A stretch of 64,000 nt of DNA from Hyaloraphidium curvatum SAG 235-1 (taxonomy: Eukaryota > Fungi > Monoblepharomycota), in NCBI GenBank assembly GCA_025558095.1, contig JAIVFI010000019.1, positions 558,001 through 622,000 of the forward strand. The letters are read 5' to 3'. Positions 1 through 64,000 of this stretch are shown here, one piece after another. The first letter of the stretch is position 1; each line of letters begins with the position of its first letter. Made by a program: the position numbers and the translations under genes. Under the pieces are notes generated by a model. That model was given only the letters and a program-made list of their open reading frames with translations. It had not been told where the DNA came from and ran no database searches.

Positions 1-2098
1 TTCCACCATGATGCCGCAAAACGGACACTTCTGATCAGGGGTGACGGTTAGTCCCATGCGGGGCTCTCGCTGGATGAATGCCCACCTTCCAGCCCTCGCG
101 ATCGGCGATGGCATTGAATGCAGCATCGGGCTCCGCGGGATTGAAGGCAACGGGCTCGATGGGACCCGCCTGAGGAAGCCTCCGCTCAGCGATCCGATCG
201 AGCATACGCTGACGGCGGATCCCGTCCCGAGCTAGCCGCTGTTGAACGTCTAGGAGCTGCATTTCCAGCCGCGCCATCTCCACGTTGAGGTCTTCCAGAC
301 GCCTGTCCGTTGGCTCCATCTCTTGCCAGAGGTTTGCAAGTTCCATTTGGTGCTCGACAAGAACCGGCCGGCGCGAATCCTGGAAGGGCTCCTCTTGCTG
401 CAGCCGTTCGATACGCCGGGCGAGCTCCTCTCGCTCGCGGCGCGCTTCGCGTATCGTGCGAAACAGTTCGTCCCGCCCGATCTCCTCCCGCATGCGCCTG
501 ATCCTGTCCTCCTCGCGCCGCCGCACCTCCTCTTCCCCGCGCCTGCGCTCTTCCTCGTTTTGCCAGCGCTGCAATTCATCCTCGGTCTCGGCACGCTCGC
601 CGCGCGAGAGCTGAGCGAGCATGTCCCTCACGCGCTGGAAGTCGCGAGCGATATCGCGGTCGCCAGGCACGCTGTTCTGCAGGGCTTGCAGAGCCTGCGC
701 GGTCTCACGAATCGCACGAGTACGGGCCGCAGGAGCCGAATGCACCCGAACGAGTCGGTTGTAGGCAGACAGGTCCTGGAAGTGAGGGAAGGCCACGAGG
801 AGCGGATTCACAGGTCGCTGGTCGAGCTGGGCCGTGGCCGCAGCAGGTGATACGTCACGAGAATCACCGTTCGCGTCGGCGGCCCGTTGGGGAGCAAGCA
901 AAGAGCTTCCAGAGATCACGTCCCACCAGCGCCAGGTGAGGAGGTAAGCGAGTCCGCGCAAAACGCGGCCGACGGCCTCACGGGCCGTTTTCGATCCTTT
1001 GCCCTTGCGTATCCTGTCGATCTCGGCTTCGACCTGCTCCCGAAGCCTAGCAAAGGCATCGAGCTCGGGGCCAAGGACGTCGTTCGGGGTCGCCTGATCC
1101 GTGGTGGCGTCCTCGATCTCCGATGCCGACTCTTCTGACAAATGCTCGTACGCGTCGAGGAAGCCGAGCGACGTCGACACAACTCGATCGAAGGAGCGGA
1201 GCGCGAGCTGCGCCGAATCCTCGGTCTCTTCCCCAGGAGCAGCAAAAGCGGCAAGGAGAGTGCGCATGAGGCCGATGTTGACGCCGACGTGGTCGGCCAG
1301 AATGGTGCGAAGGGCATTCAGACGGTGCTGAGGGAGCGAGCCTCCTCCGATGTACCGGAGAAGACCGGGGACGTCGCTTTCCTGCCCCTGCACGCCGGGT
1401 CCCATGGCGGCACCCAGCGTGCCGCCAAGCCTCAGCTCCGCCTCGAGGAGCTCGCGGGCGGCGTTCTGGTGGGCATGCTGCGCGCAGACCAGGCCCAGGT
1501 GGAACGGCCTCGCGTTGCACAAGACGCACCAAGAGCCGCACCTGTGGCAGGCACGGCCGGTGTCGGGAAGGGATATGGTCCACGAGTTGGGGCAGGTGGG
1601 GCAGCGGACGAGCCCGCTGCTCGCCCGCTGGGCTTCGACGAGGTTCTCGTAGGCATCGCGCTCGGAGCCCTGGTCGGACGCCTCGGAAGCAGGGCTGTCC
1701 TGGCCGGGTGCCCGCACGAGGAAAGGCAGCAGCTCCTCGTTCGTCAGTAGACCGTGCTTGGGGTCATTGGGGCGCTCGGCGGCGCACCCCGGGCAGCGGA
1801 TCTGCGGGCGGCGCTCGGCTGCGACGGTCTGCACGTGTTTAACCAGGCACCCTCCGCAGTAGCGGTGCTGCTCCGGCGAGCCCGAGCAGCTGTTGAACGC
1901 CTGGAAGTCATTGCGGAACGCGGTGCTTCCGCAGAGGTCGCAGGCCCGCTCTTCGACGAAGGCATCTTCAAAGAGGTCGTCTGAAAGGTCCATGTCCGGG
2001 TCGTCGGCGTCGGCGAGCTCGCTGTCGGAGCCCGCGAAGTCGTCTTGGTCGTCGTCGTCGGCGGCGTCGGCGACATCGAGGTCGTGCTCGGTGACCAT
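1..2098 (-). CDS. RBR (RING1-IBR-RING2) E3 ubiquitin ligase-like protein, 3' end runs off the window
   Basis: Acidic N-terminus; RING1 CDLC..C..HRYCGGC..CPGC; IBR CPTC..CHRC..CVLC..H..C. Intron 31..85 (GTGGGC..CTAAC..CAG) joins GWK to KCPFCGIMVE, the start of RING2. Confidence 0.8.
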
Positions 2099-2189
2099 GC
2101 TTGCGGTTAGGGGTGATTTGCTTTGGAGTTGTCCGAGTGGAGACGCGTCTCAACTGCGTTGAGAGTCAGTCACTTCGCTCGGTCCCTTC

Positions 2190-2226
2190 GCTCCCAGAAA
2201 CCAATCGAGCTCCCAGAAACCAATCA
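2190..2226. promoter_or_regulatory. Direct repeat GCTCCCAGAAACCAATC x2 containing CCAAT boxes, upstream of the RBR gene
   Basis: Two copies 19 bp apart; a third partial copy GAAACCAATC lies near 2367. Confidence 0.4.
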
Positions 2227-2815
2227 GCAATGGCACTCTACCGAAGAACAGCTTTCCCGCCAGAAAGCACGTATCGTACTAGCAGCGAGCCAAATTCAGT
2301 GGATGGACAAGGTCATCAAGCCGGACAGAAGATTTCTGAAGATAGATGCGATGAGCCGCTCGCTGGGAAACCAATCACCTCGCACTGACCTTTCCTCAAC
2401 GACGATCAGCAGCGAGGCCTTTGCCGGTGTCCATTAATGCTCGATACGCCCTGCGACCTGACGATGAAACTGGAACTTGCCATGCCACATCCCATTAGAC
2501 GCTCCGATCTGCTAGCGCCAACATGATTCGCTGCTTGCGAAGTTGGGTCGCGCACAACGGGGAGGCATCGTCGGGTTCACCTTCCGTATGCCTTCGAGAT
2601 CCGACTGTCATGGACAAGAGGACACGCCAAATCACCCATACCATAGCAGCTGCTTAAAGGTCAAATCAGGCAGCTAAATCGAGGTTGGTCCGGGACGACG
2701 AGGTCCCAGCACAACGCTTCGACGTTGGCACGATGACCGCGAGGCGAGAAAAAAAGCCGAAACGCGTCCTCCATGGATTGCTCCCAAGAAACATCGAAGT
2801 CTCCCCGTCCCGGGC

Positions 2816-3247
2816 TCAAAGCTTCTCCTTCGGCTTTCGCTCCTTCGCCGGCCGCGTCCACTCGTCCACGACCCGCTGGTCGTAGTACTCCTCCAGCCTC
2901 GTTATCGTCGCCCCGTCCTTGCTGACCTCGCACACCAGCACCGCCGGCAGCTCCATCTTCCTTCCCCCGTGGGTGGTCGCCACGAGCACGTGCTGGTGTA
3001 CGAACCCCTTCGCGCCGTCCGGGCCGTCAAACACGCGGACCTTGCGGTCCCGGTACTCGCGCTTCGCGGTGCCGGCGATGAGCCCCTTGAGCGTCGACAG
3101 GTTCTCGGTGGGGGTCTGCACGATGAGGTCCGTGTTGTGCCAGATGCCGGCCGCGGGCGCGTAGCACCGCAGGACGGCGTCGGGGTCGCCGCGCTCGATC
3201 GAGTCGATGAAGCGGCGCGCGAGGTCGCGGATCGCCTGGACGCTCAT
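2816..3247 (-). CDS. SnoaL/NTF2-like (ketosteroid isomerase-like) protein, intronless, bacterial type
   Basis: MSVQAIRDLARRFIDSIERGD..YAP..IWHNTD..FVHQHVL..ITRLEEYYD is a typical SnoaL-like pattern; 143 aa. Confidence 0.8.
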   Translation of the reverse strand: MSVQAIRDLARRFIDSIERGDPDAVLRCYAPAAGIWHNTDLIVQTPTENLSTLKGLIAGTAKREYRDRKVRVFDGPDGAKGFVHQHVLVATTHGGRKMELPAVLVCEVSKDGATITRLEEYYDQRVVDEWTRPAKERKPKEKL

Positions 3248-3902
3248 TCCGCCGCGTTCGCGTTCGGGTCCCGTTCGCGTTCGACGATGTAGATGCCCCG
3301 CTTCGCGGCTTTTGGGGCAGCTTTGGGATGGTGCCTGGTGGTGCCGCGGGAGACACTCGCGGGCGACGCGTTGACCAAACTCCATCTGTCCGATTCCATC
3401 AAATCAATCCAAGAACACCAAGCCTTTAATAAAAGCAAGACCAAAGCCCTTCCACGATGGCCTCACGGGACTGTTTCTAGGTGGTCGATCGCCACGGACG
3501 AACTAGAGCTGCTCCGGGATCGTTCGGGCGCGTTCCGCCCAACCGGTTCGAGACCCCGGGGCTTCACGTTGGCATTTAGTCCCGAAATTTTGAATTTGGC
3601 CGGGTTCCATCCTCGACCGGGGCTTCAAGCAAGAGTTGATCGAAGCACAAGGGGGCAAGCTGTGTCGAATCGTCGGAGCATCCCCGTCCGCACCGAATCC
3701 CGCCCCGCTGCCATCGAAAGCACGATCCAAAGCTCTCATCTGCAGCTTCCGTACCGCCGCGGATCCCCAAGACCGGCTGTTTGCCCCCTGCGGACCGATC
3801 GCCCGATCCCCCCGCACGTGGGCCCTCCAGCCCATTCCCCGCCCAACAGCAAAACACCGTGCAAGCTCCGGCCTTCACCCTCCCCGGAACCGCACCGCAG
3901 CG

Positions 3903-4924
3903 ATGGCCCAACCCCTCCTCGCTACCGCCCCGCCCCCGACGAATCCCGTGACGGTGTCCCCGGTGGAGCCGTACTTCCTCTCGGCCCTGTGCTTCTGCAT
4001 CGGCGCGCTGTTCTCGCCCATGGGCGTGGACCTCCCCGCGGCGCGGACGACGTGGGAGAGGCTCAAGGGCGACGACGCGCTGCTTTCGCGGGCGGTGATA
4101 TACTACCATGCGGGGGGGTACGCCCCGTCGTGGCACGGGTACGTGCTGCAGGCGGTGGGCGTCGCGGCGATGCTGCTGCTCGCGGCGGACGCGTTCGTGT
4201 ACAAGGCCGGGTTCAGGACGGTGGCGGACATCCTGAGCATCGTGGGGCTGGGGGCCGCGGGGAAGCAGTACTACGATTAGTGGGTCGCCGGACCGCCCGT
4301 CCCCGGAGCAGAGGTGCTGAAGACCGCCCGCACCCGTTCAGCGTGGCGCCGGCGCTCAACACCATGTACGACCCCTCCTCGCTCGCCTTTGCCCGCGATC
4401 CGTCGAGCGCGCTCGTGGCGGAGGAGCGCGAGGGGGTGGCCGAGGCGGTGATGATGGCCGCCGTGGGCCACACGGCGATGCTCGGGTGCCTGCTGATGGT
4501 GCTTTGCGTGCGGATCTACACGCTGGCGGGGGGGCGGATGTTCGTCAACTGGGAGCTCAAGAGGCTGCAGGCGCGGTACGACCGCGCGATGGGGAACTGG
4601 ACGCCGCCCAACGAGATCGAGGCTCTCAGGGAGGAGCTGAGGCGGGAGGCGCTGCAGGGGGACACGATGGTGGTCAGGCCCCGGGATCTCAAGACGGGGA
4701 AGCTGTTCACGGACGAGGAGATTTTGGAGGGGAGGGCGGGGAACAAGGCGCAGGGGGACATGAAGGCCGTGCTCGAGAGGCAGAAGAAGAAGGAGGGCGC
4801 GGGCGAGAAGGAGGAGAGCGCGGCGAATGGGGCGGCTGCGGAAGGGGCGCAGGAGGCGGATGGGACCGATGCGGCGGCCGATCCTGCGGGTGCGGAGGGG
4901 ACCCGTCGCCGGCGGCGCAATTGA
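3903..4924 (+). CDS. Four-TM ER membrane protein, Shr3-like amino-acid-permease chaperone
   Basis: Intron 4280..4341 joins two ORFs. Four hydrophobic segments (CFCIGALF; YY..APSW..YVLQAV; DILSIV; GHTAMLGCLLMVL) and a charged C-tail, as in Shr3. Confidence 0.55.
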
Positions 4925-5638
4925 GGGCTAAAATGAAGAACAAAAGGGGAGCGGGACATCATCGTTGACGACGTAGGCTTGAAGTGATTGCATCCCGCAT
5001 GTCTGCCGTGGCATATTGCTTTCTGCTTGCTTGCCATCTGGGGGGGTGCGGGAGGTGCCGGGATTGGCGGCCGCACGTTGGAGTCGCGGCCCGACCGATC
5101 CCAAAATGGCCGGAAACGATGGATACGCTTCCGCTCTGTAAACTAGCCGGCAGGATACGGTCGCATCCGCCGATGCCGGTCAAATGCGAGTGGGGCTCGC
5201 TGATCTTCGCGAGATCGCCGCACATCAGGGCGGCCGCGCCTCACGGGCAAACGGGTTGTGCCAAGCTCGCCGCCCCCCACGTCCAGGACCCGCCGGACGC
5301 CCTCGGTTCCGAGCGGACCGCGGCCGCACCCACCGGTGAGCACTCCGCCCGTGTGTGGCGGCGGATGGGCGCGCGGCGGCCGGGGCATCGCCGCTGCACG
5401 CGCCGTCCCCCAGGCGCCGCCGCGCGCCCGCGGAGCCGCCCTCGCGCCCCGCCGGCCGCCCGCCGTCTCAGCAGACGCCTTGGGCACCGCCGCGGGGGGC
5501 CGGGGCCGCGGGGTTGCCGCCCGAGTGCCGCCACTGACGCCCTCCCCAGGCCCGCGCACCATGCCCGCCGCCTGACGCCCCGGACCGCCCCCGCACTTCG
5601 CACCTCCGGGACATCACGGGGACGCCGCTGAGACGGAA

Positions 5639-8600
5639 ATGGCGGACAACAACCTGCTGGCGAGCATGTCGCTGGCGCAGCAGCAGGCGCGCATGGCGCA
5701 GCGCGGCGGCCAGCCCGGCCAGATGCTGGCCTCGCCGGCCCAGCAGCTGCTGCAGATCATCGCGCAGCAGCGCCCGGAGATCCTGCCGCAGATGCAGGCG
5801 CAGCTGGTCAACATGACTGAGGAGCAGCGCGAGGGCCTCCTGGCTCAGGTGCTGCAGGGCCGCCGCGCGCAGCAGCAGCAGCAGCAACAACAACAACAGG
5901 GCAGGCAGCAGCAGCAGGGCATGTCGGCCGCCGCGCTGGCTGTCGCCCAGACACAGGCCGCGCTCGCCCAGCGGCCGGCACAGGGCGGGGCGCAGCTCGC
6001 CCAGGGCCAGCAGGCCGCGATGCCGCAGTACATGCTCGGACCCAACGGTCACCTGCTGCCCGTGACGGCAGGCAACCTCGTGGCGCTGCAGGGCGGGCAG
6101 GCGACGCTGCTGGGCAACGCCGCGGCGGCCGGGAAGCCGAACATGCAGGCCTCGCTGCAGCAGCACCAGCTCGCGCTGGCCGCCATAAAGCAGCAGGCAC
6201 AACAGCAGCAGCAGCAGGCCGCCCAGCAGGCCGCCGCGCAGCAGGCCGCGCAGCAGCTCCAACAGCAGCAGCAGCACCAACAGCAGCAGCAGGCGGCCGC
6301 GCAGGCCAAGCAGGAGGCCATGAGCCGGCAGCACCAGCAGAGCAACCTGTTCATCGCCCAGAGCCGGCAGATGCAGCAGAACCAGCTGCAGGCCGCCCGC
6401 ATGGGCGGCGGCACCGCCCCCGCGACCCCCCCGACGCAGTCCGCCGAGATCCCCACCGACCTGCGCATGCTCATGAACCTGACCCAGAGCCTCCAGAACA
6501 AGATCTCCACTGGCAACTTCGGCCCGGGCGAAACCGCCGCCACCGTGACCCAGCAGCTCAACGCCGCGCGCAACCGCATCATGGGCGTCATGAACCAGGC
6601 TGGCATGCTCACGCAGGCCCCGCAGCAGGCCGCGCAGGCGCAGGCGCAGCAGGCCGCCCTGCCCGGCTCGCCTGTCCCGGCCAACTGGGTGCAGCAGCAG
6701 CAGCCGTCGATGCTCCAGGCCGCGGGGCTGCAGACGGCGCTGCAGCAGGCCCAGGCAAAGGGGCCGCCGAGGGGGGCGCAGGGGATCCAGCAGGCGTTTG
6801 CGCAGATGGCGCGGCACCAGCAGCAGCAGGGGGAGGGCTCGCCCCCCGCGGCGCAGCAGGAGGAGGCGGCGCATTCGCCGCCCGCGAAACCGGAGACGAG
6901 GACGAGCGGGAGGAGGAGGAGGGGGAAGGAGGAGGCGCAGCAGCAGGCCGCCCCGCAGCCGCAGCCCGCGCCGGCGCCGGCGCCGCCCGCGCAGACCCCG
7001 ATGCAGCAGGGCTACCCGTCGCCGTCGGCGTCGGTCGACCTGCTGAGCCCGGGGACGCCCGCGATCCGCAGCATGGCGGTGCAGGAGCCCGTGCCGCCGG
7101 CCGAGAGCAAGAGCAAGGTGCAGATGGTGGGTTCCGCATCCTTTCTTTTGCGATCTGTGCTCATGCGCGTGGCCGCAGGTGCTCGAGATCAACGCGCAGC
7201 TGATCCGGGAGATGAACGAGTACCAGCTCCGGGGATGGCCGGAGGACGAGACGTTCAGACGATACCGGGACCGGCTGACGGAGAACATGACGTACCTGAC
7301 GAGGACGGCGGACTACCAAGTCAAGCCGGATCCGGTGCGTTCGATCGCGGAGCGTATGCGTAGCTTTTCGCTGACGCCGTCCATCGTGCGACGCACAGAA
7401 CTACGAGTACCCCACGCCCCCTCCGACGCCGGACCTGAGCCCCGTCAAACCGGCCCGGGATCCCAACGGCGGCGAGCCCGAGCCGCGGCCGGCCGAGCAG
7501 GAGGAGGTCCGGATCAAGCAGGAGCCCGGCACCGCCAACCCGCTCAAGCGGCCGCACGCGGCGATGGAGGAGCAGCCCCGCGAGACGCCCGAGGCCGAGG
7601 CCCTGCGGAGGTCCATGTCGCTCACCCCGCACGCGGCTGCGGCGGCGGCCGCGGCGGTGGCTGCTGCTGCGGCGCGCGCGGAGCAGGCCCAGCAGCAGCT
7701 CGTCGCTCAGCACCAGCTCGCCGCGCAGCAGCAGCAGGCCGCGCAGGCGGACGCCGAGCCGGCGCCGCTCGCCATGGACTTTGCCCGCCCTCCCCCGCGC
7801 GCGCCGCCAGAGGGATCCAACACCCCCGGCGGGCGCAGCGCGCAGTCGTACCACGCCGCCGACTCGCCGACCTCGAGCTACTCCATCACTTCCCCCTCTG
7901 CGTCGGCGTTTGGCGACGTCGCGCGGCCGAGCCCGCTGGCAGGCGCGTCGCCCAACATGAACAACCCGCTGCCCAGGCCGAGGCAGACGGCCGCGGCGAT
8001 CGCGCTCGCGCTGCAGGCCGCGACGTCCAAGGCGCCCCCGCAGCAGCAGCAGCAACCCCAGCAGCAGCAACAACAAGCACAGCAGGCCCAGCAGGCCCAA
8101 CAAGCCCAGCACGCCCAGCAGCAGCCCAAACCGCCGCCCGTCCAGACGGCATCGGGCATGCTCGCGGCCCTGAGCGCCGCGCAGCAGGGCAGCCCCAACG
8201 TCGGCGCGGCCTCTGCGCTCAGCCAGGTCCTCGCCGCGCGCCTGCCGCAGGCGTCGCAGGCCCAGCTCGCCATGCAGGGCAACGGCAGCCCGCTGACGGC
8301 CGGCAGCCCCGCCAACGTGGCACAGCAGATGCTCTTTGGTTTCGGGGCGGGGCAGGCGCCGCAGCCCACCGCGGCGGCCGTCGAGCGGCAGCAGTCTTTG
8401 GGGCAGATGTTTGCGCAGCAGCAGGAGGGGCTCGCGGCGCTCACCGGCTCGGGGCTGGCGGGCGTGCAGTTCCAGATGGAGCAGCGCCTCATGGACCAGC
8501 AGCAGGCGGCGCAGAACCAGCAGCGCGCCCTCCAGCTCCAGATGCTCCAGCAGCAACAGCAGCAACAACAACAGCAGCAGCAGGCCCACGCTGCCCAGCA

Positions 8601-9072
8601 GCTCCAGCACCAACAGCAGCAGCTCCAGGCGCAGCTGCAGTTCCAGTCGATCGTCGCCGCGCAGCACCAACAGCAGCAGGCGGCGGCCCCCCCGCAGCGG
8701 CCCGGACGCGTGCAGGAGCAGCCGCAGGAGCAGGGCACGGACGCGTTCCTGGTGAATTTCGACGACTTTATCGGCGACGGCGAGGATGAGGAAATCCCCT
8801 CGCGGCCGCGGGAGGATTCGTGGAAGCCCGGCGCGGACATGTCCATCAGCTTCGCGGACGCGAGCAGGCCCGCGCCCGCGGCGGTGCGGGCCGACTCGGG
8901 GCAGTCGGCGGGCGCCAAGGACCGCAACGAGAGCCTGTCGGCGATGGGGATGCAGTTTTCCACCGACTTTTTCGACCAGAGCCTGTCGATGGAGCTCGGG
9001 ATGGACCCCGGCGGGGACGACGCGGCGCCGCTGCTGGATCTGATTGACGAGGACGGGGAGCAGTGGAACTGA
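5639..9072 (+). CDS. Glutamine-rich transcriptional coactivator with SSXT (SS18/GIF) domain, ~1105 aa
   Basis: Introns 7127..7178 and 7335..7398. The spliced segment VQMVLEINAQLIREMNEYQ..YRDRLTENMTYLTRTADY matches the SSXT pattern and is flanked by poly-Q tracts. Confidence 0.75.
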
Positions 9073-9893
9073 GTCTTTCTTTTGGTTGGTCCGGACCGAA
9101 AAGTGGTGCGCTCGGAACGGTGGTGGATTCGGCGGTGGTGGATGGGTTGCGGTAACGGGGCGGGGCGGGACCCGCGGCTTCTCCGAGGCTCTTGGTATGT
9201 TTCTCTATCTCTACCGGCCTTGGTCGGCGTGGAACGTGTAGTGGTTGATTCCGCAACGGAACTGTTTGGACAATGGGCAAAGGCCGCCAATCCGATTCCG
9301 GTTCCAACCTTTGCACGTCCGCACTTGCTTAAATGTTGAAGCACGGTCCGGGAACGCCGCTCGTGCTCGTTCAGCCCTTCCAGCGGTGGTGCTACAACAG
9401 TTCTGCTCGAGGCGTCGTTCTGACTTCGCTGCAGGGACCATGCGGACTATCCTCGCCCGCATACGCGAGGCATCCGGGCCCGGGTCGCGCACTGAGCTGG
9501 CGAGACCACCTGGTGGCTCACCGAGGCCAACGCCAAGGCCGCCCTGTCTGACCAGATGCACCGCCTCAGGGGTTACGCGCTCCAAATGTTTGGCACCCAG
9601 ATCGGGCTCGCGATCGTGCGGATGGGCTCGGGGGACGGGATCAGGAGGGCGCCTTCCCGACCAGGGAATGACCTGCAGCGGAACTGACGGGTCTTAATCG
9701 CGTCGCTTCGCGTTCCTTTTCGTGGAAAGTGGCATGTGACGCCCAAGGAGGGATCAGCCAAGCGGAAGCCACGAAAGTCAGTCAGTCAGATTATCGGCGG
9801 GCGCAGCACCTTTTCTCTTCCACCGCGCCCCGGACATCGCGGCGAGGCCAATCCCGGTAACTGGACGCGGTGCGGCGTGCGATTGCGGCCGGG

Positions 9894-12621
9894 ATGCCGG
9901 GCGAGACGCGGCGTCCTCTCTGGGGCGCCCGCAGCGCGCCACCGGGCCTCCACAGCCGAGCGCTCGCCGCTCTCTCCCTCCTCGTGCTCGGCTCCGCTTC
10001 ATGTGCCGCCCGACTTTGTATCGACGAACCGCCGATGGGAGAGGTCTTCTCGACCGGCGTCGACGCGAAGTGGGTGCTGGCCCGCCCGACCCCGCGCACG
10101 CCGCGCTGATCTCGCCCCCAAGCAACATGGCGCTGCCTTCGGGCGTCCTCGAGCGAAACTGGCGCGCATCGCCGGCCTTCCCCGGCGGCCCGACGGCCAA
10201 CACCACCATCGTCGGGTGGCGGAACCCGGCAAACGACACGGACCTCCCCCTCACGTGGAACCTCACGGCGGCGACGACCAACTACCTGGGCTGGCAGCTG
10301 CACTCGCGTTGGATATCGTACGGCGGCCTGCCGGTCGTGCAGAAGCCCGTGCCCGTCGGCCAGTACTTTTTTGACTCGAACTTCATCGACATGAGCGCTT
10401 GCGAAAACGCGCCGGGCGAGCCCATCAACTACGCGATAAACGGTGTGCACATCCATCCGCTGCAACGATGTTCTCGCTCCTCATGTGATCGATCAGGAAA
10501 CTTCGTTTCCGACGGGCCGGCGTCTCTTTGGCTCCACAACGGCACCTGGATGACGCCTATTGTGGGTTCGGGGAGCAGCGGTTGGAGCGACCCGACCTTC
10601 TTCACCATCCCAGGCATGCGCCCCGGCACGGCGGCGATTCTCATTTGAGCTTACGGTGCCGTCCTTTAGGGACCTATTTCTCCGGCGCCAGGGCGGGCGC
10701 GCGGTACTTCATCCGCGCGATCGTCAACAACACGGACAGCGACCAGCCTTCCCCCGTCGGCATCCGCTTCCAGTTCGACGGCTGGGCGAGGGTCAATCCC
10801 CTGGCAGCACCAGCATGGTGCGTCGCCCCGCCCGCACGCAGCCCCACCTCCCTGACCGACCCTGCCGCAGCATGCCCTTGTTCCCCGGCCGCTACATCAT
10901 CGTCCGCAGGAACACCACCTCGGGCCTGCTCCTCTGCAACAGGGCCAGCAACGACCACCTCAACAGCTCTCAGGCGCCCGTCGGCACCTGCAACGTCTAC
11001 GTCGACGGCTCGTGCCACGTCCCCGAAGATCCGCGCAGGTGGTCGCCCTGGAAACACTGGTGGGGCTACCCGTGCAACGGGACCGGCACGGACAGGGACG
11101 TGCCGCGGGGCTGGTGCGAGGCCGCGTGGGCGTTCATGGGTTCGCCGGACGCGCAGCCGCCCTTCCCGCCCGCGGTGCGCGCGGCGGTGCCGGAAACCGG
11201 AGGCGGAGGACCGCCGATCGCGGCGATTGTCGGAGGGGTGGTGGGCGGGCTGGCTGTGGTCGGCGGAGTCGTGGCCGCGGTGATCCTGCTGCGGCGGCGG
11301 GGCGCGAAAGCCAAGGACGCGGACGTGTCCGAGCGGGGCAGCGAGAACGACGGCAGCTGGGCCAAAGGGCAACCCAAGGAACTCGATTCAGGCGACCGCA
11401 AACTCGATCCCGCGGCGATCGGGAACGGGGAGTACAGCGTCCCTAGCAACGGCGACGATGCAGCCGTGCCCATTCGCCAGACGCCGGTGCCGGTCTACAG
11501 CAGCGGTTCTTTCGCCGCGTCGGAGAGCACTGCTAGGAACTACGCCGCCCCCGGCGATTCTGCCACTGCCGTGCCGAGCAACGGCACCAAGAGCTCCGCC
11601 GAAGCTCCGTCGTCCATGGCCACGCTGGCCATGGCCACCCTGCAGGAACCCGTGTCGGCCGGCCCCCTCGCCCCGCTGGAATCCAGCAGGCTGCTCATCG
11701 CCGAGGCCGACGTGTCGTACGACCGCGCCAAGGTCCTGGGGCAGGGTTCCTTCGCGGTCGTCTACGAAGGCACGCTGCTGGGTTCCACGAGGGTCGCGGT
11801 CAAGGTGCTGCGGAGCGCGCTGGTGGACAAGGCCACGTCGCGCGCGTTCGCGAGGGAGGTGGGGAACTGGGAAGGCCTGGCGCAGAGGAACAGTGGGTGC
11901 GCTCGTTGCTCCGTCTGTCCGGATTTGATGCTTCTATCCGCCGCAGTCCTCCCGCTCCTTGCGTTCTGCATTTCCCCGCCGATGCTCATCTCCGAGATCG
12001 CGGACGGCGGTAACCTGCGCCAGTACCTCGGCCGCCGATCGTGGGACCAGCCCCTCGGCCTCCGCCTCCTGGTCGATGTGGTCCGCGGCATGGCCTACCT
12101 CCACTCCAAGGGCATCCTCCACGGCGATCTCAAGTCCGTCAACGTGCTCGTCGACGGCTCCCGCGCGCTCGTGTGCGACTTTGGGCTGTCGAGGTTCCGC
12201 CACCCGGCCCTCGGAACGGCGACCGAGACGGCCGGCCCGGCGATGGGCACGGTAGGGTTCATGGCGCCGGAGATGTTCACGGGGGCGCCGCTGAGGGCGC
12301 CGGCGGACGTGTACGCGTTCGGCATGACCTGCTTCGAGGTGGTCAGCGGGGGGGGGATGCCGTTCGGGGAGGGGGTGAACGCCATGGCGGTACGTTCCTC
12401 TCGTGGGCCCGTTGTGCAGTGGATTCACGCCCGCTCGATGTGTCCAGGCAATGTACCAGGTCGTTTTCGAGAAGGCGAGGCCCGAGAGGCCCCAGGGCGT
12501 GCAGGACGGGATGTGGGCGCTGATGGAACGGTGCTGGAGGCACGAGGCGGGCGATCGGTCCACGTTCGTGGAAGTGACAAGCGAGCTGGAGGCGCTAGTT
12601 ATCCCTGGAAGCTCGGAATGA
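9894..12621 (+). CDS. Single-pass receptor-like protein kinase (TKL group)
   Basis: Signal-like ALAALSLLVLGSASCA; TM IAAIVGGVVGGLAVVGGVVAAVILL-RRR; kinase motifs GQGSFAVV, VAVK, HGDLKSVN, DFG, MAPE, DVYAFG. Introns 10070..10122, 10443..10496, 10614..10669, 10818..10870, 11893..11946, 12390..12447. Confidence 0.85.
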
Positions 12622-13194
12622 TCGGATTCGATACATTTAGCAAACTATTTACACCACTTGATGCGGCCTCGCAGTTGCCGCTCGTGCTGCCTGATGGGCT
12701 GCCTGCTGATGGGCCGAGAAAGCGAACGAGACTCTTGATGTGTTCACATCTCTACGGGCCTCCTATAGAACGTGTAAGACGGTTCCAAATCAGAATTGCG
12801 CACAGTTTGGGCAAGGTCGCGGGCCGCCATTCTTGGACCTTTGAACGCTGGAGTGATTTAGCAATGCTGGGAAGCGGGATGATGGGCGGGTGGCAGCCGG
12901 CGCGCCGCGATTGCAGGGGCGGGAGCCGCCATCTCCGCTCGCCGGCCGAGCTGGGCAAGGACGCTATCGGAAGAACTTGTTGGACGGTACGCATATCTCA
13001 CGGCATTACATCGGACGGGTTGGCCGTCGGAGGAATAATCGGCTTTTCGAGTTCAGCCAGCCGCGCACCCCAGCCGCCGCTGCGAGCCCGCTGCGGGCGG
13101 CCCTCCGCCCCACTCGGAAACTTCCTCCCGCGCCCCGGGCGGCTCGAGGCGGTGGCATTTATTGAGCGGCGGAGCCAAGGACGGACACAACACA

Positions 13195-16100
13195 ATGCGT
13201 CCTCTCGCCATCGCCATTTTCCTCGCGCTGTCGGTGGGCGTGGCCGGTGCGGTGCCCGCGCCGCGGGGCGTCACCCCGCAGGCCGCCGCCGCCGCCGCGG
13301 ACGCCATCTCGGCGTCGCGGCTCGGCGAGGCGTGCGCGGCGTCGACGTACTCCGAGTGCACGACGGGGTGCTGCGTCGGCGGCGCCTGCGCGGCCCACGA
13401 CGTCTGCTGGCCGGGCGGCTCCAACCGCGACGCGCGCTGCACGGCGTCGACGTGGCAGCAGTGCGACTCGGGCTGCTGCTCCGCGGGCCGGTGCGCCCAC
13501 CCGTCGGCGTGCTTCCCCGTCGCGATGGGCGCGCGCCGCGGCTCCGCCTGCGCGGAGTCGGCCGCCTGCGCGTCGGGCTGCTGCGCAAGCGGCGTCTGCG
13601 CGGCCGTCGCAGAGTGCTTCGGCGAGAAGGGCGGCCCCGCCGTGCTGCCGCTGGCCGAGCTGCTGCCGGGCTCCAACGCAAGCTGCACCCGCGACTACGC
13701 CGGCCTCGCCTCGCACGGCATCGCGTGCCCGTGCGACCACGTCTTCGTCTGCGGGCAGTGCATCCCGGCAAACTCGGAGCTGCTGCCGGCCGTCGCGCCG
13801 CTCAACAGGCACTGCGACCGCGCCGCCGAGATCATCGCCGCCTGGCGCAACTCGCGCACCCCGCCGCCCGCACCCCGGGCCGCGCGCACCAAGCGGGCCC
13901 CGACACCCCGTGGCATGGGCGCGCCGTGCTTCACCACGTCGACCGAAACGGCCTACTATGGTTCGTGTGCGGGCTGCCCGTCCCTGTCCGCGCCACGCAG
14001 TAACCACCGAAGCAAACAGGCAAGGTCGCCTACAGCGGCTGCGACGCCTCCTACACGTGCGACGCGGTGCTGAAGGTATGCGTCGACAAGCCCACGCCGC
14101 TGCGCCACCCCTCTTTCGCGTGCCCGCAGGGCAACAACACGGACTCGGCGAAACGGACCTTCAGCAAGCTCGATCCCGTGCTCGGCCCCTATCTCGACAC
14201 CGCCAACATCGCCGTGCCGCCCGGCACTTGCCAGCTCTGCTACGACAAGGGCGTCTTCGTCCGCGACTGCCCGCCCGGCACCGCGTGCGACGTTGCCCAG
14301 TACCAGTCGGCCCTGTGCCTGCCCATCGTGCGCACCGAGTACGACGCCCACGCGGACGGCTCCGCGGACTGCTCCGGCACGCAGCCCGAGGGCGCCAGGG
14401 TCTCCAAGCCCTCCGAGTGCGCCAGCTGCTGGGCCGACTCGCGCACCTCCGCGTGCGGCCCGCCGCCGACGGGCTTCCTCGCCGCCGTCGAGGCCGTCCC
14501 GCGGGGCCGCCTCCTCTACCCGCTGCCCCCCGACTTCTACCGGCCCGAGGACGTGCTGCGCTCCGACGGCCTCTCGGGGTTCCGCAACTACTTTGACGTC
14601 GACGAGTACCTGGCGACGTACCGGTACGCCTCGTGCGCCGCCACCAAAGGCAAAAGCGCGGACCTGCGGCTCGGGTACTGGGACGCGGGCAACTTTGCCG
14701 ACGGCGCGTCGGCGCTCGCCGACTGGACCGCCGCGTGGGAGACGGCCTTCGCCAAGGAATGCGACTGCAAGAACGGCAACTACCCCCGCTGGCCCAAGGC
14801 ACCGCAGCGCCGGGGCGCCGGCCCCGCGCGGCGATCGCCCGATTCCTGCCCCGGCATCGACCGCTTCTGCCTCCCCTTCATGGAAACCTGCGCCGCGGGC
14901 GTGCCGACGGACGGCCGCGCCGCCATGGGCGACAAACTGCGGTGCCTGCCCGCGTGCGAGCTGCGGGAGGAGCTCGACTGGCTCGCGGGCCCGGCGGCGT
15001 GGATCGCGGCCGCGGAGAACCTGGCGGGGAACCTGTTCCGCGGCATGGAAAGCGCGCTGCGGGGCGCGGCGGAGATGGTGGCCGGCGCGGGCGCGGACGG
15101 GGCGGAGTTCAGGTTCGGACCCGGGCTGGCGGGCATGGTGCACTGGGCCTTTGCGGACGCCTGGGCCGACGCCGCGTACGTGGCGGCGTCGCTGCGCTCG
15201 GGGATCGACATCGGCACCGGCGACCGGGCGGCGACCAACGCATTCTGGGACCCCCTGCTAGCCTTCCTCGCGTCCTCGTCGCTGGACAACGCGGAGGGGA
15301 TCATGAACCGCACGGTGCCCGCCCGCGACGTGTTCTACGGGCTCTTTGGCGGCGCGGAGGAGGTGCCCCTGAGCGGGAGCGCGCTCAAGGCGTTCCTGCA
15401 GAGCTCGGGGGAGGCCACCGTCGCCGCGTTCCGGGAACGGATGGCGCGGGAGATACAGTCGGACCGGTACCGACTCTCGCGGTTCGCCAGCATGGACAAG
15501 GCGTCCGGGATCGGCATGGACAGGGCGGTGTACGCCAATGCCGACAGCGCGGGGCCGATCGTCAATGCGGTGGCGGCCGCGGCGAGGCAAAAGTACCTAA
15601 GGCAGATCATCCCCTCGTACTGGGACGCGTGCGTCGTGGACCAGTGGTACAGCTGGGTCAACACGGACGGGAGCAGCGTCGCTTGGTGGGTGGTCCGGGC
15701 CCGGCGGCGCGCACGCGGGATGCTGACGCGCTCCCTCCCGGCAGCGCGCTCGTGGATGCCGGCGCCTACGGCGTCTGCCCGGATTGGTGCGGCACCAGGC
15801 CGTCCGCCTCCCCCTTGCAGTACTCGGGCAACCCGGACTGGGCGTGGGGGATCGGCTCCGCCGACTTCCCCGACCTTTCGGCGCCCTGGTACCGCCTCAA
15901 GGAGCCGTCGAGCAAGGGCTTCAACATCCTCGAGAGCAAGACGACGAGCACCGTCGTGCGGTCGCACCACTGGTTCTGCCCGCGATCGGGATCGGGGGGC
16001 GGCGGGCCGGACGACGCCGCGTTCGTCGCGCTGGCGGCCGCCGCGGGGTGCAGGTTCGTCGACGGCGCAGAGGGGTGGCCCGCGGACTTCCGGCCGGGGC

Positions 16101-16324
16101 AATCGCGCGAGCTGGCGTGCGGGCCCGAGATGGCCAACGCGGGGTGGATCCAGTACTCGGGGGCCTACTTCGACCGGCCGTTCTACAACCGATGGGGGAA
16201 CAAGTTCTACCCAAACACCGACGACTGGGGATCGGACCCGGGGCCGTGGCGGCGGTCGGCCATGTCGTTTTCGTGGCTGGGGATGAAGCGCAAGGATCTC
16301 ACGCCGTGCGTGGATCACTACTAG
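13195..16324 (+). CDS. Secreted cysteine-rich protein of unknown function (~1000 aa)
   Basis: Signal peptide MRPLAIAIFLALSVGVAGA; three C..CxxGCC..GxC repeats. Introns 13961..14019 and 15686..15744 join three ORFs in frame. Confidence 0.75.
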
Positions 16325-16466
16325 GACGGCTTGCTGCGGCGGTACTTGTCGGAGAGATGCTCGAGCAGATCGCGGAGGTGGACGTGGCGAGGAAGTGGGG
16401 AATATCATTCAACTATTGTGGGTCGAGGATTGCGAAACCGATTCCGAATTCGCCAGCCGAAACGAG

Positions 16467-18461
16467 ATGCTGGACCTCCTCCCTCCCGAAATCCTGCTCA
16501 TCGTCCTTTCCTCGCCCTGCCTGGATTTCGCGGACGCGTTTTTCCTGCGATTCCTCTGCCGGTCGGCGCGCGCTCCCGCCGCGGAAGCCTTCCTGGAACG
16601 CGTCCGCCGCGCCGCGCGCCGCAACGATGCGGCCGGATTCTGCCGCGCCGCGCTGGATATCCGCGGATCCGCAATGCGGCGCGCCGGCGCGGAGGAGTGC
16701 CTGGGCGCGCTGAGCGTCAGGTGCCTTTTGCGCCGGTGCGGGGTGCGCGCCGACTCGCTTTTCGCGCTCCGCGTGCTGGAGGACCTGTGCCGGGGCGACG
16801 AAGACGACGATTACGGCCGAAGCGTGGGGTTGATTCTCAAGGGGCTCGGGATCACCGTCGACGACGTGCCTTTGGTGGTCGACAACCTTCCACGCCTCCC
16901 TAGAGCCTCGTTCGACCCCGGGGACCTCCCGAACGTGCTGCGCGCCCCGGAGCTCCCGGGAAAGGATGTTGTCAAGGCCCTGGATAATGTTAGGAACGTA
17001 TCTTTTGACGTCAAGTGGCACACGGTCGGCGCGGTCGAGCAGTGGAATGCTTTCGCTCTGACCGACGGGCCCGAAGGGAAGACGGAGGCCGGGCTCGCCA
17101 GGATGCTGGAAGATGCGCGGAGGCTCGCTGCCGGCGATCTTTTTGGAACGTTCGAGCTGCTCTCGTTCTGGAGATCTTATTTTTCGGATGTTTTGCGCAT
17201 CGAGGACTACATCCTGGATCTCGGGTTCACTTGGCGGGAGCGCGGCATGATCATCGCTCGTTTCATTTCCTGGCGCGATTCGTCGTTAGGCTTTTTCGGG
17301 CTGCTCACCGACTACTTCGGACCGAACGGAGTGTCACGGAAGTCGTCGGACAGCGCCGCCTTCGTGGAAGAGGTTCTCAAGGGGTTCACGGAGATCGATT
17401 TCTCCGGTTTCTTTGACGAGAACGTGTGGCCCTCTTCCATGCAGTCGCAGGCGCCCGATTTCTTGCAGTACTGGGTGCGAACTGCCGATTCGCAGGACGC
17501 GCTGCGGTTTTTGCAAGCGCTGAACGGCCCCAAAACCTCCTCGTTGGACTTTGCGAGGCTGCGTTCCTTCCTCCTCATGGAGCATGTGGCTGTAGGCAGC
17601 GCTTGGCAGGCTGGTGTTGCCGAGTTCCTGCGCGACTCCTGGGATCTGGACGCGAAGCTCTGCGAAACCCTTCTCGGGGTTTTCGAGATTCAACGAGCGG
17701 ACCTGGCGGCCCTCATGATGAAGCGTCGTCGGGTTTTGGGGGAGCTCCAGCTAGATTGTGGCCTTTCGGATGTGCTTGAGCGCTATGCGGCCTTTGGTGG
17801 CGAAGCCGGGGAGCTCGCCGCCCGCGCACTGCTCCACGGCGTCGAGCCCTTGACCTTCTTCGAGAGAACCTACTACGAGTCCCCATCAGCAGAATCTGGT
17901 GCGGAGCTTGCCCGGAATGCGTGCTTGCAAATCCTAATGGCAGCGCGGAACTCGCGCGCCATCATGGGTATAAGCGATAAGGCTGAATCGTGGCCTTTGT
18001 ACCTTTCCTACTTTCTTTCCGCCTTCTTGACGACCGCGACGGACTTGCTCACGCCGAAGAGCTTCCGCGAGCTCGGCTTCGTGCTCGGAGGCTCGCTCCA
18101 CCTGATGGATCACGGCAACGACCTCTTTGCTGCGTTTGCCGAGGCACGATCACGCCATGCCTTCAAGTGCCGAGCCCACATCGCGGACTTCGTTGCTGGT
18201 CTGCTCTCTCCCGGCATCTTGTCCCTGTGGGCGGACAGCGATGCAGCCGATGCCCTGTTCGACGATACCCCCTTGGGATCGATGGATCTTGATTACCACA
18301 TCGATCTGGATGAGGAAGAGAAGTTCGAGGCTTTGACATGGGACCTGCTGTCCATGAAGGTCCACCCGGTCGGAACCCCGCTGGACTGGGGACCGGAAAG
18401 CCTCTCTGAGCGGAGGGAGCGGTGCATGGCGGGGATGCTCTCGATTTGCCACGACCGCTGA
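16467..18461 (+). CDS. F-box-like domain protein
   Basis: N-terminal MLDLLPPEILLIVLS..L..LCR F-box pattern followed by a long uninterrupted ORF. Confidence 0.6.
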   Translation: MLDLLPPEILLIVLSSPCLDFADAFFLRFLCRSARAPAAEAFLERVRRAARRNDAAGFCRAALDIRGSAMRRAGAEECLGALSVRCLLRRCGVRADSLFALRVLEDLCRGDEDDDYGRSVGLILKGLGITVDDVPLVVDNLPRLPRASFDPGDLPNVLRAPELPGKDVVKALDNVRNVSFDVKWHTVGAVEQWNAFALTDGPEGKTEAGLARMLEDARRLAAGDLFGTFELLSFWRSYFSDVLRIEDYILDLGFTWRERGMIIARFISWRDSSLGFFGLLTDYFGPNGVSRKSSDSAAFVEEVLKGFTEIDFSGFFDENVWPSSMQSQAPDFLQYWVRTADSQDALRFLQALNGPKTSSLDFARLRSFLLMEHVAVGSAWQAGVAEFLRDSWDLDAKLCETLLGVFEIQRADLAALMMKRRRVLGELQLDCGLSDVLERYAAFGGEAGELAARALLHGVEPLTFFERTYYESPSAESGAELARNACLQILMAARNSRAIMGISDKAESWPLYLSYFLSAFLTTATDLLTPKSFRELGFVLGGSLHLMDHGNDLFAAFAEARSRHAFKCRAHIADFVAGLLSPGILSLWADSDAADALFDDTPLGSMDLDYHIDLDEEEKFEALTWDLLSMKVHPVGTPLDWGPESLSERRERCMAGMLSICHDR

Positions 18462-18466
18462 TTGGG

Positions 18467-19378
18467 CTACTGGATCCTCGCGCCGTTGAGCCTTGCGGTC
18501 ACGACGCGAATCTGAAGGCAAGAAATGAGCGAAGATCTCGGCGCGGTCGGAAGACTCACGTCGTGATCATCGCTCCTGCTGTATCTACCATACTGGATGT
18601 ACCTGTTTGCGGAATCGATGCTCTCCTGCAACGCCAGGGCCCTGCGTTCGGTATCCTCCCTGGTCCTCCTCTCCGTGGCCAGCTTCGATTCCAGGTCCCG
18701 CCGTCGGACCCTTTCCAGGCGGAATGCTGCTCTGGGCCCGTGGTCGGGATGCAGGGCGTCAACTCTGGTGACGACCTCGTCGAATGCTGCCGCGTCATCG
18801 AGCCCGGCGATCGCGTCAAGAAGCTTGTCCGAGATTTCGGTGATGCCGCGGCGGACCGTCACATAGAACGCCTCCCAGAAGCTGTTCTCTTCGTCGGGGA
18901 GCGGGAAGTCCCCGGAGACCGTCGTCCTCCGATCGAGCAGCTCGACGATCTCGGCGGTGAGGTTGGGCACGCCGTAGAAGTCGGCGACTTCGTGGAGCTG
19001 TTCGAGCTCGGAAGTCGATGCTTTCCTCGCGGCAGACTCCGGCTTCCTGTAGCACCATTTGAGGAACAAGCGAAGGATTCCCGAGTCAAACGGGGCTGGG
19101 ATCGCCTTTTGGGAGACAAATGAGAATCGGCGCGATCAGATGCTATTGAAGAGACCCACGTCATCATCGTCGTCGGACTTGGAGCTCGCAAACATGCCGA
19201 CAAGGACGGACGAGACCGCCGCCAGCGGCATCTTGTGGACGGAGAAGAGGATTCCGTCGCGTGACTTGATGAGCAGGTCGTCGGGTACCGGGAAGCCTTG
19301 GATCAGGAACTCCTCGACGCCGGACGGCGGGTCGCTCCATTTTTGACTGTTGCTCGAGTTTGTCGTCGTCGAGGGCAT
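18467..19378 (-). CDS. BTB/POZ domain protein with C-terminal coiled coil
   Basis: DLLIKSRDGILFSVHKMPLAAVSSVLVGMF, an intron, then FDSGILRLFLKWCY..LHEVADFYGV. Possible second intron 18512..18559. Confidence 0.8.
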
Positions 19379-19522
19379 TATGCTCTTCGGTCGCTTCCGC
19401 GGGAGTGGGAGTCGAAGGGGCTCTTGGGAGTTGCGACAATGCGCGAATCGCCACATCACCTCCTCTCCTGGATCCCATTCAACGCGTTCCAGTGACGAGC
19501 CCTTTTGGCGCACCTGTCTGCC

Positions 19523-20792
19523 ATGAGCTCCTCGAACCCGCGCCCGCCACCCTTCGCGCCGCGCGCGGTCCGGCTGCGCGAGCCGCCCACCGGCGCGCCG
19601 CCCGCGAAACGCGCGCGCGCCGACGCGCCGTTGCCCGCGGCCTCCCCCGCTGAGCCCCCGCCGCCCCCCGCGGCGCGCTTGGAGGGCGATGCGACGCGTC
19701 AGGACGCGCAGCCGCGCGAGGAAACCTTCTACAACCCGCGCCGCCGCAATCCGAAGACCCGAATCGCGCTCCCGTCGCAGGGCTCGGACGCTCCGCGGAA
19801 AAAACCAGCGTTCCCGCACGGCAACTACGATTCGTACTATGCGCACCGCGATCCCCACCGGACGGATCCTAGACTGGACGCGTGGGACGCCGCCTGGTTC
19901 GCGGGAAGGACGGTGCTCGATGTCGGCTGCAATGCCGGGCTGGTGGCAGTCGAAGTGGCCGCCAGGTTCGCTCCGCGGGCGGTGTTGGGGGTGGACATTG
20001 ATCCCGGGCTCGTTCGGAAGGCCGGAGGCGTGCTTGCTGCGCGGTATTCGCTCACGAAACCTGCGATCGCGTGGGACGCCGGCAAGGGGTGCATCGTGAA
20101 GCTGGAAGGGACCGCGGACGGGGCGCCTTACTTTCCCTTGTCGGCCATTGCTGCGCACGGGACGGTGCCGATAATCAGGCCGGAGAAGGTGCCGGTCATT
20201 GGAGCCGATGGCGAGGAGGAGCGACTCGAGGGATTCCCATGGAATGTCGAGTTTGCCGTCGGCGACTGGACGAAGGCGCCCGCGAGGAAGGTGGAGGCAG
20301 GTGAAAGGAAGCTAACAGGGGACGAGGAAGGGTCCTGGGATGTGGTCCTGGCGTTGGGTGTTCCGTCTCGGCGCCGCGATCTCTCTCATTGGGTCGTTCC
20401 GTTCTTCCAGCCTCGCCATAACGAAATGGATCCACCTCAACGGCGGCGATGCCGGTTTGCGCAAGTTCCTCGCCAAGCTCGCCGCAGTCCTTGCGCCGGG
20501 AGGCAGGCTTATCATCGAGGCCCAGCCGTGGGCATCGTACCTGAAGCGGACCAAGGAGTGGGACCTCTCGAAGCTGGAGATGCGGCCCGAAGGGACCCGC
20601 GGGGAGCTCGAAGGACTGGGCCTGGCGTGGGAGCGGACGGTGTCGGCGCCCGCAGCGGACGACGAGGCGGAGGCGGGCGGGAAAGCGCGGAAGACGGGTG
20701 CGTGCCTGTTGCCCTTGACGTCCAATTTGCCGGCTGATGGATCTTGCAAAGCATTCTCGGATAGGGAGATGATGGTATTCGTCAAGCCTTGA
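19523..20792 (+). CDS. Bin3/MePCE-family RNA methylphosphate capping enzyme
   Basis: HGNYDSYY, SAM motif VLDVGCNAG, GVDID, spliced VLALAITKWIHLNGGDAGL, EAQPWASY. Introns ~20353..20410 and 20698..20751. Confidence 0.9.
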
Positions 20793-20968
20793 CCATGACT
20801 GAGCTCCACAAGGCGTCGATGTCGATGAGTAATCGAGCCGTCGCCATCACAACTGCCTGGAGCGACGTGGATTGCCACATCCGCGGCCTCGATCACCGCA
20901 ACGCAACGCTACCTGCGGCCACCGAACCCTTCGGGGAATCCGGGCGATCGTCGTGCGGCCGGGCCGTG

Positions 20969-23172
20969 CGGCCGGAAGGGACCGACCGTTGCGACGTTCC
21001 AGAACCGATCGTAGGGACCGGTCCCTAGAGGACACAAGTACTTCAGGGAGCGTCCTCCCCACGCCCTCCATCACCAACGCTGCCGCAAACGACCACCATG
21101 CGCGCCACCTCCTACCTCGCCGCCGCCGGCGCCGCCGTCCTGGCCCTCGTCGGCCGCTCCGACGCCCAGGGCGTCGCGTGGTCCGGGCGCTCTGAGCTCG
21201 CCGCCCTGACCGGCTGCACGTCCGGCCAGCCCGGCACGAACGCGCCTCAGGTGACTACCAGCTGCTCAGCTTGCCTTCTGGATCGGTCGCTAACTATGGC
21301 CGCCCCTGACAGGTCGACACGGCCCGCACCAACATGACCAGGGCGGACATCACGGTCGCCGCCTGGACCAAGCCCGTCTCCGGCCGCAAGATGACCATGT
21401 ACCTCGGCAAGGAGATGCACGGCACCGCCGTCTGCGTCGCCGACTCGGTCGGCAGCACCGGCACCTGCCGCTACGACTTCACGCTGCAGGGCACCTGGCG
21501 CACGCTCCGCGGCTGCGCCTGGTCCAACCCCGACACCACGAGCCGCCCCGGCTACGAGGTCCGCAACAACACGGTCTACCTGGAGTGGCAGGACGTCTTC
21601 CCCGGCGGCAACCGCCAGGCCTCGCGCTACGCCTACCCGGTCTCGATCGCCCTGCCGACGACCGTGAACGTGCAGACCGACATCAAGGTCCTCGAGGAGT
21701 CGGGCATCAAGAACTTCAACCTGACGGGGCTGTCGTACGACATCACCGACGGGCAGCGCTTCCTGATCGTCGACTTCACCATGTTCTCGAGGTGCGTTGC
21801 TCGCGGGGTGGCGCTGATGGGCCGCGATCTGATTGTCCCCTCCCTCCAGGTGGCCCAACAACCTCACTCTTGACGCCGACTCGGGCTACATCCAGCTGCC
21901 CGGCTACACCGGATCCGTCGAGATCGTCTCGTACACCCTGCCCACCTGCGTCAAGACCGACGGCTCGGCCAGCACGGCCTTCACCACCCAGGACTTCTGC
22001 TACCAGAACGGCCAGCTGAAGATCGCCATCGGCGACGTGTGCAACGTCGGCGGCACCTACGCCTTCAACTTCGACACGAACTGCTTCCCCGGTGCCGCCA
22101 ACACCAACACCTGCACGGGCAAGGTGCTCACGGCCAACGCCCTCATCGGCACGCCCAACGCCTCGGGTGCCCTCGAGCTCGACCTCTGCAACGCCCTCCT
22201 GAACACCGTGGCCGCGGTCACCGGCGTGATGGTTGCGGACAAGCCCCAGGGCTACTTCTTCGGCGACACCGTCCTGCTCACGGCCACCTTCACCTCGCCC
22301 GACCTGCCCATCTACGAGGCCCGCCTGACCAAGATGATCCTCGGCCGCAACAAGGTCGAGCGCACGCCCAACATCGGCGCCGCCACCACCGTGACCCGCA
22401 ACGTCAACACGACCCTCGTCGACTCGGCCGCCGGCCCCGCCGCCGTCGGTGCCCTCTCGACCCTGGCCGTCAACACCAACTTCACCTACCTCCCGACCGC
22501 CGACCCCAACGTCGTGGAGATGAAGGTCACGCCCAACATGCTGCCCAAGCAGGCCGGCGTCGACTTCAACGACAACTCGTTCCTGACCACCGACGACTTC
22601 GACTCGATCACCGTGAGTAGCGGACGGATGCGTGCTGCACGCGATCGGTCGCTCATCTTCCTCCCCTTGCAGGACTACACTTTCTACGCCACCTTCCGCA
22701 TCTACTTCGACCAGCAGTCCGCCGCCGGCCAGCGCCGCCGCCGTCTCCTCGCCCGTGACGTGCAGGTGCCCGCCCCGGCCCTGCGTCAGACCACGACGAG
22801 CAACCAGAACGCCAACGCCGCCCTGACGGTGCCCCCCAACCCCAACGCGGTGCAGACCCAGCCCACCACCGCCCCGGTCGCCCCCGTCGCCCAGCCGGCC
22901 GCCGCCACCTCGTCCAACGAGGCCCTGGTCATCGCCGCCATCGTCATCGGCACCCTCGCCCTCCTCGCCGCCTGCTGCACCCTCTTCGTCCTGCTGGCCA
23001 TGCGCCGCAAGGACAAGAAGCGCCAGGAGGAGGATGCCTTCATCCGCCAGAGGCTCGTGGACGGGCTCGAGTCGGCCAAGGTGCCCGCCTGGGGCGCTTC
23101 GGTGTAAGGAGCTGACTGGAGGAGGGAGTGAACTGGCGCATGGGACAGAGTGTATTAGAAGCTTGCACAACA
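20969..23172 (+). repeat. Direct duplication unit A (paired with 34127..36330)
   Basis: Near-identical sequence covering ~130 bp upstream, the whole gene and part of the 3' UTR. Confidence 0.95.
21098..23107 (+). CDS. Type I membrane/cell-surface protein of unknown family, copy A
   Basis: Signal peptide; Cys/Thr/Asn-rich ectodomain; RRRRLL; P/T/A stalk; TM ALVIAAIVIGTLALLAACCTLFVLLAM; short tail. Introns 21251..21312, 21792..21849, 22613..22672. Strong C-ending codon bias. Confidence 0.85.
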
Positions 23173-23202
23173 ACGACCAGAGTGTTGCTATCTTTCCTTG
23201 CG

Positions 23203-23250
23203 CGGATCCGGGTCCTGACAAGTAGCCGGATCCGGGTCCTGACAAGTAGC
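23203..23250. repeat. 24-bp tandem repeat x2 (CGGATCCGGGTCCTGACAAGTAGC)
   Basis: Two perfect adjacent copies. Confidence 0.9.
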
Positions 23251-23491
23251 TTCGCGGCAGCAAAGCGGCAAAGCAAATACGAATGTGCATCATTTCGCCA
23301 GCTTGGGCGTTCTCGCTTGGTGATGGATGATACTGGCCTCAAGGTAGGCGTGGAGTCCGGTGGGGTGCGTCCCCGAGCAGAAAGCCGAATCGGGGCTTGA
23401 ACGAATCGCCGCCCGAACCCCCGACGGAACGCGTCGCCGCCGGCCACCCTTCGGAAGAGCTTGACAGGGCGTGAGACAGCTCCGGACAACG

Positions 23492-25361
23492 ATGGCTCTG
23501 CACTCGAAGCACGATGTGGTCCGGAAACCCGGTCACACGCTGGACGACGAGGTGTACTGCACCCAAGACGCGGTCCACGCGCTGCCGAAATGGCGTTTCC
23601 CGAAGACGGCCCGGAACTCTTCGGTCGTCTCGGCCCTCGTCATGGACGAGCTGTGAGGTTCTGCGAGCGATGGCGCGTCGGGGACGCTGACGAACCCGCG
23701 ACACCGACGCCGGGCCCCAGGATGCTCGATGGGAACTCGAAACAGAACATGGCAACCTTCTGCCAGACCTACTTGGACCCGGACGTGCGGAGGATCCTTG
23801 ACGCTGCGGTCGACAAGGTGACTTCGAGTTGTCCGTCGCCCAGGTCCCTGAACTGACTCCGACGTCGATGGTTTAGAACATGATCGACAAAGGTCTGTGA
23901 GAGCCTCTCTGGGACGGCGAAAAGAGTGTGTGACGCGTTCGTAGACGAGTATCCGAACACGGCGGAGATCGAAGCCCGCTGCATGCACATGGTTGCGAAC
24001 CTCTGGAACTCGCCGGACGAGCACGACGCCGTGGGCTGCTCGACGACTGGCTCATCGGAAGCCTGCATGCTCGGCGGTCTTGCTGCTCTAAGGCGTTGGA
24101 GGGAGGCCAGGAAGAAGGAAGGAAAGCGTGGGTTCTCCAGCTGTCACACCATCCTTCGCGATGGCTCACGGACCCGCAGCTACGTCGAACCCGAACATGA
24201 TCACGGGCGCCGTTCAGGTGTGCTGGCACAAGTGAGTGGCTTGATAAAGGGCTTATTCTCCAGCTTACGGCCCAACACAGGTTCGCCAACTACTTTGACA
24301 TCGAGCTCCGCGAGGTCCCTATGGACGAGGGCCGTTTCTGTCTCTCCCCGGAAGAAGTCATCAAGCGCTGCGACGAGAACACCATCGTCGTCGTACCCAC
24401 TCTAGGCCTCACCTTTACCCTGCACTACGAGCCCGTGGGAGAGATTGCCGCAGCCCTCGACAAGCTTCAGGCGGAAAAGGGCTGGGATGTCGGTGTCCGG
24501 AATCGGGCTTTGCAACGGCCGCCGAGCTAACTTTTGACTTTTGACTCCAGATTCCTATTCACGTCGATGGTGCCAGCGGAGGCTTCATCGCCCCGTTCAT
24601 TCACCCCGACATGCCGGCCTGGGACTTCCGCCTGCCGCGCGTGAAGTCCATTTCGGCTTCGGGGCACAAGTTCGGACTCGCACCGCTTGGCGTGGGCTGG
24701 GTCATTTGGAGGGAGAAGAAGGACCTGCCGGCCGAGCTGATCTTGTGGGCTTTATGGCGCTTGACCAGTGGATGTCGATTTTGCTGACGATTGCTCTCCA
24801 TAGCAACGTGAACTACCTCGGCGGCAACCTCCCGACCTTCTCCTTCAACTTCTCGCGCCCCGGAGGCCAGGTCATCGCCCAGTACTACCTGTTCCTGCGT
24901 CTCGGCCGCGAGGGTTACGCCGCCATCCATGACACGTCCAGCAAGGTTGGCAAGTACATTGCCGACGAGATCGCGAAGATCGGGCTTTTCGAGTGAGTCT
25001 TTCCGCTATTCCTAACACGTAAGAGCTCATAGGCCCGCTTCGCAGCATCCTTTACGACGGCATTGGCGGCATTCCTGGCGCTTGCTGGGCTCTGAAGGAA
25101 GGGCTGGAACCCAAGCCTACGTGGACGCTGTACGACCTCGCCGACCGGCTTCGCACCAAGGGCTGGCTGGTGCCGGCCTACAGCCTCGTCCCCAACCTGG
25201 ACAAGCTCGTGATCCAGCGCGTCCTTTGTCGCCACGGCTTCTCGATGGACCTGGCGCGGAAGCTCATGACCGACGTGCACGAGCAGATCGACCTCCTCGA
25301 GAAGCACCCTGTGCAGCTGCCGATGGACGAGAAGGAGACCGGCGGTTTCAAGCACACTTGA
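23492..25361 (+). CDS. gad: Glutamate decarboxylase (PLP-dependent), bacterial GadA/B type
   Basis: Spliced motifs [59 protein letters not shown] (PLP lysine), VNYLGG..NFSRP, C-terminal FKHT; 8 introns. Confidence 0.95.
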
Positions 25362-25672
25362 TAGCACATATTTCATAGGACGTAGATCTAATCTTCACGC
25401 TTTTTCATTGAGATTGTGTGCGAGGTGCCGGCATTCGATGCGATCCGCTTGGCTGCTGGCGCGTGGTGCCCCGTGCAGAGATTTTCGCGACGTGTTTGCA
25501 CACCCATTTCAACACCTCTTTCCACGCGTCCTCCCATCGCAATGGTGAGATATGAGTGCCGTAAGCCGGCTCTGTCTGATCCGGAGTGTCTACCGGCGGG
25601 AATGTTCCTTTGATGGTCCACCGGAACCGCGGCGTCCCGCTCATCGCGGACCATCTCCCACCCCTTGTCAAC

Positions 25673-25730
25673 ATTCTCATTGGCTTCTTTGCCCCATTCT
25701 CTGACACATATGATTTCTAATTCTCATTGG
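25673..25730. promoter_or_regulatory. Paired reverse CCAAT boxes (ATTCTCATTGG x2) upstream of the peroxiredoxin
   Basis: Identical 11-mer at 25673 and 25720, 50-100 bp before the predicted ATG. Confidence 0.4.
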
Positions 25731-25778
25731 TGGGTGTCTCCGGTGGATCCCTGGGGGATTGGGGGCGTGCCGGCCGGC

Positions 25779-26824
25779 ATGCTCACGTCCCGATCTGCGC
25801 TGCCCGCAGCGCAGCAGCGTACTTACAGGCTGCTTTCCGTCTCTCGCACCGCGCTTGCCTGCTATTCTGCCCCGCTCGCTCCGCGACCGGCCCGTCTTGC
25901 CCCCTTGTCGGCTCTCTCCGCCCCCGTTCGGCCTTCGACAGCACCACACGCGCAACGCCTGCATGTTCGGCGGTATGCTGTGCAGGCCACTCCTATCAAG
26001 GTCAGCGAGACGGTCCCGAACGTGACCTTCCGCCACGTTGTGCGCGATAAGAACGCCGGGGAGAACGTTTGCAAGCAGCTGTCCGGCGGGAAGGCCTCGG
26101 AGCTGGACTACGACAAGTTCTTCAAGGGGAAGAAGGTCGTTCTCGTCAGCATCCCCGGACCTTACACTAGCGTGGGTCATGGACTGTTTGTCGTGAAGGC
26201 GGAGGTCTGACGCGCTCATGTCGGTTGCCGCCTCGCGATCACAGACTGTGGGATCCGAAATCCGATTGCGATGGTCTCGAAGACGCGTAGCTGACTCTCA
26301 ATCATGTGGTAGTGCTCCAACGTCCACCTTCCTGGCTTCATCGACAAGCTCGACGAGATCAAGTACGTTGATTCGGCAGGCAACCTCCCGAGTCATCACT
26401 AATAGCGCGCGTGCAGGGCCCTTGGTGCCGACACTATTGCCTTCTACTCGGTTGCCGACCACTGGGTGATGGCAGCTTGGGGCGCCGAGTTTGGCGTCGA
26501 TGACAAGATCGTGGGTTTTCTGCCGACCAGACCGGCCACGACGGCTCACGCGGTACGGGTTGGCAGGTGTTCCTGGGGGATGGGTCGGGCAACTTTGCCA
26601 AGCAGACTGGACTGACGCTGGACCTTTCTGCTGTCGGGATGGGTCTCCGGAGCCCGCGGTTCGCGATGGTCGTGGACGTAAGTCCTGGCCCGTCTGCAGT
26701 AAAGCTCTCGACTGATAGTGGCCAACAGGACGGCAAGGTGACCTACCTCGGCATCGAAAGCAAGCCCGGGGTTTCCGTCTCGGGGGCCGATGCCGTCATC
26801 GAGTTCCTCAAGGGCGGCAAGTAA
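25779..26824 (+). CDS. Peroxiredoxin, Prx5/Ahp1 type, with putative mitochondrial presequence
   Basis: KKVVLVSIPGPYTS-T-CSNVHLPGF, SVADHWVMAAWG, GDGSGNF, GMGLRSPRFAMVVD; Arg/Ser/Ala-rich N-terminus; 5 introns. Start codon uncertain. Confidence 0.9.
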
Positions 26825-26842
26825 AGAGCTGTAGCCGCCAAT

Positions 26843-29219
26843 TTAGTGGAAAGAGCAATCTATCTTCCTCTGCTGCTGAGCACATGGTTTATTTCTTTTT
26901 CTTCCGCGCCTTACGCAGAGCATCCCCAGAAAGGATTACGCCCGGACTCGAGGACCCGTTTTCTTTTGCAGGCTCGGGTTCCGGAGGAGGAATGGCATCT
27001 TGCGGCGCCGAGAAGCCCAACACAGAGGCGTCTGCTTTCCGTTAGCCTAGCTCTCCGCCGAAAAGACAAGAGCTCACATAACGATCCGAGATCCTGTCCG
27101 TCCGAAGCACCAGATACCGGCGACGCCGGCAATGGCGTGAGCTGAGGCACGACGCTCATTTTGTTTTTCGCTGCCGGAGGCGAGATCTGGCGCTGAGTCT
27201 CATCCCTGGCGGAAGCGTTAGTACCGAGTCCAAACAGCCCTGTTATGGTTCTCACCTGAGCTGATCAGCAAAGCTGGTCCACCGACTGTTGCTCTCCAGC
27301 AGCTGCCTCAAATACCCTCCTGGCAGCTCCAACGACGCCGCGAGCCGGATGGCATTGCAAAAGAGGATCACCATACCGCGTAGCTCGCTTTCGAAGGAGT
27401 CCATGAGCCTCTCCAGCATTTTGCTCTTCGACAGCACGGTCTTCAGAGTCTTCGTCTGCCCAGACTTCAAAAGGACATCGAAGAGCTTGAAGAAGGTCGT
27501 GTGCAAACAGCTGTTCGACCTGGAGGCACGTCAAACGTACGATCCAAAAGCAAGGTGGGAAACGTACCTGTGCTCAAAGAACCAGGTGACGAGCTGTTTC
27601 CAAGGCAACGCAAGGACGACGTCGGCCCGTTGATCCGGACACGACTTGACCACCTCACACAGGATCTCGAGCAGCTGCAGACGGGCAACAGTGAAACGCC
27701 TTCAGAACATATCAGCAACGCTTCGGCTTCATCGCAAGAAAGCAGCGCGGCATACTTTTGGCTCCCGGATCCTTTTTCGACATGGAAGTCGCCAAATTGC
27801 AGCGCGCGGCACAGCTCCTCTGCCTTGGACGCACAATGCAGAATGGTTTTCTGCTGCACATCCTTCAACGGCAGGTTCTTTGTGTCGTTCGCGGCTGCTC
27901 CAAAGATCATGATCGGCCGCGGAGGCCGGTAGGTGCTTCAGGGGGCCATCAGACTTCCGTCGAGGTGGTCGGGGAACACAATCAATCACCTCTTGAACAC
28001 GAGGGCATGTAGGACGTCGATGCTGCTCCGCTGCTTGACCGAGGACGACGCCTTGGATGCCAAAGCCTGGTACAGCGTGTAAGGATCTCCCCCACGGCTG
28101 CAAACCTGCGACTTACAGCAACGAGACGATCGACCACGACGCCGGTCTCGGCAGCACGAAAGAGGATCCAAGATTCGTCGACGCCCGCGGCGTCTTCGAC
28201 CAGCCGAACCAGGAAGTCGGAGGAAGCTTCGGATCACGTCAGACAACACCCCCGGTGTCTCCACTGCGGCGCCCCTTGCCGGGAAACACGTACAGGAAAC
28301 CGCGGCGTCCTCGTCACCATCCACAACGCAGCCCACCATCATCTCCAGGAACCCGGCCTTCCTCAGCGCTTCGTACCGCTTTATGGAATCCAACCGCTGC
28401 TCCTTCGATCCCGGAGCGAAGATGGCCGACAGGAGCATGTCCGCCACGGTGCTGTCCGTCTGCAGGTACCGCGCCATTTCGAACACGAAAGGCCGGTCCG
28501 CGTCGTTCGCGCCGGCCAAGTCCGGGGGCAAGGGAGAGATGTACGCCTGCGCCAGAGCGCGCGGGAACCTCGCCAGGAGGTGGTCGTGGACGCGCTTGAC
28601 AGAGGAGAGACCAGAGGAGGCGTTGGTCACGATTGCGCGCTGCAGACCGTGGACTGGCGGCGGGCACATTCAGCTTCGCCAAATACGGGGTGCGAGGTTG
28701 TACCGACCGATGCGTTCGCTCTTTGCTTCCAGAAGCTGGAGAGAGCAGTCGTCGATAGCCGAAAGCACGTCTGCGACCTTGCCGGCCCGGCGATTCCCGT
28801 CGGCGGACCCCTCAGACGTGCCAGAGCTGCCCTGATCGTCCACGAGATAGCCGAGAAACATATCCAGAAAGTCTAATTGGTGTCGAGGGAGGAGCTTGCG
28901 TTGGGCACAGGTCCTTTCGCGTCCTCGACCGCTACCCACCGTCGACCATGAGCAAGTCTATCATTTTTGGATCCAATCTCGGCCTTTGGAGATCCAAGAA
29001 CCGCTCTATCAGGCCCTTGGCGGGTCCCAGCAGGTCCTTCCGGGCCTCGATGCTCGCGGCGGCCATCTTTGTCGCCAGCTCGTCCACGGCATCGTGGAGC
29101 GTCGACGGGGCCGCGGACGGCCCCGCCTCTTCCTCATCTGCCTGGCCTCCGGCAGAAACTTCCGAGAAAAAGTCATTCGCGTTCCACACCGCGAGCCCCC
29201 TGTCCATAGGAAGCGCCAT
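26843..29219 (-). CDS. SAPS-like (PP6/Sit4 regulatory subunit-like) alpha-helical protein, multi-exon
   Basis: Series of minus-strand exons, including spliced WKQLVTWFFEHR-FNSCLHTTFFKLF that resembles the SAPS FF..NNFLH motif. Exon boundaries only partly resolved. Confidence 0.5.
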
Positions 29220-29506
29220 CGCGGGGTCCGTTCAAGTCCGGTTCACGCGGGTCGGAGGATCATCAAGGCCCCTCGACCGCGATGAAAAACAAGGGCAAAC
29301 GCGGATGTGCTCCGGCCCAAGTTCGATTGGTCGAGCTAGCAAGGAGAAGGCGAAGCGTGACGACGCGGCAACGACGCGGCGGCGGGACGACGGTCCACGC
29401 TGTTTCAACTCAAAGTCGAGGAGAGTCTTCCTTTCCGACGATCTTTCCACCCGCGACACGTCGACGCGCCTGCTCCGGACGCGTCGCACGGGCCCACGGA
29501 TGCCCA

Positions 29507-31108
29507 ATGCGGCTCGCCGTCCGGGCACTCAACCTCCTGCTCCGGCCAAGGAGCTTTCCCCACGTTCTCACGAAGCTCGTGGGCCTTTTCTCGGCATACG
29601 TGCTCCTATTTCATGTCGCGCTGCCCTTCTTCACGCACCCGCTGGGGCCGCGGGGCCACCTCGACTTTCTCCGGGGCGTGAGCCGGCCTCTCTGGGACCG
29701 CCGCCCGAACATTCCGTCGCGCTACCTGGTCGATTTCGGCCAGCACTTCGACGCCGACCTGGAAGCCTCGCTCGTCGCCGGCGATATCTGGAGGGCCGAC
29801 TGGGCGGCCAGGTGCGCCGCGGCCGGGTGGGCCGCGCGCAACCGGACCTCGGTCCCGCGGCTGTGGGACGTGGTGCACTTCAACAACGACCTGGAGCTGC
29901 TGGAAGTGCGGCTGCACGAGCTGCAGCACGTCGCGGACGTGGTGGTGATCGCCGAGTCGGCTGTCACCTACACGGGGAGGCCGAAAAAGCTCTTCTGGGA
30001 CGGGGGTGGGAGGCAGGAGCTGGAGAGGCGCGAGGCGGAGGCGTACCTGGCGGCGGAGCGGCGTCTGAACCGGACGCTGGCTGCCTTGGAGAGGGACCCG
30101 TTGAACGCGGGCCTCCAGGCCGCCGCGTTTGAGCTGCGGCGGCAGAGGTTGCAGATTCTCTCCCCGGCCTTCTTCCGGAACAAGGTCCTCCACCTGGTCT
30201 ACAACCCCACGGACCCGACCTTTGTCCCGAATGCGACCACGGCGTCGCAGGCATGGAACAACGAGGGGCTGCAGCGCGCGTTCGTGTACGAGAGGATCGT
30301 CTTCGGGTCGAGGAAGATCGCGCCGGGCGATCTGCTCCTCACGAGCGATGCCGACGAGATCCCGAGGGTGGGCCGTGCTATCGTTGCTTCGTTCGCGCAT
30401 CTGAGCATCCCTTTGTGGCAGGCCTCTTTGCTCTGGACCCTCAAGATGTGCACGGGTTATCCGGGATCCGGGGAATACCTCCCCCATGAATTCGCCCGCC
30501 GGGCGGATCTCGCCGTTTCGGAGCTCGCCTCGCTCCCTCCCCTCCCCACCACCGAACCTCTCGCGCTGCACCTCAAGCTGCACAACTCCCTTTATTCCTT
30601 CGATCACGGCTTCCGTTCCACGATGGAGAACTGGAACGCCAATATCCAACCCTACAGATCGTACTACGAGAGCCCCCCCGTGCGCTTCCACGCCAACTCG
30701 GAGTGGATCGCCGCGCGCGCGGGCTGGCACTGCTCCTTCTGCCTTCGCACCCTGGCCGGCGTGGAGGAGAAGCTGCGCGGGTACAGCCACTTTGACCGCC
30801 TCGGCTCCGGCGCGCGGCGGCGCCGCCTGCTCGACCGGCGGGAGATGCAGCGCGCCCTGTGCTCGGGGCGCAACCTGTTCGGGTTCGTGCCCGAGGAGTG
30901 GGACTTCCCGAGCCTTGTGGCAAACTTCAGGGGTGCGGAGGGGAGGCCGGGGGACGAGAGGGAGGTGGATGCGCCGTCGTGGCTGGTGCGGGAAGTGGCG
31001 AGGGAGAAAAAGGAAGGAAGGAGGAGGCTGCGGTACCTGCTGGGCGGGAGGGACTGCGTGCGCGAGGACTACGCGGGGACGTGGGACGGACTGGGCCTCG
31101 AGGGGTAG
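29507..31108 (+). CDS. Glycosyltransferase family 17 (MGAT3/GnT-III-like)
   Basis: N-terminal TM; FNNDLELLEVRLHEL..VIAES..TYTG.PK; SDADEIP; AGWHCSFC; YSHFD. In-frame intron 30368..30421. Confidence 0.9.
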   Translation: MRLAVRALNLLLRPRSFPHVLTKLVGLFSAYVLLFHVALPFFTHPLGPRGHLDFLRGVSRPLWDRRPNIPSRYLVDFGQHFDADLEASLVAGDIWRADWAARCAAAGWAARNRTSVPRLWDVVHFNNDLELLEVRLHELQHVADVVVIAESAVTYTGRPKKLFWDGGGRQELERREAEAYLAAERRLNRTLAALERDPLNAGLQAAAFELRRQRLQILSPAFFRNKVLHLVYNPTDPTFVPNATTASQAWNNEGLQRAFVYERIVFGSRKIAPGDLLLTSDADEIPRVGRAIVASFAHLSIPLWQASLLWTLKMCTGYPGSGEYLPHEFARRADLAVSELASLPPLPTTEPLALHLKLHNSLYSFDHGFRSTMENWNANIQPYRSYYESPPVRFHANSEWIAARAGWHCSFCLRTLAGVEEKLRGYSHFDRLGSGARRRRLLDRREMQRALCSGRNLFGFVPEEWDFPSLVANFRGAEGRPGDEREVDAPSWLVREVAREKKEGRRRLRYLLGGRDCVREDYAGTWDGLGLEG

Positions 31109-31578
31109 TGCAGGGGGTAGTGCAGGGGTGCTCAAAAGGCTTATCGGAAGCGATGCCGGCTCTCCAGCTGCCCTATTGTCGCATACAGACGCCTCCAATC
31201 GTCGATCAGACTGCGGGTGCCCTAGCGGGGGCGGTGCGCAAGGGCAGAAGATGCCGTTGCCGATCCGACCAACCTTCCGCAACGCGGCGAGACGCGGACC
31301 TTCGGCAACGGGGCTCCTCCGCTGCTCGAAATTCGTGCCGGTGTGGCGATCGCCGCACCCTCCTTTTCGAGTCACTTGGGGCCCCACGGCGCCGCTCGAG
31401 GAAGCCGACACAGCGCGCGCGCGGCCCCTGACCGCCCGCTTCGTCTCCCGGCCCCGACAAACCCCGCCCGACGCCTCCCGGTGTCTGGAGAAAGCGGCAC
31501 CCGACTCAAAACTTCGGACACTCCTCGTTCCGCGGCCCGCCGCGCCGGGCTCCCAGTTTCCGCCCCGCGGCTTCCGCG

Positions 31579-33809
31579 ATGAATATCACCCCGCTCTTCA
31601 CGGCCTCGCTGGCCTTCACGAAGGGCGCGGTCCGCAAGTACCACCGGCGAAGGAACCTTAGGGACGATGCCGTGGTCGCGCTGGATCGCGCCGGCGAGGA
31701 CGCCGAGACTGCCGAAGGTGCGTCGGGTCGGGCGGAGTCATCGGATCTGTCGGGGATTCCCTGGCCTCCCGGACGGCCGCGGTTCTGCGGGATTCGTGTC
31801 GGCTTAATGCGTTTGGCGTCGGCCGCGTCCGGCCGAGCAGACCGCGGGCCGGCACTCCTCGGTGCTCCAGTCGGGCGACCCTCAAAACGCTTCCCCTGGC
31901 CGGTGCTCCGGAAACAGATGCTGACCCCGATTCTCCCCTCCTTCCCGCCTCTGCAGGTGCTCCCGCACGCATTATTGCGCGTCCGCATCCCGCACCGCCG
32001 CCGACCCCTCCGCCGACCCCGACTGATCCGGCCGAGGACATGCTCTCCCAAATGACCCTCGCACCCCCGACCCGTGTGCCTCCCCCCGCTTCCTCCACCT
32101 CCCATTCCGCCAACACATCTTCTTACGACGCCGAGGATGACCAGGGGCCCGCTTCGAGGTCTGCAGCCTACGGCGATGCCGCCCCGCGTTCGACATCGGC
32201 ATCGGCAGCGGGTGTGGCAATCAGCGTCAACCTGCCGCCAGCTCCGTGGTACCTGTCTCCTCCGGAACAGACCGAGTACCGCCGATTGCAGGCCTGGATC
32301 GTATCCCAAGGACTCCCGCTGACCCTGCCCAGCACAACTCCGCCCGGGCGCGGCTTCTCCTGGCGCCGAAAGTTCACCACTTCGACCAACGGACCCAGGC
32401 GCTTCCTTGTCAACGCCGACGTCCCCCCGGAAATGCCCGCGGACGCGGGCCGCTCCTCGCCCAACGGGCGCAACTCCTCCTCGTCCGGCTCCGGCGACGG
32501 CGAGGCCCTCCCCGTCCCGCGCACCCGCACCGCCTCCTCCAACTCGACCACGGGATCCACCACCGCCTCCGCCTTCATCCGCGCGCGCACGCCCTCCCCG
32601 CGCGACCCCCCGCAGCAGACCTGGTCGGGGGTCAGCGTGCACTCGGACGTCTCGCTCACGTTCCGACGGCGGGTGCCGTCGCCGCTCGGCACGGGCGGGC
32701 GCACCGTGGTTGCGGACGCGCCGCTGTATCCCGGGCCGAGGGGCGAGAGGGGGTTCTACTTCGAGGTGCTCGTGTCGGAGCTCGGGTCCGGCAAGACTGC
32801 CCCCCCGGGGTACGTGACCACCGTCGGCCTGAACGCCGAGGGATCGCAGGCGGTGGACATGCTCGTCGAGCGCATGATGCTCGCATCGTCGCACCTGACG
32901 CTGGAGGAGGCGCGGCAGATCGCCGAGGTCGTGGTCAGGGACGAGGAGGAGACGAGGGCGCGGATCAGGCGGGCCGTCACGGGGTCCGACGCTCCGCCGA
33001 CGCCGGTGAGCCCCACCGCGCCGGGACAGGCCCAGCGGGGCGCGAACGCGCTCCCGGAGGAGGGCCGCGGGGGGATCTTTGGCGGGCTGTTCCGGAGCCG
33101 GCGTGGGAGCACCGCCCCGGCCCGCCAGGCCAAACCGAATCCGCCGCCCAACGCCAAGCTGCACCAGGAGTTCAAGCTTTCCATCGGGCTCGCCACGCGT
33201 CCCTTCCCTCCCTTTGTCCTCCCGGGCTTCTTCCCCTCGTCGATCGCCTTCGTCTACTCGCCGTTCGAGGGTTGCTACATCTCGTACGTTTTCGAGCAGG
33301 AAGGCGGCGGCCGGGTCAAGGACAAGAAGGTCCTGCTGGACCGCGGCTGCGTCGGCGGCCGCGGCGGGGACCGCGAGCCGCTGCACCTCCGCCTCGGGGA
33401 CACGATCGGCTGCGGCTACAATCCCGCGCGGGGCGTCTACTTCACCCTCAACGGATGCCGCCTCTCCATCCCCAGCCGCAAGGTGCAGAGCAACGGCGGC
33501 TTCGTCGTCCCTCCCTGCGCAAAGGAGCACCCGCTGTTCCCGGCCGTGGGCTCCAACGGGCCGTGCCAGCTGCTCTGCAACATCGGTGCAGCGCCGTTCG
33601 AATGGGACGGGTCCGCGCTCGCCGATCCGTGGAACCAGACCTTTGGCGATGCGCTGGAGGGCGAGTCCGGGGAGCACGACTTGTGGACCTTTGGGTGGGA
33701 GGAGGAGCTGGACAACGTGAGGCGGATGCGCGGCGATGGGGCCTGGAGGCCGCCTCCGTACGACAGCCCTCCCGAGTACGACGAGGTCCCGTCCCGCGGG
33801 TCGGGATGA
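31579..33809 (+). CDS. SPRY-domain protein with C-terminal PY motifs (Ssh4/Ear1-like)
   Basis: YFEV, SIGLATRPFPPFVLPG, GDTIGCGY, VYFTLNG, LFPAVGSNG..NIG; PPPY and PPEY at the C-terminus. Upstream exon joined in frame by intron 31718..31956. Confidence 0.8.
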
Positions 33810-34126
33810 GCGGTCTTGTGCCAGTTGTGTATTTTGGAACCAATCCGATGGCATGGTTTTGGCTCGAAGCTTACCAATCGCTTATTCATTCGTCACTTTG
33901 GGACGTCTACGAATCGATAGGGACCCTCTCATTCGGGAGGTGGGCCGTCGATTAGTCAAGGCTTGTCGGGGCTGTGGAGCCGAGCACCGTGAGGGTCGGC
34001 AGCGGCCTCGAGTGCGGCTTGGGAAATCCACGACCTTATGGCGCTACCAGGCTATCTGCTGCATCCTACGGTGCCTATTGGCCAGCAAAACGATGATCGC
34101 TGTTGGTTCGTGCGGTTGGGGACCTA

Positions 34127-36330
34127 CGGCCGGAAGGGACCGACCATTTGCGAAGTTCCAGAACCGATCGTAGGGACCGGTTCCTAGAGGACACAAGTAC
34201 TTCAGGGAGCGTCCTCCCCACGCCCTCCATCACCAACGCTGCCGCAACCGACCACCATGCGCGCCACCTCCTACCTCGCCGCCGCCGGCGCCGCCGTCCT
34301 GGCCCTCGTCGGCCGCTCCGACGCCCAGGGCGTCGCGTGGGCCGGGCGCTCTGAGCTCGCCGCCCTGACCGGCTGCACGTCCGGCCAGCCCGGCACCAAC
34401 GCCCCTCAGGTGAGCCTAACCCCGTCTCCAGGTGTGCTGAGCAGGCGCTGATACTGTTTCCGCCCCCCCAGGTCGACACGGCCCGCACCAACATGACCAG
34501 GGCGGACATCACGGTCGCCGCCTGGACCAAGCCCGTCTCCGGCCGCAAGATGACCATGTACCTCGGCAAGGAGATGCACGGCACCGCCGTCTGCGTCGCC
34601 GACTCGGTCGGCAGCACCGGCACCTGCCGCTACGACTTCACGCTGCAGGGCACCTGGCGCACGCTCCGCGGCTGCGCCTGGTCCAACCCCGACACCACGA
34701 GCCGCCCCGGCTACGAGGTCCGCAACAACACGGTCTACCTGGAGTGGCAGGACGTCTTCCCCGGCGGCAACCGCCAGGCCTCGCGCTATGCCTACCCGGT
34801 CTCGATCGCCCTGCCGACGACCGTGAACGTGCAGACCGACATCAAGGTCCTCGAGGAGTCGGGCATCAAGAACTTCAACCTGACGGGGCTGTCGTACGAC
34901 ATCACCGACGGGCAGCGCTTCCTGATCGTCGACTTCACCATGTTCTCGAGGTGCGCTGCTCGCGGGGTGGCGCTGATGGGCCGCGATCTGATTTTCCCCT
35001 CCCTCCAGGTGGCCCAACAACCTCACTCTTGACGCCGACTCGGGCTACATCCAGCTGCCCGGCTACACCGGATCCGTCGAGATCGTCTCGTACACCCTGC
35101 CCACCTGCGTCAAGACCGACGGCTCGGCCAGCACGGCCTTCACCACCCAGGACTTCTGCTACCAGAACGGCCAGCTGAAGATCGCCATCGGCGACGTGTG
35201 CAACGTCGGCGGCACCTACGCCTTCAACTTCGACACGAACTGCTTCCCCGGCGCCGCCAACACCAACACCTGCACGGGCAAGGTGCTCACGGCCAACGCC
35301 CTCATCGGCACGCCCAACGCCTCGGGTGCCCTCGAGCTCGACCTCTGCAACGCCCTCCTGAACACCGTGGCCGCGGTCACCGGCGTGATGGTTGCGGACA
35401 AGCCCCAGGGCTACTTCTTCGGCGACACCGTCCTGCTCACGGCCACCTTCACCTCGCCCGACCTGCCCATCTACGAGGCCCGCCTGACCAAGATGATCCT
35501 CGGCCGCAACAAGGTCGAGCGCACGCCCAACATCGGCGCCGCCACCACCGTGACCCGCAACGTCAACACGACCCTCGTCGACTCGGCCGCCGGCCCTGCC
35601 GCCGTCGGTGCCCTCTCGACCCTGGCCGTCAACACCAACTTCACATACCTCCCGACCGCCGACCCCAACGTCGTGGAGATGAAGGTCACGCCCAACATGC
35701 TGCCCAAGCAGGCCGGCGTCGACTTCAACGACAACTCGTTCCTGACCACCGACGACTTCGACTCGATCACCGTGAGTAGCGGACGGATGCGGGCTGCACG
35801 CGATCGCTCGCTCATCTTCCTCCCCTTGCAGGACTACACTTTCTACGCCACCTTCCGCATCTACTTCGACCAGCAGTCCGCCGCCGGCCAGCGCCGCCGC
35901 CGTCTCCTCGCCCGTGACGTGCAGGTGCCCGCCCCGGCCCTGCGTCAGACCACGACGAGCAACCAGAACGCCAACGCCGCCCTGACGGTGCCCCCCAACC
36001 CCAACGCGGTGCAGACCCAGCCCACCACCGCCCCGGTCGCCCCCGTCGCCCAGCCGGCCGCCGCCACCTCGTCCAACGAGGCCCTGGTCATCGCCGCCAT
36101 CGTCATCGGCACCCTCGCCCTCCTCGCCGCCTGCTGCACCCTCTTCGTCCTGCTGGCCATGCGCCGCAAGGACAAGAAGCGCCAGGAGGAGGATGCCTTC
36201 ATCCGCCAGAGGCTCGTGGACGGGCTCGAGTCGGCCAAGGTGCCCGCCTGGGGCGCGTCGGTGTAAGGAGCTCACTGGAGGAGGGAGCGAACTGGTGCAT
36301 GGGACAGCGTGTCTTAGAAGCTTGCACAAT
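34127..36330 (+). repeat. Direct duplication unit B (paired with 20969..23172)
   Basis: Direct sequence comparison. Confidence 0.95.
34257..36266 (+). CDS. Type I membrane/cell-surface protein of unknown family, copy B
   Basis: Same exon structure as 21098..23107. The only amino-acid change I see is WSG vs WAG in exon 1. Confidence 0.85.
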
Positions 36331-36397
36331 AACATCAGAGTGCAACTATCGTTGGCGCTTGCTCCGGGTCCCAAGAACCAGCATATCTTCCGAGCGA

Positions 36398-37638
36398 TCA
36401 GGGAAAGAGAGGCGGCTCTGCTTTCCATCGGACCCGCAAACCGTGCAACCCGAGGGACGTCCACCACCGCCGCTCCCAGCCTTCCCTCCCCGCATAGCTG
36501 TCGTCAAAACTGTTCAGCTGGATCGTGCCACCCCGCGCCAGGAACTCGCACAGCCGGTCGTGGAGCTCCGCCGCGTCGCCGTCCCGCAGGTTGCCGGTGA
36601 CGGTGTGGATCCTGAGCTCCGCGAGCCCGGAAGGAAACCCGGCGAGGAGCGTGCGCGATTCGATGCCGCGAAACCAGAGCTTCCGGAGAGAGCTCAGGCC
36701 TCTGAGGGTGTCCCAAGGGGGAAGTCCCGCCGCCTCGCTGTCGTCCTGGATCAGTTCCGAAGGCGAGAAGCCCGGGATCTTGACGAGCCGGAACAGGGCA
36801 TCCCAGTCCCCGAAGCCATTGATTTTGGTTACCCGTTCGGCGAACCACTGCGAAGGTTTCACGTCAACCTCGAGCGAGGCCGGCAGCGTCCTCTTCTGGC
36901 GCGCACTGGTGGACTTGAGCATCACGATCTCGCGGAGGTTGGGGCATCCCTTCTCGAGGGTGTCGTGGAAAGGCCTGGAGACGACGCCGCAATAGGTGAG
37001 GATCTCGAGCTTCGGCAGCGCCAGCCGGAACGAGGTGGGAGGAAGGCGGCCCTTCATGGGCTGGTTGAGGCCAGCTTTCCCACCTGCTGCGAATCCCCCA
37101 GGAATGCGAGCGTCGAAGCTTCCTTCGATACGGCCATGATGCCGCGGACGTGGCTCAAGACCAGCGGCGCAACCATGCGGTAGGCGGCCTTGGAGGCGCA
37201 CGCCATCTCGAACGCCGCGCGCCAGCCCGCGGCCGCGCGCCCGTCCGTCCGCCGCGGGTCGCCCACGAGGAACTTGGCCACCGCGTGGTATATTTCCGGC
37301 GGCACCGGCGGCGGTTCGGCCGGGGCGACGGTCCTGCGCGCGTGGATCACGGCCGCGACCGTTTGCTTGTAGCGCGCCAGGATGCCCTCCAGCTCCGCCG
37401 CGTGCGCGTCGGCGGCGCGTTGCAGGGCCTCATTGAGCTCCCGCAGCGACTTTAGGTCGGCCTCGGAGCCGGGAGGAGCGAGGCAGCGCCACTTGCCGCG
37501 CCCGTGCGCGAGCTGGTCGTTAACGCGCTCCAGCTCCTCCGCGACCGCAGCAAGGCGGCGCAGAGCGGAGCCCGCGGGGAAGGCGGCATCAATGTCGTCG
37601 GGTGCGGCAGCCAAGGCATCGGGCTGGCCAGCAGACAT
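36398..37638 (-). CDS. Coiled-coil + F-box-like + LRR-like protein (junction near 37010-37150 unresolved)
   Basis: VPPEIYHAVAKFL F-box-like motif in ORF 37054..37638; LRR-like LPKLEIL, CPNLREI, LSSLRKLWF in overlapping ORF 36398..37201. Confidence 0.5.
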
Positions 37639-37772
37639 GGCAGGGCTTGTTCGAATTCGAAGTTGATCAAGGAATCACTGGAATCCCCACATGGCGCAGT
37701 CGAACCCGACTTGAATATCTGTCTGATCTGTCTCTTTTGTTTCAAATGTGACAAATGTGCCTCGCTCCCTAG

Positions 37773-38822
37773 TCACGATCCCGCCAACCGCTCCTTGACG
37801 GCCGCCACGAGCGGGTCGATCGCTGAGGGCGGGAACGGCGAGATGCTGCTGACGTTGATCTCGCACACCACGTACCGCTGGGGCTCGCCGGGTGCCGACT
37901 CGCCAAACATGAAGTCGGCGTCCCACAGGAGGGGTAGTTTATCTTGGGCGAGGCCGACTCGCTCACGGAGCTGCGCGACCCAGCCGCCCTCCCCCTCCAG
38001 ATGGGCCTTGAGTTCCTGCCCCTCGGGCCAGTCCGGTCCGTAGTAAACCCGCTGCCCCGGCTGTGGCACGTCCGGGTGCAGCGCGTTGACCGCCTGGTGC
38101 CCGAACCCCGCGACCGTGTCGCCGACCATGTATGCCCGGATCATGCCGTCCCGCAGGCGCGGCTGCCACGCCTGGTCGATCATGTGGCCCCCCGCGGCGG
38201 CGTCGAAGTAGGGCGCGAGGGTGTCGAAAATGCCGGGGAGGTCCGTGGTGAAGGGCTCGCTCCCGCGCTGGGCATGGCGGACGTGGAAGGAGCCGTCGGC
38301 GGAAAGCTCGACGCGGTACACTCCGATACCGCTGTGGCCGCGGTGCTGCTTGAGCACGCGGGGTCCTTTTGCCAGCCTATCGGGCAGCTCCTTCTCCAGC
38401 TGCTGCAGGCTGTCGACCCGGTGCACGTCGCTGCCGAACGGCAGCTGCCGCGTGTCCAACAGCACGTCCTTGGTCCCCAGCCGCCGCACCGCCTCGGGAT
38501 GCGCGCTGACGAGCACGCCGGCTGCCGCAGCATCGGCGAGCACGGCGTCCAGCACGTCCCGGCGCCGCCCGCCTTCGATCGGATTGCACCAGCAGAGCAC
38601 CGCGCGGACGTCCCGCAGCTGCGCCGCCACTTCGCCGGCAAAGTCGTCGTTCCACACCGCGGGCTCGGCATCGACCCCCGAGCGGGCGAACGCGTCGAAC
38701 AGAGCTGCGAAGCGGCTGGCGGAGGGGTCCGAGATGTCTCGCGTTTCACAGTCTCCTGGGTACAGCAGCGCGATCCGCTGGCGGGAAGCAGGCCCGGGCG
38801 ACGCGTTCTGGCCAATAGACAT
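37773..38822 (-). CDS. Cj0069-family ATP-grasp protein, intronless, bacterial type
   Basis: VLCWCNP, VSAHPEAVRRLGTKDVL, RVLKQHRGHSGIGV, DGMIRAY, LPLLWDADF, YVVCEINVSS. Confidence 0.8.
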   Translation of the reverse strand: MSIGQNASPGPASRQRIALLYPGDCETRDISDPSASRFAALFDAFARSGVDAEPAVWNDDFAGEVAAQLRDVRAVLCWCNPIEGGRRRDVLDAVLADAAAAGVLVSAHPEAVRRLGTKDVLLDTRQLPFGSDVHRVDSLQQLEKELPDRLAKGPRVLKQHRGHSGIGVYRVELSADGSFHVRHAQRGSEPFTTDLPGIFDTLAPYFDAAAGGHMIDQAWQPRLRDGMIRAYMVGDTVAGFGHQAVNALHPDVPQPGQRVYYGPDWPEGQELKAHLEGEGGWVAQLRERVGLAQDKLPLLWDADFMFGESAPGEPQRYVVCEINVSSISPFPPSAIDPLVAAVKERLAGS

Positions 38823-39563
38823 GCTGGCTCGCTTCGGCCGGCTACGAGAGCCACGATCCGGCGGCAATCGAGGTGCGGAGGTGGGAGATGAAGTGATCTC
38901 TCCAGCGGTTTAGCCGCCGCTCCTGTATTTCGATGAACGTCTGCCCCAAATCGCGATACGCTCAATTGAAGCATTTGCCAACGGAGTCCGCACGTGTCGG
39001 CAAGCTCGATTCGTTCCCGTATCTGGCGATGCAGTGCTTTCGGCATCTTCGTCCTCGGGAAGTTCACATGTTTGCCCGACTGTTTGTCCCGGGAAGGTGG
39101 AGTCGAAGAAGGCCGTCTTTGGAGGAGCAGATTAGCTGATAAAACGTGTCTGATTCCGGGCGAATCGACCGCCGGTGCCGCATCTTCCCGACCACGTCGA
39201 TTGCCCGGGTGATCGGTGTGCACAGCCCAGCGGTCGGGTCCCGCCGGCCGGCGCGAGCCGGGGCCGATAGCGGCGCCAAGCTGCGTCGGGTGTCCGAGAA
39301 CGCCAATCAGACAAAGCTGGTGGGCCTATTTCAGGTGCTGATGCAAACCAGAAGGGTGTGTGGGCTGTTGTCTGTGGAGTTTTTGAGTTGCTTTATGCGA
39401 GTGGCGCTCTCGAACGGCGGTCCACGCCCCAGATCAGGCGACGACCGCGGCGGCTCAGATAACGCGCCCACCAAAGTTCCTCCGCGGCCCTCCCCCCCGC
39501 CAGCGCCGCCGCCCTCCGCCGCGCCCGCCGCCCCGCCGCCCGCACCGCTGACCCGCGCTCGCC

Positions 39564-41763
39564 ATGGCCGACAACGCGCCCGCCGCCGCACACGCGGTCA
39601 CCGCCGCAGACGCGGTCACCGCCGCCGCGAAGCCGATGACCGAGGACGAACTGAAGCTGGTGCGCGCGCTGCCGCAGCCGGCCCGCACCGCCGCTAACCC
39701 CCGCGGCGCAGGCGAAGCTCGGCTACCGCCAGGAGCTCGACCGGTGCGGTGCCTGAACGGGTCCACTGCGGCACCCACCCACTGACCCCGCCCGCCGCCC
39801 GCAGCTCGCTCCACTGGTTCCACAACTTCGGTGGGTGCGCTCCCCGCGCCGGAAAATGGCTGCGCTGACCGCCCGCCGCGCAGGCATCTCGTTCACCATC
39901 ATCTCCGTGCCCACCGGCATCTGCCCGCTGATCGGCTACTCCCTCGGGGTGGGTGGCGCCACCGTGCAAAATGGCTGCAAAAGCTGACGCCTCGTGCTCC
40001 TGCCGCGCACCGCAGACCGGTGGCCCGGCTGTCATGGTCTGGGGGTGGGTTGCGCGCCGGCCCCACGCCCCTACCGCGCTGATCACTGTGCCTGCAGATG
40101 GTGGATCGTTTTCGCCTTCGTCTTGACCGTGGCGGCATCCATGTCCGAGATTGTCAGTGCGTTCCCGACCTCGGGCGCGCTCTACTGGTGGGCCGCCAAG
40201 CTGGGCGGCGAGAAGTACGGTGGGCATCGCTGTGATCTCCGCGGCCAAAGGGACCGGGCTGATGGCTTTCCGCAGGACCTCTGGCTTCGTGGATCACGGG
40301 CTGGTTCAACCTTTTCGGCGAGGGTATGTAGTTCGTGCAGGCCTGGAACCCGGACGGGCGCTCACTCCCTCCCCACCAAAGTTGGCCTGATCGCCGGTGT
40401 CGGCTACACCTTCGCGACGGCGCTCGCCGCCACCGTGACCCTTGCCAACCCCGACATCACCTTCTCCCTGCCCGCGCTGTACGGCTTGTACGCCGGCGTG
40501 CTGATCGTCTGCGGCATCATCAACTCGGTCGGCGAGAAGATCCTGGCGCACACCACGACCGTCTCGGGTGAGCTTGGGCATTATCTTGCCCGATGGTATG
40601 CGCTGATCCCGGATCCGCAGTCATCTTCCACCTCGTCTTCATCTTCCTCACCGTGATCTGGCTCCTTGTGGCCGCGGGCAGCAACAAGCAGCCGGCCAGC
40701 TGGGTCTTCCAGGGTTTCAACAACATCACGGGCTTCGGCGACGTCTACGCCGCCCTCCTCGGCCTGCTCATCTCGCAGTGGACCTTCTCGGGCTACGACG
40801 CCTCGGCCCACCTGTCGGAGGAGACCAAGTCCTCCGACTCGGGCGCCGCCAAGGGCATCATGAACGCCGTCTCGGTCTCCTTCGTGGCCGGCTGGTTCCT
40901 CATGGTCGGCATCCTCTTCGCCATCCCCAACGTCGAGGATGCGCTCGTCGGCGGCTTCTACGGAATCCTCTTCGAGGTCCTCGGCCAGAGCGGCGCCGTA
41001 GCCATGTCGGCGCTCTTCTGCTGCATCGTCTTCCTGTGCACCCTGGGCTGCATCACCAGCAACTCGCGCATGATCTACGCCTTTTCGAGGGACGGCGCGC
41101 TCCCCGGCAGCAAATGGTGGACACCCATCTGCGAGGCTCGCCTTGGACCTATCCTGATTCGTCGCCCCCATCCAGGGTCCGCCACATCGACCCCCGCACC
41201 CGCACCCCCGTCCGCGCCGTCATCGTGTCCACCTGCCTCGCGCTGCTTCTGGCCCTGCCTTCCATCGGCTCGAGCGTCGCGCTGACCGCGCTGATCTCGA
41301 TCGGCACCGTCGGGCAGTACCTCTCCTACGGTGGGCCGCACCGTGCTGCCCGCCGGCGCCCGCAGCTGACCTCCGGCAACAGCTTCCCCCATTTTCCTCC
41401 GCATCACCATCGGCAACGAAACCTTCAAGCAGGGCCCCTTCAACATGGGCAAGTACTCGATCATCGTCGGCTGGATCGCTGTGATCTGGGTCGCATTCAT
41501 CACCGTCGTGTCGGTACATCCCCTCGCCCTCCATCGGTTCCGAAAGCTGACCCCGCCTCCCGCGCAGCTTCTGCCTTCCCAGCGCGTACCCCGTCACGGC
41601 GACCAACTTCAACTACGCGCCCGTGCTCGTGGCCGCCGTCATCATGTACGCCGGGATCTACTGGCTCGTTTCGGCGCGCAAGTGGTACAAGGGGCCCATC
41701 ACGCAGATCTCGGAGGAGGAGCTGGCGGAGATGGAGGCCAAGGTCGAGGGGGAGAAGGCATGA
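39564..41763 (+). CDS. APC-superfamily amino acid permease (GABA/choline Uga4/Hnm1/BAT1-like)
   Basis: Spliced LGYRQELDR, FGISFTIIS, GGPAVMVWGW, SMSEIVSAFPTSGALYWW, GYDASAHLSEET, SRMIYAFSRDGALP, NFNYA; ~11 introns. Confidence 0.92.
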
Positions 41764-42006
41764 GCGGGGCGTGTGCAGAGTTGGGGCTGGCTTGGGAGGG
41801 CGCGTTCAGCGAGACTTGGTGATCTTGGCCTTCAGTCGTCATGTAAGAGGAGATAGAGTTAAAGCTTACTTCACATACCGCGTCTGCATCGCCGACTCGT
41901 GGTTTGGCGTGATTCCGTGCTTCGGTGGGTGGGCGCCTCGCCACGCTGTCTGCTGTCTCCCCTGTCTCAAAGCATCTCCCGGTCGGAAGTGTGCATGCGG
42001 AGCGCG

Positions 42007-43003
42007 ATGGCTGCGGAACGGACGGTCAAGGCCAACGGCATCGACATCGTCTATGAGGAGCACGGGCCCGGCGACGGTCCGCCGGTGCTGCTGATCATGG
42101 GCTTCACGGCGCAGATGCTCCTGTGGCCCGACTCCCTCTTGCACGCGCTGGCGGTCGCCGGCTTCCGTGTCGTCCGCTTCGACAACCGCGACGCGGGCAG
42201 GTCGACGAAGCTTGCCTCGGCGGGCCCGGGCGACGTCGCGGGCGTCATGGCCGCGCGCGCCAAGGGCGACAAGTTCTCGGGGGCAGCCTACACCCTCGAC
42301 GACATGGCCAAGGACGCTGCGGAGCTGCTGGCCGCCCTGAACATCGACAAGGCGCACATTGTTGGCGCCTCGATGGGTGCGTGGTTTCTTTGCCTTCCGC
42401 GGCCAAGTCCATCCCTGACCTCGCTGCGTTGCAGGCGGGATGATCGCGCAGACCTTCGCCCTGAACCATCCGGAAAGGGCCAAATCGCTCGTTTCCATCA
42501 TGTCCAACACGGGCAAACCCGGCCTGAGCCAGGCCAAGCCCGAGGCCATGGCCATGCTCATGACGCCCATCAAAGCCGACACCGAAGCTGAGCGCATCGA
42601 GGCGTTCAAGCGTGCACAGCGGATCGTCGGCTCGCCCGCGTACCCGGCATCGGACGCCGAACTGGAGTCGCTCGCGCTGAGGATGGCACGCCGCGCGCCG
42701 GTGGACCTCGCGGCGAACAGCAGGCAGATGGTGGCGATCATGGCGTCGGAGCCGCGGCACGAGAGGCTCCGAACGGGTGTCAGGTGCCCGGCTCTGGTGA
42801 TCCACGGAAGCGCGGACCCGCTGGTGCCCCTGGACCACGGGGAGGACACGCACAAGTCGATCCCGGGGTCTGAATTGTTGGTCCTCGAGGGAGTTGGCCA
42901 CGACATATCGGATGCCAACGTGAAGCTGTACCTGGATGCGCTGCTGCCTTTTTTGACAAAGGCGGAGGGGAGAAACGTTGGCTCAGGCGGGACCAGGCTC
43001 TGA
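42007..43003 (+). CDS. Alpha/beta-hydrolase (Abhydrolase_1), bacterial type
   Basis: LLIMG..AQMLLWP, FDNRDAGRS, YTLDDMAKD, GASMG nucleophile elbow split by intron 42377..42434, HGSADPLVP, GVGHD. Confidence 0.9.
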
Positions 43004-43217
43004 TTCGGACGTTGATTTCGATGATAGATGTTTGCCGGACCGCCCTTCCTCCCTCTCCCTCCTTCTCTTCCCCCTTTTTTTCTTTCTTCTCAACTTTCAG
43101 ACCTGATCTTCTAAGAGGACACATGATGATCAACGATGTATTTACATTCAACCAATGAGGCACAAAAGACGTGCAAATGAGGTTCCCGATTCGACCCAAT
43201 CTCACAACGGCCACTTT

Positions 43218-44360
43218 TCAGGCAGCGGTGCCGGCATTCTTCATGGCCCACGCGAACACCTTGCCCTGCTCCTCGAGTTCATTCTCGGCCGGGGTCATGG
43301 TGTTGATTCTCGTGATCTTGCCCTGCGCATCCACGGTCGCGCCCATGGCGCCCTTGAGCGCTGCGCATCCGGCAATAGTTCAAGATCGTTCTCCATGAGC
43401 ATTACTCCCGACGGCGGCTCACTTTTGACGGGGAACCCGGAAGGGGCATGGCCGAACGAGTACTCGACGAGGACACCGGCACGGTGGTGCGGGAGGTGGA
43501 CGAAGTCGCCCAACGGCTTGCCGCCGTCGATCCCAAAGGCGAGCCACATTTCGATGCCCTTGCCAATCTCCTCTGAGGGGTCGGAGGAGAGCATCAGACA
43601 CTACCACACCGCAAAATGCAGGCATGCCGGACCAACCTTTGCCCCGGAAGATGCCGGTGGGCGCGAGCCACACCGCGTCGTCCGCCATGGTCTCAAGGTA
43701 CTTGCCAGCCTCGCGGTGGGCCATGTTCTCGAGGATCTTCCTGACCGCTGCTTCGGCCTCCTTGCCCCCCTGGATGGGGCCCATGGCCTTTTCGGCGGCC
43801 TGCCAGTAGGCTTGCTGGATGGGCCGGTCGAACTGTGCGTGAACCCGGGTGAGCTTGCCGGCGTCGTCAAGGTACAGGCGCACGGTGCCCGTGATCGCTG
43901 ATGGGGGGCGGAGCAAGGCTTCAGTGGAGGCCCAAGCCATAGAAGATGCAGAGCGGAGTACACTTGGGAGCGCCAGGGAGGAGTTCGGCCCCGTACTCCC
44001 CCTTCCACGGGCCCTGGATGATGTGCACGCCGGGGGCAAAGTTCATCCTAGCCTTGACCTGCGCAGGGACTTCACTCTTGAGGCCGACGGTGGCGACTTG
44101 TGCGACGGCCTCCTCGGTCTGGGCTTTGCCGACGGTGGTGCTGCCGGGACGATGGGAAGGCGGATCAGCTCGAGAGCGACGCGAGACCGTGTTCGAAAGT
44201 CCCACCCGAGCGCGTGGATGTAAACGAACGTGTCGGGGTCGGTGCACCACTTCCACGCCCAGGAGAAATCGTTCATCTTGCCGGGCTTGGCGAAGTGGGT
44301 GTTGCAGTCCTCGACCCAGCGCTTGTAGACGGAAACGGCTTCCTGCTCGGTGAGCGGCAT
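43218..44360 (-). CDS. Protein with probable tandem SnoaL/NTF2-like domains, multi-exon
   Basis: Exons give ..LYLDDAGKLTRV.. and YLETMADDAVWLAPTGIFRGK-EEI..DAQGKITRI, two NTF2-like units; ~4 introns. Confidence 0.55.
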
Positions 44361-44903
44361 TGTTGGCGCAATTGGGCCTGGGCGGTGTAGTCGCGAGTGG
44401 TGTGGGTCGGTGCGAATGCGTAGATTCGGAGCGAAGGTCTGGGGCAGAAGTTGAGGAGAATGCACGGATTCTTTTATGTGGCCCCTGCGGGAGACGGTCC
44501 AAAGAAGATTCGACTTCGTTCGGCCGTTCCACGCGAAGGTGTCGTCACGCGCCCTTTTGTCTCCCGCACCTTCGACACTGTTTGATGCATGAACGGGTCT
44601 TTGTGCCACCGAAGGGGTTCTGGGGCACTTTGAGGAATGTGTTCCAGGCTTTGCAGGTAATGGCTGCTAGTATTGGATGGGGTTCCGTGCGCTGCCTGGG
44701 CTTGCGGGCGGCATCGGCGGAACGATCGAACGTTCGATGCTTCCACTTTCGATCAACCCCACGTGCGCCAAACATGTGCTGCGCTCGAGCCCATGCACTA
44801 CGTAGCTTTCCTAGAAGGCGAATGTAAAGCCTCTATTGCAAATGGATGTCGATCTTCCAATTCGGCTGAAGGCAAGATCCAAGCCAAGCGTGAACCCCCG
44901 AGC

Positions 44904-47204
44904 TTAGAGCCTGCTCCTCTTCGGCATCGGCGGCCTCGGGCCCTCCGGGAACGCGAACGGCTCCGGATCCGCAAACCTCCGCAGCACGTTCCTTGTGATC
45001 CTCGCTACCTCATTGTCGTACCCCCGGTAGTCCAGCGCCCCAGCCCACGCAATAGAACCCGTCGAAAACACCGCGCCGCCGCCCGGCGTCTCGAAAAACA
45101 CCATGTCGGCGCGGACGTCGGGGTCCCGCTCGCTGTGCGGGCGCGAGGCGAGGAACTCCTCCTTGACGCGGAGCATGGCCGGGCCGTGGTTTTCGGATGA
45201 GGCGAGGACGAGGGCGTGCGCGGGGGAGCCGAGGTACCTGTCGAAGCTGCGCACAATGTAAGGAGAGATCGTGCGTCGAAGAGCGAGCGGGACCCACCGG
45301 TCGATCTCTTCGCCCGCGGCGCCGCCGCCGATCCGCCCAAAGTCGCCGATGATTTCCTCCTTCACCCCCTGCATCGCAAACGCCGCCCTAGGATCGTCCG
45401 CCCCGGGCATGCGCCTATAGTAGCTCGACTTGTCGAACCCCTGCGCCGCGAACCCGATCCCGCAAAGCCGGTTGGGCGGCCGTCCGTTGCGCCGCCACAG
45501 CCCGCCCAGCCTGCCGTCGCTCTCGTGGAAGTACTCCCCCGGCTCCTCGGGCCACGCCCGGGTGCCGTCTTCTGCGCGGCGGAGCTCCACCGCCGCGGGC
45601 CAGGAGGGTGAATAGCCGGTGCGCCAGTAGAACCCGTTGCCGCCCATGTACATAAGCCGGCCACCCCCCGCCAGGAAGCCCTCGAGGGCGTCCAGCATCT
45701 CGTCCGAGTAGTACTCGGGGTGCGTGCCCGTGACCACCACCCTGGCCCCCGCGAGCGCCGCGGCCCCGCGCAGGTGCAGCGCGTGATCGGTCAGCAGGTC
45801 GTGCCCCGGCGCCTCGCGGGCGAGCCACCGCAGGATGGCTACGTCCGAGGGGAAGGCCCAGTTGCGGGAGTCGGGGGAGATGTTGGCCACGGGGCGGAGC
45901 CACGAGCTGTGCCGGGTGCCGGTACCGTCCGCGTGGAACTCGTACAGGGAGCGGCCCCAGGCACGGTTGTCGTAGAGCTTCTGGACCACGGGGCTGGGCG
46001 GGCCGCCCTTGTTGAGCAGGGTCTTGTCCAGGCCGACGTGGACGGTCTCGTTCGCGTAGGCGAGGTACGTGAATGTCGGGGCGAGGAAAACGACGGGCGT
46101 GCAGGGGCGGTCGGCGGGCTCGACCAGCACGACCGCGTAGGCGGTCTGCCCGCCGCGGGAAAAGGTCGCCGCGTAGGCGCCCGAAGGCAGGTCGGCCGGG
46201 ACGGTCCACTCGGCCGCGGGCGCCCATTCCATGTCGTACTGATCGTCCGACGAGAACTGCGCCGCGGCGTACAGCTCCGGCTTGTCCGACCAGCGCTGCG
46301 TCGAAGAGTCGTAGTGGATCCCCTTGACGGCGCGCGCGGGCCAGTTGAAGAACTCCCCATCCCACGCGTGCGGGCCGAGGTCCTTGAAAGCACGAGTGCC
46401 GATGCCGACGGAAAAGTCCCACCAACCAGCGCCTCCGGCGTCCGCGGGGGGCTGCGGCTGCAGGACGGCCTGCACCACGTTCTCGCATGTCACGGCGCCG
46501 GGAAACAGCCGCGGGGCCTCGATCTTGCCGTCAAAGTGGTTTGAGAAGGTGGGGGAGGGACCAAAGGTCCTCGAGCGCGCGGCGATGGCCAGCCTGTCGG
46601 CGGCGAGCGGGGCGAGCCTGACGGAGGCGGTCGCCCGGTCCTCGACCTCCTTCTCTGCGGGCCCCTCCGCGCCGTGGATGGCCAGCAGATGGAGTGTGCC
46701 CGACGACGCGTCGTAGGTGGCAGCCAGCAGCGTCCACCGCAGCTCGGGCAGCGGGCGCCTCAGCGCGAGGAGGGCCTTGCCGGAGCCGTCGACGACGCAC
46801 GGCCCGCCCTCGTCGTCCAGCTCGATGTAAAGCCCGGCGCCCGTGCGGCTGTCTGCCACGCCCAGCACGGTCTGAGCCCGCCGCGGCCGCGTGGGAAACA
46901 CGGCGCAGCCGAGTGCCCGCGAGTCGAGGGGGAACGGGAGCGCGAGCCGGGCGACGCCGTAGTTCCCAATGTGCTGGGGCTGCGCCGCCACGCTGATCGT
47001 GCCCGCGAACGGCGCATCGATCGGCAACGCATCGATCGCGTCGGTGATGCCGCCGACGGGCGCGCCACGGCCGGTGCCTATGCGGACCAGGCCCGCGTCG
47101 ACGGGGCCGGACGGCGCGGCGTGCACATGGAACGTGACGCGGTCGCCGGGTCTGGCGAAAAGGTGGCTCGGGTACGCCGCAATGGCGGGCTTCGTGGCGG
47201 ACAT
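44904..47204 (-). CDS. N,N-dimethylformamidase large (beta) subunit-family protein with LamG-like insert and C-terminal PTS1
   Basis: FDGKIEAP, WWDFS, TFTYLAYANE, SLYEFHADG, GTHPEYYS, YMGGNGFYW, GGLWRRNGRPP, GFAAQGF, AGEEIDR, VRADMVFFETPGGGAVFSTGSIAW. In-frame intron 45247..45297; ends KRSRL. Confidence 0.9.
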   Translation of the reverse strand: MSATKPAIAAYPSHLFARPGDRVTFHVHAAPSGPVDAGLVRIGTGRGAPVGGITDAIDALPIDAPFAGTISVAAQPQHIGNYGVARLALPFPLDSRALGCAVFPTRPRRAQTVLGVADSRTGAGLYIELDDEGGPCVVDGSGKALLALRRPLPELRWTLLAATYDASSGTLHLLAIHGAEGPAEKEVEDRATASVRLAPLAADRLAIAARSRTFGPSPTFSNHFDGKIEAPRLFPGAVTCENVVQAVLQPQPPADAGGAGWWDFSVGIGTRAFKDLGPHAWDGEFFNWPARAVKGIHYDSSTQRWSDKPELYAAAQFSSDDQYDMEWAPAAEWTVPADLPSGAYAATFSRGGQTAYAVVLVEPADRPCTPVVFLAPTFTYLAYANETVHVGLDKTLLNKGGPPSPVVQKLYDNRAWGRSLYEFHADGTGTRHSSWLRPVANISPDSRNWAFPSDVAILRWLAREAPGHDLLTDHALHLRGAAALAGARVVVTGTHPEYYSDEMLDALEGFLAGGGRLMYMGGNGFYWRTGYSPSWPAAVELRRAEDGTRAWPEEPGEYFHESDGRLGGLWRRNGRPPNRLCGIGFAAQGFDKSSYYRRMPGADDPRAAFAMQGVKEEIIGDFGRIGGGAAGEEIDRWVPLALRRTISPYIVRSFDRYLGSPAHALVLASSENHGPAMLRVKEEFLASRPHSERDPDVRADMVFFETPGGGAVFSTGSIAWAGALDYRGYDNEVARITRNVLRRFADPEPFAFPEGPRPPMPKRSRL

Positions 47205-47635
47205 CGCGGATGGGATGAGGTGAGCGCGTGTGAGGTCTGTCTCCCGCTCCGGCCGCGGGAACCGTTCCGTTCCGTGTAGACCAGGACCAGGTTGCCCTGC
47301 TAAACTCCTGAGCCCCACATTGCGTTGCCAGGGTGAAGTAGAGTCATGGAGCCAAATAGCATCAGATACGGCCATATCTACCAGAAAGCACCAGTTCTCG
47401 TCAGACCACTGAAGTTAAGCTGGTATGAGCCACGTCAGTACTGTGGTGGGAGACCACACGGGAATACGTGGTGCTGTATCTTTTCTCTTTTTCGCGGACG
47501 GATCTTCCACGAGGCGCTGGAAAGGATTGTTTTTGATCATTGCTGGCCCCGATGTGCTCACCGGCGCCATCGGGGTGAGGTGGAAGAGCTCGAAGCATTG
47601 CACGACACGCCGCAGAGAAAACGATCTTCCGTGGT

Positions 47636-47705
47636 CAACGCAATACCCGGCGCCAACGCAATACCCGGCGCCAACGCATTACCGGCGCCAAAACATTACC
47701 GGCGC
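47636..47705. repeat. 17-18 bp tandem repeat x4 (CAACGCAATACCCGGCGC, degenerating)
   Basis: Two perfect 18-mers followed by two 17-mer variants. Confidence 0.9.
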
Positions 47706-47732
47706 CACGGTGGGCACTCTTTCAGCACCAGC

Positions 47733-50700
47733 TTACATGGCTCCAACCTGCTGCAAGACCACCTGCACCTTGAGCATGTTGATGCGAACCCCGCCGTGGA
47801 GGCCATCCTCCGTGTAGCTCGCGCTCCCTGCCGTGCTGAGCCCGTACGAGTCCACGAACGCCGACCCCGGAGCGTTGGCCCCCGCGCAGGCCTGCCATCC
47901 CGAGTTGAACGCCTCCACGGGAGCGTTGTTCCCGTCCACCCAGGTCTTCTGCTCGATCCGGTGCATGCCCAGCACGACCAGCCGCGAGTACGGGATGCCG
48001 TACTTGGCGAACAGCGCGGCGATCGGCTTGAGCACGTTGTCGCAGTTGTAGGCCGCGTTGTAGGCCCCCGTGCCGAGCTGGCTGTAGGGCGGCGTGCCGC
48101 CGACGACCACGACGACGCTGCTGGAGGCCTGCTGGATGACGGTCTCGAGGTCGGCCATGATGTTCATCGACGCCGTGTCGGTTGTCCAGTCCGTGAACAT
48201 GCCAAAGTAGTCCACCAAGCTCCGTTTCGCGCAGATGTCACTCGTATACCAATACTTCCAGACTGTAGGCGAGTACCAATGCTCCGTCTTGTTGCGCCCC
48301 ATGGAACTCTGCGCGTAATTCTTGCATTGCTGGTTGTTTTCCATCAGATACGGGCTCTGGCAACGGCACGTGGCGTTGATCGTGCTGGGCGTCAGGGGGG
48401 ACATGTAGCCGAGCTCCGCGTCTTCCCGCAGCAGGGCATGCAGCTCGTCGTGCACGTGTTTGGTCAGCGAGTCGCCGATGAATACGGTCCGCGCGGCACG
48501 GGTCAGGGCGCCGCAGGCTTGGGAGGCACCCCACCACCGGAGATCGCACGAAGGCCTAAAAGGTCCGTCGTAGCTCGTCCGCTGGCCCGGCATCGCATCA
48601 ACAACGGGGTTGGCGCACGCGCGGGCGTCCAGGGGTTCGCCGAGGCCGCCGATCGACTGGTTGAAAGAGCAACGCGCGAGGCTGGCGTTCCACGCCGTGG
48701 TCAGCGACGCGCCGCTGGGCAAGGGGCTCGACGTCGGGGCGGCGAAGGTGACGGTCGTCGCCATGACCGGCGTCTGCGTCGTCGCGGTCGCGGTGGTCAC
48801 CGGCGTGGCCGGCGAGATGCCGTAGGTCTTGTAGACGTTGCCCACGGGGCTCAGCTGGAAATGGCTGCTGTACAGCTGGTGGTAGATGTAGGCGCCGTCG
48901 GCGGAAGCGGCCTGGTGCGTCCACCATGCGTAGCGCTCGATATCCGCGCGACCATCGAGGTATGCGAGGAGCTGCTGGGCATATGCGGTCATGGGGGCGT
49001 AGCCTTGAGCAAGAGGGTACGGATAGGCGGGCCACTCCCAAGTCGGCATGCATCTACGACCACGCACGTCAGAGGAAAGTACCGCGGCGAGTCGGCGCGG
49101 CTTGCTCACCCGAACTCGGTAACCCAGACCGGCTGCCCGTACTTGACCGTCCTCTTGTCTAGCTCGGCCACGAACTTGGTGAAATCGCAATTATAGATGT
49201 GCACGGGGTTGAAGTCCACCCTGCACCCGCGCTGGCCGTACGGCTTGCCGGCGCACTGCTTGCAGACCGACGCCCCGAGCGTCGACGCCGCCTGGCACGT
49301 GGTCCCAGTCCCGCCGAAGGACGCCTCGATGCAGTAATACTTGTCGCATTCCGTGTACCAGCTGTCGAGCCAGGGCGGCGACGAGCCGATCGCCGGCCCG
49401 CCCAGGCGGAGGCCGTACTTTGCAGCGGCCCGCTCCAGGAGGTACCACTGCTGCGCGCCGACGGCGGGGCTGATGTTGGCCTGGTCCGCGCGGTCGGGCT
49501 CGTTCCAGCCCAGCAGGACGCGGGTCGTCTGCCTCGTACTGAGCGTGGCGAGGTTGGCGTCGAGGCTGGCGATGTTGGCCGGGCTCCACTGCATTGGGAC
49601 GTACTCCCAGGGCGGGTTCGCGCTGGCGCCGAACAGGACGGGGTTGGGCGTCTGCCAGTTGTACGGCATCACGTCCCACGAGTACCTGAACGCACTGATT
49701 CAGCGTGTACGGATGTGTGGCGCTAGCGGCGAAACGCACCACCAGGATGCCTGGCCCGTGAAGTTGCGCAATACCGCATTCTGGTCCGCCAGCCAGATGC
49801 CGTGGCCGCGCTTGGAGAAGGAGGTGCCCGGAGGCGGCGGCGGCGGAGGGGGCGGGGCAGGTGCTGCCGTCGTCGCCGTCCTCGTCGTCGAGCTGGCGTG
49901 GGGAGCGGTCGCGGTGCGAGAAGCAGTCTGGCTCCTGCTGGTGCTGGATTTCGTGCGGGTGCTTGACGATCGGGTCTGGGTCCGGCTCGTGGTGGCCTTG
50001 ATTATGGCGGCCGTCGTCGACGTCGGGCGCGGGGCGGTCGTGGACGGCGGCAGCTTCGTCGGGGTCGGAGGCAGCAGCGCCGTTGTCGGAGCGGCCAAAG
50101 TCGGTGCCGGCTGCGTCGTGCTCTGCGCGGCCAACGTGGGGGGCGGCGGTGCCACGGTGGTGTTGCCTCCCAGGCCAAAGGTCTTGTAAGTCTCGCCAAC
50201 GGGGCTCAAGTCATACTGGGCCGTGCCGTAGAGCTGGTGGTAGACATAGCTGCCGTCCGAGGCCGAGGCGCGGTGAGTGAACCAGGCGTAGCGCTCGACG
50301 TCGGGCCGGGAATCGAGGTAGGTGATCAGCTGCTTGATGTAGGCGACCATGGGGTCGTAGCTCTGGGCGACGGGGTAGGGGAAGACGGGGATTTCCGAAC
50401 CGGGCAAGCAGCTGTCGACAAATGCGTCAGCCCGCGGCGCCCGAATCCACGGACGATCGGGTCACCCACCCGAACTCGGTGACCCAGACGGGAAGACCGT
50501 ACTTGGTCGTCCTGGCGTCGAGATCTGAGGCGAACTTGGTGAAGTTGCACTGGAAGACGTGCGCGGCGACGAAGTCCACCCGACACCCGCGGCGCCCGAA
50601 CGGCAGGCCCTTGCACTTCTTGCAGGAGTCCGCGCCGAGTGTGCCGGCGGCCTGGCACGTCTTTCCGGTGCCGCCGAACTGCGATTCGATGCAGTACCAG

Positions 50701-51301
50701 GCGTCACATTGGGTGCTCCAGACGTCCATCCTGGCCTGCAGTGAGTTCGCGGCACTCGGAGGGACCGAACCACGCCGAACCCACCATGGCGGGTAGTTTC
50801 CCATCGCGGGGGAGCCAAGGCGAAGGCCGTACTTGGCCGCGGCCCTCTCCAATAGGTACCAGTTGCGTGCCGCAGGGGTCGGCATGATGTTGGCCCGCTC
50901 CGCCCGATCCGGCTCGTCGTAGCCCAGCAGGACTTGCACGGGCTGTTGGGCCACGAGGGCGGCCAGGATGGCGTCGAGGTCGGTAATGTTGTTGAGTGCC
51001 CGCTGTAAGTGGCGCGGGGTAAGTCGCCGTCCGCTGTGAGGGCGCGAGGACGGACCTGCATTGCAACGAACTCGAACGGCGGCGCGGCGGCGGCCCCTGC
51101 GGCCAGCGCGGCGGGGTCTGCGGGGGCGGCTGAGTAGGAATGCCACCATCCCGCGGCGCCGGCGAAGGTGCGGAGCGGCGCAGCCTGGTCGGCGAGGCGG
51201 ACGGCGTGGCCGCGCTTCCCCACGGCGGACTGCGCGGCCGCGGCGGGCAGCAGCACGAGCAGCGCCGCCAAGAGGGGGGGGATCAATCGGCGGAACCGCA
51301 T
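47733..51301 (-). CDS. Secreted modular enzyme: GH128 + GH128 + SGNH/PC-esterase-like domain
   Basis: Signal peptide; two domains each with KRG, LLG(Y/W)(D/N)EPD, PVWVTEFG, ERYAW; Thr/Pro linkers; C-terminal FIGDS..DGLH; ~5 introns. Confidence 0.85.
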
Positions 51302-51798
51302 CGCTGCTTTCGCGGCTGCGGGGTGCGGAGATTTGGCGAGGTTACGGTTTCGGGGCCCCGACGTCGCACAGCCCCGAGACTGCGGCATGCCTACCCTCAA
51401 AATGGGGTCGGCAAACGTCTTGGCGTTCGTTGGGCCTTGCGGTGCGTCACTATGCCGAGTATTTGCAGCCCTCATTCGGCATGTTGCCTGGGCCTGCACC
51501 TGCGAATAGGACGCGGCATCGTGCGTCGTTGGGGAGGTGACCTATTGCCCTCATTGTCCGCAACAGGAACACCGCCCTGCGCAACAGCCGAGCATTCTGG
51601 CCCCGGTTCCGGACTGCGAGGCAGCACCGCCCTCGCCAGGCAATCGGGGTCCGTGACGCAAGTTCCCCGGCCGACTTCCGCCGCGGATGCGCACCGCGGC
51701 GCCTGAATGGTAGCCTGTACTGAACGGTCCGAGTAGCACCGCGCAGAACACTGCTGTCACGATGCACGACGGTGCAGGAGATGCCGTACGTCCGACAT

Positions 51799-52691
51799 CT
51801 ACCCCTCGTCCTTGCACACCCACGACGCCGGGACCATCTGCACCTCCCTCACCGCCCTCCACTGCCCCCCGCCCCTCGCTGGATCCCCCAGCACCGGCAA
51901 CCCCACCGGCCCGCTCGGCGTCTTCAGCACCTCCCCCACCCACCCCCTCAGCCCCTCGTCGTCGAACCCACCCGCCTCGCACACCCGCGCCACGAACGCC
52001 GCGTCGGTCGGCGCGCCGTGCACCGAGACCACCTTGTCCAGCGTCCTCTGGTCCGCGAACGGCCGGATGGCGGCAAGCAGGAGGTCGAACACGCCCGGCG
52101 GGTTGACGAGGACCAGCCTGCCCAGGCGTTCGGGGAAGTGCGCCTCGAACGTGGAGGCGAAGGTGATCCCCAGGCGGGCCTGCATCGCGTGCCGCAGGCC
52201 GAACCCGGCGAAATCGACGAGCCAGGTCCATTGCCCCGAGGTGGTGAAGGGGTGGGAGAAGCACAGCTCGAGGCAGCGCACGACGTGGTCCACCGTTTCC
52301 GGGACCGAGGATCTGGTCGCCCGCGGGGGGGAGCCGTACACCACCACGCGGCCGGACGAGTCCCAGCCGACGGGGAGGAAGCAGTGCGCCTTTTCTTCCG
52401 CGTCGCAGTCGGGGCATCTGAGGGGCATGCCGGGGGGGAGCACCGTCCGGCGCCATTCGAGGGTGCGGCGGAGCATCGCCAGCGCGGCCTCGGGGTCGCC
52501 CGGCGCGCGGAGAGGTACCGCCGCAGGGTGGCGTCGCTGAGGAAAGCGTTGGCGCCGGGGAGGGCGACGAGCGGGAGGACCCGCTCGTCGCGCCAGGCGA
52601 CGAGGGGGACGAGGCCCGATTCGGGGGGCGGGTCCGAGGGGTTCGGCGGGGAATCGGGGCCATCGGCCGGGGGGGACGCGTTCGGAGGCAT
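51799..52691 (-). CDS. CRAL-TRIO (Sec14-like) lipid-binding protein, apparent 1-nt frameshift near 52500
   Basis: DATLRRYLSAR in one frame; AMLRRTLEWR..GWDSSGRVV..WLVDFAGF..HFPERLG..VNPP in another. Confidence 0.8.
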
Positions 52692-53153
52692 GGAAGACGC
52701 GTCGCTATGTAGGCAGATGCCCGTTCGATGTCTGCAGGGCCCTTTTCTGCTGTCGGCAGTAGGCGGGCGGAGTTCGAAAACCGATCGTTCGCCACGCCCA
52801 TGAGTTCAAGCAGTCAGGCATTCACGCTAATCCGCTAGTTGGACGTCCGATGATCCGCCGTCATGGAAATGGATGGATTCGGATGAGTGAGATAGAATGG
52901 GACTTGCCTTTGCGACGTGCGATCAATCGAGTCGAGATGTCCATTCTGGGAAAGCACGCCGGAATCGTGCCACGCCGACCACGTGAACTGGATGTGGTAA
53001 TCCTAACGTTCTTCGCAGCATTCCACCGCCCTGCTTGCTCTCTGAATCGTGCAGCAGGCGCGTCCAGGGGGGGCTTCCGCATTTGGCGCTTTGTGCCGGC
53101 GCGGGGCCGACCGCGGCGTCAACAACAGCCCGCAGGGACCTCCGCTGCCCGCA

Positions 53154-56100
53154 ATGTGGCGGCTGTTTGGCGGGTCGTCGTCGCCGGCGCCGGCTTCTGC
53201 GCCTGCGCCCGCGACCGACAACCTGTTTGCGCGGGCGGAGCCGCTGCTCGACGACGGCGAGACGGACGAATGGGTCGCCGAGGCGCTGGGCGGGCCTCGG
53301 AGTGCCCCGTCCGGCGGCCCCTGGAACTCCCAATCCGGATTTAAGCAGCCAATTAATCAGCCGAGGACGCCTCCGAAGCGGCAGGGCGTGGCGGTGACGG
53401 CGCTGCCCGCGCCGCCCGCGTCGTTCGGCGGCCCGCCCGCGCCGCTGCCCGCGCCGCCGTCGGCCCCGCCGCTCCTCCACCCGACGCTCTCAGCCGTGCA
53501 GCCGCTCCCGCCCGCGTTCCCCGAGCCGCTGCCGACGGTGCCCCGCGGCGCCGCGCCCGCCGGGTTCCCCGCCGCCCCGGCCGCCGCACGCTACGCACGC
53601 ACCACGCGGCTCGAGGCGCGCAGCTGGGCCGTCGCGGGCCCCGCCGCGCAGCAGCCGCAGGCGCTGCCGGCCGCACCGGGCTCGGGGCCCATCATGGCGT
53701 ACCTGGCGAACCTCGAGGCGCGGGCGGAGCTGGCCGCGGGCACGCCCGGCGGCGGGCTGGCCAGCTCGTCGTCGCTGGGCGGCTCGGGGGCGGCGCTGGA
53801 CGCCGCAGCACCCGTCTCGCGGCTGACGGCGCCCGGCGAGCGCACCGTATTCGACCTGGCCGGGCTGTCGGGCCCCTCGGGCGGCAAGCCCACCCCTCCC
53901 TCCTCCCCGCCAAAGAAACCCCCCGCGCCGCCCGCCGCACCCGCGGAATCCACCTACTTCCCCGAGTTTCCGACCTCCCCCGAGGACGCCGACGACCCCT
54001 TGGGCGTCTTCTCCCCCCCGCCGGCCTCGGACCCCTCGCGCGTGAAGGAGATGCGCCCGCCCGCGATGCAGGAGATGCTCGCAGCCCTCGAGGACCACGA
54101 CTGGGGCATGGACGTGCCCGAGGGCGGCGAGGTGTCCGCCAAGGAGCGCGGGAAGAAGCCGCAGACAAAGAGCGGCGTGCTGAAGCAGCTGCAGGACCAG
54201 CTCTCGCGCGAGGACAAGGTGATCCCCCCCCCGGCGGTCCTGCTTCCCGTCCGTGCTCACCTCCCGCTTCCCGTGCGCCAGATCGCATACCTCCGCCTCG
54301 TCCGCCTACTCCTCCTCCGCTCGCGGCACCACCCCTTCCACCCCACCACCCTCCCCCCCCTCCCCCGCTCCGCCAAGCGCAGGATCGAAAAGGCCCGCGC
54401 GCACGCGACCTCGCGGTACGCGCTGTACGCGTTGAGGACGCAGGAGAAGCTGGCGCTGTACCTGGACCTGGAGCCCGAGGAGAGGGCCAGGGCCGAGGCG
54501 GGGGGAACGAGCGCGGAGGAGGTGGCGAAGGGGTTGAACAGGCCGGTGAGCTCCAGGAGGAGGCAGAACACCGAGGAGGGGAGCGAGGCGGGGAAGGGCG
54601 GGTCGGAAGGCGGGGCCGGGGAGGTGGAGGAGCGGGTTGCGGAGGGGGGGGAGCCGGTTTCGGCCGGAGGCGAGGCGGGGACGGGTTCATCGGAGTCGGC
54701 GGAGGAGCCGCCTGCTGGCCCGGCAACGGACCTTCTGGACTTTTCCGACGGGGACGCGGCGCCGCCCGCAGGGACCGTGTTCGTGGACCTGCTCGGCGAG
54801 CCCGAGGACGTGCAGGTGGAGGGCGAGCCTGCTGGGACGTTCGAGGAGGCACCGCCAGCACCAGAGCAGGGCGTCCAGGCGGACGCTTCCGACCCTTTTG
54901 CCGCGTTTGCCGGTCTGGATTCGCTCGAAGCAAAGGGCAGCGCGAGCCCGAAGGACGAGGGCGGGAGCGCGGAAGCCGCCTCTCCCGCGGACAAGGACGC
55001 GAGCCCGCAGGGCGACGCCGACGCGGAGCTCCCCACGGACCCGCGGCACCCCCTCCTCTCGCACTTCTTCCTCCTCTCCGTCGCCGACGGCCTCGGATAC
55101 CCCCCCTACGCGCGCACCCTGCTCCGCGAGCTCGCGCGGCAGCTTTCCTTGGACTCGTACGACGTCGTGCGGATCGAGTCGGGGCTCTCGGCGCAGCTCG
55201 GGATCTTCGGCACCGACGACGACGCGGCCGAGGAGGTCAAGCTGCGGTCCGAGGCGGACCGCAGCATAGCGGCCAGGGAGCGCGCCGAGCGGCTCAAGAA
55301 GTGGGCCGTGGTGGGGCTCGCTGCCGTCGGCGGGGGCGCCATCATCGGGCTCTCGGCGGGGGTCATGGCCCCCCTGATCGGCGCAGGGGTCTCGGCGACG
55401 CTGGGCATGGTCGGGGTGGGGGGCACCGCGACGTTCCTCAGCTCCACCGCGGGCGCGGCGGTGATCGCAGCCGGCGGCGCGGGGATCGGGTCCACGCTAT
55501 CGGCCAAAAAGATGGCCAAGCGCACCCGGCGGCTGGCCACGTTCGACCTGCTCCCCGTGCGCCCGGCGTACGTGGCCGAGGAGGACGCGTACGTGCCGCT
55601 GCGGTACCCGTCGGTGACCATCTGCGTGTCGGGGTGGCTTTCCGAGGGGGAGAAGGACTTCCACACGCCGTGGTCGACCGTCTCGCCGGGGGCGCTGGGG
55701 GAGCTGCACACGCTGCGGTGGGAGCCGTCGGACCTCGAGTCGCTCGGCTCCGCCTTCCGCATCATCGCGGGCGAGGTCATCTCGTTCGGCGTGCAGCAGG
55801 TGCTCGGCGCCACGGTGCTGCACGCGCTCATGCTCGGCCTCACCCTGCCCATGTGGATGCTCAAGCTCGGGTACGCGCTGGACAACCCCTGGGGGATCGG
55901 CCTGACCAAGGCCAAGAAGGCCGGGCAGGTGCTCGCGGACGCCATCGCGGCGCAGGCGCAGGGCTACCGCCCCGTGACCCTGGTCGGGTTCAGCCTGGGG
56001 GCCAGGGTGGTGTTCTACTGCCTTTTGGAGCTGGCGCAGCGCGGGCTCGCGGAGCTGGTCGAGGACGCGGTGCTGGTCGGGGCGCCGGTGATGGCGACCG

Positions 56101-57086
56101 AGGCCGAGTGGGCCGCGTGCGCGAGCGTGTGCAGCGGGAGGGTGGTCAACTGCTACCTGCCCGGGGACTGGGTGCTGGGGCTGCTGTACCGCGCGAGCAC
56201 GGCGACGTTTTCAAAGGTGGCGGGGCTGCATCCCGTCGGCGGGGTCGAGGGGCTCGAGAACGTGGACGTGACGGGGCTCGTCGAGGGGCACCTCAAGTAC
56301 CGCGTGCGGATGCCGCGGATCCTGGAAAAGGTCGGGATCAAGGTGTGGCGCGAGTGGGTGGACGAGGAGGACGAGGAGGAGTGGCGGATGGCGCAGGAGC
56401 GGGCCAAGGAGGGCGCGCGGGCCGAGGAAGCGGCGATGCCGCAGCCGCAGCCGGCTGGCGGCGGCGCTGGCGGCGGCGACCGGACCAAGGATCCGACCAA
56501 GATCTGGAACTGGGCCGACATCATGGAGCTCAAGCGGATCCAGGAGCAGATGGAGGAGTACTACCAGCCGCGCGACCTCGGGGCGTCGTCGCTGCCGCCC
56601 CTGGTGATCCCGGACGAGATGCTGGGGGACGGGGACGCGCCGGCCGCGGAGGAATCCGATGAGCAGCGCGCGGCGCGCGAGGAGGAGGAGCGCGGGCGGC
56701 GGCAGGAGGAGAGCGACCGCCGCGAGCGGGCAGGGATCCGGCTGGCCATGGACGAGCTTTCGGACGACGAGGAGGGCGGTGCGCCGAGCGAGTTTACGTC
56801 GGCCGACGGCGAGTCGGAGGCTCCCAGGACGCCGAGGACCCCCGCGACTGCCGGCACGGAGCCGGCCCTCGTGAGGCTCGAGGAGGAGGAGGGCGGCGGG
56901 GAGGATGAGGCGGGAACGCCGGATTTGGACGTGATGGAAGCGCCGGAACTGGTCATTTCCGGCGTCGTGGAGGTGGATTCGGATGCTGCGATCGTTAAGC
57001 AGGAGTCGCCTGCCTTGCCGGACCAGCAGCACGAGGACGCGGCCGAGTCGCAGCCGAAGAAGGGTGAGGAAGAACGAGAGCTTTGA
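53154..57086 (+). CDS. DUF726 / TMCO4 / Mil1-like membrane-associated alpha/beta-hydrolase
   Basis: GLAAVGGGAIIGLSAGVMAP, VSGW, LRWE, DNPWG, RPVTLVGFSLGARV, DWVLGLLYR, GHLKY; probable in-frame intron 54219..54281. Confidence 0.9.
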   Translation: MWRLFGGSSSPAPASAPAPATDNLFARAEPLLDDGETDEWVAEALGGPRSAPSGGPWNSQSGFKQPINQPRTPPKRQGVAVTALPAPPASFGGPPAPLPAPPSAPPLLHPTLSAVQPLPPAFPEPLPTVPRGAAPAGFPAAPAAARYARTTRLEARSWAVAGPAAQQPQALPAAPGSGPIMAYLANLEARAELAAGTPGGGLASSSSLGGSGAALDAAAPVSRLTAPGERTVFDLAGLSGPSGGKPTPPSSPPKKPPAPPAAPAESTYFPEFPTSPEDADDPLGVFSPPPASDPSRVKEMRPPAMQEMLAALEDHDWGMDVPEGGEVSAKERGKKPQTKSGVLKQLQDQLSREDKVIPPPAVLLPVRAHLPLPVRQIAYLRLVRLLLLRSRHHPFHPTTLPPLPRSAKRRIEKARAHATSRYALYALRTQEKLALYLDLEPEERARAEAGGTSAEEVAKGLNRPVSSRRRQNTEEGSEAGKGGSEGGAGEVEERVAEGGEPVSAGGEAGTGSSESAEEPPAGPATDLLDFSDGDAAPPAGTVFVDLLGEPEDVQVEGEPAGTFEEAPPAPEQGVQADASDPFAAFAGLDSLEAKGSASPKDEGGSAEAASPADKDASPQGDADAELPTDPRHPLLSHFFLLSVADGLGYPPYARTLLRELARQLSLDSYDVVRIESGLSAQLGIFGTDDDAAEEVKLRSEADRSIAARERAERLKKWAVVGLAAVGGGAIIGLSAGVMAPLIGAGVSATLGMVGVGGTATFLSSTAGAAVIAAGGAGIGSTLSAKKMAKRTRRLATFDLLPVRPAYVAEEDAYVPLRYPSVTICVSGWLSEGEKDFHTPWSTVSPGALGELHTLRWEPSDLESLGSAFRIIAGEVISFGVQQVLGATVLHALMLGLTLPMWMLKLGYALDNPWGIGLTKAKKAGQVLADAIAAQAQGYRPVTLVGFSLGARVVFYCLLELAQRGLAELVEDAVLVGAPVMATEAEWAACASVCSGRVVNCYLPGDWVLGLLYRASTATFSKVAGLHPVGGVEGLENVDVTGLVEGHLKYRVRMPRILEKVGIKVWREWVDEEDEEEWRMAQERAKEGARAEEAAMPQPQPAGGGAGGGDRTKDPTKIWNWADIMELKRIQEQMEEYYQPRDLGASSLPPLVIPDEMLGDGDAPAAEESDEQRAAREEEERGRRQEESDRRERAGIRLAMDELSDDEEGGAPSEFTSADGESEAPRTPRTPATAGTEPALVRLEEEEGGGEDEAGTPDLDVMEAPELVISGVVEVDSDAAIVKQESPALPDQQHEDAAESQPKKGEEEREL

Positions 57087-57235
57087 ATCACTGTTTCATT
57101 TGAAGAAACTGCATCGTTGCCTCTGATGAGCTGAAAAAGGTGGCGCGTGCGAGTGGCAAGTTTGCTGCCTCGGCGCCGCCGCCAATGCGGCACGGGTCAA
57201 CACACCGCTGTCTCCCCCTCTCCTCCTGTGCAAAA

Positions 57236-58571
57236 ATGTAACCTCCCCGCGTCTTTCGCGGGCCATGAACGCAATTCACGCATTTCCACCGCTCCAGGCT
57301 CCGTTCCGTCGCCCTCCTCACCCCCCGCCGCGGCCTCGCCGGCTACCCCGGCACCCCGACCGGACGGCGGCTAGTCAACCGCGACGGCACCCCCCGCGTG
57401 TGCCTGGTCACGGGCGCCGCGTCCGGCATCGGGAAGGCTGCCGCGATCCGGTTCGCCAGCGAGGGCGGCGTCGCGGTGGTCACGGACCTGAAGATGCAGG
57501 AGGGTGAGGGGAGGAAGGTCGTGGACGAGTGCAACAGGCTCAACACCAAGGGCAAGGCCATGTTTGCGCTGCAGGACGTGACGAAGGAGGAGGATTGGAT
57601 ACAGATCATGAAGGTGCTCGGCCCGTCTGGCGGAAAGACAAGGCTTCGAGGCTGACTTCGCCACCGTCTCCCTCCGGCACGCCGGGGATGCCGTTCCACG
57701 ACCCTTTCCAAGACGATTGAGTCCACCTACGGACGGCTGGACGTGCTCGTCAACAACGCCGGCGTGTTCTTCAACGAGGGGTTCGTCGCGGACGAGAAGC
57801 TCTCAGACTTCAAGAAGGTCATGGACGTGAACGTGGAGGGCGTCTTCCTGGGCACCAAGCATGCCATCCCGCTGATGAATCGGACCACGGGGGATGAGTA
57901 CAGGTGGGACGAAGTTGCGGCGAGCTGGGACAGCCCATGTTCCAACGTTCGCGGACTGTTGCTCCACAGGAGCATCATCAACCTCTCCTCGATCGCCGGC
58001 CTCATGGGCTCCGCGGGACCTGTCGCAGGATGTTTGTTGCTCGATCTTATCTCCCGTTTTCCGCCCGATAACATGCCTGTCCGCTTTCCGTAGACCACGC
58101 CTCCAAGGGCGCCGTGCGCCTCTTTACCAAGGCCACCTGCCTCCAGCTTGCCGCGGCCAAGCATAAGATCCGCGTCAACTCGGTGGGTCTCCTTACGCTC
58201 CGGACCACGTCTCTTCGCCGATCTCTTACCCGGGACGCAGGTCCACCCGGGCGTCATAATCACCCCCCTCTGGGAGCGCGGCTTCGTCCCCGGCGAGGGC
58301 GCGGATGGTACCCGGTCCAACATCGCCGGCTTCGGGGCCAAGGACCTCGACCACGCGAAGGAAGTGCTTTCGCCGCTGACTCCGATCGGGCGCACGGGGA
58401 CGGCCGAGGACGTGGCGGAGGCGATCGTGTTTTTGGCGAGCGACGAGTCGAGCTTCGTGGGTGTTGCGGGTGGTCTATTGCTCTGCTGTTTGCTGATTCG
58501 TGCGCTCGATCTTCGTACGACAGATGACGGGATCGGAGCTAGTGATTGATGGCGGGGCGACGGCGCAGTAG
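57236..58571 (+). CDS. Classical short-chain dehydrogenase/reductase
   Basis: TGAASGIG, LDVLVNNAG, NLSS, spliced YHASK, IRVNSVHPG, MTGSELVIDGG; 6 introns. Confidence 0.92.
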
Positions 58572-58922
58572 GCCGGGAAGGATGCCGGGCCGGTGGAGCA
58601 CTGGGTGCAATTTTTAGCTTCCTATTGGACGGTTTCGAAAGCTGATCAGCGCGGATCGCGTTGCGAGTTGAGGCTCGAGGCTTCGAGGCTCAAGTGTTCA
58701 GGCTAAACAGACGTGTCCCACCCGGCGGCCACTCCAACGGAACCTCCCAACGAGGCTAAATCATCACAGTCCCAGAGGCTAATCCTTGCCCACTCGCAAG
58801 CTTCCGACTGCTGCCTAGTCCGGGTGTGCTCGCTGCGGCACCTCAGGACGGAGGCGGCCACTCCCCGCACCACAGAAGTTGAAGGGCCGCGCGCTACTCT
58901 TTGAAGCAGGCGGACCGGAGCC

Positions 58923-60904
58923 ATGGAAGCCCACGGCGCCCTTCCGACTCTCTCTGCCGAGGAGGCCGCGGCGGCCGACGCCGGCAAGGCCGGCATCTCG
59001 ACGGCGACGAAGGTCGCCGGCATCCTCGCGCTCTCGCTCGCCATCTGCCTCTTTGCCCTGGACGCTACCATGGTCTCCGTGGCTATTCCGCGCATGGTCT
59101 CCGACCTCGGCGGAGAGGACCTGCTATCCTGGATCGGGACCAGTTACTTGCTCACCAGCACGGCTTTCGGGCCGCTCTGGGGCCGGCTGGGGGACGTCCT
59201 GGGCCGCAAGGCGACCTTCCTCTCGAACATTGTGATATTCGCCCTGGCGTCGCTCGTGTGCGCGCTCGCTCCCAACATGGTTACGCTCATTGTGGGCCGT
59301 GCTCTGCAAGGCGTCGGGGGAGGGGCCATGCAGGCGCTCGTTTACGTGTGGGTGTTGCGTTCCCATTCTCGATGCCCTTCTGCTGATTCAATGTCTGCAG
59401 GCTCATGGCGGACCTCGTGACGATGCGCGAGAGGGGAATGTATCAGGCCTTGATGGGTTCCGTCGCCGGCGTTTCCGCCGTCCTGGGCCCCCTCCTCGGT
59501 GGAGTGATCACGGACGGTTGGAGCTGGCGTGGCCTTTTCTGGATCAACTTGCCGCTCGGCGCGATCGCCTTTGCCACTTCCTGGTTTGCTCTGAAGGTGC
59601 CCAACACGCGCACCGGGTCGTGGAAGGAGACCGCGGCGCGGATCGACTACGGCGGCGCCCTGATCTGCATCGCCGGCATCGTGCTCTTCCTCTTCGGCCT
59701 CACCAGCGGCGGCACTAACCCCTGGACCTCGGCCATCGTGCTTGCGCCGATGATCATCGGCGTGGCGGTGTTTGCGGGCTTCCTTGTGTTCGAGGCCTAT
59801 GTCCCCAAGGAGCCGAACGTCCCGATCTACCTGTTTAAGCTGAAGAACATACCCATCGTGTACGCGGCCAGCTTCTTTGCCGGGTGGTGCATGCAGGGCA
59901 GCGCGTACTATCTCGTGAGTCGCTGTTCCCGTCGCAAACAACTTCCCTGCTGATCCTCCGCTCGCGACAGCCCCTCTTCTTCCAGCTAGTGCTCGGCGAC
60001 AGCCCCACGACGGCGGGCCTGAAGGTGATTGGCGGATTCCTGTGGGAAGCCTTCGGTGGTGGAACTAACGCCCCGATCCTCATTGTTCCCAGACTATGCC
60101 TCAAATAGGCGCCCTTATTCCCGTCTCCATCGTTGTCGGCATAATCTCCTCCAAGACCGGGATCTACACCCCCTTCCCCAAGGTCGGCATGGCCATCATG
60201 GCCGTCGGCATCGGGCTCTGCGCCATGTGGACGTCCACGACCCCCTTGGGGCAGCAGATCGGCTATATGATCATCATGGGCGTCGGCGCGGGCCTGACCG
60301 TGTCGATGCTCATGGTCTCGGTGCAGGCCAACCTCCCCGTGGCGGACATTGGCCCCGGAACAACCGTGGCAACCTTCCTCCAGACCATTGGTGTGTTGCC
60401 ATAATCTTCACGTGCTTTCCAACTAAACGGCTCCCTGCAGGTGGCGTTTTGGGTATTGCGGTCGGCGGCGCGATCATGCAGACGACCGTCGCCGACGTTG
60501 TCACGCCCACCGCCGTCTACACCATCTCGCAAACCTACGGCGTCCCCCCCGAAACCGTCGGCCAGGCCGTACAAAGCATCGCCACCGGTCACGGCGTCCC
60601 CTCGAGCCTGCAGATGCCCGAGGCCGCCGTGCAGGCGTGCTATGCCCTCGTCAGGGGCGGCTACGAGCTCGGCCTGACGCGGGCATTCATCTCGCTGGCC
60701 GCCGCGGTGGCGGTGGGATGGGTCATCATCCTGTTCCTGCGGCACACGGCGCTCAGCACGACGCTGGAGCACACGGCGGCGGCAAAGAGCGGGTTGACGG
60801 ACGAGGAGGAGGTGGAGATCGACGACGCGGTGAAAGCGAAGAGGGAGGACGCGCTGGAGGTCGTGACGGTCAACGGCGGCACGACGCCTTCACCCGTGGC
60901 ATAA
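58923..60904 (+). CDS. MFS drug:H+ antiporter, DHA2 (14-TMS) family
   Basis: LDATMVSVAIP, WIGTSYLL, GRLGDVLGRK, GRALQGVGGG, GPLLGGVITD..WR..FWINLP; 4 introns. Confidence 0.92.
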
Positions 60905-61034
60905 AGCCACATGACGCTACTGCTCACTGCATGTTTGGAAAGTAGACGCTAGACGACGATTCGATTATGTTAAATGACGTACAGAACATGGATTGGTGGC
61001 AGAAAGATGTACAGTCTTTGCTCTTCAATTGCTT

Positions 61035-62630
61035 TCACGGTGTCTGATAGCCGTAGCCATCCCGTTCCCGGCGCTCCGCCTCCCTCGCCGCGTCCCGCAG
61101 CTCCATCCAAGACTCGTAAGGTCCTCCGGGCTCGCCGTACCCTATCAGGAGCGGAAAAAGATCCCCCTCCGAGTCCTTTATCCTGAGGGAGCCAGAAGAG
61201 GAAGGGTGCCATAAAGCGCCTCGAGGAACTTGCACACGTGCGGGGCGCCGGACGTGCCGTCCAGGTGGCCATGCCTCAGGGATGCTTTTGGTAGGAAAAT
61301 CTCCTCGAGCGCCGGGAATTCCAGCAGCGGGGGCTCCTCGAAGTACTCGGAGAAGCTGGACGCGGTCCAGATCAGGCGGCGGAGCTTGGGGAAGTGGGGC
61401 GGGGCGGACCATCGCCAGCTTGCCGGCAGGTAGCCGATCGTGAGGTCCTCGAGGTCCGAGCAGTGCAGCGAGACAAAATCCGCCATTTCGATCTCTCTTT
61501 CGCCCTAAAGGCACCGCGTGAGTAAACGATAAAGGTCAGTTGAGTCTGCTTACCGCGTCGCTAAAGTTGACGAACGCCGGTTGAAAGCTCAGTTTGCTGA
61601 CATCCAGCTTGCGAATGAGCTTGTGCCTCTCCAAGAACGTGCCGAGTGCCCTCCTTGTCGTGGTCAGCTCGCCGCCCAGCTTGACCGACCTCAACGCCGG
61701 CGCGCGGATCGCCGCCAGCGCCTCGGTTCCGACACGGGTGGAGACGAGGTCGAACTCTAGCTCCTCGAGCACATTAGCGGATGCCAGAAGGGTGGGAAAG
61801 CCGGGATTACGATCCCATATGTCGGTTGACATGGCGAGCCTGCGCAGGCGGGCGAAGACGGGCACCAAAGGTGCAAGGTCCTCCAGATCCGTCCCTTCGA
61901 CGGGCACCGTCGGCTCCCGCCACGGCGTGCTGGGCCTCTCGACATGCATCGAGATGAGGGTGAGATCTTCCAGCGTGCCGCAAACCCGTCCGATCGCCTC
62001 CGCCAGGCCGACGTGGTCCGTCGTTGCGGAGAGGTCGAGGCGCCGCAGGTTTCCCCACTTCGGCAGCCACTGCCCGATCACGTCCCCGTGCACGTCGCCC
62101 GAAAGCAAAGTGAATTCCGTTATGTCCATCCGCCCTGCTTCGCCGACGAAGCGACACAGCAGATCCTTTGCCAGGTCCGAGCCGCCGCACTCGAAACCGA
62201 TGCTCTGGAGCTGCATAAGCGGCAGCGCGGCCAGCAGCGCCTCGAAGGCGGGCATCTGTTGCCAGATCATCTCCAACATGACGTAAAGGCTTCGCACCGA
62301 GCCCAGGTATAGTTCGCCGCGCGGGGATGCTAGAGCCGAGAGCACCGCACCCCGGGCGACGATCCGGTGGGTGAGCCTCAGGTCCCTCCAAACGAGCCGG
62401 GCCGCCTCCCTGAAGAAAGCTCGGTTGATCGTCAGCACGGAACGCAACGTCATGAGCTTCAGCCGGCCGTCCGGGCCGCGGCGCAAGTGGTGCCTGCCCG
62501 AGCGGAGTTGGCACACGTCAACGCATGCGCGGCGCCGCCTCGCCCACCTGACGATCGAAGCGATGACCTCGCCAGGGAGCTCGCGCGGCGGCAGGGGCTG
62601 GCTGCCCTTGGATGGGGCGCGGGAGGACAT
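61035..62630 (-). CDS. F-box-like / LRR (RNI-like) protein, 3' end uncertain
   Basis: LPGEVIASIV; INRAFFREAARLVWR; LxxLxL repeats. Intron 61505..61553 joins to GEREIEMADFV. Confidence 0.6.
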
Positions 62631-62841
62631 GGCGGAGTTTGCGGAATCCGCGTCACCTACGCTAGAGCCGCTTGGGCCTTCGCGGAATACGGAAGCGGGC
62701 TGTCGGCAACTTGCTTCGGAAACGAAAGTCGATCATGTCAATTGACGTACAGAACACAATCCATGGAATGCAGGCCCCTATCTACAACCAAACCCCGTGG
62801 CGATGGAGAGAACTGACGATGCAAAGATCCCACCGCATCGC

Positions 62842-64000
62842 CTACCCTTCCCTCGCCGGCTCCTCCGACGGCCCCGCCTCCCCTTCGGCGTCCGCCGCCT
62901 CCCCCATCTCGACGTCCCCCGCCGCCACCGCCATCTCCGCGTCCTCGTCGGGCGTCGCCGGGCTCCCTTGCACCGCTTCCGATGCGTCGACCAGCATCGC
63001 GGCGTCGCCAACGTCGCCCCCGTCCGCAACGGCAGCCTGCTGCCCCGCTTCGGCCAGCTGCTCGCCCGCCGCGGCGTCGTCCTCAGCCGGCGCCGGCTGG
63101 GCCTGCGCGGCCGGCGGAGGGACGAAGGCGGGGTTGTTGACGAAGCAGGCATACCTGTGCCCGGCCACCCAGGCCGCCGACTGCACCCAAGGGAAGCGAT
63201 CAGCCCTTCCCGTCCACGATCAAGCACCGTGACGCAACCGACGCACCTGGCACTCCCTCCCGCAGTAGAACACCACCCTGCACCTCGCGCACCTCTGCAG
63301 CGCCCTCGTCCTCGCCTCCCTCCTGCAGTGGTCGCAGCTGTCAGCCACCCTCCCCCTCCTCCGCACCACCTCGGCCGCAGCGTGCGCGTCGGGTGGGACG
63401 CCCTGCGCGCCGGGGGGTGCGATGGTCCAGAGGCAGTTGAGGTCGCGGGCCAAGGACAGGAGGCGGTCCCGGAGGGGCGTGGCGAGGGGCGGGTGGGGAA
63501 GGAGGGATTGGTGCGCGGCGCGGAGTTCCCAGAGGGTGCGGACGAGGAGGTTGAGGATGACGACGGCCTATCGGGGGGCAAAGGTTAGGTGGGAGGGCAA
63601 AGGCGGGGAACGGAAAGCGCACCATCGGCTCGGGGCTGGCGAACGTGTGGCGCTGCCAAGGCCCGCGGGATTCGGCGACGACCTGTGCGAGGATGGAAGC
63701 GGCGGCGTCGAGCTCCGGGCCGACGGCGCGGTGGTGGGCAAAGGCCGGGGGCTGGTGCTCGTCGGCGGCGACCGAGAAGGAGGAGGCGCCCCACGAGGCG
63801 AGCGAGTCGAGCAACCGCAGATCCTGGCCCAGGCGCATGCGCACAGGGCGGGAGAAGAGCAGGTGCGCGATGCAGCAGGCCGCGAGCAGCGCCGCGCGGC
63901 CGAAGCGGTCGTCGTACTCGGCGGCGGCGTCCCGGTCGAACAGGGCGAGGTGGCCGCCGGCGTCGGGATGCTGCATCAGCGCAACGAAAGTCGGCCGTAC
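62842..64000 (-). CDS. MYND zinc-finger protein, 5' end outside the window
   Basis: CDHC..CARC..YCGRECQ, an intron, then SAAWVAGHRYAC; a second intron at ~63569-63622. Confidence 0.85.

Follow-up and report, generated by a model that had tools for sequence, protein, structure and literature searches.

A spliced fungal gene of the N,N-dimethylformamidase large-subunit family with a probable alphaproteobacterial origin and a predicted peroxisomal targeting signal

The pond fungus Hyaloraphidium curvatum possesses an expressed and spliced gene encoding a member of the N,N-dimethylformamidase (DMFase) large-subunit family, located in an analyzed window of 64,000 nucleotides (contig C19, positions 558001-622000 of the assembly, the contig thus being at least 622 kb long). 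We consider it probable that this gene was borrowed from alphaproteobacteria as a mononuclear-Fe amidohydrolase, and that the tail of its product was remodelled into a type 1 peroxisomal targeting signal (PTS1) by which the enzyme is imported into peroxisomes. The observations in a preliminary description of this DNA are confirmed in the main, and its interpretation is supported.

The structure of the gene was established from one transcript contig of 2383 nt, assembled from run X1, which is presumed to be RNA. The contig carries an Illumina adapter at one end and maps to 44830-45246 and 45298-47239, where it is otherwise identical to the genome. It joins position 45246 to 45298, and the skipped 51 nt read CT..AC on the forward strand and GT..AG on the gene strand. 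With its span of 44830-47239, from which exactly 45247-45297 is left out, the contig shows that the gene is both expressed and spliced, that it starts at 47204 and that it ends in -SRL; the transcript evidence for splicing is this one assembled contig. Although the long ORF reaches 47375 on the minus strand, the start is placed at 47204, since the transcript begins near 47239 and an upstream ATG is absent. The intron is in frame without a stop codon, so that the ORF continues across it, with 17 additional residues. The read-through translation of 44907-47204 (minus strand) has 766 residues, and the public protein P0001 has 749, which is 17 fewer. A gap of exactly 17 residues appears at the intron site in the alignments to both 8HUY and 6LVB, and the stretch encoded by the intron is missing from the orthologues P0002 and P0003. 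The 51-bp GT-AG intron of the preliminary description is thus borne out by the transcript and by the gap against the solved relatives. Exon 1 encodes the LamG-like domains at the N-terminus and the greater part of the DMFA2_C catalytic domain. The comparisons were made with the read-through reference, the exons taken singly and the public protein P0001, and in the tree each exon of the paralogues formed a row of its own.

Table 1. Features of the H. curvatum gene. Positions refer to the window; residues are numbered as in the 749-residue public protein.
Feature	Position	Strand	Evidence or remark
Transcribed span (mRNA)	44830..47239	-	5' UTR of ~35 nt without upstream ATG, CDS, 3' UTR of ~74 nt
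Exon 1 CDS	45298..47204	-	Codons 1-635 plus 2 nt; ORF list, Pfam, 8HUY and 6LVB alignments, match to P0001
Spliceosomal intron	45247..45297	-	51 nt, GT..AG, phase 2; transcript contig, 8HUY and 6LVB alignments, P0002 and P0003
Exon 2 CDS	44904..45246	-	Stop codon included, at 44904-44906
C-terminal Ser-Arg-Leu codons (PTS1-type peroxisomal signal), after Pro-Lys-Arg	44907..44915	-	Direct reading
Six active-site codons, whole span	45306..46058	-	Residue alignment to 6LVB; column check in multiple alignment
Y383 (TYLAY, second Tyr) = 6LVB Y399	46056-46058	-	Alignment to 6LVB
Y421 (SLY) = 6LVB Y440	45942-45944	-	Alignment to 6LVB
H495 (HPEY) = 6LVB H519	45720-45722	-	Alignment to 6LVB
E497 (HPEY) = 6LVB E521	45714-45716	-	Alignment to 6LVB
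N523 (GGNGFYW) = 6LVB N547	45636-45638	-	Alignment to 6LVB
E633 (GEEID) = 6LVB E657	45306-45308	-	Alignment to 6LVB

By profile and alignment, the protein belongs to the DMFase large-subunit family and has intact active-site residues. The DMFA2_C domain (Pfam PF20254) is matched with an E-value of 3.9e-82 and a score of 277 bits (cut-off 27) over profile positions 2-373 of 374. The best match among solved structures is 8HUY, an N-acetyl-(R)-beta-phenylalanine acylase, aligned over residues 8-745 (4e-97), and the large subunit of the Paracoccus DMFase, 6LVB, is aligned over residues 8-750 (3e-90). In both cases a single alignment spans the N-terminal LamG-like and the catalytic domains, which denotes the full three-domain architecture and agrees with the earlier reading of a full-length large-subunit-like protein; the nearest Atlas clusters carry DMFA2_C together with Laminin_G_3. 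In the Paracoccus enzyme Y399, Y440, E521, H519, N547 and E657 are required for iron binding or catalysis (PMC7686228). The predicted 2-Tyr-1-carboxylate iron ligands are present in the fungal protein, as are the catalytic His, Asn and Glu (Table 1). The TYLAY, SLY, HPEY and GEEID motifs that had been picked out earlier each align to a functional 6LVB residue, and the loss of iron ligands on alignment, which would have spoken against the proposal, was not seen.

The phylogeny nests the gene within alphaproteobacteria, in agreement with the earlier claim of horizontal acquisition. The H. curvatum protein, P0002 and P0003 form a clade with full support (100/100, UFBoot/SH-aLRT), which is nested at 100/99 with proteins of the Sphingobium, Novosphingobium and Bradyrhizobium type, and the wider alphaproteobacterial clade around it is supported at 99/91. 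A FastTree phylogeny of 343 rows agrees with this nesting. Identity to an uncharacterised clade is about 50%. P0002 belongs to a fungus that shares synteny with H. curvatum: the contig of P0002 is collinear with contig C44 of H. curvatum, and the two have PNPOx, a chromate transporter and MPC (82% identity) in common. In the locus of P0003 (L002) the flanking ORFs lack Pfam matches and give only one weak H. curvatum match, and the LmbE-like gene next to P0003 shows the same degree of similarity to bacteria as to H. curvatum.

An old fungal or eukaryotic gene, inherited vertically and lost nearly everywhere without any bacterial transfer, would account for its presence in at least one related fungus. 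In some Atlas clusters of this family the bacterial share is only 83-88%, and fungal relatives could hide among the unnamed proteins, which make up the majority of the database. Such descent is nevertheless very unlikely, as the eukaryotic clade lies several nodes deep in the alphaproteobacteria with the supports given above, the best-scoring named members of this family of about 3950 clusters (at 50% identity) are bacterial, and the three other H. curvatum copies join different bacterial clades. Broad vertical distribution in fungi was not seen either: H. curvatum is the only named eukaryote among the best 120 and the best 150 relatives, in a database where about one quarter of the proteins are named. 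No report of gene transfer into nuclear genes of Hyaloraphidium was found in the searched literature.

The gene is physically part of the fungal genome. It adjoins a eukaryotic 5S rRNA gene on one side and intron-bearing fungal genes on the other. The high GC content (70.8%) and the bacterial type of the protein could point toward bacterial contamination or an assembly artefact. However, a spliceosomal GT..AG intron is spliced out in the transcript, the gene sits inside a large fungal contig between the flanks just described, and its GC3 matches that of its neighbours (0.88-0.91 vs 0.83-0.86), which leaves this explanation a practically negligible probability.

The neighbours of the gene in the window are two ORFs without assigned function and genes for a DUF6815/ATP-grasp-like protein, an amino-acid permease and an alpha/beta hydrolase. 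A co-transferred gene cluster was considered and rejected, as these neighbours have no counterparts beside 80 bacterial homologues, save weak generic hydrolase matches. Conversely, the bacterial partners (aminotransferase, saccharopine-dehydrogenase-like, AAT, SnoaL, MFS and amine oxidases) gave no match in the window. Neither L001 nor L002 shows synteny with the window, the tblastx signal being noise from summed statistics, and an LmbE deacetylase beside the nearest bacterial gene, as in L002, proved to be a coincidental hint.

The last residues of the protein are PKRSRL, and their codons as well as the stop codon lie within the X1 transcript contig. This ending was given in the preliminary description as that of a C-terminal extension. 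The ending stands, and the extension is a modest one, with 13 residues past the conserved FAFP vs 4-15 in the bacterial sisters, so that the tail appears remodelled rather than added. Among 260 full-length family proteins, only the H. curvatum protein and P0002 (-AKL) end in [SAC][KRH][LM], and none of the 257 bacterial relatives does. A distant H. curvatum paralogue on contig C36 ends in -SKL. Within the relatives compared, the predicted PTS1 is here shown to be confined to eukaryotic members, and this comparison supports the earlier reading of a retargeting to peroxisomes. P0003, the remaining member of the clade, has the non-canonical ending -PRM and lends weaker support to conservation of the signal. 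Of the peroxin families, Pex14_N and Pex2_Pex12 (PEX2/10/12-type, RING-peroxin) were searched, and both were found above cut-off in the H. curvatum genome.

The same acquired and active enzyme might instead stay in the cytosol, with -SRL fortuitous or masked and no import taking place. The -PRM ending of P0003 is in line with this, and so is the lack of a PTS1 in two of the four family members of H. curvatum. By our own estimate from residue frequencies, however, a [SAC][KRH][LM] ending arises by chance in ~0.3% of proteins, yet it occurs in this gene, in P0002 and, independently, in the distant paralogue, and in none of the 257 bacterial relatives. The context of the signal, judged by eye, includes basic residues at -4 and -5 as well as a proline-rich linker, both of which favour PEX5 binding. 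We regard a cytosolic enzyme as unlikely, and import into peroxisomes as the better reading.

The small subunit was searched with a home-built profile, A1, anchored on an Aminobacter ORF. As a control, A1 was applied to 80 bacterial genes and recognised a small subunit immediately upstream in 27 of them; it also recognised one in the control loci L094 and L095. The upstream ORF of Paracoccus aminophilus pAMI5, tried as the first small-subunit candidate, gave alone no match to 6lvb_B and was later recognised by A1. No small-subunit homologue was found with A1 (E <= 1) in the window, in L001 or L002, or in the whole H. curvatum genome, which extends the earlier remark that none is visible in the window. 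A1 likewise found none beside the three nearest named bacterial genes, and the 8HUY entry has chains of one sequence only, with no small-subunit chain deposited. Although the Paracoccus DMFase needs its small subunit for activity (PMC7686228), the missing subunit poses no problem here, because those three bacterial loci and the 8HUY entry lack one as well. By analogy with these relatives, the fungal enzyme may be active as a single chain.

A true DMFase acting on DMF or other formamides, with a small subunit that escaped recognition, would explain the name of DMFase large subunit in the public record of P0001, and the iron site and catalytic residues are the same as in DMFase. We hold this to be highly improbable. 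Identity is 32-33% to the plasmid homologues that bear a small subunit (Paracoccus aminophilus and Aminobacter; the solved DMFase was left out of the tree), against about 50% to the uncharacterised clade, and A1, which works on the controls, finds no homologue of the subunit in the genome. The gene has neither an adjacent small-subunit gene nor orthology with DMF-degradation genes. DMF is described as a synthetic solvent in 10.1101/2019.12.17.879908, and AceAB, a member of the same family, does not cleave DMF as reviewed in PMC11573777, so that family membership would be no predictor of DMF activity. On these comparisons DMF is probably not the substrate. Coupled to the nearest bacterial genes is a class-III aminotransferase, genes of the saccharopine-dehydrogenase-like, amine-oxidase and MFS types lie in the vicinity, and an N-acylated amine or a beta- or omega-amino acid is the more likely candidate substrate. 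Release of formate, as proposed earlier, would require the substrate to be a formamide, for which no support was obtained here.

Four DMFase-family members were found in the H. curvatum genome. The three other copies attach to different bacterial clades in the trees, and the four trace back to three or more distinct bacterial sources (AU p = 1.8e-53). The second PTS1-ended copy, the unrelated one on C36, suggests selection for amide chemistry inside peroxisomes. A wider reading, which we put forward tentatively and at somewhat under even chances, is that the Hyaloraphidium lineage captured Fe-tyrosinate amidohydrolases of this family at least three times and tagged two unrelated copies independently (-SRL, and -SKL on C36). 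They would form a peroxisomal module for amide and amine catabolism built from bacterial parts, otherwise unreported in eukaryotes, and would be the first eukaryotic 2-Tyr-1-carboxylate iron enzymes.

The following history and mechanism are proposed. An ancestor common to Hyaloraphidium and one or more related fungi would have acquired the gene from a Sphingomonadales or Bradyrhizobium-like alphaproteobacterium. Later, in the H. curvatum line, a spliceosomal intron would have been gained, the host codon composition adopted and the C-terminal tail remodelled into the -SRL signal. The protein may fold in the cytosol without a small subunit, probably as a dimer, and PEX5 may recognise its tail and bring it into the peroxisome matrix. 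There, Fe(III) on Y383, Y421 and E497, aided by H495, N523 and E633, would hydrolyse an N-acyl or N-formyl amide, and the released amine or amino acid could pass to H2O2-producing peroxisomal oxidases.

Compared with known systems, the fungal protein resembles the acylase of 8HUY, 8I59 and 8I5A in its three-domain length; in the stretches aligned, HPEY, GGNGFYW and the G-x-E-x-D Glu are shared and Tyr stands at both Tyr positions, and these entries consist of single-sequence chains, i.e. without a deposited small subunit. About one third of the residues are identical, and the acylase is bacterial and lacks a PTS1. The DMFase of Paracoccus sp. DMF (6LVB) shares the family and all six functional residues, but is an alpha2beta2 enzyme with a small subunit of 15 kDa (PMC7686228), for which A1 finds no equivalent in the H. 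curvatum genome. The fungal gene differs from it by its intron and PTS1, and does not belong among the orthologues of DMF-degrading genes. The acetamiprid amidase AceAB of Pigmentiphaga sp. D-2 is a bacterial two-subunit enzyme of the same family that acts on a xenobiotic, and it shows that substrate range varies among family members (PMC11573777); here it is compared with the fungal protein by description.

As in PTS1-bearing fungal enzymes of bacterial origin in general, a bacterial-type gene is combined with an intron gained after arrival and a [SAC][KRH][LM] ending missing in bacterial relatives; what differs here is that two unrelated copies of one family are tagged. Enzymes of the DMFase family, which possess an unusual iron centre and cleave highly stable amide bonds, have to our knowledge been known so far only from bacteria. 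No report of the family in fungi, other eukaryotes or peroxisomes was found in the searched literature. An expressed and spliced fungal copy, putatively free of a small subunit and predicted to carry a PTS1, would bring the family into eukaryotes and into an organelle, and a candidate single-chain enzyme may be tractable for biochemistry. The gene also offers a datable example of retargeting, with intron gain, a composition shift and a tail remodelled into a targeting signal. It appears to be a clear, if not revolutionary, case of a bacterial enzyme borrowed and, as predicted, sent to a new compartment, and it may provide a handle on the peroxisome metabolism of early-diverging fungi, a little-explored area.

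Hyaloraphidium curvatum is a zoosporic fungus of the Monoblepharomycota. The gene under study lies in a long minus-strand open reading frame running from position 47375 to 44904 of the window. The 766-residue read-through translation from the ATG at 47204 matched the Pfam domain DMFA2_C at 3.9e-82, and no model was matched in an NCBIfam search of the same translation. The fungal protein aligns end to end with the N-acetyl-(R)-beta-phenylalanine acylase 8HUY (4e-97), its best solved match, and with the large subunit of the Paracoccus N,N-dimethylformamidase (DMFase) 6LVB (3e-90), which bears out the preliminary description of a full-length DMFase large-subunit-like protein. The queries used for searching were the read-through reference, single-exon references or the public 749-residue record P0001, and not a joined spliced sequence. 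P0001, annotated as "large subunit of N,N-dimethylformamidase", equals the read-through frame minus 17 residues, and therefore the gene model is already public. Our literature search found no paper on the origin or targeting of the H. curvatum gene.

After GEEIDR, the alignments to 8HUY and 6LVB both leave exactly 17 residues of the fungal frame unmatched. A single public sequencing run, X1, guessed to be RNA, holds the stretch with 0.85 of the sampled words present. Its 2383-nt contig maps to 44830-45246 and 45298-47239 and is otherwise identical; the skipped 51 nt read CT...AC on the plus strand, that is, GT..AG on the strand of the gene. The 51-bp GT-AG intron proposed earlier is thereby upheld, the evidence of splicing and expression being one assembled contig of X1, not raw reads. 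Because the gene is single-copy in the genome, the joined form represents spliced RNA and not a processed DNA copy. The leader in the contig is 35 nt long and has no ATG ahead of the one at 47204, so the longer frame to 47375 is unused. The stop codon lies within the contig too, and the expressed protein therefore terminates in PKRSRL, as had been read from the genomic sequence. A complete 5S rRNA gene is located 160 bp upstream of the ATG, overlapping the unused part of the long frame. Another X1 contig (932 nt, depth 210) has only its last 39 letters in common with the 5S stretch; further 5S copies in other surroundings are therefore likely.

In the Paracoccus enzyme Fe(III) is bound by Y399, Y440 and E521, and H519, N547 and E657 are likewise required for activity (PMC7686228). 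Alignments of single-exon stretches to 6LVB place Y383, Y421, E497, H495, N523 and E633 of the fungal protein, respectively, at these six positions, within TYLAY, SLY, HPEY, GEEID and GGNGFYW. The same residues are kept in the multiple alignment by the two closest relatives, P0002 and P0003, by the bacterial sisters, and by the three H. curvatum paralogues at each site that their exon pieces span. These comparisons confirm the active-site residues in the first four motifs, which had been reported as retained, and the Fe ligands Y383, Y421 and E497 are conserved.

The DMFase family comprises 3954 clusters at 50% identity, and a relative is encoded in 556 of 600 scanned bacterial-genome stretches. 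P0002 and P0003 are 58-61% identical to the fungal protein, and nothing else exceeds 54%. A FastTree phylogeny of 343 rows and a careful IQ-TREE phylogeny of 56 rows agree in uniting the three proteins in one clade (100/100, UFBoot/SH-aLRT). It is nested (100/99) among proteins that, where named, come from Sphingobium, Novosphingobium and Bradyrhizobium, and at the next level up within a larger alphaproteobacterial clade (99/91 in IQ-TREE). The phylogeny supports the suggestion of horizontal acquisition, with alphaproteobacteria as the donors. Contamination, also considered, is ruled out because the intron is spliced and the flanks are fungal.

The contig of P0002, L001, encodes a mitochondrial pyruvate carrier (MPC) 82% identical to that of H. 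curvatum and a chromate transporter for which H. curvatum is the sole named relative; its PNPOx and chromate-transporter pair is collinear with H. curvatum contig C44. Judged from these genes, the source of P0002 is a relative of H. curvatum. The collinear segments are 1-2800 and 18568-18924 of L001 (a Logan contig, SRR26194948) and 114700-118800 and 146538-146789 of C44 (PNPOx, chromate transporter, MPC). The orthologue lies between these genes on L001 but on contig C19 in H. curvatum, and therefore the gene moved since the lineages split. P0002 and P0003 have no intron at the H. curvatum site. Their genes have GC3 values of 0.64 and 0.59, against 0.88-0.91 in the H. curvatum gene and 0.83-0.86 in its neighbours. 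The absent intron and lower GC3 in the orthologues, and the neighbour-like GC3 in H. curvatum, fit a single transfer into a shared ancestor and a long stay since then.

A total of four DMFA2_C loci were found in the H. curvatum genome. The C38 copy groups with Paracoccaceae and Roseomonas-type proteins. Over its C-terminal half it shares 69% identity with a bacterial protein from a metagenome. These two features suggest that it arrived later and in a separate transfer. The C17 copy groups with Pseudonocardiales (Tamaricihabitans, Amycolatopsis). Forcing all fungal rows together, with paralogues entered as separate exon rows and the constrained group chosen after the tree had been seen, cost 328 log-likelihood units (AU p = 1.8e-53). 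Therefore, the three full-length copies attach to three different bacterial clades. The C36 copy, which is too distant to be placed, is without the LamG-like N-terminal domains and has HDEY in place of HPEY. Based upon these placements, the H. curvatum lineage acquired the family several times independently, and the studied gene represents one such event.

Paralogues of the studied gene in the H. curvatum genome, and features near it in the window
Feature	Location	Strand	Description
C38 paralogue	C38:~6085-8369 (L091:4082-6369)	-	full-length, one intron, ends LEGK
C17 paralogue	C17:~702650-704880 (L092:3650-5885)	+	full-length, long branch, ends GDVM
C36 paralogue	C36:~387860-389604 (L093:3860-5604)	+	short, intron-split, ends GSGSKL
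DUF6815 protein	window 37773-38867	-	
AA_permease_2 gene	window about 39994-41800	+	intron-split
Alpha/beta hydrolase	window 41899-43003	+	over two frames
ORFs	window 43419-44609	-	no Pfam match
5S rRNA gene	window 47364-47482	+	complete, Rfam 107 bits

The solved small subunit 6lvb_B is matched by an ORF that lies upstream of the homologue on an Aminobacter plasmid, and a profile, A1, was built from eight related ORFs. A1 recovered a small-subunit gene in both plasmid controls and, directly upstream of the large-subunit gene, in 27 of 80 bacterial loci. No small subunit was detected with it beside the three nearest named bacterial relatives (L003, L004, L014), on the contigs of P0002 and P0003, in the window, where none had been seen before, or in the whole H. 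curvatum genome. ORF lists for five further sister-protein contigs show no small ORF directly upstream. The branch of the acquired gene seems to work without a partner subunit, as the solved acylase entry suggests. The 27 carrier loci are L028, L033-L035, L045, L046, L050-L052, L056-L060, L062-L064, L070-L072, L074, L075 and L078-L082; their conserved ORF, of about 100 residues, mostly lies immediately before position 8001. In the Atlas a more recent family, PF26354 DMF_alpha, stands for the small subunit and is in some cases fused to the large one.

Of 260 full-length family proteins, just two end in [SAC][KRH][LM], the canonical C-terminal peroxisomal signal (PTS1): that of H. curvatum (-SRL) and P0002 (-AKL). 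None of the 257 bacterial members has this ending, nor does any bacterial locus when translated to its stop codon; P0003 ends in -PRM, which matches only looser PTS1 patterns. Tails diverge immediately after the conserved FAFP motif (12-13 residues in the eukaryotic and 4-15 in the bacterial proteins), and therefore the signal arose by tail remodelling. The fungal protein has no N-terminal extension relative to the bacterial ones. The last ORF of the C36 paralogue aligns to the family C-terminal segment and carries a canonical -SKL eight residues after the last conserved segment; the C38 and C17 copies have no PTS1 ending. Pex14 and RING-peroxin families are encoded in the genome, and we infer from its ending that the studied protein would be imported into peroxisomes.

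DMF is a synthetic solvent (10.1101/2019.12.17.879908), and it is not cleaved by the family member AceAB (PMC11573777). The label DMFase should not be taken as the substrate of the fungal protein, whose closest solved match acts on N-acetyl-beta-amino acids. A class-III aminotransferase gene is coupled to the family gene in the sister bacteria, the stop codon of one frequently overlapping the start codon of the next; in the vicinity are saccharopine-dehydrogenase-like, AAT-family (PF03417), TetR and MFS genes, as well as amine oxidases of the copper or flavin type. Translational coupling to the aminotransferase, with saccharopine-dehydrogenase-like, PF03417, TetR and MFS flanks, was observed at L097, L098, L099, L103 and L004. 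This gene group looks like a conserved, undescribed catabolic cluster, and the context points to an amine or amino acid released from an N-acyl compound. No counterpart of any bacterial partner gene is present in the window, and none of the neighbours at 37773-44609 is linked to the family in bacteria.

The preliminary observation is confirmed and the evidence favours its interpretation: the gene, which is expressed and carries an intron, encodes a member, with a peroxisomal tag, of a bacterial family of iron amidohydrolases, and it came from alphaproteobacteria. Events of this kind are known, and the present case is clean and moderately interesting. Our best guess for its role is a peroxisomal deacylase, which would feed amine oxidases.
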